A DNA stretch of 26,844 nucleotides, the filler included, from an uncultured virus (IMG/VR IMGVR_UViG_2061766007_000212) (Duplodnaviria; Heunggongvirae; Uroviricota; Caudoviricetes). It is 2 parts of one record of this genome, joined end to end, with 100 filler letters (N's around TTAATTAATTAA, not from the genome) between each part and the next. Parts side by side here need not be neighbours in the genome. Positions count along the whole stretch, not along the records: positions 12,330 to 26,844 come from IMGVR_UViG_2061766007_000212; 1 more part is not named here. One strand, written 5' to 3'. This document shows positions 1 through 26,844 of the stretch, in pieces. Within the stretch, counting starts at the first letter, position 1, and every line of letters begins with the position of its first letter. The notes beneath the pieces are model-generated. The model ran no database searches, was not told the origin of the DNA, and was given only the letters and a program-made list of their open reading frames with translations. Position numbers and translations under genes: made by a program.

Positions 1-70
1 ACTTGTACTTGTTGGAGTTATTCGCAGCCAGCAGGGCAGCGAAATAGGACAGGTACGGATACTGCTGCGC
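1..70 (-). CDS. Major capsid protein, N-terminal fragment (AQQYPYLSYFAALLAANNSNKYK), truncated by gap and window edge
   Basis: My translation of the minus strand; open frame adjacent to the capsid fragment at 81-274, at the expected position after the scaffold gene. Confidence 0.5.
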
Positions 71-80
71 NNNNNNNNNN

Positions 81-274
81 GGCGGCAACACCGGCGGTTT
101 CGTCAATGTCCATCGGGTCAACGAGAGTGTCCCATTCACGATCCATCTGGAGTTCGACAGCCTGCCACTGGTTTTCCCAGTTGCGGCTAAACTGACCGTC
201 AATGCTGTTGCGGTTAACCGCACGGGCACCGTTGACGGTGATGGTCGGGATGTACATGGTTTTACCCATGCCGG
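81..274 (-). CDS. Major capsid protein, internal fragment
   Basis: GKTMYIPTITVNG...LQMDREWDTLVDPMDIDET resembles Firmicutes siphophage major capsid proteins; last in portal-minor capsid-scaffold order. Confidence 0.7.
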
Positions 275-893
275 NNNNNNNNNNNNNNNNNNNNNNNNNN
301 NNNNNNNNNNNNNNNNNNNNNNNNNNNNNNNNNNNNNNNNNNNNNNNNNNNNNNNNNNNNNNNNNNNNNNNNNNNNNNNNNNNNNNNNNNNNNNNNNNNN
401 NNNNNNNNNNNNNNNNNNNNNNNNNNNNNNNNNNNNNNNNNNNNNNNNNNNNNNNNNNNNNNNNNNNNNNNNNNNNNNNNNNNNNNNNNNNNNNNNNNNN
501 NNNNNNNNNNNNNNNNNNNNNNNNNNNNNNNNNNNNNNNNNNNNNNNNNNNNNNNNNNNNNNNNNNNNNNNNNNNNNNNNNNNNNNNNNNNNNNNNNNNN
601 NNNNNNNNNNNNNNNNNNNNNNNNNNNNNNNNNNNNNNNNNNNNNNNNNNNNNNNNNNNNNNNNNNNNNNNNNNNNNNNNNNNNNNNNNNNNNNNNNNNN
701 NNNNNNNNNNNNNNNNNNNNNNNNNNNNNNNNNNNNNNNNNNNNNNNNNNNNNNNNNNNNNNNNNNNNNNNNNNNNNNNNNNNNNNNNNNNNNNNNNNNN
801 NNNNNNNNNNNNNNNNNNNNNNNNNNNNNNNNNNNNNNNNNNNNNNNNNNNNNNNNNNNNNNNNNNNNNNNNNNNNNNNNNNNNNNNNNNNNN

Positions 894-947
894 CAGGTCA
901 CCGTTTTCCGGGATAAACTCAGGCTTTACAAGGCTTGCCATGTCCAT
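894..947 (-). CDS. Small head-region protein, N-terminal fragment (allele of 10344-10565)
   Basis: MDMASLVKPEFIPENGDL identical to the start of 10344-10565; AAGGAGG RBS upstream. Confidence 0.7.
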
Positions 948-962
948 ATCGTTTTTCCTCCT

Positions 963-1148
963 TTAAACGGCCTTTTTAGCCGTTCTCTTTTTGCCTGTAG
1001 ATTTTCCTTTGCCTTCATCCGCAGGCGGGTTTTCGGGCTGTTTCTGCTCGTTTACAGGCATCAGGAAGCTGTCCGGGAGTTTCTCCCCGCAGTCGATGCA
1101 GAATAGCTCGCAATTAACGCTCTTGATCCGTTTGTGTTTACACTCCAT
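963..1148 (-). CDS. Small Cys-rich (putative Zn-binding) protein with basic tail
   Basis: MECKHKR...C...CIDCG; AAAGGAGG RBS before ATG at 1148; lies between the minor capsid stop and the next gene. Confidence 0.7.
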   Translation of the reverse strand: MECKHKRIKSVNCELFCIDCGEKLPDSFLMPVNEQKQPENPPADEGKGKSTGKKRTAKKAV

Positions 1149-1165
1149 TTTTCTGACCTCCTTTC

Positions 1166-1423
1166 TCATTCTTCCGGCCACTCGGCTTTTATTGGTGTCT
1201 GTTCTCTTGCTGACCTTCTCGCCCGTCCGGTGTCCTCGCAGAAATCGTTGAGTTCCGTCCGGGCGTTCTTGACCCGCAGTTTCTGCCGGGTGATTTCTTC
1301 CTCGTCGCCCCTGGCTTTCGCTGTCATCAGGTCACGCTTTGCGTATCTGTACTTCCGTTCAAGAGCTCGCTGTTCCTGACTCTGTTCGTACTCTTTGGCG
1401 TTTTGTTCCTCGGTCTGTTCCGG
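1166..1423 (-). CDS. Minor capsid protein, C-terminal fragment with stop (…QRALERKYRYAKRD…TGRARRSAREQTPIKAEWPEE*)
   Basis: Near-duplicate of 1434-1600; QRALER..R..KR is typical of Phage_min_cap2-like C-termini. Confidence 0.75.
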   Translation of the reverse strand, partial: PEQTEEQNAKEYEQSQEQRALERKYRYAKRDLMTAKARGDEEEITRQKLRVKNARTELNDFCEDTGRARRSAREQTPIKAEWPEE

Positions 1424-1433
1424 NNNNNNNNNN

Positions 1434-1653
1434 TGGCGTTCTTGACACGCAGTTTCTGCCTGGCGATTTCTTCCTCATCGCCCCTGGCTTTCGCTGTCAT
1501 CAGGTCTCGTTTTGCATATCGGAGTTTTCGTTCAAGAGCTCGCTGCTCCTGACTCTGTTCGTACTCTTTGGCGTTTTGTTCCTCGGTCTGTTCCGGCTGG
1601 CGGGGCTTGCTGAAGCCGGGGATGAACGGGATTGCGTAGTGTCCGCAGTTTAT
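1434..1653 (-). CDS. Minor capsid protein exon 2 (intron-containing allele), truncated by gap
   Basis: Begins INCGHYAIPFIPGFSK, continuing ...GLFG from 2772 exactly as in the uninterrupted allele (GLFGINCGHYKIPFIPGFSK, about 10603-10660). Confidence 0.88.
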
Positions 1654-1699
1654 CATGCTCAATTGCTTGAGGGTTGGACTATATCTTCANNNNNNNNNN

Positions 1700-1849
1700 C
1701 AGCGTTGTGCGGATATCCATTGTCACATACGCTTCAGGGCTCCAGTGATGGTTACCGGCATCCACGTATCCCGTGATCCCGTTATCAACCATTTTCTGCA
1801 CCGCATCCCGGACAGCCTGATTCAGCGAGGAAACCCCGGAAACCACTTC
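1700..1849 (-). other. Mis-scaffolded fragment of another minor capsid allele (EVVSGVSSLNQ…MDIRTTL) dropped inside the intron
   Basis: Flanked by 10-N spacers; near copy of about 3000-3147; intron sequence either side joins into the P8 hairpin CATCC-GAAA-GGATG followed by S. Confidence 0.85.
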
Positions 1850-1953
1850 NNNNNNNNNNTCCTTTCGGATGCCTTGCACTTGGGCGGGTAACTCATCCTC
1901 CCGCCTACTCGCCTACATTCATCAGCGATAGTCTCTTGACCGTTCACAAGTGT

Positions 1954-1996
1954 TTGCAATTCATCCCGTATTTTGATATAATATCATCAGGAGGTG
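1954..1996 (+). promoter_or_regulatory. Sigma-A-type promoter and RBS for the homing endonuclease
   Basis: TTGCAA (1954-1959), 17 bp, TG-n-TATAAT (1977-1982); AGGAGGTG before ATG 2002. Confidence 0.8.
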
Positions 1997-2001
1997 ACAC
2001 C

Positions 2002-2637
2002 ATGGAAAAGATTTGCTGTGTCTACAAACTGACGAATACCGTAACAGGGAAATTCTATGTCGGAAGCACTTTCAACTTTTATTCCCGGATGAAGTACCAC
2101 CATTATTCTCATCAGCGGAACCCCAACAAAGAACTCGGTTCCGATATTGAGAAGTACGGTTGGAAAGCGTTCTCCGCTGAAATTCTGGAACGTTGTACCC
2201 GTGAGAATGTCCGGGAATGTGAGCGGTTTTACATTGATTCGCTCAACGCCGTTGAACTCGGATATAATCAGACGCACTCGACAACGTATAGCGACTTTAT
2301 GAAAGGGCTGAACGCTGAAAACTGGCGTGATCCTGAATACCGGAAACGCCGTTCCGAACAGTCAAGTGCTGTTCAGAAACAGCGGCTCCAGAACCCGGAA
2401 TATCTGAAGGAAAAATCCGAGCAGTTGAAACGCTTTACCGACACCCTGAAAAAGCCTGTCGGGATGTTCACCAAAGAAGGTGAATTGCTCCGCACATTCG
2501 AAGGAACCCGTGCCGCTGAACGTTGGCTGATTGAGCATGGTATCACTCAATCACCGAACGCCAGTTCATCCATCGCCAACTGTGCAAATGGCGGTCGGCA
2601 TAAGTCCGTTTACGGTTATGTGTGGAAATACTTGTGA
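2002..2637 (+). CDS. GIY-YIG homing endonuclease with C-terminal NUMOD1/IENR1-like DNA-binding domain
   Basis: CVYKLTN…KFYVGST…R…H, ECERFYI, GYN catalytic motifs; C-terminal KKPV…GELLRTF…AA…SSIANCA…K…YGYVWKY. Confidence 0.9.
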   Translation: MEKICCVYKLTNTVTGKFYVGSTFNFYSRMKYHHYSHQRNPNKELGSDIEKYGWKAFSAEILERCTRENVRECERFYIDSLNAVELGYNQTHSTTYSDFMKGLNAENWRDPEYRKRRSEQSSAVQKQRLQNPEYLKEKSEQLKRFTDTLKKPVGMFTKEGELLRTFEGTRAAERWLIEHGITQSPNASSSIANCANGGRHKSVYGYVWKYL

Positions 2638-2771
2638 CTTGGCACAGGATTGCCCGTGAAGGGTTTCCCTGTTAGCATAAACATTCAACGCCATTTCCTG
2701 CGTTTGCCGTAGCTGTTCATACACCCTTGAGTAATCAGGTTCACAAGGTTTCAGTTCGGCATAAACTGTCT

Positions 2772-3662
2772 ACCGAACAAACCAGCCGGTTCTCCGTAGC
2801 TGGTTTCAGATAATGCGAACACCTCGACGGTATTTCCGTCGAGGTCTGTTGTGCTGCCGTGGGGGCCTGCTCTCGCAATAACCTTGCCTTGCCACGGGTA
2901 ACATAACGGTCTTGCCCCATCGTGCCATGAAACAACAAACAAATCATCGCCATATGCGTCCATTTGTTCAAACACGGCTTCACGTGCGGTATTCGCAAGC
3001 GTTGTCCTTATGTCCATCGTGACATACGCTTCAGGGCTCCAGTGATGGTTGCCGGCATCCACGTATCCCGTGATCCCGTTATCAACCATTTTCTGTACCG
3101 CATCCCGGACAGCCTGATTCAGCGAGGAAACCCCGGAAACCACTTCGCCGGTTGCGGTGTTCAGAATGCCCTGTGTCCGTTCAATTCTGACGGCGATATC
3201 TGCGACTGTTGCCCGGTATGCTTCCTGTGTGCTTTCCAGCATGACCGTATTCACAAGGTTCAGTTTGTCCGCTGACTGCTGATAGAACGCCTTGAACGCC
3301 TGCGTCATGTTAGGTGCGGTTTCCGGAGGTAGAAACCCTTCTCCAAGCAGCAGCCCTTTTTCTGCGGCCTTCCGCAGGTCAGGCTCGACCTTCTTGATGC
3401 TTTCCCGGATGGTTTCTTCCAGCAAGTCAGCAAGGGCGGCATCTGCACCCTTCATGCTCTCAAGGATGATCGCTTCTGTTTCCCTTGTGACCTGTCCAAG
3501 TTCAGCCAGCTTTCGTATCTGGTATTCCCAACTGCCGCCGGGTGTCATGCCTTCGGCAATGTACGGGAAATGCCGGGCGAGGTTGATCAGGATGCGGTCA
3601 ACAACTGCCCCGTATACTTCACCCATTCGCCATGACATTTCCTCAATCCAGCGAGGATTCAT
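2772..3662 (-). CDS. Minor capsid protein (Phage_min_cap2-like) exon 1
   Basis: Directly after the portal; GYVDAG.HHWSPEAYV.M.IRTT and VSWH.GARP.C.PWQGKV motifs; frame interrupted after GLFG by the intron. Confidence 0.88.
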
Positions 3663-3666
3663 CTAA

Positions 3667-3715
3667 TCACTCCATCCCGCCGAATATCCGGTCAACAACA
3701 ACGCCGTTCGTCCTG
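3667..3715 (-). CDS. Portal protein, extreme C-terminus fragment
   Basis: RTNGVVVDRIFGGME* matches the ends at 4238 and 11546. Confidence 0.8.
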
Positions 3716-3725
3716 NNNNNNNNNN

Positions 3726-4232
3726 TGTGTTCAAGATGCCTTGAGCGTTCTCCATCCTGACGGCGATATCTGCCACCGTTGCCCGGTACGCCTGTTGCGT
3801 GCTTTCGAGCATGACCGTGTTCACAAGGTTTAATTTATCTGCGCTCTGCTGATAAAACGCCTTGAACGCCTGTGTCATGCTCGGTGCTGTTTCCGGCGGC
3901 AGGAAGCCTTCGCCGAGCAACAGGCCTTTTTCTGCGGCTTTCCGCAGGTCCGGCTCGACCTTCTTGATGCTTTCCCGGATGGTTTCCTCCAGCAGGTCAG
4001 CGAGGGCTGCATCCGCACCTTTCATGCTTTCCAGAATGATCGCTTCGGTTTCCCTTGTAACCTTCCCCAGTTCAGCCAGCTTGCGGATCTGATAGTCCCA
4101 ACTGCCGCCAGGTGTCCTTCCTTCGGCAATGTACGGGAAATGCCGGGCAAGGTTTATCAGGATCCTGTCAGTAACCGCCCCGTATACTTCGCCCATACGC
4201 CATGACATTTCCTCAATCCAGCGAGGGTTCAT
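3726..4232 (-). CDS. Minor capsid protein, N-terminal fragment (another allele)
   Basis: Near-identical to the 3662 and 11541 starts (MNPRWIEEMSWRMGEVY). Confidence 0.85.
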
Positions 4233-4237
4233 TCAGA

Positions 4238-4952
4238 TCACTCCATCCCGCCGAATATCCGGTCAACAACAACGCCGTTCGTCCTGTTTTCCTCTGCGAT
4301 CCGCTTGAGTTCTTCATCAGCCTGCTCCGGGGTCAGCCCCTGTCCGTACTTGCGATCTGTCAGGAAAGTATGCTTCGACAGCAGCCCGGCTCCGACCAGC
4401 ATTACGCCTTCGTTGATGTTCGTCTGCCGGTCCTGTGTCACGCCATCGTCAAAGGTAACGCTGACATGGTAGCCGCCGGATGCCAGGCTTTCGATGCTCT
4501 GGCCTTCGTATTCCATCTCGTACAGAACAGCCACATCGATGATATTCCGCACAAGATGCTCGATTGCAGGGGCGAGCTGGTTCTGGATCGTTTTGATGGT
4601 TTTATACGTTTTGCTGTTCTCGCTGACAACCTCTGTCGCCGTTTTCAGCCCGGTGTGCTGGTCAAACGTAAACGTGCCGGCAGAAAAGCCCGTTTGCAGA
4701 CAAAGGATCGACAAAAAAGCGTTAATGGCCCGGATATGCTCCTCGACCCGCAGCTCCACGCTGTTATCCTGAATATGCAGGTCTTCAGCCGTATCCGTTG
4801 CCATGGCTTCGTATACTTCATCGTTCGGATCGAAGTACCGAACCTGTTCGCCTGTAATCGGATCAACAATAACCTTGATGCACCTTGCAGGGACGATGAT
4901 CTTTTTCCTGCCGAGCCGGAACTCTGATACGAATGAGTCATAGCAGATATCC
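4238..4952 (-). CDS. Portal protein (A118 gp3-like), C-terminal part
   Basis: SFVSEFRLGRKKIIVP…GFSAGTFTFD…GLKTATEVVSENSKT…VTFDDGV motifs; between terL and minor capsid. Confidence 0.88.
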
Positions 4953-4962
4953 NNNNNNNNNN

Positions 4963-5468
4963 CGCGATCCGCTTCAGTTCTTCCTCAGCCTGCTCCGGGG
5001 TGAGTCCCTGGCCGTACTTGCGATCTGTGAGGAACGTATACTTCGACAGCAGCCCGGCTCCGACCAGCATCACGCCTTCGTTGATGTTCGTTTGCCGGTC
5101 CTGTATCACGCCATCGTCAAAGGTAACGCTGACATGGTAGCCGCCGGATGCCAGGCTTTCGATGCTCTGGCCCTCGTAATCCATCTCGTACAGGATAGCC
5201 ACATCGATGATATTCCGTACCAGATGCTCGATTGCCGGGGCGAGCTGGTTCTGGATCGTCTTGATGGTCTTGTAGGTTTTACTGTTCTCGCTTACCACCT
5301 CTGTAGCCGTTTTAAGGCCCGTATGCTGGTCGAATGTAAACGTGCCAGCAGAGAAACCAGTCTGCAGGCAAAGGATCGATAAAAAGGCGTTTATGGCCCG
5401 AATATGTTCCTCGACCCTCAGCTCCACGCTGTTATCCTGTATATGCAGGTCTTCAGCCGTATCCGTTG
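4963..5468 (-). CDS. Portal protein, C-terminal fragment (another allele)
   Basis: Near-duplicate of 4300-4800 with mostly synonymous changes. Confidence 0.85.
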
Positions 5469-6101
5469 NNNNNNNNNNNNNNNNNNNNNNNNNNNNNNNN
5501 NNNNNNNNNNNNNNNNNNNNNNNNNNNNNNNNNNNNNNNNNNNNNNNNNNNNNNNNNNNNNNNNNNNNNNNNNNNNNNNNNNNNNNNNNNNNNNNNNNNN
5601 NNNNNNNNNNNNNNNNNNNNNNNNNNNNNNNNNNNNNNNNNNNNNNNNNNNNNNNNNNNNNNNNNNNNNNNNNNNNNNNNNNNNNNNNNNNNNNNNNNNN
5701 NNNNNNNNNNNNNNNNNNNNNNNNNNNNNNNNNNNNNNNNNNNNNNNNNNNNNNNNNNNNNNNNNNNNNNNNNNNNNNNNNNNNNNNNNNNNNNNNNNNN
5801 NNNNNNNNNNNNNNNNNNNNNNNNNNNNNNNNNNNNNNNNNNNNNNNNNNNNNNNNNNNNNNNNNNNNNNNNNNNNNNNNNNNNNNNNNNNNNNNNNNNN
5901 NNNNNNNNNNNNNNNNNNNNNNNNNNNNNNNNNNNNNNNNNNNNNNNNNNNNNNNNNNNNNNNNNNNNNNNNNNNNNNNNNNNNNNNNNNNNNNNNNNNN
6001 NNNNNNNNNNNNNNNNNNNNNNNNNNNNNNNNNNNNNNNNNNNNNNNNNNNNNNNNNNNNNNNNNNNNNNNNNNNNNNNNNNNNNNNNNNNNNNNNNNNN
6101 N

Positions 6102-6751
6102 GATGAATTGATCGGCCATTGCGTACCCGATATTGATCTTCCGGGTGTCCGGAATCTCGTTGCCTTCATTATCACGCATGATATCGGAATAGGTCTTCAT
6201 TGCTGACCCGCCCAGGGCTANNNNNNNNNNAATGAACTGGTCGGCCATTGCGTACCCGATATTGATTTTCCGGGTGTCCGGGATCTCGTTGCCTTCATCA
6301 TCACGCATGATATCGGAATAGGTCTTCATTGCTGACCCGCCCAGGGCTANNNNNNNNNNNNNNNNNNNNNNNNNNNNNNNNNNNNNNNNNNNNNNNNNNN
6401 NNNNNNNNNNNNNNNTGAGCGATGCCATTTCCGCACAGATCGCTTTCGCTGTGTTCAGCCTGAACATCATTCGNNNNNNNNNNTTCGTAATACTGGTTGA
6501 AAGCAGGAACCCCGCCCAACTCAAATACACTCTTNNNNNNNNNNTGTCGGAGCCGGGATCAGGTGCCACAGCTTATAGAAGCCCCTGTACAACCATTTCC
6601 AGATGAAAATGCCGAACTCGTAATACTGGTTGAAAGCAGGAACCCCGCCCAACTCAAACACACTCTTGAACTCCCGGGCCAGTCCGGTATTGGCTCCCGT
6701 TCTCTGCATCCAGTTTCGCCACCTTTGTTTCAGTTTCTCTAACATGATCAT
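6102..6751 (-). CDS. Portal protein, N-terminal fragments (several alleles, broken by gaps)
   Basis: Start MIMLEKLKQRWRNWM overlaps the terL stop; fragments WKWLYRG, LNTAKAICAEMASL, ALGGSAMK…ADQFI typical of A118-type portals. Confidence 0.78.
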
Positions 6752-8038
6752 CCCCACAATCCGTAGGTTTTCGCATAATGGTTGTGACCGTACCTTGTCG
6801 CATCCATGACGTGGTTGTAAGCATCCACCGGCTCGCCTTTTTCATTTACGCAGTACAGTCCTGCTTCTTTGATGAAAGGCTCTGTTCCGTATCGTTCGTC
6901 CTCGACCAGATAGAATCGCCCGTCATTGATGGACGATTGAAGCATTTCAATACCGCACATCAAGCCCTTTGTGGATCCCTTGATATCGTGTGCGTTATTG
7001 TCTGCGCCGCTGGTCATGATGCCGAACTTTTCGATCTCCAGCCGTAGAGCCTTGCAGGCCGGGTCGATGTACACGTCCGTTTCCCTCATGCCGTANNNNN
7101 NNNNNGGGGAGATACTCTCCGCAGATATGCTTCGCCTGGTCACTCATCGCCATCGATCCACCGTCATAGTGCCAGTTGCCGACCATGAACAGGGTGTAAT
7201 TCTGCGGCCTTGTAAACGGACCTACATTCTCCGCTGCTACAATGAAAAAGCCGATGCTCGTTGCATCGGTTGTTCCGCCGTCACCGGCCACGAAAGCTTC
7301 AATCGGTGTGAACCTTTCCGGGATCTTGTTCAGCACGTGCTTGTCCGGGTTGAACATCCAGTAGATAACCCCTTCCGGGATCACCCGCTCGCCGAGCCAA
7401 TCGCGCTTATACAGGAAAGGGCTTTTCCTGCAGGCCCGCTCAATATCGGCCAGCCGTTCCGGGGTCAGGATCGGGTTATCCTCGCACCGCCAGTGAATGA
7501 ACCGGCAATCTTGAACGTTCAGCACGTTCTTTATGCAAGGATCAGCCGGTGACGGTGGATTCAGATCAGCGATATGCCAGCGATCCTTCGCCGCGTATGT
7601 CCGGCGGAAGCACTCCTGCACCATGCTGTCATGCAATAGGTTGATTTCGCAGAAATACACGGAACCGAGTGACATACCGGTTATTGCTTTGTGGCTGTCC
7701 GCCTTGCCGCCGCCTTTCCAGTAAACCTTCTTTTCCGTTCCGTCCGGGAAGTTGACGACCAGGTGCGCCCCGGAATCGTCATGTGATGTCCGGCAGAATC
7801 CTTTGAATATATGCAGCAAGCCGAACCCGTCACCGTCCATGATAAGCCTGTATGCTTGCTCCGCACTGTACGCAACGACCAGATGATTCGTATCCCGGCT
7901 TCCGGCAAGGTGAATAGCAAACCGCATGATCCCGGCGGTGGTTTTTCCGCTTCTGGGCGTTCCTTCCAGCCAGTCAAGCGTCCGGTCATACGGAAGATCG
8001 TTGACAAGCTCGCTCTGCTTCGCGCTCCATTCAGCCAT
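6748..8038 (-). CDS. terL: Terminase large subunit (PBSX-like), allele A; 10-N gap at 7096-7105
   Basis: Walker A EGTPRSGKT, Walker B VYFCEINL, ADLNPPSP, nuclease DGG…YIDPA…NHVMDATRY. Confidence 0.92.
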
Positions 8039-8519
8039 TACCGAGCCGCCTCCTTGATGCTTCCACAAAATCCCGCATCAGGTCACTTCCGGCGGTTTCC
8101 GTTGATACCATATCAGCAGTCAGATCCCGGTATGTCGCCGCCAGGTCGCGAAGTTTGAAAACCTTTGTCGCTTCCTTTGTCTTTCCCTTGTCGCGCTCGA
8201 TCATGCTTTGCCTGGTTTCCGTTCCGATTGAGTCCGGCAGGCTGTCCAGTTCCTTTTCCAGCTTCCGCAGGAGTTTCGCCTTGATCCGGGCGGCGATCGT
8301 CGCATTATCGGCGGCTGTTGTGGCGATTTTCTGCTCGACTTTGGCTTGCGCTTTGCTCATGGCTCTTTCCCGGTCTTTGACCCATCCGTCGCGGATGGAC
8401 TTATCCCGGATCCTGCCGTAATCAATGCCGTATTTTGCAGCGAGCTTTCTTTGGCTTATACCGCCGGCGATGTATTCATCGTGCAGGGCTTGCCAGTCCG
8501 GCACTTTCTTCCTGGCAAT
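8031..8519 (-). CDS. terS: Terminase small subunit, allele A (start ATT 8519 or GTG 8504)
   Basis: DW…EYIAGGISQRKLAAKYGI N-terminal HTH; stop overlaps the terL start. Confidence 0.8.
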   Translation of the reverse strand: MARKKVPDWQALHDEYIAGGISQRKLAAKYGIDYGRIRDKSIRDGWVKDRERAMSKAQAKVEQKIATTAADNATIAARIKAKLLRKLEKELDSLPDSIGTETRQSMIERDKGKTKEATKVFKLRDLAATYRDLTADMVSTETAGSDLMRDFVEASRRRLGNG

Positions 8520-9192
8520 CGTAATCGCCTTCCTTTCTTCGTGTCAGCAGATAGAAGAACGGAGTGTCCAAAGCGGCCAGGATGAACTTTAAGGCATACT
8601 GTCCGAGCATCATTGCAAACAGGCTTGGCCACATTGCCCGGTCAAAGAACCATCCGAAGCCTATTCCAAAGGAAATGCCGATGAACAATACCGTGTCGAT
8701 AATCTGGCTGGTCATTGTGCTTGCATTATTCCAGATCCAGCGGCCGCCGTCCGTGCTTCCATGCTTTGCAATGAATTTATCCCGGATTTTGTGGAAGAAA
8801 AACACGTCCCAGCTTTGGGAAGCAAAATACGCGACCATGGATCCGATAACAAAAATCCAGTTCTGACCGAGCAGTCTTTCGTATGCTGTCTGCGCTTCAG
8901 GATCAGCAGCTGGAAGATACTGTGTAAGTATGATCAGAAGGGTTGCGAGAACCTGTCCGACAAATCCCCATCTGACCGTCCGGTTTGCTTCCTTCTTTCC
9001 CCAGATTTCGCCGATCACGTCTGTTGCCAGGAAAGTGATCGCGTAACAGAGAGCCGCGCCAGGGAGCGTCAGAGCAGTTCCGAAGAGATTGATCCCCGTT
9101 GCGAACAGCTTTGCCGTCACAACGTTGGAGATTACCAGGGCGACAACGAATACCATGTTGATTCCGATCAGGTTTGAGTTGGTTTTTTTCAT
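8476..9192 (-). CDS. yhhQ: Queuosine-precursor transporter (VUT/YhhQ, COG1738), allele A
   Basis: Hydrophobic; ISNVVTAK, FLATDVIGEIWG, AYFASQSWDV, NNASTMTSQIIDT, LDTPFFY motifs; follows queC. Confidence 0.9.
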   Translation of the reverse strand: MKKTNSNLIGINMVFVVALVISNVVTAKLFATGINLFGTALTLPGAALCYAITFLATDVIGEIWGKKEANRTVRWGFVGQVLATLLIILTQYLPAADPEAQTAYERLLGQNWIFVIGSMVAYFASQSWDVFFFHKIRDKFIAKHGSTDGGRWIWNNASTMTSQIIDTVLFIGISFGIGFGWFFDRAMWPSLFAMMLGQYALKFILAALDTPFFYLLTRRKEGDYDCQEESAGLASPAR

Positions 9193-9217
9193 AGGTGTTT
9201 CCTACCTCTTCCTTTTT

Positions 9218-9481
9218 TTATTGCACCGGGTCTTTTAGCCCGTTTGCTTCAAATGCTTTTTTTCGATCAATACAGGTTCCGCATTTTCCGCAGGGATGCT
9301 CCCCGCCTTCATAGCATGACCATGTGAGATCATAGGGTACGCCGAGCATTGTTCCTTCGTAAACAATATCGGCTTTGGTTTTTTCGATGAACGGCGCGAT
9401 GACTTCCACCTGTCCATCTGTTCCGAAGATGATCGCCCGGTTGATTGCCGCCGTGAACTCCGGCGTACAATCCGGATACGC
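9218..9481 (-). CDS. queC: QueC, C-terminal fragment (allele A)
   Basis: YPDC…TWSCY…CGKCGTC Zn site. Confidence 0.88.
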   Translation of the reverse strand, partial: AYPDCTPEFTAAINRAIIFGTDGQVEVIAPFIEKTKADIVYEGTMLGVPYDLTWSCYEGGEHPCGKCGTCIDRKKAFEANGLKDPVQ

Positions 9482-9491
9482 NNNNNNNNNN

Positions 9492-9654
9492 CTTCTCGCG
9501 GATGCCCGGAAGTTGTTCAGCGGCAGGTTTCGCTTCCGGACCATGATCCATCATTCCGTAAACCTGTTCCCGGAACTTTGGTTTAACCCCGGCGAAATCG
9601 TCTCCGTTNNNNNNNNNNCTGTGCTTTCAGATCAGCCCTTTTGAAGAGTGCCAT
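9492..9654 (-). CDS. Head scaffolding protein fragments (start MALFKRADLK and internal NGDDFAGVKPKFREQVYGMMDH…)
   Basis: Same start and leader as 9973-10203; broken by N spacers. Confidence 0.6.
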
Positions 9655-9734
9655 TTTTACCGTCCTTTCTTTCCGTCCTGACGATGGACGAACCGAAGTT
9701 GTTTACCGCCGACCTTCCACGGCGTAATTGGTAT

Positions 9735-9759
9735 GAAAAAAGCACCCTTTCGGATGCTT
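9735..9759 (-). terminator. Intrinsic terminator-like hairpin upstream of the scaffold leader
   Basis: GCATCC-GAAA-GGGTGC followed by T6; second allele at 10285-10306 keeps the pairing. Confidence 0.65.
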
Positions 9760-9794
9760 ATTCATCGAGTATGTTTTACTTGGCTGCTACTTGA

Positions 9795-9962
9795 TTATTC
9801 GTCTTCTTCCGGCTCCTGCTCCGGCTCTGCCAGGGCATCAATCACGTTCTGCAGGTTCTTCCGAACAGCAGAGATCAAGTCACGTTTCACTTCATCATCC
9901 GCAGCACGGTTTGCCTGTTCGAGGATTTCACCGGCTCCGTGCAGGATGCTGATCGCAGGCCA
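9795..9962 (-). CDS. Small acidic head-region protein, C-terminal part (allele of 10344-10565)
   Basis: Near-identical DNA to 10344-10511. Confidence 0.7.
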   Translation of the reverse strand, partial: WPAISILHGAGEILEQANRAADDEVKRDLISAVRKNLQNVIDALAEPEQEPEEDE

Positions 9963-9972
9963 NNNNNNNNNN

Positions 9973-10203
9973 AATCGTGCGGAGCATATTCACCTGATTC
10001 TGGAGTTCTGCGTATTCCGGCGTGGTTTTTACATCAATCTCCTGCGGTTTCGCCGCCTGTACCGCTTCATCAATCTTTGCCTGCACATCGCTGGTCAAAG
10101 TATAATTGGCAGACAGGCTCCTTCCGCTTTCCGTCATAATGTACTCGATCTGGTCATCCGTGAAACCTTGCGCTTTTAGATCAGCCCTTTTGAAAAGTGC
10201 CAT
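9973..10203 (-). CDS. Head scaffolding protein, N-terminal part
   Basis: MALFKRADLKAQGFTDDQIEYIM is a typical scaffold N-terminus; position before major capsid; AGAAAGGA RBS. Confidence 0.7.
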
Positions 10204-10284
10204 TTTTACCGTCCTTTCTTTCCGTCCTGACGATGGACGAATCGAAGTTGTTTACCGCCGACCTTCCACGGCGTAATTGGTATG

Positions 10285-10306
10285 AAAAAAACATCCTCTC
10301 GGATGC
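10285..10306 (-). terminator. Intrinsic terminator-like hairpin (second allele)
   Basis: GCATCC-GAGA-GGATGT followed by T-run. Confidence 0.65.
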
Positions 10307-10343
10307 TTATTCATCGAGTATGTTTTACTTGACTGCTACTTGA

Positions 10344-10565
10344 TTATTCGTCTTCTTCCGGCTCCTGCCCCGGCTCCGCAAGGGCATCAATCACGTTCTG
10401 CAGGTTCTTCCGAACAGCGGAGATCAAGTCACGTTTCACTTCATCGTCCGCAGCACGGTTCGCCTGTTCGAGGATTTCACCGGCTCCGTGCAGGATGCTG
10501 ATCGCAGGCCAGAGGTCACCGTTTTCCGGGATAAACTCAGGTTTTACAAGGCTTGCCATGTCCAT
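10344..10565 (-). CDS. Small acidic hypothetical protein (73 aa) in the head module
   Basis: AAGGAGG RBS; conserved across alleles with synonymous changes. Confidence 0.75.
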   Translation of the reverse strand: MDMASLVKPEFIPENGDLWPAISILHGAGEILEQANRAADDEVKRDLISAVRKNLQNVIDALAEPGQEPEEDE

Positions 10566-10602
10566 ATCGTTTTTCCTCCTTTAAACGGCCTTNNNNNNNN
10601 NN

Positions 10603-11541
10603 TTTACTGAAACCGGGAATGAATGGGATTTTATAATGCCCGCAGTTAATCCCGAACAATCCTGCCGCCTCGCCGTAACTGGTTTCGTTGAGGGCGTATA
10701 CATGTACTTTGTTTCCGTCAAAGTCTTCCACCTCTCCTGTCCAGTTGCTTTCCGAAATAACCTTACCCTGCCATGGATAGCAGAGCGGTCTTGCTCCGTC
10801 ATGCCAGGATACGGAGAACAGGTCGCATCCGTATTCGTGCATCTGCTCGGTTACGGCTTCCCGGGCGGTGTTCGCCAGCGTTGTGCGGATATCCATCGTG
10901 ACATACGCTTCCGGTGACCAGTGATGGTTCCCGTGGTCAATGTATCCGGTTATGCCGTTATCGACCATTTTCTGAACTGCATCCCGGACAGACTGATTCA
11001 GCGAGGAAACGCCGGAAACAACCTCGCCGGTTGCGGTGTTCAGGATGCCTTGTGTCCGCTCCATCCGAAAAGCAATATCCGCCACCGTTGTGCGATAGGC
11101 TTCCTGTGTGCTTTCCAGCATTACCGTATTCACAAGGTTTAGTTTGTCCGATGACTGCTGGTAGAACGCCTTGAACGCCTGCGTCATGTTGGGTGCGGTT
11201 TCCGGCGGCAGGAAACCTTCACCGAGCAACAGCCCTTTTTCTGCGGCTTTCCTTAAATCCGGCTCCACCTTTTTGATGCTTTCCCGGATAGTTTCTTCCA
11301 GCAGGTCAGCAAGAGCCGCATCCGCACCCTTCATGCTTTCAAGGATAATCGCTTCTGTTTCCCTTGTGACCTGTCCCAGTTCAGCAAGTTTGCGTATCTG
11401 ATAATCCCAACTGCCGCCGGGTGTCATGCCTTCGGCAATGTATGGGAAATGCCGGGCGAGGTTTATCAGGATGCGGTCAACAACTGCCCCGTATACTTCG
11501 CCCATTCGCCATGACATTTCCTCAATCCAGCGAGGGTTCAT
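10603..11541 (-). CDS. Minor capsid protein, intronless allele (C-terminus lost in gap)
   Basis: Reads through GLFG-INCGHY without interruption. Confidence 0.88.
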
Positions 11542-11545
11542 CTAA

Positions 11546-12229
11546 TCACTCCATCCCGCCGAATATCCGGTCAACAACAACCCCGTTCGTCTTGTTTTCT
11601 TCTGCGATCCGCTTCAGTTCTTCGTCAGCCTGCTCCGGTGTCAATCCTTGCCCGTACTTCCGATCTGTGAGGAAAGTATGTTTCGACAGCAGCCCGGCTC
11701 CGACCAGCATCACGCCTTCGTTGATATTCGTCTGACGATCCTGCGTTACGCCATCGTCAAAAGTGACGCTGACATGATATCCGCCTGATGCGAGGCTTTC
11801 GATGCTCTGGCCCTCGTAATCCATCTCATACAGAACAGCCACATCGATGATATTCCGCACCAGATGCTCGATTGCCGGTGCGAGCTGGTTCTGGATCGTC
11901 TTGATGGTCTTGTATGTTTTACTGTTCTCGCTGACTACCTCTGTAGCCGTTTTAAGGCCCGTATGCTGGTCGAAGGTAAACGTACCAGCAGAGAAACCAG
12001 TCTGCAGGCAGAGGATGGACAGGAAAGCGTTGATCGCTGAAACGTGCTCTTCCACCCGCAGCTCCACGCTGTTATCCTGTATATGCAGGTCTTCAGCCGT
12101 ATCCGTTGCCAGGGCTTCGTACACTTCATCGTTTGGGTCGAAGTATCTGATAGGAACCCCGGAAACAGGATCCACAACCGTCTTGATGCACCTTGCCGGG
12201 ACGATGATCCTTTTCCTGCCGAGCCGGAA
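11546..12229 (-). CDS. Portal protein, C-terminal part (another allele)
   Basis: Same motifs as 4238-4952. Confidence 0.88.
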   Translation of the reverse strand, partial: FRLGRKRIIVPARCIKTVVDPVSGVPIRYFDPNDEVYEALATDTAEDLHIQDNSVELRVEEHVSAINAFLSILCLQTGFSAGTFTFDQHTGLKTATEVVSENSKTYKTIKTIQNQLAPAIEHLVRNIIDVAVLYEMDYEGQSIESLASGGYHVSVTFDDGVTQDRQTNINEGVMLVGAGLLSKHTFLTDRKYGQGLTPEQADEELKRIAEENKTNGVVVDRIFGGME

Positions 12230-12329
12230 NNNNNNNNNNNNNNNNNNNNNNNNNNNNNNNNNNNNNNNNNNNNTTAATTAATTAANNNNNNNNNNNNNNN
12301 NNNNNNNNNNNNNNNNNNNNNNNNNNNNN

Positions 12330-13404
12330 CGATACTTTCCTGCATCTTTTCGTTGAAGGCGTTTTCTCCGAGGACCTTATGCACGAACTCGTTCAGCGGA
12401 TCGGGATTATCATCCGTTGCTTCGAAGCTGTCCCGGGTGACATTGACCGTGCACTCTTCGCCCCAAACGAGTGAAGCCATTTCCGCACAGATCGCTTTCG
12501 CTGTGTTCAGCCTGAACATCATTCGNNNNNNNNNNTGCGTGCAGCGTTTCCAGTGCGTTGCCGTAAACGCTCATGCCGAGAGGGGAGTTATCATCCAGAT
12601 TATTCGCAATCGGTGTGTGCCAGTACGTAAACAGGCTTTCCGATACCGGAATGACCGTTTCTTCCTCAAGATACGGATAAATGTCAGCAAGAGGCCAGCG
12701 CACTCCGAGAATATCCTGATCCTCTCCCTCGACTGCACCNNNNNNNNNNCGCATGGAGTGTTTCAAGGGCGTTGCCGTAAACGCTCATGCCGAGAGGGGA
12801 GTTATCATCCAGATTGTTCGCAATCGGCGTTCTCCAGTACGTAAACAGGCTTTCCGATACCGGGATGACCGTTTCTTCCTCAAGGTAAGGATAAATGTCA
12901 GCCAGAGGCCAGCGCACTCCGAGAATATCCTGATCCTCTCCCTCGACTGCACCTTTCCGCATTTCTGCCCGGTATAATTCGTTCGTAATCGTGTATGTAA
13001 GCCCGTTCCACCGGTGCCATTCAAGCCGGGTGTAATAATACCCGCCNNNNNNNNNNTTCAGACACGAACGAGTCGTAGCAGATATCAAGCGCATGAAGCG
13101 TCTCAAGGGCGTTGCCGTATACGCTCATGCCCAGAGGGCTGTTGTCATCCAGATTGTTTGCAATCGGAGTTCTCCAGTACGTGAAAAGGCTTTCCGATAC
13201 CGGAATCACGGTTTCTTCCTCAAGGTAAGGATAGATGTCCGCAAGAGGCCAGCGCACTCCGAGAATGTCCTGATCCTCCCCCTCGACTGCACCCTTCCGC
13301 ATTTCCGCACGGTATAATTCATTCGTAATCGTGTATGTAAGGCCGTTCCACCGATGCCATTCAAGCCGGGTGTAATAATACCCGCCCTTCGCAATACGGC
13401 TGAT
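12330..13404 (-). CDS. Portal protein, central fragments from about three alleles
   Basis: YYTRLEWH, TITNELY, PIANNLDDNSPLGMSVYGNALETLHALD repeated three times between N spacers. Confidence 0.8.
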
Positions 13405-13690
13405 NNNNNNNNNNNNNNNNNNNNNNNNNNNNNNNNNNNNNNNNNNNNNNNNNNNNNNNNNNNNNNNNNNNNNNNNNNNNNNNNNNNNNNNNNNNNNNNN
13501 NNNNNNNNNNNNNNNNNNNNNNNNNNNNNNNNNNNNNNNNNNNNNNNNNNNNNNNNNNNNNNNNNNNNNNNNNNNNNNNNNNNNNNNNNNNNNNNNNNNN
13601 NNNNNNNNNNNNNNNNNNNNNNNNNNNNNNNNNNNNNNNNNNNNNNNNNNNNNNNNNNNNNNNNNNNNNNNNNNNNNNNNNNNNNNNNNN

Positions 13691-14407
13691 CAGCATCTCG
13701 ATACCGCACATCAGGCCCTTTGTGGATCCCTTGATATCGTGTGCGTTATTGTCCGCTCCGCTGGTTATGATGCCAAACTTCTCGATCTCCAGCCGCAGAG
13801 CCTTGCAGGCCGGGTCGATGTACACGTCCGTTTCCCTCATGCCGTACTTGTTTCGCATGTATGGGAGATACTCTCCGCAGATATGCTTCGCCTGGTCACT
13901 CATCGCCATCGCTCCGCCGTCATAATGCCAGTTGCCCACCATGAACAGCGTGTAATTCTTTGGCCTTGTCACCGGGGAAACATTCTCGGCTGCTACAATG
14001 AAAAAGCCGATGCTCGTTGCATCAGTCGTGCCGCCGTCTCCGGCCACGTAAGCCTCGATCGGAGTGAACCTTTCTGGGATCTTGTTCAGCACATGCTTTT
14101 CCGGGTTGAACATCCAGTATATAACACCCTCAGGAATGACCCGTTCTCCGAGCCAGTCACGCTTGTAAAGGAACGGGCTTTTCCTGCAGGCCGTTTCGAT
14201 CTCTGCCAGCCTTTCCGGGGTCAGTATCGGGTTATCCTCGCACCGCCAATGAATGAACCGGCAGTCCTGAACATTCAGCACGTTCTTGATGCAAGGGTCA
14301 GCCGGGGATGGCGGGTTCAGGTCCGCAATATGCCAGCGGTCTTTCGCAGCGTATGTCCGGCGGAAGCACTCTTGCACCATGCTGTCATGCAGTAGGTTGA
14401 TTTCGCA
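13691..14407 (-). CDS. terL: Terminase large subunit, central fragment (another allele)
   Basis: CEINLLH…YIDPACK; near-identical to allele A. Confidence 0.88.
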
Positions 14408-14417
14408 NNNNNNNNNN

Positions 14418-14927
14418 AACATTCTTGATGCAAGGATCAGCCGGGGAAGGTGGATTCAAGTCCGCAATATGCCAGCGGTCTTTCGCAGCGTATGTACGGC
14501 GGAAGCACTCTTGCACCATGCTGTCATGCAGTAGGTTGATTTCGCAGAAGTAAACCGAACCGAGCGACATACCTGTTATCGCCTTGTGCGAGTCAGCTTT
14601 GCCGCCGCCCTTCCAGTAAACCTTTTTGTCACCGTCCGGGAGATGGATCAGCAGATGCGCACCGCTGTCATCATGGCTGGTTCTGCAATGGCCTTTGAAG
14701 ATGTGCAGAAGGCCCATTCCGTCACCGTCCATGATCAGCCGGAAAGCCTGCTCTGCGCTGTATGCGGTGACAAGGTGTATATTATCCCGGCTCCGTATCA
14801 GATGACGGGCGAAGCGCATGATCCCGGCGGTGGTTTTCCCGCTTCTGGGCGTTCCCTCCAGCCAGTCAAGAGTCCGGTCAAACGGCTTCATGATCAGGTC
14901 GGCTTGTTTGGCTCCCCACTCGATCAT
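14418..14927 (-). CDS. terL: Terminase large subunit, N-terminal fragment, allele B
   Basis: EGTPRSGKT Walker A; ATGA overlap with the terS stop. Confidence 0.9.
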
Positions 14928-15418
14928 GATTCGGCCCGCCTTTCCAGTTCAAGCAGACTTTGAAGCAGTTCGTTGCCGGTTTGCTCGGTCTGCACCATAT
15001 CAGCGGTCAGGTCTTTATATGCTGCCGCAAGGTCTCGCAGTTTGAATGACTTTGCCGCTTCCTTGACCTTCTGTATTCTCCGGCCATCCTGTGAAAACTC
15101 GTTCTCTGTTACGCTGTTCCGGGTTTCACTCCCGATCATGTCCGGGAGAGCATCAATTTCCCTTTCCAGTTTGCGAAGAAGTTTGGTTCTGATCCTGGCG
15201 GCGATCGTAGCATTATCTGCGGCAATATCGGCTGTTTTTTGCAGTGCTTTTGCGGTGGCTTTGGTTTCTGCCTCTTTCCTCATGGCAAACCATCCTTCAA
15301 CGGTTGCCCTGGGAGATAGGACATTGATGCTGACTCCGTATTTCTTCGCCAGCTTTCGGTAACTTGTTCCGCCGCCGATATACTCTGCCCGGATAGCGTT
15401 CCAGTCTACGCTACCAAT
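14924..15418 (-). CDS. terS: Terminase small subunit, allele B (start probably ATT 15418 or GTG 15427)
   Basis: DWNAIRAEYIGGGTSYRKLAKKYGV HTH; shares AADNATIAARI..KLLRKLE and FKLRDLAA with allele A. Confidence 0.8.
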   Translation of the reverse strand: MGSVDWNAIRAEYIGGGTSYRKLAKKYGVSINVLSPRATVEGWFAMRKEAETKATAKALQKTADIAADNATIAARIRTKLLRKLEREIDALPDMIGSETRNSVTENEFSQDGRRIQKVKEAAKSFKLRDLAAAYKDLTADMVQTEQTGNELLQSLLELERRAES

Positions 15419-15423
15419 GGGAA

Positions 15424-16089
15424 TCACCCCCGTTTTCGTGTCAGCAGGTAAAAGAAGGGAGTATCCAGAGCCGCGAGGATGAACTTCAGAACATACTGTC
15501 CGATCATCATTCCCGCCAGGCTCGGCCACATCGCCTTGTCAAACAGCCATCCGAAACCAAGACCGAAAGCGATGCCGATAAAAAGAACGGTGTCGATAAT
15601 CTGGCTGGTCATTGTGCTGGCATTGTTCCAGATCCACCGTCCGCCTTCTGTGCTGCCGTGCTTTGCGATGAACTTATCCCGGATTTTATGGAAGAAGAAC
15701 ACATCCCAGCTCTGGGAAGCGAAATATGCCACCATAGAGCCGATAACGAATATCCAGTTCTGACCCAGCAGACGCTCGTATGCAGCCTGTGCTTCCGGAT
15801 CTGCTGCCGGGAGATATTGTGTCATGACGATCAGGAGCGTCGCCACCACCTGTCCGACGAATCCCCATCGAACTGTCCGGTTTGCCTCTTTCTTTCCCCA
15901 GATTTCACCGATAACATCGGTTGCCAGGAATGTGATCGCATAGCAGAGAGCCGCGCCTGGGAGTGTCAGCGGAGATCCGAAAAGATTGATGCCGGTTGCA
16001 AACAGTTTTGCCGTTACTACATTGGAGATAACCAGGGCAACAACGAATACCATGTTGATTCCGATCAGGTTTGAATTGGTTTTTTTCAT
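15424..16089 (-). CDS. yhhQ: Queuosine-precursor transporter (VUT/YhhQ), allele B
   Basis: Same VUT motifs as 8476-9192. Confidence 0.9.
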   Translation of the reverse strand: MKKTNSNLIGINMVFVVALVISNVVTAKLFATGINLFGSPLTLPGAALCYAITFLATDVIGEIWGKKEANRTVRWGFVGQVVATLLIVMTQYLPAADPEAQAAYERLLGQNWIFVIGSMVAYFASQSWDVFFFHKIRDKFIAKHGSTEGGRWIWNNASTMTSQIIDTVLFIGIAFGLGFGWLFDKAMWPSLAGMMIGQYVLKFILAALDTPFFYLLTRKRG

Positions 16090-16113
16090 AGGTGTTTCCT
16101 ACCTCTTCCTTTT

Positions 16114-16791
16114 TTATTGCACCGGGTCTTTTAACCCGTTTGCTTCGAATGCTTTTTGTCGATCAATACAGGTTCCGCATTTTCCGCAGGGATGCTCCCC
16201 GCCTTCATAGCAAGACCATGTGAGATCATAGGGTACGCCGAGCATGGTTCCTTCATAAACAATGTCGGCTTTGGTTTTTCTGATGAACGGGGCATGGACT
16301 TCCACCTGTCCATCTGTTCCGTAGATTATCGCCCGGTTGATTGCCGCCGTGAACTCCGGCGTACAATCCGGATACGCATTCCCGGCCGCATCGTCTGCAT
16401 GAGCCCCGTAGTAGATTTCCTCTGCTCCGATGCTGACCGCGATACTGGCGGCAGCGGAGAGCATCAGCCCGTTTCTGAACGGAACGTATGTACTGACCGG
16501 TTTTCCGGGATCGTTTTTCTGCTGCTCTGCATAACTTCCTTCAGGAATAGCGTTTTTTGAGCTTTTAAGCAGGCTACAATCGCTTTTGCTGAAGATCGTG
16601 GATAAATCCAGCTCCATCAGTTCAACCCGGTAATATCGCGCAATATTCCGCGCAGATTGCATCTCCCTGTCGTGCCTCTGGCCATAATACATGTTGACAG
16701 CCAGCACATCCTCTGCATGATGCTTTTTCAGAGCAAAAGCCAGGCAGGTTGAAGAGTCCAGCCCGCCGGATAAAAGAACTACTGCCTTCAT
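16114..16791 (-). CDS. queC: 7-cyano-7-deazaguanine (preQ0) synthase QueC, complete (225 aa)
   Basis: SGGLDS PP-loop, YGQRH, TYVPFRN, YPDC, WSCY, CGKCGTC; ATGA coupling to the upstream gene. Confidence 0.95.
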   Translation of the reverse strand: MKAVVLLSGGLDSSTCLAFALKKHHAEDVLAVNMYYGQRHDREMQSARNIARYYRVELMELDLSTIFSKSDCSLLKSSKNAIPEGSYAEQQKNDPGKPVSTYVPFRNGLMLSAAASIAVSIGAEEIYYGAHADDAAGNAYPDCTPEFTAAINRAIIYGTDGQVEVHAPFIRKTKADIVYEGTMLGVPYDLTWSCYEGGEHPCGKCGTCIDRQKAFEANGLKDPVQ

Positions 16792-16940
16792 AAATATTTC
16801 TCCGCATACTGCTGATATTTCAGCCATTCTGTAAAGTTGTTCAGCGCGGCTTCCCGGCTGGCTCCGATCCGGTGACCTTTCGGAGCATCTTTTTTCCGCA
16901 TGGTCTTTCCGTCGAAGTAATACAGGAAACCGAACCTGTT
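16788..16940 (-). CDS. TGT/DpdA-like protein, C-terminal fragment (another allele)
   Basis: [14 protein letters not shown]…[13 protein letters not shown], copy of 17270-17422. Confidence 0.8.
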   Translation of the reverse strand, partial: NRFGFLYYFDGKTMRKKDAPKGHRIGASREAALNNFTEWLKYQQYAEKYL

Positions 16941-16950
16941 NNNNNNNNNN

Positions 16951-17256
16951 CGTACTGACCGGTTTCCCTGGGTCGTTTTTCTGCTGTTCTGCGTAGCTTC
17001 CTTCAGGAATAGCGTTTTTTGAGCTTTTAAGCAGGCTACAATCGCTTTTGCTGAAGATCGTGGATAAATCCAACTCCATCAGTTCAACCCGGTAATATCG
17101 TGCAATATCCCGCGCAGATTGCATCTCCCTGTCGTGCCGCTGACCGTAATACATATTCACCGCCAGCACATCTTCTGCATGATGCTTTTTCAATGCAACA
17201 GCCAGGCAGGTGGAAGAATCCAGCCCGCCGGATAAAAGAACTACTGCCTTTTTCAT
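16951..17256 (-). CDS. queC: QueC, N-terminal fragment (another allele)
   Basis: [14 protein letters not shown]…YGQRH; AAGGAAGG RBS. Confidence 0.88.
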
Positions 17257-17269
17257 TTCTTGACCTTCC

Positions 17270-18380
17270 TTATAAGTATTTCTCCGCATACTGCTGATAT
17301 TTCAGCCATTCAGTAAAATTATTCAGAGCGGCTTCCCTGCTTGCTCCGATCCGGTGACCTGCCGGAGCATCCTTTTTCCGCATGGTCTTTCCGTCGAAGT
17401 AATACAGGAAACCGAACCTGTTNNNNNNNNNNCTCATCTGCGTAAAAGAATGATTCCAGAATGTACGGGCGGTATTCCGTAACAGTTTTGTCATACCCCC
17501 CCATTCCGCCAGGGCCAGACACCGGCGAGNNNNNNNNNNGGTTGTCCAGGCTGTCGAGTCCACGCTGTCAAAATGACAGGTTTTTAACCAGTCCAACGCT
17601 GTGAATCCCAACCCGTGCACCTTAGCCCCTCGTTTATGAGCTTCGCCAATGAGCGCAGGAAACGCGCCGTATTTCTCTTTCCTGATCTCACCGCTGACAA
17701 TACCGCCGATCGCCACGTACCCGTACTCATCACACATCCTTTTATATTCATCCAAACCTCTTGAAAGATGCCAGACCGGGATGCATGGCCGGTTCGTCAG
17801 CTTTTCCAGTTTTGACCTGAACTGTTTTACCCGGTCGTATCCGACCACAACGTCGATGTCCAGTTCAAAGTACTTCTGAACATTGTTCCGGTTGATGAAA
17901 TCCGCATATCGTTCGATGTATTCGTCCCAATTCGGAGAGCCGCCCTTGCCTTGCATGAACGTGAACGCTCCGCTGTCGAGCAGGAAATCCCCGAAGTGCG
18001 GGATCAGCCGTTCTGTGTCTTCGTCCGCATAAAAAAAAGACTCCAGAATGTAAGGGCGATATTCATTAACAGTTTTGTCATACCCCCCCATTCCGCCAGG
18101 GCCAGACACCGGCGAGGTATAACTGCATTTGACCTCCGTTGACAGGATTTTGTGCATCCCGTTCTGTCCTGCAAGATAAATCTGCATTTTTCGTTTTTTT
18201 TTACGTTCTCGAGGAGTTCGTCGTGAATCCAATGCCTTGACTCCCCCCCCCGCCAGGAAAATTTCCATTGCATCCTCCGTGGCGTTGGTAAACGCTTGAC
18301 CTTCTGCCATTCTTCGGCAGGTTTCTTTCCAGAGCGGTTTCAGGTTGCCTGATACCCCCCACCGCCATATATAGGATCAT
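17270..18380 (-). CDS. Compact tRNA-guanine-transglycosylase-fold (DpdA-like) protein with frameshift-segmented, repeated N-terminal modules; interrupted by N spacers
   Basis: LLDSGAF, ELDID, IPVWH, VAIGG, VHGLG, DSVDS match TGT-family catalytic motifs; adjacent to queC and yhhQ; true start ambiguous (18380, 18268, 18187 or 18128). Confidence 0.72.
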
Positions 18381-18865
18381 GGCGTAAACCACTCTCCGCA
18401 GTGCGGGCATTTGATTTGCTTCGGCTCTTTGCCCTCCTTCTCTGGAGCAGGTGCAAACAGATCGTCAAGGCTGTCTGCATCCGGGAAAACGAAGTTCAGC
18501 TCTTCGAAGTCCTGGCCCTCAATAGCCAGGGCGGCGCACTCTTCCTCCAACGTCTGGAAGTCCCAGGCCGAGAGTTCAGCAGTTCGATTGTGTCTGATCA
18601 TGTATTCCCGCCGCTGTTTATCTGACAGGTGATCCAGCCGAATGCAGGGAACCTCATCAAGCCCGAGTTCCGTTGCTGCAATCTGCCGCCCGTGTCCCTC
18701 GACTATTACGTTGTCTTCGCCCCAGATACCGATTGGATCATTGAAGCCGTCTTCAAGGATTGACTTTTTGATCGCTTCGATATCATCCGGCGCATGACGG
18801 CGAGCGTTCTTTTCGTATGGTTTCAGATCACCCGGCGGCAGATATACAATCTGCAGTTTTTCCAT
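18377..18865 (-). CDS. ParB/Srx-like N-terminal domain protein with C-terminal Zn ribbon
   Basis: LKPYEKNARRH…SI…GFNDPI…IVEGHGR..AA..LG; CPHCG at the C-terminus. Confidence 0.85.
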   Translation of the reverse strand: MEKLQIVYLPPGDLKPYEKNARRHAPDDIEAIKKSILEDGFNDPIGIWGEDNVIVEGHGRQIAATELGLDEVPCIRLDHLSDKQRREYMIRHNRTAELSAWDFQTLEEECAALAIEGQDFEELNFVFPDADSLDDLFAPAPEKEGKEPKQIKCPHCGEWFTP

Positions 18866-18969
18866 GCTTTGACCTTCCTTTCTTGACCTTCTGTAATAGC
18901 ATCAGCCGCCCCGCCATCCTACTGCTGATTCCCTTCGTTCCGAGGAAGGTCAAACCCGGAACGGACACC
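18866..18969 (-). promoter_or_regulatory. Conserved structured leader RNA with anti-SD loop
   Basis: Stem CGTTCCG/CGGAACG enclosing TTTGACCTTCCT, the exact complement of AGGAAGGTCAAA just before the ATG; second hairpin ATCAGC…GCTGAT; conserved at 23389-23492. Confidence 0.65.
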
Positions 18970-18971
18970 AT

Positions 18972-19001
18972 AAAAAATAGCGGCATTCACTTGCCGCTTT
19001 T
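18972..19001 (-). terminator. Terminator-like hairpin immediately after the late promoter
   Basis: AGCGGCA-AGTGAA-TGCCGCT followed by ATTTTTT. Confidence 0.6.
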
Positions 19002-19010
19002 GGTGCATAT

Positions 19011-19043
19011 AATATATCACAGATAATAGTCCGTTTTAGTCCG
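19011..19043 (-). promoter_or_regulatory. Putative activator-dependent late promoter (allele 1)
   Basis: CGGACTA direct repeats 10 bp apart, then ATCTG-TG-a-TATATT extended -10; no -35; right after the ArpU-like gene. Confidence 0.6.
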
Positions 19044-19046
19044 CAA

Positions 19047-19487
19047 TTAAGCGGCCTTTGATTGAAGGTACTTCGAAATCAGCAGTAATGCACGGCCATG
19101 AATGACAAAAATCTGCGTTCGCTCATAATGCATTGCCTCGCATATTTCCGGGAACCCATCCCCGTTGATATACCGCCTTGTCAGCACCTCCTTCTGCCGC
19201 TCGTCCTTCAGGCTGTCAATCGCAGACAGGATTTCCCGCAAGGCCGTTTCCGCTTCAGCCTTATACTTGTATAAGATTTCGCAGGCATCAACAGCCGAAC
19301 AGACATCCCTTGCCATCGGATCATGTTCTGCCGGTGAGGATAATACCTTGATCTCCTTCAGCGTAATGCCCGTATTGGTCGCCCGTGCTAACGCTTCGTC
19401 AATCGCCCTTTGCAGAGCGTCCACCCGCCCGCAGAGCGACTTATACCGCCGCAGAAATACCTTTGCGGGGTTCTCCTGTCTGCTCAT
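19047..19487 (-). CDS. Late transcriptional regulator, ArpU/DUF1492-like
   Basis: AKVFLRRY…coiled coil…IDSLKDERQKEVLTRRYI…I…HGRAL sigma-4-like HTH; last gene before the packaging operon. Confidence 0.8.
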   Translation of the reverse strand: MSRQENPAKVFLRRYKSLCGRVDALQRAIDEALARATNTGITLKEIKVLSSPAEHDPMARDVCSAVDACEILYKYKAEAETALREILSAIDSLKDERQKEVLTRRYINGDGFPEICEAMHYERTQIFVIHGRALLLISKYLQSKAA

Positions 19488-19489
19488 GT

Positions 19490-19873
19490 TCAGTCCTCCA
19501 TCTTGTCACAGGCGGTGATCCATTCCGGCAATATCCAGCCGTGATAAACCCGCCAGTTCTCGCTCCCTGGCCAGCCGTCGAACAGGATGCCGCTTCCGGG
19601 AATTTCCGCTTCGAGCCCGTCCCGGTCATATAAAACAGCATCGTCAGGCAATTCAACGGTCAGCCTGTATGCCGTCCGGTCATACTTTACAAGCTGGCGT
19701 GTTGCCCAACTCTGATTTTTCTTTTCCGGGTCGAGTGTCAGCCATTGATAACCGATATACAGTTCAATGCTTTTTGCATCGCCCGGCTTTGAAACGTATA
19801 CCCCGCCGATCTTGATTCCATGCCGCCGGATGGCTTTTACTGCCTTTGCGGAGCAGAAATGATATATCGTCAT
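19490..19873 (-). CDS. Hypothetical protein with possible ADP-ribosyltransferase-like fold
   Basis: IYHFCS…AIRRHGI, WLTLDP, WRVYHGWILPEWI pattern; GGAGG RBS; conserved in the second allele. Confidence 0.5.
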   Translation of the reverse strand: MTIYHFCSAKAVKAIRRHGIKIGGVYVSKPGDAKSIELYIGYQWLTLDPEKKNQSWATRQLVKYDRTAYRLTVELPDDAVLYDRDGLEAEIPGSGILFDGWPGSENWRVYHGWILPEWITACDKMED

Positions 19874-19924
19874 GTTTCCTCCTTTACCGGATGCCGGTCA
19901 CTGCCGGTGCTTAATCCGGGAATC

Positions 19925-20326
19925 TTAAAACGGTAATTCTGAATCGTCCATCGCTACCTGCTGGAAGCCGGTTTGCTGATCGACCTGCGGTTCCGGTTGT
20001 GTCGGTTGCGCTTCACTCCTGGGGGACAGGAACTCAACCTCGTCAGCCGTCACTTCCAGGTTTGCTCCGTGCTTGCCGTTGCTTTCCCACGTACGGACGG
20101 ATACCGGGCCGACAACGGAAACCTTCTTGCCTTTGGAAAGATACTTTGCGCAGGTTTCCCCACGTTCCCGCCATGCAGTGACGTTGAAATAGTCGGTTTC
20201 TTGCTGTCCGTCCTTCGTCTTCTTCCGGTTCACGGCAACGGTGAAGCTGCACACGCTCAACCCGGTTGCAGTGGTACGGAGTTCGGGGTCTTTCGTAAGT
20301 CGACCAATAATATGCAGTGAGTTCAT
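19925..20326 (-). CDS. ssb: Single-stranded DNA-binding protein
   Basis: MN…IIGRLTKDPELR…FTVAVNR…KYLSKG; acidic ELPF tail. Confidence 0.95.
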   Translation of the reverse strand: MNSLHIIGRLTKDPELRTTATGLSVCSFTVAVNRKKTKDGQQETDYFNVTAWRERGETCAKYLSKGKKVSVVGPVSVRTWESNGKHGANLEVTADEVEFLSPRSEAQPTQPEPQVDQQTGFQQVAMDDSELPF

Positions 20327-20475
20327 TCTTTTTCCTCCTTTTCAGCCTTTGGCTGTTCTTCCCATCCCCAGCAGTCTTTCTTCGGTTTCGATCTGATATA
20401 CCCGTAATAAACGCAGTAGCATGAATCATGCCATTTGTCCTTTGCGTGTTTGCAGTTACGGCAATCGTTATCCAT
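20323..20475 (-). CDS. Small Cys-rich protein, 50 aa (MDNDCRNCKH…CYC…DCWGWEE)
   Basis: My translation; ATGA overlap with ssb; same 3' end at 26241-26286. Confidence 0.65.
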   Translation of the reverse strand: MDNDCRNCKHAKDKWHDSCYCVYYGYIRSKPKKDCWGWEEQPKAEKEEKE

Positions 20476-20511
20476 TCACTTCACCGACCTTCCCTTATTG
20501 TTGCCTTTAAC

Positions 20512-20808
20512 TTACTTGCCGATTGTAATCGTCATGTTTCCATGATTCTCAATGTGCTTGTTGTTCTCTCCGTTCTGAACGATTGTCATATGTTCGGTGC
20601 AAGCCCAATCTCCGTTGAACGTGTACTTGTCATGCTTTGTGATAATCGTCCTTTTGTTCCATGCTTCTACGTTATCCTCAACCGAACATGCTTCACGTTG
20701 CCAAGATGCCATAAGGCAATCACCGCACCAGATATAACTCCAGTTTCCTTCGTCTTTAATCATGACGTCTGTCCCACCGCAGAACGGACAAGGTTTAAGT
20801 TTCTGCAT
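20512..20808 (-). CDS. Lar-like (restriction alleviation family) Zn-finger protein
   Basis: LKPCPFCGG…CGDC…EAWNKR. Confidence 0.72.
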   Translation of the reverse strand: MQKLKPCPFCGGTDVMIKDEGNWSYIWCGDCLMASWQREACSVEDNVEAWNKRTIITKHDKYTFNGDWACTEHMTIVQNGENNKHIENHGNMTITIGK

Positions 20809-20810
20809 CC

Positions 20811-21113
20811 TCACTTCTCCTTTACGTTGAACCAATTGAACTCATCAGTTTTAATCCAAATCTCAAGAGCATTATCTTCTACCGATATGGTTTCAACGGT
20901 TAATTCTCCAAGCAGATCAAGTAAACAACTATGCGAATTGAACCTAACGTGTGTCCATTCTTCGCATTCCGGGCAGATGATAAGCTCGTCCCCACCTTCG
21001 TCATAGTTGCTATACGCACCGCTCCGTACCAAGGCGAGAACATCCTTCAGTTTCGCTGTCTTCTTCGGAAAGCGGTGGTACTTTTTCAACTCTTTTTTCA
21101 ACTCTTCAGTCAT
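20811..21113 (-). CDS. Hypothetical protein (CPEC motif); partial second copy at 21222-21303
   Basis: GGGGAGG RBS; tight packing with neighbours. Confidence 0.7.
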   Translation of the reverse strand: MTEELKKELKKYHRFPKKTAKLKDVLALVRSGAYSNYDEGGDELIICPECEEWTHVRFNSHSCLLDLLGELTVETISVEDNALEIWIKTDEFNWFNVKEK

Positions 21114-21335
21114 GTTCCAACCTCCCCTAAATCATCATAAAATTCATTGATTTTCTTTGTCCATCTGAACTGCGGTCGCATCAATCCGCAAGCGTACATC
21201 ATTCCTTGAACNNNNNNNNNNAGCGAGAACATCCTTCAGTTTCGCTGTCTTTTTCGGAAAGCGGTGGTACTTCTTCAACTCTTTTTTCAACTCTTCAGTC
21301 ATCCAAATTCACCGACCTTCTTCTAACTTAAAGCG

Positions 21336-21602
21336 TCATTTCCACCTTACAGCCTTCCCACACTTCGCACAGAATCCGACCTTGTACGCAGGAATCAGTT
21401 CTCCCTTGCAATGCATACCGGATGTCATAGAATAATGGCAAGCACCGCACTCATACCAATTTGTACGGGCATTGTACTTCGGAACAACCGCTTCCTGCTC
21501 TTTCAGCAGGGCAAGAATTTTTGTTGCCAATGATAATTCCACCTTGTAATGACCGTTAACACAAAACTCAAGGTCTTTGATAACCTTCTCCCTGTCAGGC
21601 AT
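21336..21602 (-). CDS. Hypothetical Zn-ribbon protein (MPDREKVIK…ALLKEQE…CGAC…CAKCG)
   Basis: Two CxxC pairs; overlaps the upstream stop. Confidence 0.7.
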   Translation of the reverse strand: MPDREKVIKDLEFCVNGHYKVELSLATKILALLKEQEAVVPKYNARTNWYECGACHYSMTSGMHCKGELIPAYKVGFCAKCGKAVRWK

Positions 21603-21855
21603 CCCATTCACCCCATTTCATTAAGATATCGGTCAGTACATCGACCGTCCGTTTCACGCTTTCCTTGTCGCAGAAGTGAAGAACAGCGTTTACATTTTCC
21701 ACGTCTTCCCCGGCGAACCGTCCACCGCTTTCGATGTCCCGGTTCAGCCAGACGATGAACAGGTCAACCCCGCCATTCATCAGTTCCGACCTTCCGGCGC
21801 AGACACCCTTCCGCATCCCTTTACCGATGATCACCGGCAAATCACATCTCCGCAT
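21595..21855 (-). CDS. Hypothetical protein
   Basis: ORF in a packed gene run; second allele at 26722-26844. Confidence 0.65.
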   Translation of the reverse strand: MRRCDLPVIIGKGMRKGVCAGRSELMNGGVDLFIVWLNRDIESGGRFAGEDVENVNAVLHFCDKESVKRTVDVLTDILMKWGEWDA

Positions 21856-22060
21856 CTTCTTCCTCCCCGTCAGCGCAGAACCAATCGTCTGATTGCACTT
21901 TGTTGTGATTCAGTTCGCATACGTTATAAAGAACATTCTCCCCATCAGTAAAACAGTGTTTGCAGTGCCGGCAGGTAACAAGCTCCATCTGCTTCAGCTC
22001 AATCGTTATCGCATCTTTCATCCTCGGGATAAAAACCCATCCGTCAGGCAATCTTGCCAT
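21842..22060 (-). CDS. Small Cys-rich protein (ELVTCRHCKH…C…DDWFCADGE)
   Basis: GAAGG RBS; family common in Firmicutes phage early regions; allele at 26297-26488. Confidence 0.7.
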   Translation of the reverse strand: MARLPDGWVFIPRMKDAITIELKQMELVTCRHCKHCFTDGENVLYNVCELNHNKVQSDDWFCADGEEEDAEM

Positions 22061-22111
22061 GCTATGACCTTCTTTCGCATTTATCGCCGTTTTTACGGCG
22101 ANNNNNNNNNN

Positions 22112-22585
22112 TGTTGTCCAGGCTGTCGAGTCCACGCTGTCAAAATGACAGGTCTTTAACCAATCCAAAGCTGTGAATCCCAGGCCGTGGACTTTAGCCC
22201 CTCGTTTATGTGCTTCACCAATGAGCGCAGGAAACGCACCGTATTTCTCTTTCCTGATCTCACCGCTGACAATACCGCCGATCGCAACGTACCCGTACTC
22301 ATCACACATCCTTTTATATTCATCAAGACCGCGTGACAGATGCCATACTGGAATACAAGGTCTGTTTGTCAGCTTCTCCAGCTTTGCCCGGAACTGTTTT
22401 ACCCGGTCGTATCCGACTACGACATCAATATCAAGTTCAAAGTATTTCTGTACTTTGTTCCGGTTGATGAAGTCCGCGTATCGTTCGATATATTCATCCC
22501 AGTTCGGAGAACCGCCCTTGCCCTGCATGAACGTAAACGCTCCGCTGTCGAGCAGGAAATCCCCGAAGTGCGGGATCAGCCGTTC
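22112..22585 (-). CDS. TGT/DpdA-like protein, catalytic core fragment (second allele)
   Basis: LLDSGAF…[10 protein letters not shown], near-identical to 17540-18014. Confidence 0.8.
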
Positions 22586-22736
22586 NNNNNNNNNNNNNNN
22601 NNNNNNNNNNNNNNNNNNNNNNNNNNNNNNNNNNNNNNNNNNNNNNNNNNNNNNNNNNNNNNNNNNNNNNNNNNNNNNNNNNNNNNNNNNNNNNNNNNNN
22701 NNNNNNNNNNNNNNNNNNNNNNNNNNNNNNNNNNNN

Positions 22737-22909
22737 ATTCTCGAGGAGTTCGTCCTGAATCCAATGTCTTGACTCCCCCCCCGCCAGGAAAATTTTCATC
22801 GCATCCTCCGTGGCATTGGTTAACGTTTGACCTTTTGCCATCCTTCGGCAGGTTTCTTTCCAGAGCGGTTTCAGGTTACCTGATACCCCCCCGCCATATA
22901 TAGGATCAT
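22737..22909 (-). CDS. TGT/DpdA-like protein, N-terminal modules (second allele), frameshifted at G7
   Basis: [18 protein letters not shown]…MKIFLAGGESRHW. Confidence 0.65.
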
Positions 22910-23388
22910 GGCGTGAACCACTCTCCGCAATGTGGACACTTGATCTGCTTCGGTTCCTTTTCCTCTTTTTCTGGAGCAGGTGCAAACAGATCATCAAGAC
23001 TGTCCGAATCCGGGAATACGAAATTCAATTCCTCGAACTCCTGTCCCTCAATCGCAAGGGCCGCGCATTCTTCCTCCAACGTCTGGAAGTCCCAGGCCGA
23101 TAATTCAGCCGTCCTATTGTGCCGGATCATGTATTCCCGCCGTTGTTTATCGGTCAGGTGATCCAGCCGGATGACCGGCACGGTTTCCAGTCCGAGTTCC
23201 TGTGCGGCGATCTGCCGGCCGTGGCCCTCAACAATTACGCCGTTCCATGTTGCTATCGGATCGTTGAAGCCATCTTCAAGGATTGACTTCTTGATTGCCT
23301 CGATATCATCCGGTGCGTGTTTCCGGGCGTTCTTTTCGTATGGTTTCAGATCACCCGGCGGCAGATATACGATCTGCAGTTTCTCCAT
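22906..23388 (-). CDS. ParB/Srx-like N-terminal domain protein with Zn ribbon (second allele)
   Basis: Near-identical to 18377-18865. Confidence 0.85.
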   Translation of the reverse strand: MEKLQIVYLPPGDLKPYEKNARKHAPDDIEAIKKSILEDGFNDPIATWNGVIVEGHGRQIAAQELGLETVPVIRLDHLTDKQRREYMIRHNRTAELSAWDFQTLEEECAALAIEGQEFEELNFVFPDSDSLDDLFAPAPEKEEKEPKQIKCPHCGEWFTP

Positions 23389-23492
23389 GCTTTGACCTTC
23401 CTTTCAGACCTTCAAAATAAAGCATCAGCCGCCCCGCCATCCTATTGCTGATTCCCTTCGCCCCGAGGAAGGTCAAACCCGGAACGGACACC
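23389..23492 (-). promoter_or_regulatory. Structured leader RNA (second allele)
   Basis: Same as 18866-18969; CGGAACG becomes CGGGGCG, keeping the stem through G-U pairs. Confidence 0.65.
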
Positions 23493-23563
23493 GTAAAATT
23501 GTGAACAAGAAAAGCCTACTTCCGGTATCCGGTTTCGGCTTCTGTCCCTTTGGGACAGTTTAC

Positions 23564-23597
23564 ATGATAGCACAGATTTTACTCCCATTTACTGCCG
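23564..23597 (-). promoter_or_regulatory. Putative late promoter (allele 2)
   Basis: GGCAGTAAA/GGGAGTAAA repeats 10 bp apart, then ATCTG-TG-c-TATCAT. Confidence 0.6.
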
Positions 23598-23600
23598 TTT

Positions 23601-23852
23601 TTACTGAAACAGTGCGGGAATGACCACATTTTCAAACTTTTTGTATGCGTCAAGGTACCATTCCTTCTTATCCCCGTTGTAGGTCAGTTCATAATACATT
23701 CCGTCAAACAGGCTGGTACTGATCAGATATTTCCAGTTCTGCAAGGCTTTGCATTTCCATACGATATAGGTTTCAAACTCCGGTTCCGGATCGCTTTTGT
23801 CCAGGTGTTTCATAACATAGTTTTCAACGATGATAATTGCTTCATTGTCCAT
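23601..23852 (-). CDS. DUF6275-like phage protein
   Basis: VWKCKALQNWKYLIST…DGMYYELTYNGDKKEWYLDAYKKFEN. Confidence 0.75.
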   Translation of the reverse strand: MDNEAIIIVENYVMKHLDKSDPEPEFETYIVWKCKALQNWKYLISTSLFDGMYYELTYNGDKKEWYLDAYKKFENVVIPALFQ

Positions 23853-24141
23853 TTTTCGCTTCTCCTTTCATTTCTGCCATATCTACCAGCGGTAAACCCG
23901 TCAGGCATCTGCATGAATCCCACCGGATCATATAGCCGCAATTCGGGCAATAATTGTCATTGATAACCACCCTGTATCCGCAATTCCTGCAAGTGTAATA
24001 ATCTTTCAGCGCTTCTCCTTTCCAGTATTTCGGTTTCAATCCTTCAGCCTGATTCCGGTGATATTCCAGCCGGTTGACAATGGTTTCCGGCAGTCCGGCT
24101 TGCCTGATAACCCGTATAGCTTCATCAATCCCGCACATCAT
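23842..24141 (-). CDS. Hypothetical Zn-ribbon protein
   Basis: CRNCG…NYCPNCG; GGAAGTGG RBS-like sequence absent, GGAGGTGG RBS present upstream. Confidence 0.65.
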   Translation of the reverse strand: MMCGIDEAIRVIRQAGLPETIVNRLEYHRNQAEGLKPKYWKGEALKDYYTCRNCGYRVVINDNYCPNCGYMIRWDSCRCLTGLPLVDMAEMKGEAKNGQ

Positions 24142-24331
24142 CGGAACCCACCTCCATTTCAGATCCGCAATTCGGGCAGAACGGCGTTTTCCAGTACATA
24201 TAATATCCGCACCATGAACACCGGAATGTGTCTATCATTTCGCCCGTTACCCGTTTATGCGGATCTGTGCCGTTCCTATCTCCTTCAATCCAATGGCCCG
24301 TATCATCAAGCCATTTTGCCGTATTATGCAC
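24125..24331 (-). CDS. Small Zn-ribbon protein
   Basis: GHWI…CSWCG…FCPNCGSEM. Confidence 0.7.
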   Translation of the reverse strand: MHNTAKWLDDTGHWIEGDRNGTDPHKRVTGEMIDTFRCSWCGYYMYWKTPFCPNCGSEMEVGSDDVRD

Positions 24332-24776
24332 TTGATTTCTTCTCCCTTCTCGACAGCCATTTATTGATCTCGATCAGCGCCCGTCCGTGCTGAACATAAA
24401 TCCGGGTTTCCGAGGAAAACATCTGTTCGGCAATCTCCGGGTATCCCTGCCCGGTCACATACCGCCTCGTCAGCACCTCTTTTTGCCGTTCGTCCTTCAA
24501 GCTGTCGATTGCCGCCAGGATTTCCCGCAAGGCTGTTTCCGCTTCTGCCTTATACTGGTATAAAATAGCGCAGGCATCCACCGCAGAGCAGACATCCATT
24601 GCCATCGGATCATGCTCTGCCGGAGATGACAGTACCTTGATTTCCTTCAGCGTAATACCCGTATTTGTCGCCCTTGCCAGTGCTTCGTCTATTGCTCTTT
24701 GAAGGGCATCAACCAGCCCGGAAATGGCCTTGTAACGCCGCAGAAACACCTTTGCGGGATTCTCCTGTCTGCTCAT
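24324..24776 (-). CDS. Late transcriptional regulator, ArpU/DUF1492-like (second allele)
   Basis: Near-identical to 19047-19487 except the C-terminal HTH. Confidence 0.8.
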   Translation of the reverse strand: MSRQENPAKVFLRRYKAISGLVDALQRAIDEALARATNTGITLKEIKVLSSPAEHDPMAMDVCSAVDACAILYQYKAEAETALREILAAIDSLKDERQKEVLTRRYVTGQGYPEIAEQMFSSETRIYVQHGRALIEINKWLSRREKKSSA

Positions 24777-24778
24777 GT

Positions 24779-25162
24779 TCAGTCCTCCATCTTATCACAG
24801 GCGGTGATCCATTCCGGCAGAATCCAGCCGTGATACACCCGCCAGTTCTCGCTCCCGGGCCAACCGTCGAACAGAATGCCGCTTCCGGGAATTTCCGCTT
24901 CCAGCCCGTCCCGGTCATATAAGACAGCATCGTCCGGCAATTCAACTGTCAGCCTGTATGCCGTCCGGTCATACTTCACAAGCTGGCGTGTTGCCCAGCT
25001 CTGATTCTTCCTTTCCGGGTCAAGGGTCAGCCATTGATAACCGAAATATAGTTCAATGCTTTTTGCATCGCCCGGCTTTGAAACGTATACCCCGCCGATC
25101 TTGATTCCCTGCCGCCGGATGGCTTTTACTGCCTTCGCGGAACAGAAATGATATATCGTCAT
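24779..25162 (-). CDS. Hypothetical, possible ART-like fold (second allele)
   Basis: Only a few residues differ from 19490-19873. Confidence 0.5.
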   Translation of the reverse strand: MTIYHFCSAKAVKAIRRQGIKIGGVYVSKPGDAKSIELYFGYQWLTLDPERKNQSWATRQLVKYDRTAYRLTVELPDDAVLYDRDGLEAEIPGSGILFDGWPGSENWRVYHGWILPEWITACDKMED

Positions 25163-25222
25163 ATTTCCTCCTTTACCGGATGCCGGTCACTGCCGGTGCT
25201 TAATCCGGTGGTATTGTTGCCT

Positions 25223-25594
25223 TTAAGTCAGTTCAATTTGTGCTTTTCTCCATGTACATTTGTTCTTTCTCTTTCGTCTGTTCCAATCATTCCTTGCCAT
25301 CTGTTCCGAGTATTTATCATCTGCGCTGAATCTGACTCTTACCTTGTTTCCCGGACAACCCCATTTGTTTGAGCATCTGATAGCCTTTACCGGAATATTC
25401 GGATTCCATTCATGCGGTACATCATCAATGATTTCAGCAGGATTTCCACAAAACGGACATTCTCTCAATGAATAATCATAAGGATATTCCCAACAATCGC
25501 ATTGACCGTCTATCGCTTTATGTTCATCGTCCATATGCTCATTAAGTTCACAGTCATCACAATCACGGCAAGTAAAACAGTTACGAATCGTCAT
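25223..25594 (-). CDS. Cys-rich protein with Lar-like Zn-finger domain
   Basis: CFTCRDC…LRECPFCG…CSNKWGC…WNRR; TGATG coupling. Confidence 0.65.
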   Translation of the reverse strand: MTIRNCFTCRDCDDCELNEHMDDEHKAIDGQCDCWEYPYDYSLRECPFCGNPAEIIDDVPHEWNPNIPVKAIRCSNKWGCPGNKVRVRFSADDKYSEQMARNDWNRRKRKNKCTWRKAQIELT

Positions 25595-25815
25595 CAGTAA
25601 TACCTCGCATTCTGTAAATCCTCTGCTCTGAAGAAGATGCCTTCCGTTCCAAAGTCGCATGGAATATAAATAAGATCCGGAATCTCAGCAATCAAATCTC
25701 TGAACTCACGCATATCACCAATACGCACAGCATATTCGTCATCAACATGGTATGTTCCATAGTCCTCATGTTTATTGAACCAATCATTTATCATCTGAAT
25801 ATGTTCGTCATACAT
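25594..25815 (-). CDS. Small acidic hypothetical protein
   Basis: GGGAG RBS; lower GC; absent at this position in allele 1. Confidence 0.6.
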   Translation of the reverse strand: MYDEHIQMINDWFNKHEDYGTYHVDDEYAVRIGDMREFRDLIAEIPDLIYIPCDFGTEGIFFRAEDLQNARYY

Positions 25816-25848
25816 TTTCGTTATCTCCCATCTGACTTAAAGTGTCAA

Positions 25849-26244
25849 TTAAAAGGGCAATTCATCTGTTTCCACTTGCTGGAATCCGGTCTGTTTATCG
25901 ACCTGCGGCTCCGGTTGTGCCGGTTGCGCTTCACTCCTGGGCGACAGGAACTCGACTTCTTCAGCCGTGAGCTCAAGGCTGGCACCGTGCTTTCCGTTGC
26001 TTTCCCATGTCCTGACGGATACCGGGCCGACAACGGAAACCTTCTTGCCTTTGGAAAGGTACTTTGCACAGGTTTCCCCACGTTCCCGCCATGCGGTTAC
26101 GTTGAAATAATCGGCTTCCTGCTGGCCGTCCTTTGTTTTCTTCCGGTTCACGGCAACGGTGAAGCTGCACACGCTCAACCCGGTTGCGGTGGTGCGGAGT
26201 TCAGGGTCTTTTGTGAGCCGACCTATGATGTGTAGCGAGTTCAT
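25849..26244 (-). CDS. ssb: Single-stranded DNA-binding protein (second allele)
   Basis: Same motifs as 19925-20326; DELPF tail. Confidence 0.95.
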   Translation of the reverse strand: MNSLHIIGRLTKDPELRTTATGLSVCSFTVAVNRKKTKDGQQEADYFNVTAWRERGETCAKYLSKGKKVSVVGPVSVRTWESNGKHGASLELTAEEVEFLSPRSEAQPAQPEPQVDKQTGFQQVETDELPF

Positions 26245-26296
26245 TCTTTTTCCTCCTTTTCAGCCTTTGGCTGTTCTTCCCATCCCNNNNNNNNNN

Positions 26297-26488
26297 ACAG
26301 AACCAGTCCGGCTCTGTATCCATGGTCAGCACTTCGCACTGAAAATATTGACTCCCGGATACCCGACCTGTATACGGCTTGTAGTGTTTGCAATGCCGGC
26401 AGGTAACAAGCTCCATTTCCTTCAGTTCAATCGTTATTGCATCTTTCATCATCGGAATAAAAACCCATCCGTCAGGCAGTCTTGCCAT
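26297..26488 (-). CDS. Small Cys-rich protein fragment (allele of 21842-22060 with a swapped middle segment)
   Basis: MARLPDGWVF…CRHCKH…PDWFC. Confidence 0.65.
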
Positions 26489-26501
26489 NNNNNNNNNNGC
26501 T

Positions 26502-26729
26502 TCACCGACCTTCCTTCCGTTCCCCATCAGCACAGAACCGCTTGTTCCATAATTTGGCTCTGTCATACCAACAGTGATTTTTATTTGTGTCAATCATCGC
26601 ACCACCGCAATTCGGGCAGTAGAATATTCCGATGTAAATGCCATGCGGTAGGTAAAATGAGCGGTCTTGGATTTCTTCACCGTTTTCACCACAAAACGGG
26701 CATGGTTTCAAATATTCACTGTCAGGCAT
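26502..26729 (-). CDS. Lar-like Zn-finger protein
   Basis: LKPCPFCG…CPNCGG…WNKR. Confidence 0.7.
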   Translation of the reverse strand: MPDSEYLKPCPFCGENGEEIQDRSFYLPHGIYIGIFYCPNCGGAMIDTNKNHCWYDRAKLWNKRFCADGERKEGR

Positions 26730-26844
26730 CCCAGTCACCCCATTTCATCAGGATATCGGTCAGCACATCGACCGTCCGTTTCACGCTTTCCTTATCGCAG
26801 AAGTGAAGAACAGCGTTTACATTTTCCACGTCTTCCCCGGCGAA
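26722..26844 (-). CDS. Hypothetical protein, C-terminal part (allele of 21595-21855), cut by window edge
   Basis: FAGEDVENVNAVLHFCDKES…MKWGDWDA*. Confidence 0.65.
   Translation of the reverse strand, partial: FAGEDVENVNAVLHFCDKESVKRTVDVLTDILMKWGDWDA

Follow-up and report, generated by a model that had tools for sequence, protein, structure and literature searches.

What a tailed phage does with four genes of 7-deazaguanine metabolism placed ahead of its terminase genes is the question raised by this locus. The window, by which we mean the whole stretch of 26,844 nucleotides analysed here, belongs to an uncultured phage from cattle gut. The initial annotation described a ParB-N gene, a TGT-like gene, queC and yhhQ, and this observation is partly confirmed: parB, dpdA, queC and yhhQ do lie in this order on the minus strand, directly ahead of terS and terL, but the sequence carrying them is not clean. 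The features are:

19047..19487, minus strand: ArpU/DUF1492-like late transcription regulator, upstream of the module (phrog_36, 6.3e-16; Pfam DUF1492, 2.6e-4)
18979..18998, minus strand: terminator-like hairpin with a trailing T run, located between parB and the regulator gene (consensus scan, pattern match only)
18377..18865, minus strand: ParB-N domain protein, 162 aa, likely DpdA helper (phrog_620, 2.1e-44)
18083..18380, minus strand: dpdA leader with a tandem row of four start units whose frames differ (translations, frame test)
17540..18082, minus strand: DpdA core, N-terminal and middle part (YDKTV...DSTAWTT), 98% identical to P0007 (model, fold searches, conservation)
17433..17529, minus strand: misplaced strain-variant fragment between two N gaps, duplicating 18021-18116 (self-blastn, 89.6% identity; translation)
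17270..17422, minus strand: C-terminal 50 residues of DpdA, variant copy 1 (NRFGF...AEKYL, stop TAA), matching the P0007 C-terminus (translation)
16951..17256, minus strand: 5′ part of queC, variant copy 1, ended by the N gap 16941-16950 (sequence, self-comparison)
16788..16940, minus strand: C-terminal 50 residues of DpdA, variant copy 2, stop overlapping the queC start as ATGA (translation)
16114..16791, minus strand: QueC, 7-cyano-7-deazaguanine synthase, 225 aa (PF06508, 1e-60; TIGR00364, 185 bits against a cut-off of 150.3)
15424..16089, minus strand: YhhQ/COG1738 queuosine-precursor transporter, 221 aa (PF02592 (Vut_1), 6.3e-46; TIGR00697, 128.2 bits against a cut-off of 50.95)
14924..15427, minus strand: small terminase subunit, terS (phrog_1206, 7.9e-8; sequence)
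22112..23403, minus strand: second allele, from another strain variant, with parB at 22906-23403 and dpdA leader and core at 22112-22800; cut by N runs
8479..9481, minus strand: third allele, more divergent, with a queC 3′ fragment at 9221-9481 and yhhQ at 8479-9201 (PHROG matches)

Self-comparison reveals a patchwork scaffold, in which one phage region is repeated two to three times as variants that are 78–98% identical; the window holds 32 N runs, and 2,093 of its bases are N. Three N gaps (16941-50, 17423-32 and 17530-39) and two duplicated variant pieces fall within the module, and therefore the TGT ORF as first read is an assembly composite. The stretch 16952-17422 duplicates 16490-16940 as a variant (dpdA 3′ end and queC 5′ end, 89% identical), and the fragment 17433..17529 stands outside the linear order of dpdA. 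Comparison with homologues indicates that a single residue is hidden at the gaps, the G between AWTT and NRFGF. The third allele is followed by its own terS and terL and shares 77.6% identity with 14419-16377. Neither these scaffold artefacts nor the multi-frame start array described below appeared in the initial annotation.

The junctions differ in part from the first description. A late promoter had been placed ahead of parB, yet a consensus scan of the minus strand found no sigma-70-like site there, only the terminator-like hairpin (18998-18979). The ATGA between parB and the TGT-like gene (18380-18377) is real, but the start unit that begins at its ATG lies further upstream and, in this assembly, does not share the reading frame of the core. 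Similarly, the ATGA reported between the TGT-like gene and queC (16791-16788) is present in one variant copy, whereas the other copy has TAA, 13 bases and then ATG (17270-17256). Rather than abutting, yhhQ and terS may overlap by GTGA (15427-15424), where a probable GTG start of terS overlaps the yhhQ stop; a longer terS ORF from 15529 is also open, and the phrog_1206 match begins at residue 41 of it. The proposed coupling of DNA modification to packaging is a possibility suggested by gene position. Since an ArpU-type regulator lies ahead and overlapping stops and starts lead into terS, the module would probably be expressed with the packaging genes.

The TGT-like product of about 248 aa matches phrog_887 (6.4e-45) and finds no match in Pfam or NCBIfam. 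Its predicted TGT fold is borne out by an AF2 model (pLDDT 95.4, pTM 0.92), for which all of the best 50 listed Foldseek matches are tRNA-guanine or archaeosine transglycosylases, and by a VIA comparison with residues 40-365 of the Z. mobilis TGT (Z 15.8, rmsd 3.5-3.6 Å over 237-241 of 248 residues). D52/S53/G54, E89, D91 and H172 (P0007 numbering) are invariant in 68/68 sequences and D191 is retained in 67/68; the DSG Asp and D191 have their counterparts in LDSGAF and CDSSSW of the DpdA of phage 9g. Of the characterised enzymes, those nearest to it are the DpdAs of 9g, with 25% identity over 240 aa at a pairwise E of 1e-10, and of CAjan. Likeness to proven enzymes is weak, with E 0.0013 for the PADLOC DpdA model and a profile E of 0.095 for the solved bacterial DpdA 7ui4. 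The CxCxxC zinc site is indeed missing, as there is no conserved Cys cluster in the protein; a distinct subfamily does not follow from its being short and zinc-less, since the 9g DpdA likewise lacks CxCxxC.

The fold, which best matches tRNA-guanine transglycosylases, and the database name of the PHROG ("queuine tRNA-ribosyltransferase") would also suit an auxiliary metabolic set that boosts tRNA queuosine through import, preQ0 synthesis and a tRNA-acting TGT. We consider this quite improbable. Pfam TGT (PF01702) is silent even at E 10, the zinc subdomain is absent, and the alignment starts at TGT residue 40 with earlier residues unmatched. The nearest characterised relatives act on DNA, a bona fide TGT is already present in four of the five host genomes discussed below, and tight coupling to a ParB-type DNA-binding fold suits DNA. 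The reading that we favour, with a probability of about 0.78, is that the phage uses the module, a reduced cassette, to modify its own DNA with 7-deazaguanine after replication. This reading is built on gene identities, the fold, active-site residues, conserved gene order and the absence of the early pathway from complete relatives; the substrate would be DNA and the inserted base preQ0, so that guanine in the phage DNA would be swapped for a queuosine-precursor base. DpdA would then be a small, zinc-less TGT-fold transglycosylase acting on that DNA. To this extent the original interpretation is partly supported.

The ParB protein scores 18.7 bits with Pfam ParB_N, under the cut-off of 26.3, and carries the GxxRxxA-type motif GHGRQIA. 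An alignment of 11 homologues shows the residues of its C-terminal tail, KEPKxIxCPHCGEWF, to be invariant; the tail has one CxxC only, and the Zn ribbon once assigned to it is not upheld. PADLOC DpdB models give no match to this protein, which resembles the ParB domain of phage methyltransferases in PHROG and PADLOC comparisons. In 57/65 species-level loci the gene immediately upstream of dpdA is a ParB ORF (30 with an ATGA-type overlap). The pairing recurs in each of the 13 viral loci whose upstream sequence is long enough, and four long relatives contain no ParB-DpdA fusion. Because of its position ParB is likely a helper of DpdA, which fits the adaptor suggested earlier, and it may be the counterpart of DpdB, the ParB-like ATPase that serves bacterial DpdA.

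QueC has the SGGLDS PP-loop and a C-terminal Cys cluster. A pair of QueC-like and TGT-like genes is a signature of Qat and type IV CBASS-type systems, and protein conjugation or counter-defence of that kind had been offered as an alternative. It is now strongly disfavoured, at a very small residual likelihood. QueC is canonical and passes its own cut-off while reaching 19.6 bits against the QatC cut-off of 280, PADLOC QatC gives only E 0.0017, and the one PADLOC match of the TGT-like protein is DpdA. In addition, relatives carry a full preQ0 pathway together with a precursor importer.

As first noted, folE, queD and queE are missing from the 55 ORF pieces of the window in a PHROGs scan. Because of the N bases, their absence rests mainly on relatives: the Pfam families PTPS/QueD, GTP cyclohydrolase I and Radical_SAM match in 0/5 near-complete relatives, two of which have terminal repeats, and do match in the more distant prophages L060 and L065. 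QueC is kept in all five. At the corresponding position, L060 and L065 read ParB-DpdA-QueC-YhhQ-QueD-QueE-FolE-x-TerL. For the 60 species-level loci whose downstream sequence reaches 2.5 kb or more, YhhQ only is found in 27, QueC only in 12, both in 4 and neither in 17. Given the relatives without the early pathway, the fuller prophage loci and the Rosebush gene row described below, the module is a known cassette in reduced form, supplied with precursor that the host makes or that is imported. Four of the five genomes holding four-gene relatives have their own QueD, TGT and QueC copies outside the phage locus, a count drawn from relatives, in MAG bins that may mis-assign phage contigs. Supply of the precursor by the host is therefore no less likely than import, which weakens the earlier proposal of CDG salvage. 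The FolE, QueD and QueE steps would thus not be phage-made; QueC would convert host-made CDG to preQ0, and YhhQ would import preQ0, perhaps also preQ1, from outside.

The base might instead be another 7-deazaguanine, namely CDG, the QueC intermediate ADG or imported preQ1. Cui 2023 (PMC10516641) reports incorporation of dCDG into plasmid DNA by a DpdA2 when queC is mutated, as well as substrate differences between DpdA families. The window YhhQ matches PRK11212 below its cut-off, under an NCBI name that covers both preQ0 and preQ1 transport, and the 17 loci with neither QueC nor YhhQ point the same way. We regard these bases as improbable, although less so than a tRNA substrate, because QueC is a canonical equivalog match whose product is preQ0, and no QueF, amidotransferase (Gat-QueC/ArcS) or DpdC-like gene occurs among the scanned window ORFs. 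Furthermore, the full cassettes of relatives end at QueC, a set that gives dPreQ0 in Rosebush and CAjan according to the phage survey of Hutinet 2019 (PMC6884629).

A separate question is posed by the start of dpdA. Between parB and the core, "MxIFLAG" start units are joined by tracts of G6-G9:

18380, 18268, 18187 and 18128, minus strand: unit starts MILYMAVGG, MEIFLAGG, MQIYLAGQ and MQLYLAGV, respectively (three-frame translation)
18360-18355, 18251-18243, 18202-18194 and 18089-18083, minus strand: homopolymer tracts G6, G9, A9 and G7, respectively (sequence)

Tract lengths vary among near-identical phages; in the second allele, tract 2 is G8 and a 14-residue stretch is in frame. In the window assembly, the proximal unit and the core are read in different frames. 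It is possible, though we hold this tentatively, that the leader is a slippage-prone start array in which G-tract length decides which N-terminus DpdA receives, if any. If so, a slip may swap the N-terminus rather than just switch the gene off. Alternatively, the tandem units could be scars of repeated unequal recombination at the conserved junction of the parB end and the dpdA start. In that case just the core-adjacent unit matters, the G-tract differences reflect neutral indels or sequencing error, and the shifted copies are broken or use an internal start. In favour of this, whole units are gained or lost among relatives (an extra unit in L003 and in L009), stretches of 92 and 127 bases are missing from contigs of run X5, and the leader is absent in 36 of 57 ParB-linked loci. 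The AF2 model of a long isoform leaves an upstream unit without confident placement (residues 1-19 with pLDDT <50), and homopolymers are prone to indels both in nature and in sequencing. Nevertheless, purifying selection acts on each unit in the frame of that unit, as a synonymous excess is found there only: 54/32 against 14/70 and 0/80 for the unit 1 tail, 20/8 against 0/28 and 0/28 for the unit 2 tail, and 11/2 against 0/10 and 4/8 for unit 3. The junctions of units 2, 3 and 4 have no variable tract, and therefore assembly error does not account for the multi-frame layout. Start-led units in at least two frames are open to the tract in 10/13 distinct loci against 189/26,000 random anchors, and in 11/13 loci at least one unit shares the frame of the core. 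Of the 21 leader loci, 10 have G tracts of at least 6, compared with none of the 36 leaderless ones. Recombination scars appear rather unlikely, and the slippage-prone array is somewhat better placed.

Several known systems offer comparisons with the module. The DNA of Mycobacterium phage Rosebush contains dPreQ0, at about 28% of G, in the account of Hutinet 2019 (PMC6884629), and the gp1-gp7 of this phage are annotated as ParB-like, DpdA, QueC, QueD, QueE, FolE and TerL. As in the window, a ParB-like gene overlaps dpdA and is followed by queC and later the terminase, with dPreQ0 as predicted product in both, whereas Rosebush has QueD-QueE-FolE where the window has YhhQ. The proteins are distant: Rosebush gp2 is 385 aa against about 248 aa and aligns over 87 aa at a pairwise E of 0.069, and the ParB proteins share 27% identity (E 0.001). 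The DpdAs of 9g and CAjan are homologous to the window DpdA over about 90% of its length and share with it the ILES-type, DSGAF, VHG.G.T and DS.SW motifs and the N-terminal "QIYMAA" strand. The 9g DpdA has 317 aa with a longer C-terminus, and its gene neighbours folE, queD, gat-queC and polymerase genes with no adjoining ParB gene, unlike the window. The same survey links the 9g and CAjan enzymes to dG+/dPreQ0 in DNA and to restriction resistance, and describes a DpdA-only phage, Orion, whose DNA is unmodified in a host without the pathway (PMC6884629), a point against the favoured reading.

The bacterial Dpd system, as described in Gedara 2023 (PMC10164549), also combines a TGT-fold transglycosylase with a ParB-fold protein, the ParB-like ATPase DpdB that bacterial DpdA needs, and the two catalytic Asp residues are conserved. 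The bacterial DpdA differs from the window DpdA in keeping a structural Zn site and in having four insertions. DpdB is marked by a DGQQR motif and by a helical domain at its C-terminus, while the 162 aa window ParB has GHGRQIA and the CPHCGEWF tail without that domain; the window module is also without DpdC and a restriction part. The closest named isolate is Fusobacterium phage phiFN37 (OR492271), with ParB-like, DpdA, hypothetical and queuosine-precursor transporter genes. Its DpdA shares 36% identity with the query across 99% of the query length, its parB and dpdA annotations have a four-base overlap, and YhhQ follows downstream as in the window; unlike the window, it has no QueC, and its module is not beside the terminase in the stretch examined.

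The start array has parallels elsewhere. Haemophilus lic genes have multi-ATG translational switches upstream of repeats, and polyG tracts reportedly occur in the receptor-binding genes of Campylobacter Fletchervirus (Sorensen 2021). Homopolymer contingency loci of T2/T4 phages are outlined in a preprint (bioRxiv 10.1101/2025.10.21.683753). As in the window, such phage loci have G tracts of 7-11 in coding sequence that vary among close relatives and shift the frame. The window differs in that its tracts fall within a gene for DNA modification, where they accompany several start units whose frames differ; this multi-frame arrangement appears to be new.

The window is a metagenome scaffold made up of strain 'bubbles' placed end to end, and no single colinear genome runs through it. 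Compared with itself, it holds one phage region two to three times over, as variants 78–98% identical with 10-N spacers between them, and N makes up 2,093 of its 26,844 bases in 32 runs. PHROG scans find three minus-strand copies of one gene series, which runs Lar-like, SSB, regulator, ParB, DpdA/QueC, YhhQ, TerS, TerL, portal and minor head. It is the repeated variant series and the spacers that identify the scaffold, and counts of genes, repeats or overlaps taken from this stretch may reflect assembly artefacts, which the initial annotation had missed. Three N gaps and two variant duplicates (16952–17422 and 17434–17529) fall within the module, and thus the 346-codon 'TGT' ORF as read is a composite; judged by homologues, the gaps conceal no more than one residue. 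The ATGA overlap at the 3′ end of parB is real, yet it opens an upstream start unit and not the enzyme core. The ATGA of dpdA and queC occurs in one of two variant copies, a GTGA overlap is possible between yhhQ and terS, and terS and then terL lie downstream of yhhQ. Public sequencing runs holding the stretch (20 runs from 14 studies, all as contigs) are labelled as bovine gut or gut metagenomes. Complete relatives were used in place of the whole genome of the window's phage.

The four genes proposed for the module (ParB-N, TGT-like, QueC and YhhQ) are real, as matches to PHROG, Pfam and NCBIfam models attest.

Features of the module and of the leader between parB and the dpdA core
18377–18865, minus strand: ParB-N protein, 162 aa (phrog_620, 2.1e-44)
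Beginning at 18380, 18268, 18187 and 18128, minus strand: start units 1, 2, 3 and 4, between the parB stop and the dpdA core
Between parB and queC, minus strand: dpdA, the TGT-like gene (phrog_887, 6.4e-45; no Pfam or NCBIfam match)
16114–16791, minus strand: QueC (TIGR00364, 185 bits against a cut-off of 150.3)
15424–16089, minus strand: YhhQ/COG1738 queuosine-precursor transporter (TIGR00697, 128.2 bits against a cut-off of 50.95)

Lar-like restriction-alleviation ORFs are present in the early region on the minus strand (20515–20841, 25226–25684 and 26505–26744; phrog_599, E 2e-12 to 2e-5), and they may give the phage a second means of countering restriction, in addition to DNA modification. 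A homing endonuclease ORF of GIY-YIG type (1861–2634; phrog_314, 4.6e-27) lies on the plus strand, opposite to the module, flanked by fragments of the gene for the minor head protein and found in one variant copy only.

The dpdA core is 98% identical to P0007, a 248-residue database protein whose family is very large and unnamed: of 5,179 candidates 4,820 were hits, and cluster representatives number 3,114 at a threshold of E 0.001 and 339 at E 1e-30. The AF2 model, built on a 68-sequence alignment (pLDDT 95.4, pTM 0.92), has the TIM-barrel fold of tRNA-guanine transglycosylase (TGT), as had been proposed. All 50 of the Foldseek matches listed are tRNA-guanine or archaeosine transglycosylases (TGT/ArcTGT; E from 1.1e-6), and VIA-align places about 240 of the 248 residues onto residues 40–365 of Z. 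mobilis TGT (Z 15.8, rmsd about 3.6 Å). D52-S53-G54, E89, D91 and H172 are invariant in all 68 sequences and D191 is kept in 67, which supplies an Asp within DSG and another after the last barrel strands. By analogy with Asp95 and Asp256 of bacterial DpdA, as described in PMC10164549, we infer that the former acts as acid/base and the latter, D191, as nucleophile.

Neither tRNA TGT proper nor bacterial DpdA, as marked by a Zn site and a family model, accommodates the protein. The conserved Cys cluster of the structural Zn site (CxCxxC...H) is absent from the 68-sequence alignment, the Pfam TGT family (PF01702) gives no match even at E 10, and no NCBIfam model matches. Likeness to bacterial DpdA is marginal by sequence (profile against 7ui4, E 0.095; PADLOC DpdA, E 0.0013, 15.5 bits), and a profile search against PDB sequences returned chance-level hits only. 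Homology is instead indicated to phage DpdA of the 9g/CAjan type, where a tblastn match spans 90% of the query at 24.6% identity. Pairwise BLASTP with 9g DpdA gives 25% identity over 240 residues (E 1e-10), and the aspartates of DSG and DS.SW align. The 9g enzyme likewise has no CxCxxC motif; being short and zinc-less is therefore no mark of a new subfamily, and the 'distinct subfamily' of the initial annotation has to be given up. The predicted activity is the exchange of G for 7-deazaguanine in DNA. Four long DpdA relatives included no ParB fusion. P0271 (477 aa) appears joined to QueC, P0272 (680 aa) to radical-SAM and PTPS domains (QueE and QueD), P0270 is a 647-aa form of unassigned make-up, and P0171 (465 aa), from a separate search, is DpdA-like with a Vut_1 (YhhQ) domain. 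These long forms may be read-through errors, most coming from single contigs or single-contig clusters.

QueC matches the equivalog model, and its translation carries the PP-loop SGGxDS as SGGLDS and a C-terminal Zn-binding cluster, C-x8-C-x2-C-x2-C. The alternative that it is a QueC-like protein of Qat or type IV CBASS is disfavoured: the QatC model NF041925 gives 19.6 bits, where its cut-off is 280, and PADLOC QatC reaches only E 0.0017. YhhQ falls below the cut-off of the E. coli-type model PRK11212 (36 against 252) and is a putative queuosine-precursor importer, with preQ0, preQ1 or CDG as candidate substrates. Five near-complete relatives (CheckV 90–100%, two with terminal repeats) all encode QueC, and none of the five matches the Pfam families PTPS/QueD, GTP cyclohydrolase I or Radical_SAM, in agreement with the earlier remark that no folE, queD or queE appears in the window. 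Those families do match in loci that carry queD/queE/folE (L060 and L065). The accompanying idea of CDG salvage was not borne out. Genomes that contain four-gene relatives have their own QueD and TGT, together with QueC copies outside the phage locus, in four of five cases, which makes host-made CDG or preQ0 as likely a source as uptake, to judge from gene content. Two close relatives among the IMG/VR loci, L005 and L008, read ParB-DpdA-YhhQ-TerS with no QueC, so that QueC is, on the same grounds, dispensable within the window's own lineage.

The ParB protein reaches only 18.7 bits with Pfam ParB_N, under the cut-off of 26.3. Its GHGRQIA motif is of the GxxRxxA type, and all 11 aligned sequences keep G57, H58, R60 and A63. 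The C-terminal tail KEPKxIxCPHCGEWF (the last ~15 residues; 18377–18430) is near-invariant while the ParB domain falls to 46–49% identity. What had been called a Zn ribbon is this tail with a single CxxC, which could hook two chains together through zinc or dock on DpdA. Of 65 loci whose upstream sequence is long enough, 57 have a ParB ORF ending just upstream of dpdA, 30 of them with an ATGA-type overlap, and the 13 viral loci for which upstream sequence exists all have ParB directly upstream; in Fusobacterium phage phiFN37, too, ParB stands just ahead of DpdA. Bacterial DpdA requires the ParB-like ATPase DpdB according to PMC10164549, and in mycobacteriophage CRB2 a ParB-like ORF adjoining the phage DpdA has been proposed as a dpdB homologue (PMC6392294). 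Membership of the window ParB in DpdB itself is ruled out, since DpdB is a monomer of about 40–47 kDa with DGQQR and a C-terminal helical domain, whereas the window ParB has 162 aa, GHGR in place of DGQQR, and no match to the DpdB model in PADLOC. By analogy, the protein probably works like DpdB. Across the reduction series described next, this small ParB with its conserved CPHCGEWF tail stands out as the partner that stays constant beside a zinc-less DpdA.

Longer versions of the same row place the module among known cassettes. Two Bacteroidota-type prophage loci, from a Muribaculaceae isolate genome and a MAG, carry ParB-DpdA-QueC-YhhQ-QueD-QueE-FolE-x-TerL (L060 5668–11503 and L065 5689–11556), each with a three-unit in-frame N-terminal extension on DpdA. 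The row of mycobacteriophage Rosebush is ParB-like, DpdA, QueC, QueD, QueE, FolE and TerL, and its DNA is described as holding dPreQ0 at about 28% of G (PMC6884629). Downstream of dpdA, 60 species-level loci with enough sequence divide into YhhQ only (27), QueC only (12), both (4) and neither (17). These full rows, taken with this division, mark the window module as one step in the reduction of a known cassette. By gene order and homology, it is probably a Rosebush/9g-type dPreQ0 DNA modification cassette cut to the last step and an importer, and the main reading of the initial annotation largely holds, apart from the subfamily, salvage and zinc-ribbon parts. One genome scan gave 79 distinct loci of the cassette, including loci from Clostridia, Prevotella, Veillonella and Faecalibacterium. 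A Rosebush-type ParB-DpdA-preQ0 cassette heading the packaging operon is thus widespread among the temperate phages that infect gut anaerobes, pared stepwise until QueC and/or YhhQ, or nothing beyond ParB-DpdA, is left, and the series offers a natural experiment on how far a phage can rely on its host for a pathway. Hutinet 2019 (PMC6884629) had already recorded partial pathways, and YhhQ, among phages.

The part deserving follow-up is the array of start units in the leader (18083–18380), which the initial annotation had not seen. Each unit opens with M-x-I/L-F/Y-L/M-A-G, a motif that forms the first strand (residues 2–5) in the AF2 model. The units are separated by G6, G9, A9 and G7 tracts, and GGAGG stands 5–6 bases upstream of units 2 and 4. 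The length of the proximal tract decides which unit shares the frame of the core: G7, as in the window, places unit 3 in frame, G8 in locus L013 places units 1 and 2, and the three-Gly form of P0007 places unit 4. Several observations speak for a real arrangement under selection. Among 13 distinct tract-bearing loci, start-led units open to the tract occupy three frames in 2, two frames in 8 and one frame in 3; at random anchors, at least two open start-led frames were found in 189 of 26,000. In 11 of the 13, at least one unit shares its frame with the core, and the synonymous excess in each unit is seen in its own frame only. Another explanation would make all units one polypeptide, masked by errors in G tracts. 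It fails at the junctions of units 2/3 and 3/4, which contain no variable tract, and the multi-frame layout is therefore no assembly error.

Leaders of 46–369 bases occur in 21 of 57 ParB-linked species-level loci, with at least two units in 18 of the 21. G tracts of 6–11 are present in 10 of the 21 leader loci and in none of the 36 leaderless ones. Some lineages keep all units in one frame without tracts, and whole start units have been gained and lost between relatives. A regex-based N-terminal census of 120 database proteins, approximate since a few truncated canonical starts are misfiled (P0025 and P0043 among them), found among the 116 with the core motif a proximal unit in frame in 57, only an upstream unit in 35 and none in 24. 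The AF2 model of the long isoform P0071, from a 26-sequence input avoiding canonical N-termini, has a mean pLDDT of 71.8, with residues 1–19 below 50. A sigma-70 promoter scan of the minus strand ahead of parB gave no site.

The tracts also vary between near-identical genomes, as expected of a contingency locus (a homopolymer of about 7 or more in or just ahead of coding sequence, differing in length). Over an aligned leader of about 280 bases, L005 and L008 differ solely in tract lengths, G9/G9 against G8/G8. In Logan contigs assembled from public runs, the proximal tract is G7 in runs X1 and X3, G8 in X5 and G9 in X6; all five indels listed in 856 bases from these four runs lie at G tracts, and X3 also holds a contig with a tract two bases shorter beside the main form. 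T8 (18031–18038) and A9 (18194–18202) tracts are found in the 5′ region of dpdA as well, and the A9 tract, unlike the G tracts, has one length across the four close relatives compared.

Tentatively, with a probability of roughly one in three, dpdA is a contingency locus of new design, in which three to five alternative N-terminal cassettes lie in different frames and hypermutable G tracts choose the one to be fused, if any. Each cassette, M-x-I/L-F/Y-L-A-G, would supply the first barrel strand ahead of a single, shared catalytic core. Virions within one phage population would then have been produced with various DpdA isoforms, or with no DpdA, and would differ in the level or pattern of dPreQ0 in their DNA. 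Such a mix might hedge between ordinary restriction, which the modification would block, and defences directed against modified DNA.

Bacteria offer well-known cases of phase-variable DNA modification. Our literature search found no report tying DpdA to homopolymers or phase variation, nor any account of such a switch in a phage gene for anti-restriction modification. PolyG contingency loci are known in Campylobacter phages. Contingency loci have recently been proposed for T-even phages, and polyG tracts are mentioned in the thymine methylase gene of one phage, both in the same preprint (bioRxiv 10.1101/2025.10.21.683753). Set beside these systems, the module itself extends a known picture, and the start-unit array, if the contingency reading is true, would matter more than the module.

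Follow-up and report, generated by a model that had tools for sequence, protein, structure and literature searches.

The leader of a dpdA-family gene in an uncultured tailed virus is probably a multi-tract contingency locus, in which changes in the length of homopolymer tracts set the in-frame start and give ON, OFF and alternative N-terminal forms of the enzyme. The gene lies on the minus strand of a 26,844-nt stretch of DNA, filler included (the window), from IMG/VR genome IMGVR_UViG_2061766007_000212 (Caudoviricetes); the window is assembled as a patchwork, with 32 runs of N. Four start modules of MxxYLAG form are stacked between a ParB-like gene and a DpdA-like core, with ATG codons at 18380, 18268, 18187 and 18128. 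The features of the region are as follows.

18377..18865, minus strand: ParB-like gene with a zinc-ribbon-like CPHCGEWF tail (phrog_620, E 2e-44)
18269..18380, minus strand: module 1 (type A), head MILYMA, ATG 18380, with the GGTG6 tract; tail (11 residues, running on to TEDA) off its own ATG
18203..18268, minus strand: module 2 (type B), head MEIFLA, ATG 18268, preceded by GGAGG, with G9 at 18243-18251; tail of 14 residues
18194..18202, minus strand: A9 homopolymer tract between the module 2 tail and module 3
18129..18187, minus strand: module 3 (type C), 23 residues, ATG 18187, in the core frame in the window
18078..18128, minus strand: module 4 (type D), 15 residues, ATG 18128, preceded by GGAGG, with G7 at 18083-18089 and then TGA
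17540..18082, minus strand: DpdA-like core (YDKTV...TAWTT), broken by a 10-N gap at 17530-17539 (phrog_887, 'queuine tRNA-ribosyltransferase', E 1e-44)
17433..17529, minus strand: inserted second-allele fragment (end of module 4 and start of the core, also with G7), between two 10-N gaps
17270..17422, minus strand: 3' end of the dpdA-like gene (NRFGF...AEKYL), which aligns with homologue C-termini
16114..16788, minus strand: queC, preQ0 synthase gene, downstream of dpdA (Pfam QueC, E 1e-60)
15424..16089, minus strand: transporter of the Vut_1 family (Pfam Vut_1, E 6e-46)

An earlier note on this DNA had described four stacked starts with homopolymers among them, and all of the ATG codons and tracts were found at the claimed positions on the minus strand. 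The module heads read MILYMA, MEIFLAGG, MQIYLAGQ and, for module 4, 16 residues followed by a stop. The first ATG overlaps the stop codon of the ParB-like gene as ATGA, which is the coupling that had been proposed, and the GGAGG words noted before ATG 18268 and ATG 18128 are present 5-6 nt upstream of each; no GGAGG or Shine-Dalgarno-like word was detected before ATG 18187. The tracts among the modules are GGTG6 (ending at 18355-18360), G9, A9 and G7. Runs of at least 9 bases occur only twice in the whole window, as the A9 and G9 of the stack, and two of the five G/C runs of at least 7 in its 24,751 non-N bases fall inside this 303-nt stretch. The tails of modules 1 and 2 are out of frame with their own ATG, as had been stated, at GGTG6 and G9, respectively. 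Module 4 is stopped by a TGA directly after G7 and is out of the core frame; modules 2 and 3 share the core frame inside an open reading frame (ORF) at 17270..18310 and by this route currently reach the core, again in agreement with the earlier reading. This ORF is interrupted by two 10-N gaps and by the inserted fragment at 17433-17529, the placement of which is an assembly artefact. The fragment is the only second allele of the stack region inside the window; for module 2, a second allele was found in public contigs only. Pfam ParB_N matched the ParB-like gene with an E of 0.0019, under the family cut-off. Most related loci, and also Fusobacterium phage phiFN37, have a ParB-like gene in the same upstream position.

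The enzyme is predicted, from sequence and structural models, to be a DpdA-like 7-deazaguanine DNA transglycosylase. Homologues of the core numbered 5773 at E <= 1e-10. A Pfam search with the core gave no family at E <= 0.1, TGT included; a profile search of PDB sequences returned no TGT or DpdA, its single match being at chance level (E 0.4), and blastn of the region against phage records gave no match. An AlphaFold2 model of relative P0095, a natural three-module form, had a mean pLDDT of 79.6. The best Foldseek matches of this model were archaeosine and bacterial TGTs (E 2e-5 to 6e-4), and by VIA-align it superposed on DpdA 7ui4 with a Z of 15.5 and rmsd of 3.5 over 240 aligned residues and on TGTs with a tied Z of 14.6-15.5. 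The modelling points to a TGT-like (beta/alpha)8 barrel fold for the core family. Across 59 sequences, L110, D111, S112, G113 and A114 were invariant and F115 nearly invariant (LDSGAF motif); D111 of the DSG motif is presumably the catalytic Asp, as judged from the TGT literature. Genes for QueC and the Vut_1 transporter lie directly downstream of the dpdA-like gene, an association with preQ0 genes, and the same dpdA / queC / transporter layout is present in phage phiFN37. We take the Vut_1 family to be the YhhQ family.

YhhQ is named as a preQ0 transporter in the accessible text of a phage DpdA paper (PMC6884629). The preQ0 insertase DpdA of PDB entry 7ui4 (PMC10164549) and the phage subfamilies DpdA1-4 (PMC6884629, PMC10516641) are, from the accessible parts of these reports, among the closest known systems: shared features are the TGT-like barrel, LDSGAF and the neighbouring genes for QueC and a preQ0-type transporter. 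By contrast to the 413 aa of 7ui4, the core form here is much shorter at about 248 aa. This is the commonest length among the 120 homologues listed, and these forms begin with the module 4 type in frame. The accessible portions of the two phage DpdA papers (PMC6884629, PMC10516641) hold no mention of frameshift, truncated or homopolymer, and no earlier description of such a contingency locus for DpdA was found in the literature.

Long G runs were concentrated in the leader throughout the family. In 75 related loci, 121 G runs of at least 7 were detected in 22,911 bp of leaders versus 13 in 217,075 bp elsewhere (about 88-fold denser), and the same leaders held no C runs of at least 7. Gly-Gly in the core was written GGGGGG in only 3 of 118 cases. 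Based on this rarity and the leader enrichment, the leader G runs are kept and not avoided; a tract at the 5' end of the coding region is retained beyond chance. Of the usable loci, 50 of 66 from viruses and 16 of 29 from genomes had leader tracts, a spread over several bacterial phyla, and the tract-bearing genome loci include isolate genomes (Alistipes putredinis, Collinsella sp. An7 and a Muribaculaceae strain). Many loci were from prophage-bearing metagenome-assembled genomes. The repeated MxxYLAG modules with poly-G tracts that had been anticipated in homologues are conserved across the family, and the contrary form raised by the earlier note, a homologue with a single start and no tract, was encountered only in distant relatives (phage phiFN37). 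A pattern scan of metagenome contigs with the tract flanks gave three matches only. Tract-free relatives from Alistipes, Prevotella and Oscillospiraceae hold two to three modules in one frame, and thus the modules also work as parts of one protein. Such a role is not required by the switch model.

The tracts were found to be hypervariable, as had been suspected, with lengths that differ between near-identical relatives and between alleles. Differences between near-identical loci are almost all in G-tract length: L066 and L067 have no substitutions in 1000 nt and one single-G indel, L050 and L051 have one substitution and one GGG indel (both are in the same out-of-frame phase), and L024 and L025 have three substitutions and two single-G indels, both inside tracts. 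All four indels of these three closest differing pairs are thus inside tracts. Between identical flanks the proximal tract ranged from G5 to G11. The three G tracts read GGTG6/G9/G7 in the window, G9/G9/G8 in L020 and G8/G8/G8 in L028. At the module 1 site, relatives carry G8 (in frame) or G9, and the tract of the window is as long as G9 but has T in place of one G. The module 2 tract is G8 in L028, G9 in L020 and interrupted in L012, and the module 2 tail is in frame with its own ATG at G8 and out of frame at G9. No length change of the A9 tract was detected among five sequences (the window, L012, L020 and L028, aligned, plus L013). Public contigs from two runs of one sample carried module 2 alleles of G9 (depth 20.4 and 16.3) and G8 (17 and 11.9), where the length comparisons are from assembled contigs (all 20 runs found), in which rare variants drop out. 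The two alleles are 10 substitutions apart in 167 nt and therefore represent different strains. Contigs from other studies had a proximal tract of G8, or of G9 (depth 50.1 of 58), compared to G7 in the window. Tract length is polymorphic among near-identical sequences.

Homopolymers are error-prone on some sequencing platforms and the window is a gapped patchwork with inserted allele fragments, such that the lengths could be sequencing or assembly errors in a poor scaffold. This explanation is extremely improbable: the lengths of the window recur in independently built contigs from two runs of one sample (which may be the source of the window), other studies and 66 further loci, drawn from many assemblies with isolate genomes among them, again show differing lengths, and the enrichment is restricted to the leader and to one strand.

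Frame breaks were sited almost only at long tracts, which supports the earlier interpretation. Of 35 module A tails, 11 were out of frame with the ATG of the module, every one with a G run of at least 6, and the tail was in frame in 9 of 9 cases with a run of 5 or fewer; at G8 it was in frame in 14 of 16 cases and at G9 in 0 of 6. For D-type modules, 17 were in frame and 18 out with a tract of at least 7, compared to 10 in and 2 out with a tract of 6 or fewer, and the proximal tract at G9 was in frame in 9 of 9. Changes in length thus shift the gene in and out of frame. Among 66 loci, the proximal module was in frame in 36, an upstream module only in 8 (window included), none in 19, and no module was present in 3, where these states, like the module counts above, are from crude regular expressions applied to phylogenetically related loci. 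The core ORF was full length (223-229 codons) in 19 of 19 loci without an in-frame start and in 7 of 7 related upstream-only loci, and the core frame had 1 stop in 10,620 codons.

Each module is under purifying selection in its own frame. Module substitutions, read in these frames, were distributed 15/9/41 over codon positions 1/2/3 when the window was compared to L012, L020 and L028, a sum over three non-independent comparisons. The third-position bias that had been claimed for the module frames therefore holds against these relatives; it was observed for the module 1 tail and for module 3 versus L020 (0/1/6), and modules that are out of frame keep it.

These results bear on a simpler explanation, in which the modules are an ordinary N-terminal repeat domain of strand-helix units, poly-G is a liability of Gly-Gly codons, and the out-of-frame copies are decaying prophage genes without switching. 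The relatives with two to three modules in one frame and no tract are as this explanation would have them, as are the prophage-bearing source of many loci and the absence of an in-frame proximal strand word from 47 of the best 120 protein clusters (28 lack any strand word, and in 19 the last one precedes the core by more than 40 aa). However, decay is difficult to reconcile with a core that is intact in 26 of 26 related loci with the proximal module out of frame, with a third-position bias that persists in such modules, or with indels that are confined to tracts in the closest pairs, and a codon liability does not match the scarcity of GGGGGG for Gly-Gly elsewhere relative to the leader. We regard this explanation as very unlikely.

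Constitutive recoding was also considered. By this model, transcriptional slippage or ribosomal frameshifting at the G and A tracts would always yield a mixture of frames, the enzyme (perhaps as the full multi-module protein) would be made at any DNA length, and the length differences would be tolerated noise. Runs of G7-G9 and A9 allow perfect re-pairing, the same out-of-frame G7 is present in the two diverged alleles of the window, L050 and L051 keep one out-of-frame phase although three Gs apart, A9 is invariant in five sequences, and the natural tract-free relatives have all modules in one frame. By contrast, a programmed site should be fixed in length and direction, and the same site here was found at G5-G11 and in all three phases, not at a conserved length with one fixed shift; the in-frame lengths were also the commonest, namely G8 at module A and G9 at the proximal tract. 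Recoding as the general explanation is thus unlikely, while slippage may occur at the constant A9 tract. In RNA runs, a fraction of 0.04-0.07 of the sampled words of the stretch was present.

A contingency locus, the reading we prefer, also accounts for which start is joined to the core. At least two frames were occupied by the module heads of 33 of the 66 viral and 7 of the 29 genome loci; three frames were occupied in 7 and 1 loci, respectively. Different tract lengths put different modules in the core frame, as the earlier note had proposed for the choice of the fused start, and the window, L028 and L020 are natural examples of such selection. When the proximal tract was shifted by -1, 0 and +1 computationally, two or three phases were productive in 16 of 40 loci and a single phase in 21 of 40; thus, in many members the stack now adds nothing past ON/OFF. 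Shine-Dalgarno-like words were detected before 49 of 131 module ATGs versus 83 of 827 control ATGs, the controls being core ATGs with a base composition unlike the purine-rich leader.

Openness of the leader in all three frames was rejected as a general signature, with 2.4, 4.7 and 4.7 stops per 100 codons versus 3.9 and 7.3 in the off-frames of the core; the near-open alternative frames of the window are not general in the family. Selection for open frames in the proximal module was similarly rejected. Synonymous resampling accounts fully for frame +2 (33 of 34 open, as expected), and the weak excess in frame +1 (stops in 24 modules versus 28.5 expected, with 6 of 1000 resamples as low) was not relied on, as the sequences are related. 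The amino-acid sequence of this module accounts for most of the openness of its alternative frames.

Taken together, we propose that the enzyme core would need an N-terminal strand of MxxYLAG form and that the leader offers several such strands and not one. Each module has an ATG and a conserved tail of its own, and often a Shine-Dalgarno-like word as well. The starts are in different frames, and the G runs between them encode Gly-Gly, either behind the strand or ahead of the core. In replication, slipped-strand mispairing would alter the run lengths far faster than point mutation, presumably in a manner reversible within a lineage, and every change would re-set which start, if any, joins the core frame. 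The outcome would be either the canonical 248-aa form from the proximal module, longer and possibly active forms from an upstream module, in which the modules passed on the way to the core are translated in their own frame or in another, or, with no productive start, OFF. In the window, G7 leaves the proximal module OFF, and entry to the core is from modules 2 and 3. Formation of a G-quadruplex by the tracts was set aside, as these are about 50-110 nt apart.

The benefit of switching would likely be bet-hedging, as 7-deazaguanine blocks restriction enzymes yet is the target of defence glycosylases. Modification of DNA by 7-deazaguanine is a major phage counter-defence, and host enzymes attack exactly this modification. 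According to the accessible text of a recent study, Dag glycosylases act on 7-deazaguanine DNA and escape mutants lose dpdA function (bioRxiv 10.1101/2025.10.29.685425); this published trade-off between restriction and glycosylase fits switching of dpdA. If dpdA does flip at high rate, gut and rumen phages would hedge between modified and unmodified states.

A more speculative extension, of which we are doubtful, is that the stack serves as a cassette selector, with modules that provide an alternative first barrel strand, loop and helix fused to the enzyme by combinations of tract lengths. In a TIM barrel, the catalytic face consists of strand-to-helix loops, and in TGT the first loop-helix also forms the dimer contact. 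The proposal of the earlier note that MxxYLAG is the first barrel strand is consistent with a strand at residues 2-6 of the AlphaFold2 model of the three-module relative and with DpdA/TGT structural alignments that begin at model residue 1. This assignment applies to the outermost module, which was taken as the strand, but does not extend to the other two, which were below pLDDT 50; in a model of the 181-aa core fragment, the first strands were coil (pLDDT 56-71). If the cassette reading were true, a structural element of an enzyme would be swapped heritably and reversibly by homopolymer slippage, with a change in DNA-sequence or base specificity, oligomer state or sensitivity to host inhibitors, beyond ON/OFF.

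The nearest precedent is the agt gene of phage T2, a DNA-modification gene described, in the accessible text, as a contingency locus (Gomez, Barrick and Waters, bioRxiv 10.1101/2025.10.21.683753). From the same text, agt is similar to the locus studied here as a phage DNA-modification gene with mononucleotide repeats, in which changes of +/-1 switch modification off and on, and in its proposed benefit of escape from opposing host defences. It differs in that its A runs are in the gene body and its plain ON/OFF switching has been demonstrated experimentally, whereas the dpdA leader has up to three G tracts with stacked starts in different frames, and the enzyme is a predicted 7-deazaguanine transglycosylase.

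Repeat tracts of related type are known from other systems. Several ATG codons in different frames are located upstream of a tetranucleotide repeat tract in the Haemophilus influenzae lic loci, which act on a bacterial surface structure. Similarly to the dpdA leader, where start codons in different frames lie upstream of a tract and its lengths select among them, repeat length in lic picks the start codon that is joined, and more than two expression states result. The lic starts add few residues, whereas here each start has its own structural strand and distinct tail, and the tracts are in series. In Campylobacter phages, polyG tracts in receptor-binding protein genes are reportedly hypermutable and affect host recognition; these are likewise poly-G in phage genes and are said to create phenotypic subpopulations, but the genes concerned do not modify DNA and are not known to have stacked starts. 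Phase-variable bacterial DNA-modifying enzymes, including the Type IIG enzyme of Campylobacter (PMC4889913) and ModM of Moraxella (PMC6902483), are also switched by simple sequence repeats, as described in the accessible parts of these reports. Such methyltransferases and restriction-modification enzymes are host genes with ON/OFF switching or exchange of a target-recognition domain, by contrast to the phage or prophage transglycosylase here, in which an N-terminal strand would be exchanged.

A series of tracts, combined with alternative starts that all specify one and the same structural strand, is unusual for any contingency locus, and the dpdA stack offers a directly testable case of frame-selected protein front ends. 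The arrangement is also apparent in annotation, as gene callers give these genes many different and often wrong N-termini, as in the 47 clusters described above.

The region was analyzed for gene content, and the following features were found in this order:

18865..18377, minus strand: ParB-like gene (phrog_620, E 2e-44)
300 nt between the ParB-like gene and the core, minus strand: leader
17540..18082, downstream of the leader, minus strand: core, the DpdA-like (TGT-fold) enzyme body (phrog_887 'queuine tRNA-ribosyltransferase', E 1e-44)
downstream of the core, minus strand: queC (Pfam QueC, E 1e-60)
downstream of queC, minus strand: Vut_1-family transporter (E 6e-46)

No Pfam family was matched by the core of the window. 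The transporter is followed by an SSB gene and further phage-type genes. The nearest cultured relative, Fusobacterium phage phiFN37 (43.7% identity), displays the same order of ParB-like gene, annotated queuine tRNA-ribosyltransferase and then queuosine-precursor transporter. Based on this shared gene order and the family matches, the region represents a DpdA-type module of a phage or prophage, predicted to put a 7-deazaguanine base into DNA. The ParB-like gene ends in a CPHCGEWF-type zinc ribbon (window 18377-18865; loci L014-L095; L129, 923-1408) and lies immediately 5' of the dpdA-like gene in most related loci and in phiFN37, with the first-module ATG often overlapping its stop; this DpdA family may have it as a constant partner.

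Four MxxYLAG-type starts (modules 1 to 4 or types A to D; minus-strand ATGs at 18380, 18268, 18187 and 18128) and four tracts, GGTG6 (18355-18360), G9 (18243-18251), A9 (18194-18202) and the proximal G7 (18083-18089), were confirmed in the window sequence where the earlier note had placed them. The claimed coupling of ATG 18380 to parB was likewise found as an overlap with the ParB-like stop, as were GGAGG upstream of ATGs 18268 and 18128, a TGA directly after the G7 of module 4, and a core frame shared by modules 2 and 3. ATG 18187 is without GGAGG upstream. Apart from the A9 and G9, no run in the window is 9 or more bases long. Inside the core, a T8 run (18031-18038) encodes SFFY and is T7 in several relatives, where the difference is synonymous; no shift of frame was observed at this site.

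The window is a patchwork scaffold with 32 N runs and allele fragments set between 10-N gaps; one of these fragments (17433-17529) duplicates the last part of module 4 and the first part of the core. Two alleles are interleaved at 16790-17540, where the dpdA 3' end occurs again (~16790-16940), as does part of queC (~16951-17255), between 10-N gaps; this interleaving generates a false 391-aa fusion ORF (16114..17289). Public data were examined in 20 runs, as assembled contigs. In each of two runs of one sample, maybe the source of the window, the module 2 region was present as two alleles. The first matched the window exactly and had G9 (depth 20.4 and 16.3); the second had G8 and 10 letters different (depth 17 and 11.9). 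The proximal tract was G7 on the second-allele contig of these two runs, G8 in a run of another study, and G9 in a third study (depth 50.1 of 58) with a G7 contig beside it. A flank-pattern scan of metagenome contigs gave only three more matches (G8, G8 and G7). These data exclude simple consensus error as the source of the tract lengths; the length differences that they show are between assembled contigs.

Related DNA loci (80 of 318 viral and 34 genome loci, 114 in total) were next analyzed for the same features; 77, counting two window rows, carried the PYILESF-type anchor used for this comparison. Different-frame module stacks were common, and their G runs fall precisely on the Gly-Gly that follows LAG or precedes YD. 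Across 75 loci, 22,911 bp of leader contained 121 runs of at least 7 G, compared to 13 in the remaining 217,075 bp. C runs of this length were absent from the leaders, and 3 of 118 core Gly-Gly pairs were spelled GGGGGG. Between conserved flanks, the proximal tract ranged from G5 to G11. These loci bore out the expectation that modules with poly-G tracts are kept and length-variable across homologues.

Tract states of the window and three related loci of its own lineage

Locus; module 1 tract; module 2 tract; proximal tract
WIN (window); GGTG6; G9; G7
L020; G9; G9; G8
L028; G8; G8; G8
L012; G8; interrupted; modules 3-4 exchanged for another cassette

Seven close pairs, each with over half of its 21-mers in common, were compared. 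One pair was identical across 637 aligned bases. L066/L067 differed by one G indel with no substitutions in 1000 nt, L050/L051 by a GGG indel and 1 substitution, L024/L025 by two single-G indels, both within tracts, and 3 substitutions, and L057/L060 by 9 substitutions and no indel. In L054/L055, 32 substitutions were accompanied by a 3-nt indel and by an AG repeat altered by 6 nt. L019/L021 combined 18 substitutions with two indels in tracts, a single-T indel outside any long run and a 78-nt indel. The last is exactly one whole leader module (MKIFLAGENGKKRIIPFIHGGGFSLT-type) with similar ATGAA heads at its flanks; therefore, modules are gained and lost as cassettes. AG dinucleotide repeats, encoding ERERER-like stretches in the leaders of L054/L055, L069, L085 and L102, are a second kind of simple repeat there.

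Frame states were scored on the 66 loci that had a leader of 330 nt or more, modules being found by regular expression. The proximal module was in the core frame in 36 of these loci and only an upstream module, via an open path, in 8 (the window among them); 19 had no module start in frame, some of them misses of the expression, and in 3 no module was matched. Each of the 19 no-start loci kept a complete core ORF of 223-229 codons, as did 7/7 related upstream-only loci, and one stop was detected in 10,620 core-frame codons. The module A tail was off the frame of its own ATG in 11/35 cases, every one with a G run of at least 6, and was in frame in 9/9 with a run of at most 5, in 14/16 with G8 and in 0/6 with G9. 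Module B was out of frame in 3/10 (two with G9, one with an interrupted tract). D-type proximal modules were 17 in and 18 out of frame with tracts of at least 7, compared to 10 in and 2 out with tracts of at most 6. In four loci (L031, L057, L060 and L072), a proximal strand KFLAG lies ~75 nt before the anchor, right after a core-frame TGA (ATGAAAATTTCTGG-type); its ATG is one base off the core frame, no long G tract is involved, and the core frame has no remaining ATG start.

In the window lineage, the core is joined to module 4, module 3 or the module 2 tail depending on the phase of the proximal tract, in line with the proposal that tract length chooses the module joined to the enzyme; in L028 (G8/G8/G8) a single ORF runs from module 1 through the core. 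When one base was added or removed in silico at the proximal tract, 0, 1, 2 and 3 productive phases were obtained in 3, 21, 14 and 2 of 40 loci, respectively. The claimed selection on the modules' own frames was recovered as a third-position bias (substitutions 15/9/41 at codon positions 1/2/3 versus L012, L020 and L028, non-independent comparisons), which extended to those tails that, in the window, are off the frame set by their own ATG. Shine-Dalgarno-like words preceded 49/131 distinct module ATGs compared to 83/827 core control ATGs (odds ratio 5.4, between regions that differ in base composition).

Among proteins, word-indexed searching returned 5773 homologues (E ≤ 1e-10), and N-termini were classified for the best 120. 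A single module stood at the start right before the core in 42; 30 had at least two strand words or an extension, 19 had strand words with the last one >40 aa before the core, 28 had no strand word and one had no anchor. Listed lengths were most often 248 aa, with the N-terminus MxLYLAGVxPWR..GGYD. Behind the common head, at least eight tail types recurred in these 120, including GQNGxHxI, VAPWRxGGYD, SPHTLTRF, NTIFPxYIAP, GHINGKYQQ and IQGKxKGFV. In protein clusters P0001, P0002, P0005 and P0007 (93-98% core identity), the module 4 region was read in all three frames, with tract lengths inferred.

A natural three-module relative, P0095, was modelled from a 59-row alignment (mean pLDDT 79.6). 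Foldseek placed the model among TGTs (E 2e-5 to 6e-4), and in VIA-align the DpdA structure 7ui4 came top (Z 15.5, rmsd 3.5, 240 residues aligned), level with the TGTs. The outermost module formed a strand at residues 2-6 (pLDDT ~73), and the alignments, as judged by range ends only, start at model residue 1 versus residue 4 in 7ui4 and, in Z. mobilis TGT, residue 40, where the first TGT barrel strand begins. Because of this strand and these alignment starts, it is plausible that MxxYLAG is the first barrel strand, as the earlier note had suggested; in this model the outermost module takes that place, and modules 2 and 3 of P0095 were mostly at pLDDT <50 (segments 41-66 and 68-70).

PolyG tracts reportedly act as phage contingency loci in Campylobacter phages. 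One preprint describes T2 agt and T4 rIIA as phage contingency loci, with SSR frameshifts in 10/15 TgvAB-resistant agt mutants and reversion ~1000-fold faster than that of a point mutant (bioRxiv 10.1101/2025.10.21.683753). According to another, 7-deazaguanine DNA is attacked by defence glycosylases, and the preQ0-modified phage HK243 escapes by a dpdA point mutation abolishing modification, an 'evolutionary trade-off' (bioRxiv 10.1101/2025.10.29.685425). Literature searches on DpdA, 7-deazaguanine and preQ0 gave no account of phase variation, homopolymers or frameshifts of this kind, and the words frameshift, truncated and homopolymer were absent from the passages searched in two phage DpdA papers (PMC6884629, PMC10516641). 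The best-supported explanation, which we regard as fairly likely, is that a phage DpdA is set to ON, OFF or an alternative start by a multi-tract contingency locus. Such a locus would go beyond precedent in its series of several tracts, in starts that lie in different frames and each supply one and the same structural strand followed by a conserved tail of their own, and in whole modules being gained and lost cassette-like.

A second anchor, DSGAF, gave 66 usable viral and 29 usable genome loci. By this approach, at least one G run of 7 or more was found in the leader of 50/66 viral and 16/29 genome loci, and module heads in at least two frames in 33/66 and 7/29. Record labels assign the genome loci to Bacillota, Bacteroidota, Actinomycetota, Pseudomonadota and others, with isolate genomes among them. 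In seven Bacteroidota and Collinsella prophages (L105, L108, L110, L111, L112, L117 and L118), the inner modules lack tracts and share a single frame, and a G9-G11 tract lies farther upstream within an extra outer module; in L110 (Alistipes putredinis DSM 17216), the entire 353-aa ORF is open through this upstream tract.

Follow-up and report, generated by a model that had tools for sequence, protein, structure and literature searches.

Sequence comparison identifies positions 18866 to 18969 of the window, by which we mean the whole 26,844-nt stretch of DNA analyzed from an uncultured virus (IMGVR_UViG_2061766007_000212), filler included, as a real, conserved, folded RNA leader that heads a late operon for DNA modification and packaging. 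We regard it as a new structured late-operon leader, absent from Rfam, and its carriers are a group of rumen and gut Clostridia phages. All of the elements flagged by the initial annotation are on the minus strand, and both stems, the 12-nt complement, and the second GAAGGTC box are present. The leader occurs twice in the window, with the following elements.

18866 to 18969, minus strand: leader RNA copy 1, the main feature, 104 nt
18936 to 18963, minus strand: hairpin P1 of copy 1, with arms CGTTCCG (18957 to 18963) and CGGAACG (18936 to 18942)
18943 to 18956, minus strand: P1 loop of copy 1, 14 nt, with the anti-Shine-Dalgarno (anti-SD) sequence TTTGACCTTCCT at 18943 to 18954
18930 to 18935, minus strand: linker AAGGGA, with the near-invariant GGG at 18931 to 18933
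18901 to 18929, minus strand: hairpin P2 of copy 1, with arms ATCAGC (18924 to 18929) and GCTGAT (18901 to 18906)
18909 to 18915, minus strand: G-box GGCGGGG within the P2 loop of copy 1
18883 to 18891, minus strand: purine box 1, GAAGGTCAA, a "decoy" upstream of the SD that can pair with the P1 loop over 9 bp
18868 to 18879, minus strand: purine box 2, the Shine-Dalgarno (SD) region AGGAAGGTCAAA, the exact complement of TTTGACCTTCCT
23389 to 23492, minus strand: leader RNA copy 2, a strain variant with the same boxes (anti-SD at 23466 to 23477, SD at 23391 to 23402)
23480 to 23486 and 23459 to 23465, minus strand: P1 arms of copy 2
23447 to 23452 and 23424 to 23429, minus strand: P2 arms of copy 2

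The two copies are strain variants placed side by side in a scaffold that contains 32 N-runs and a TTAATTAATTAA linker. In both of them purine box 2 is complementary to the P1 loop over 12 bp without a mismatch and stands 2 nt 5' of the ATG of parB (18865 to 18863 in copy 1), exactly as the initial annotation had described, and a perfect inverted repeat of 12 nt was found in 0 of 2,000 shuffles of the 104-nt leader, the longest by chance being 11 nt. Several of its other claims were also borne out: the ATCAGC/GCTGAT hairpin intervenes, giving the hairpin(loop)-hairpin-SD pseudoknot topology; the GAAGGTC box just upstream of the SD, a possible alternative partner, is complementary to the P1 loop over 9 bp; and the 3' arm of P1 reads CGGGGCG in copy 2, where two A-to-G changes replace A-U with G-U pairs and preserve the stem. 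The annotation had also put the conserved block at about 75 nt between diverging flanks; such a block exists and the flank upstream of it is unrelated between the copies (49%), but the block spans 104 nt and the downstream flank is parB coding sequence with 82.8% identity. The leaders themselves match at 96 of 106 alignment columns (90.6%) and are thus more conserved between the copies than the parB coding sequence. Covariance models match copy 1 at 18900 to 18969 with 90.3 (R1), 83.2 (R2), and 71.8 (R3) bits, where R1 is too narrow a model, covering only the window's clade and two other leaders (L001 and L009), and copy 2 is matched at 23423 to 23492. The folding energy of the whole leader is modestly below that of shuffles (z of -1.4 and -2.3).

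The leader lies between a putative late regulator and the genes of the late operon, as follows.

19047 to 19487, minus strand: late-regulator gene copy 1 (Ltr-like; DUF1492/sigma-70 region 4-like; Pfam DUF1492, E = 2.6e-4)
19028 to 19043, minus strand: direct repeats CGGACT-N4-CGGACT directly after the regulator stop codon, presumed regulator binding site
19011 to 19019, minus strand: extended -10-like element TGATATATT (pattern TGnTAnnnT), presumed late promoter
18972 to 18998, minus strand: intrinsic terminator t1, AGCGGCA-AGTGAA-TGCCGCT plus a T-run, directly 5' of the leader
18377 to 18865, minus strand: ParB-like gene copy 1, the first late gene (Pfam; PHROG ParB-like, E = 2e-44), with a C-terminal zinc-ribbon motif
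17270 to 18310, minus strand: TGT/DpdA-like gene (PHROG queuine tRNA-ribosyltransferase, E = 3e-45)
23564 to 23572, minus strand: extended -10-like element TGCTATCAT of copy 2; next come a hairpin and a branched, U-rich structure resembling a terminator
22906 to 23388, minus strand: ParB-like gene copy 2 (Pfam ParB_N; 82.8% nucleotide identity to copy 1)

After parB, the gene order is TGT/DpdA-like, QueC, Vut_1/YhhQ-like, terS, and terL (Pfam, PHROGs). The regulator gene also matches a transcriptional regulator/activator PHROG and Pfam DUF1492/Sigma70_r4, and a profile built from 12 regulator relatives aligns with regions 3.2 to 4 of sigma-factor chains from the PDB (E = 2e-4). The t1 stem has 7 pairs, 5 of them G-C, and is followed by ATTTTTT. 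At copy 2 a strict terminator scan found none, and the terminator-like structure there was read by eye.

About 45 related phage contigs have the same layout of sigma-like late-regulator gene, direct repeats, extended -10 element, promoter-proximal terminator, and leader. Across this family the leader runs from GGUG through P1 with its pyrimidine loop, GGG, and P2 with the G-box (GGYGGGG) on the 3' side of its loop to one or more purine boxes that complement the P1 loop, the first of which begins 2 to 12 nt 3' of P2 in the relatives. Two G residues of the linker's GGG run are invariant in a MAFFT alignment of 13 leaders, several leaders have GAGGUGG or AGGAGGGG as their G-box, and one leader (L295) has five tandem AAGGAAG boxes. 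The complement between loop and SD extends over 12 bp in the window and in L009 and over 11 bp in L017. In three leaders that directly precede terS (L266, L273, and L299), the partner of the P1 loop is a decoy box 5' of the real SD, and the conserved fold therefore exists without contact to the ribosome site. The first genes after the leader are ParB-like genes (then DpdA/QueC, Mom, or N6- or C5-methylase modules), an HNH gene, a radical-SAM-like gene, or terS alone, and a Mom-family protein is encoded in the late operon of 8 relatives.

Other searches for the leader returned less. A blastn search of 50,697 phage records, with the leader and parB as the query, gave no match, the exact gapped pattern of both 12-mers gave 0 matches in IMG/VR, and an IMG/VR scan with 14 nt taken from the conserved initial transcribed region added no new contigs among the matches listed, after filtering. 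A strict hand-written descriptor, which recovered 16 of 30 known leaders and gave 0 minus-strand matches, was abandoned, and a search of the literature on anti-SD sequences, late operon leaders, and DUF1492 found no description of this leader. The leader core also occurs with other flanks in contigs of two sequencing runs, which are probably DNA. We rejected several roles for parts of the leader: P2 as an intrinsic terminator (only 3 leaders have a T-run after it), a G-quadruplex of G-boxes (its bases are those of the covarying P2 stem), CsrA sites (GGA is in some loops only), a Chi-like site (GCTGGTGG is in only 3 leaders), and a leader peptide (the ATG is in copy 1 only).

A plain MAFFT alignment of 13 leaders analyzed with RNAalifold gave 0 predicted pairs and no consensus structure because unequal loop lengths misalign the arms, and we therefore used model-fitted alignments and shuffle tests. 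When 14 distinct leaders were aligned to the model, 94.4% of the P1 and P2 cells are paired, compared to 57.6% in shuffles (0 of 500) and 36 to 50% in slid controls, and both sides have changed in 12 of 13 pairs (6 of 7 in P1 and 6 of 6 in P2), covariation counts that rest on alignments fitted to the structure. Covariation among homologues, whose absence the initial annotation had said would speak against the motif, is thus found. For six rows left out of model R2, 70 of 74 cells are paired. A P2 stem of at least 6 pairs surrounds the G-box in all 19 non-redundant leaders (Fisher P = 3e-7 compared to shuffles), and the P1 hairpin is commoner than in shuffled flanks (P = 5e-5; 12 leaders). When each P1 loop was compared with its own downstream 60 nt, the mean longest Watson-Crick helix was 7.93, versus 5.57 for non-cognate combinations (0 of 20,000 permutations), and cognate pairing likewise exceeded non-cognate pairing on wider segments. 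Better stems form on the sense than on the antisense strand in 10 leaders versus 3. Thus, covarying stems and a loop/box complement kept by compensatory and G-U changes support an RNA structure on the sense strand.

Some of these features could also arise if the boxes were sites in DNA, with a phage-specific 7- to 12-bp box, present in one inverted copy and one to four direct copies, bound by a protein (the late regulator, the ParB-like protein, or, at pac, TerS) and with protein-DNA co-evolution as the source of variation. Box sequences do vary from phage to phage and agree among the copies of any one phage, and in terS-first phages the boxes are at or near terS. We find this explanation hard to credit, since copies differ in ways that keep RNA pairing rather than DNA identity (in the L116 loop, a G in place of the window's A makes a G-U pair with the SD box), every box resembles an SD when read on the sense strand, the last being the SD itself, the flanking P1 and P2 stems covary and are better in the sense than in the antisense orientation, and 1 to 3 kb separate the boxes from terS in ParB-first phages.

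The initial annotation had proposed a ligand-sensing motif connected with 7-deazaguanine. The leader does resemble the preQ1-II riboswitch (RF01054), in topology only, in that a hairpin loop pairs with the SD across an intervening hairpin, and the window's operon encodes DpdA-like, QueC, and YhhQ-like proteins, which handle 7-deazaguanine; the invariant unpaired G-rich boxes could also make a ligand pocket. However, at the gathering score Rfam gave 0 matches for the window and 20 related loci, and at E values up to 10 over 18800 to 19060 it gave only snoRNA, viral-pseudoknot, and CRISPR-repeat noise. The covariance models of preQ1-I (RF00522), preQ1-II, and preQ1-III (RF02680) found no match, which agrees with the annotation's own remark that the preQ1 consensus is missing. 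The proposed link to 7-deazaguanine genes did not survive: among 80 parB-anchored loci, 6 had the leader and que genes, 18 the leader only, 18 que genes only, and 38 neither (odds ratio, 0.70; Fisher P = 0.60), and late operons of the Mom, N6-methylase, C5-methylase, HNH, and plain terS kinds have the same leader in front, the distribution that the annotation had said would mark a generic late leader rather than a riboswitch. Model R2 matched in only 1 of 121 genomes of the host metagenome-assembled genome's family, the one with prophage contigs, and so the leader is not a host metabolic regulator. In conserved nucleotides, too, it differs from preQ1-II, and it is confined to phage late operons. 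Since it goes with late operons generally and not with queuosine-type genes, a preQ0 or preQ1 riboswitch is unlikely, and we consider a riboswitch for any small molecule (preQ0, preQ1, CDG, guanine, or another) exceedingly improbable. No paper combining DpdA, a riboswitch, and a phage was found in the literature.

The sole promoter-like element is upstream of the leader, and from its position the leader is probably part of the late mRNA. In most relatives the same extended -10 element stands 21 to 22 nt upstream of where the terminator hairpin begins, equivalent direct repeats of 5 to 6 nt with a period of about 10 nt lie 5' of the -10 element, and a strict script found a terminator-like hairpin at the t1 position in 24 of 31 leader loci. 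One relative (L101) has the same promoter-terminator cassette without the leader; there the cassette adjoins the terS SD and leaves no space for a further promoter.

Lambda PR'-tR'/Q, HK022 put, and lambda nut are processive antitermination systems. They share with the layout seen here a terminator right after the promoter, a regulator site at the promoter, and a two-hairpin leader RNA of about 70 nt; they differ in that the leader here follows the first terminator, and no Q, N, or NusG-like factor was identified. By analogy with these systems or with a LoaP-type hairpin, the leader could serve antitermination or polymerase loading, with P1-P2 and the G-rich boxes binding RNA polymerase, the sigma-like regulator, or another factor, the SD-like boxes being structural, and late transcription becoming terminator-resistant. 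In keeping with this idea, the leader is generic to late operons irrespective of the first gene, the promoter and promoter-proximal terminator are arranged as at lambda PR'-tR', two leaders (L108 and L112) have an extra intrinsic terminator between P2 and the SD, and terminator-like hairpins in the bodies of late operons number 16 sense versus 5 antisense over 270 kb. We nevertheless consider it rather unlikely, as t1 is upstream of the leader, which cannot help polymerase past it, downstream terminators are found in only 2 or 3 lineages, 8 of the 16 sense sites represent one conserved site within terL, no Rfam antitermination RNA matched in the window or the 20 related loci, and L101 uses the promoter-terminator cassette without a leader.

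A further alternative is discrimination by transcript origin, as at T4 gene e, in which late transcripts proper would begin between P2 and the SD and only read-through transcripts would carry the anti-SD and stay untranslated. Directly 3' of P2 are TGCTATTAC in copy 1 and TGTTATTTT in L116, t1 and the anti-SD would together make a double lock, and the implied start is about 21 nt before the ATG, near the 23 nt before terS at which the late mRNA 5' end is mapped for phi11 and 80alpha in the part of PMC3152322 that we drew on. This proposal is very doubtful, because the -10-like element after P2 is not conserved in the family, for which reason we also rejected an internal sigma-A promoter there, and L101 has no space for a promoter after t1.

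The surroundings have the features of Ltr-type late control. As in the Ltr/RinA phages covered by the excerpts of Ferrer 2011 (PMC3152322) and Quiles-Puchalt 2013 (PMC3753634) used here, a DUF1492/sigma-r4 gene is directly upstream, repeats follow its stop codon, a terminator separates the regulator from the first late gene, and there is a long untranslated stretch. By analogy with the Ltr repeats in those excerpts of PMC3753634, the direct repeats are presumed to be the regulator binding site. In the same excerpts of both papers terS comes first and no structured leader RNA is described, whereas here a consensus extended -10 element precedes the terminator and the leader shows RNA covariation. 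In staphylococcal RinA phages, according to the excerpts of PMC3152322, the regulator binding region precedes the mapped 5' end by >155 bp, a terminator lying between them, and simple activation does not explain this distance, which would also suit antitermination.

Our preferred reading, held tentatively as a possibility short of an even chance, is that the window's leader is a cis-acting translational gate on the ParB-like gene that works by SD masking. The P1 loop and a purine box would form a pseudoknot enclosing P2. The purine box appears twice in the window, the second copy serving as the SD of the ParB-like gene, and the pyrimidine-rich P1 loop is a ribosome-like anti-SD. If the P1 loop, or the entire 5' half once P1 opens, paired with the SD box, the SD would be masked, and pairing with upstream decoy box 1 would leave it free. 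Masking would presumably lower translation and its relief restore it, which would restrain or time translation of the first late cistron, the head of a possibly host-harmful DNA-modification module; the operon may also be affected through polarity and stability. The predicted unpaired probability of the SD is 0.37 in copy 1, compared to 0.64 with shuffled upstream sequence, 0.18 versus 0.53 in copy 2, and 0.11 versus 0.55 in L003. For most other leaders, the predicted SD accessibility is the same as in shuffled controls (e.g., 0.88 for L023 and 0.68 for L038), as it is for type B leaders, in which the SD is within a hairpin loop. By these folding predictions, SD masking is not universal across the family, and plain masking assigns no function to the most conserved nucleotides (GGUG, GGG, and the G-box). 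A further reading, which we think unlikely, treats the P1-pseudoknot-P2 domain and the invariant nucleotides in it (GGUG, GGG, and the G-box) as a late-leader RNA of a new class; a factor (RNA polymerase, Ltr, or the 30S subunit) would read the domain and license the late operon after the promoter-proximal terminator.

The leaders of T4 gene e (lysozyme) and Mu com-mom (the translation-inhibition structure) are reportedly SD-sequestering phage leaders. Here, as there, a pyrimidine stretch of the leader complements the ribosome site of a potentially harmful late gene, which would allow post-transcriptional control, and the Mom-family proteins in the late operons of the 8 relatives recall Mu. 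In contrast to those leaders, the anti-SD here is in a hairpin loop and forms a putative pseudoknot that encloses another conserved hairpin, its partner box occurs twice, the fold persists away from the real SD, and no Com-like activator or internal late promoter was identified.

STAB-SD elements are 5' stabilizers of Gram-positive mRNAs, and the lambda N-leader is also a precedent. The leader resembles STAB-SD in having SD-like sequences in the 5' untranslated region, off the start codon and beside a 5' hairpin, but STAB-SD elements are without a covarying anti-SD partner or G-box hairpin. In a STAB-SD-like role, the 5'-terminal hairpin and SD-like boxes would recruit the 30S subunit or block RNase J; alternatively, the leader could be a processing module in which a long-range helix is cut, for example by RNase III, to leave a short, translatable 5' untranslated region. 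Consistent with either are the several SD-like sequences per leader, five in L295, the SD-like G-boxes of several leaders, predicted long-range helices of about 17 to 20 bp that enclose P2, and, from the portions of PMC3152322 and PMC3753634 consulted, staphylococcal late mRNAs whose 5' ends are 23 nt upstream of terS and which look processed. A stabilizer, however, needs no anti-SD loop, and it is the loop/box complement that covaries most clearly; we judge stabilization or processing decidedly unlikely.

Late operons set the timing of DNA-modifying enzymes, terminase, and virions in a temperate phage, and the leader, a defined, covarying RNA element with natural variants that is widespread in rumen and gut Clostridia phages, stands at the point where Ltr/RinA-type regulators would switch them on across a terminator and a long leader. 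The ParB-like genes head interchangeable anti-restriction modules (DpdA/QueC, Mom, and N6- and C5-methylases) under one shared control region, and a 7-deazaguanine module beside a pseudoknot should not be taken as a sign of a preQ riboswitch, which removes a tempting false lead. If the leader were a factor-read domain, it would be the missing piece behind the unexplained distance from the Ltr/RinA site to the late mRNA 5' end in phages of Gram-positive bacteria, and the Ltr family would act by Q-like or put-like antitermination rather than by plain activation.

All of the elements that the initial annotation listed for the leader of the ParB-like gene were found in the window sequence. The first hairpin (P1, CGTTCCG/CGGAACG) has a 14-nt loop that includes TTTGACCTTCCT, and the exact complement of this loop stretch, AGGAAGGTCAAA, lies 2 nt upstream of the ATG as the Shine-Dalgarno (SD) box; a second hairpin (P2, ATCAGC/GCTGAT) and an additional GAAGGTCAA box between P2 and the SD are also present. 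A 12-nt perfect inverted repeat was reached in 0 of 2,000 shuffles of the leader. A second leader copy is found at 23389-23492, 4,523 nt from the first; there the 3' arm of P1 is CGGGGCG, and pairing is kept through two G-U pairs. Identity between the copies is 90.6% for the leaders, 82.8% for the parB coding sequences and 49% for the upstream flanks. The annotation's observation is thereby confirmed. All genes surrounding the leader are on the minus strand, in the following order:

19047-19487, minus strand: regulator gene, 146 aa (Pfam DUF1492; PHROGs transcriptional regulator/activator)
19028-19043, minus strand: two CGGACT direct repeats, read from the sequence
19011-19019, minus strand: extended -10-like element, TGATATATT
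18972-18998, minus strand: intrinsic terminator t1
18866-18969, minus strand: the leader, 104 nt
18865, minus strand: ATG of the ParB-like gene
downstream of the ParB-like gene, minus strand, in order: TGT/DpdA-like gene, QueC, Vut_1 (YhhQ-type) transporter, terS, terL (Pfam, PHROGs)

The second copy of the regulator gene also matched Pfam Sigma70_r4, and a profile of 12 regulator relatives matched sigma-factor chains in regions 3.2-4. Because the scaffold is gap-ridden, with 32 N-runs, a six-frame-stop linker (TTAATTAATTAA, 12274-12285) and many near-duplicate blocks, we read what had been called alleles as strain variants assembled side by side. The 391-aa "QueC" open reading frame (16114-17433, minus strand) is an assembly artefact, its blocks 16490-16951 and 16952-17433 being tandem copies, 93-94% identical, with 10-N gaps between.

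The leader with parB had no blastn match in a collection of 50,697 phage records. Relatives were collected by protein, as 80 IMG/VR loci with a ParB-like protein, 27 loci via the regulator profile, 80 via terminase and 21 genome contigs. The nearest genome contigs belong to a Ructibacterium sp. metagenome-assembled genome (MAG; Oscillospiraceae) and other rumen/gut Clostridia MAGs; one contig that is nearly identical has been assigned to a Fibrobacter MAG, an assignment we do not trust. Of 121 genomes in the Ructibacterium MAG's family, the second covariance model described below (R2), run with stricter filters, detected the motif in 1, that MAG itself. By eye, script and covariance models, about 45 distinct contigs were found to share this control region. 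Its elements are, in order, regulator gene (in some cases with one or two small genes after it), direct repeats of 5 to 6 nt with a period of about 10 nt, TGnTATAAT, a conserved initial transcribed stretch, t1 and leader.

In most loci, the first base of t1 lies 21-22 nt past the TG of TGnTATAAT, which puts the start of the hairpin near +6 of the presumed transcript. With its direct repeats, TGnTATAAT and a terminator hairpin at this spacing, the cassette resembles the layout of lambda PR'-tR', and it is found in the window (19011-19043 and 18972-18998, minus strand) and in L001, L002, L016, L021, L035, L037, L038, L047, L088, L101, L102 and other related loci. In excerpts from papers on phages with Ltr or RinA late regulators, direct repeats immediately follow the regulator gene (PMC3753634) and a terminator lies between that gene and terS (PMC3152322, PMC3753634). 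According to one of these excerpts, the RinA-dependent 5' end is 23 nt upstream of the terS ATG, binding requires sequence >155 bp upstream of that mapped end, and the authors regard RinA action as more complex than direct activation (PMC3152322). As far as these excerpts describe them, such late regions have the same layout as ours. In addition, ours has a consensus extended -10 ahead of the terminator and, downstream of it, an RNA that covaries. The PR'-tR'-like layout suggests that the sigma-like Ltr regulator may act by, or together with, antitermination. An antitermination leader that binds polymerase or a factor would fit this setting and is possible, though we think it unlikely.

No consensus structure emerged from a plain MAFFT alignment of the leaders, in which loops of differing length put the arms out of register. 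With a fixed search procedure, all 19 non-redundant leaders had a stem of at least 6 pairs around the G-box of the P2 loop (individual shuffle p, 0.009-0.375; Fisher combination, 3e-7), and a stem flanking the pyrimidine stretch gave a Fisher p of 5e-5 in 12 leaders, three of which the script mis-anchored. By stem score, the sense strand was the better of the two in 10 leaders and the antisense strand in 3, with ties in 6 (Wilcoxon p, 0.037); 24 of the 142 pairs in this comparison were G-U. We then have three successive covariance models: R1, from 5 close sequences and an author-supplied structure; R2, from true R1 hits; and R3, from 14 R2 hits, each at the expected place in its own locus. In the 14-row alignment, 94.4% of 178 cells pair, compared with 57.6% in shuffles (0/500) and 36-50% with slid partners, both sides change at 12 of 13 pairs and 68 cells hold compensatory changes where 21 are expected, counts that are inflated because model alignments are fitted to the structure. 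The safer evidence for the fold is the shuffle tests together with six held-out rows, unused in building R2, in which 70 of 74 cells pair. At E up to 1, R3 matched 13 times in the window and 80 parB loci and 12 times in the 80 terminase loci, always on the sense strand and in the leader position, with no stray matches. Beside this covariation, protein sites at the DNA level are a highly improbable account of the conserved block.

Two leader types were seen. In type A, which includes the window, GGUG is followed by P1 with its pyrimidine-rich loop, a GGG-bearing linker, P2, a short A/U-rich linker and between one and four purine boxes with complementarity to the P1 loop; the G-box (GGYGGGG) is at the end of the P2 loop, 0-4 nt 5' of the 3' arm. 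In type B (L007, L016, L028, L034, L035, L039, L046-L048 and several loci where terS comes first), called by eye and not detected by the covariance models, the pyrimidine stretch makes up the 5' arm of P2, the loop of this hairpin is an octamer (UGGUGGGG, AGGAGGGG or something very similar), and the SD is in the loop of a third hairpin. The t1 hairpin loop of some type B loci (L034, about 2360-2400; L007, about 2375-2405) is also pyrimidine-rich and anti-SD-like (CUUAAACCUUCCUU, CUUACUUCUUCA). An insertion of 75 nt, containing two hairpins, lies between purine box 1 and the SD box in L003 (2420-2490), L004, L091 and L092, so the leader tolerates large inserts there. An extreme multi-SD variant precedes terS in L295 (2960-3060); it has five AAGGAAG-type boxes in tandem, together with repeated CACTTCCCCA...TGGGGA hairpins.

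The P1 loop, with bounds taken from the covariance model, forms longer Watson-Crick helices with the 60 nt after P2 of its own leader (longest helix, mean 7.93) than with non-cognate ones (5.57; 0/20000 permutations), and wider segments gave the same outcome. Pairing partners differ among loci: UUUGACCUUCCU with AGGAAGGUCAAA in the window (12 bp), UUUUCUUUCCCU with AGGGAAAGAAAA in L009 (12 bp), CUCCUCUC with GAGAGGAG in L038, CCUCUCUU with AAGAGAGG in L102 and UGACCUCC with GGAGGUCA in L266; in L116, a G replaces the window's A and gives a G-U pair with an unchanged box. Since the first partner box begins 2-12 nt past P2, the conserved fold is a pseudoknot enclosing P2. The RNA structure proposed in the initial annotation is thus supported by shuffle tests, covariance and loop-box pairing.

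Its suggestion of a preQ riboswitch is not supported. Rfam gave no match at the gathering score in the window and 20 related loci, and only noise for the leader at E up to 10. In the association test that the annotation had proposed, run on 80 parB-anchored loci, the leader was present in 24, a DpdA-like, QueC or Vut_1 gene in 24 and both in 6 (odds ratio, 0.70; p, 0.60), with que-type genes counted inside the 2.5 kb fetched per locus. Modules behind the leader and ParB-like gene, each followed by terS and terL, are of several kinds (Pfam): DpdA-like/QueC/Vut_1, Mom-family proteins (8 loci), N6/N4 methylases separate from or often fused to ParB (5 or 6 loci), C5 methylases (2 loci) and, in 1 locus, an ABC-like ATPase. 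An HNH endonuclease comes first in L102, and in L001 the leading gene, ahead of ParB, codes for a CxxxCxxC protein (PHROG: unknown). In the terminase-anchored sample, the leader lies directly upstream of terS in phages lacking a ParB gene, as type A in L266, L312, L273 and L299 (model matches down to E 8e-7) and, by eye, type B in L261, L265, L267, L297 and L298. In L101 the promoter-terminator cassette abuts the terS SD and the leader is absent, and L114 has P1 alone. Modeling homologous leaders thus showed covarying stems, but before non-que operons as well, which makes this a leader generic to the late operons of this phage group, neither a host metabolic regulator nor tied to 7-deazaguanine. 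A small-molecule riboswitch is the least credible explanation.

We also noted other features of these operons. The ParB-like gene heads interchangeable DNA-modification modules ahead of terS/terL (L016-L048, L257-L304). In L275 (955-1060) and L281 (909-1010), a window-type leader precedes only the first ~22 codons of a ParB-like gene, a deletion remnant, so the leader persists without its gene. In L108 (2810-2925) and the same region of L112, where ParB is fused to a methylase, an additional block that includes an intrinsic terminator (GCGCGGGAAGGTGCTCCCCCGCGC, then a T-run) separates the G-box hairpin from the SD of the fusion gene. A conserved sense-strand terminator-like hairpin with a T-run lies ~760 nt into terL in L257-L261, L264, L275 and L281. 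Between mom and terS is a conserved tRNA-like sequence (L017, 1880-1960; L032, 3677-3757; L039, 3676-3756; L047, 2098-2150) with an acceptor stem ending in CCA, a D-arm, a GGTTCGATTCC T-arm and a 4-nt loop on the anticodon-position stem, called by neither ARAGORN nor Rfam. The terS gene starts with TTG after a conserved extended SD, CGGGGGTGATA, in L009, L016, L017, L022, L023, L032 and the window (about 15400-15420, minus strand), suggesting that the 3' end of the host 16S rRNA includes GAUCACCUCC.

In the window, the P1 loop can pair with both purine boxes, over 9 bp with box 1 (the decoy) and 12 bp with box 2 (the SD). In the minimum-energy folds predicted, P1 is opened and the entire 5' half pairs with the two boxes. 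The SD is predicted to be unpaired with a probability of 0.37 in copy 1 and 0.18 in copy 2, compared with 0.64 and 0.53 when the upstream part is shuffled. On these grounds we tentatively adopt, at somewhat below even odds, the reading that the leader acts in cis to gate translation of the first late cistron; decoy and SD would then be alternative partners of the P1 loop. However, SD masking is not predicted for most other leaders, the P1-loop partner in terS-first phages is a decoy rather than the SD, and the gate model assigns no function to the invariant GGUG, GGG and G-box nucleotides. We hold a stabilizer or processing module to be decidedly unlikely; T4 e-like discrimination of transcript origin seems quite improbable.

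No description of such a leader was found in the literature listings and abstract openings covered. The leader is an undescribed, covarying late-leader RNA of uncultured Clostridia phages, a routine kind of discovery in RNA-motif hunting whose interest is raised by its place in the Ltr/RinA late-switch architecture.
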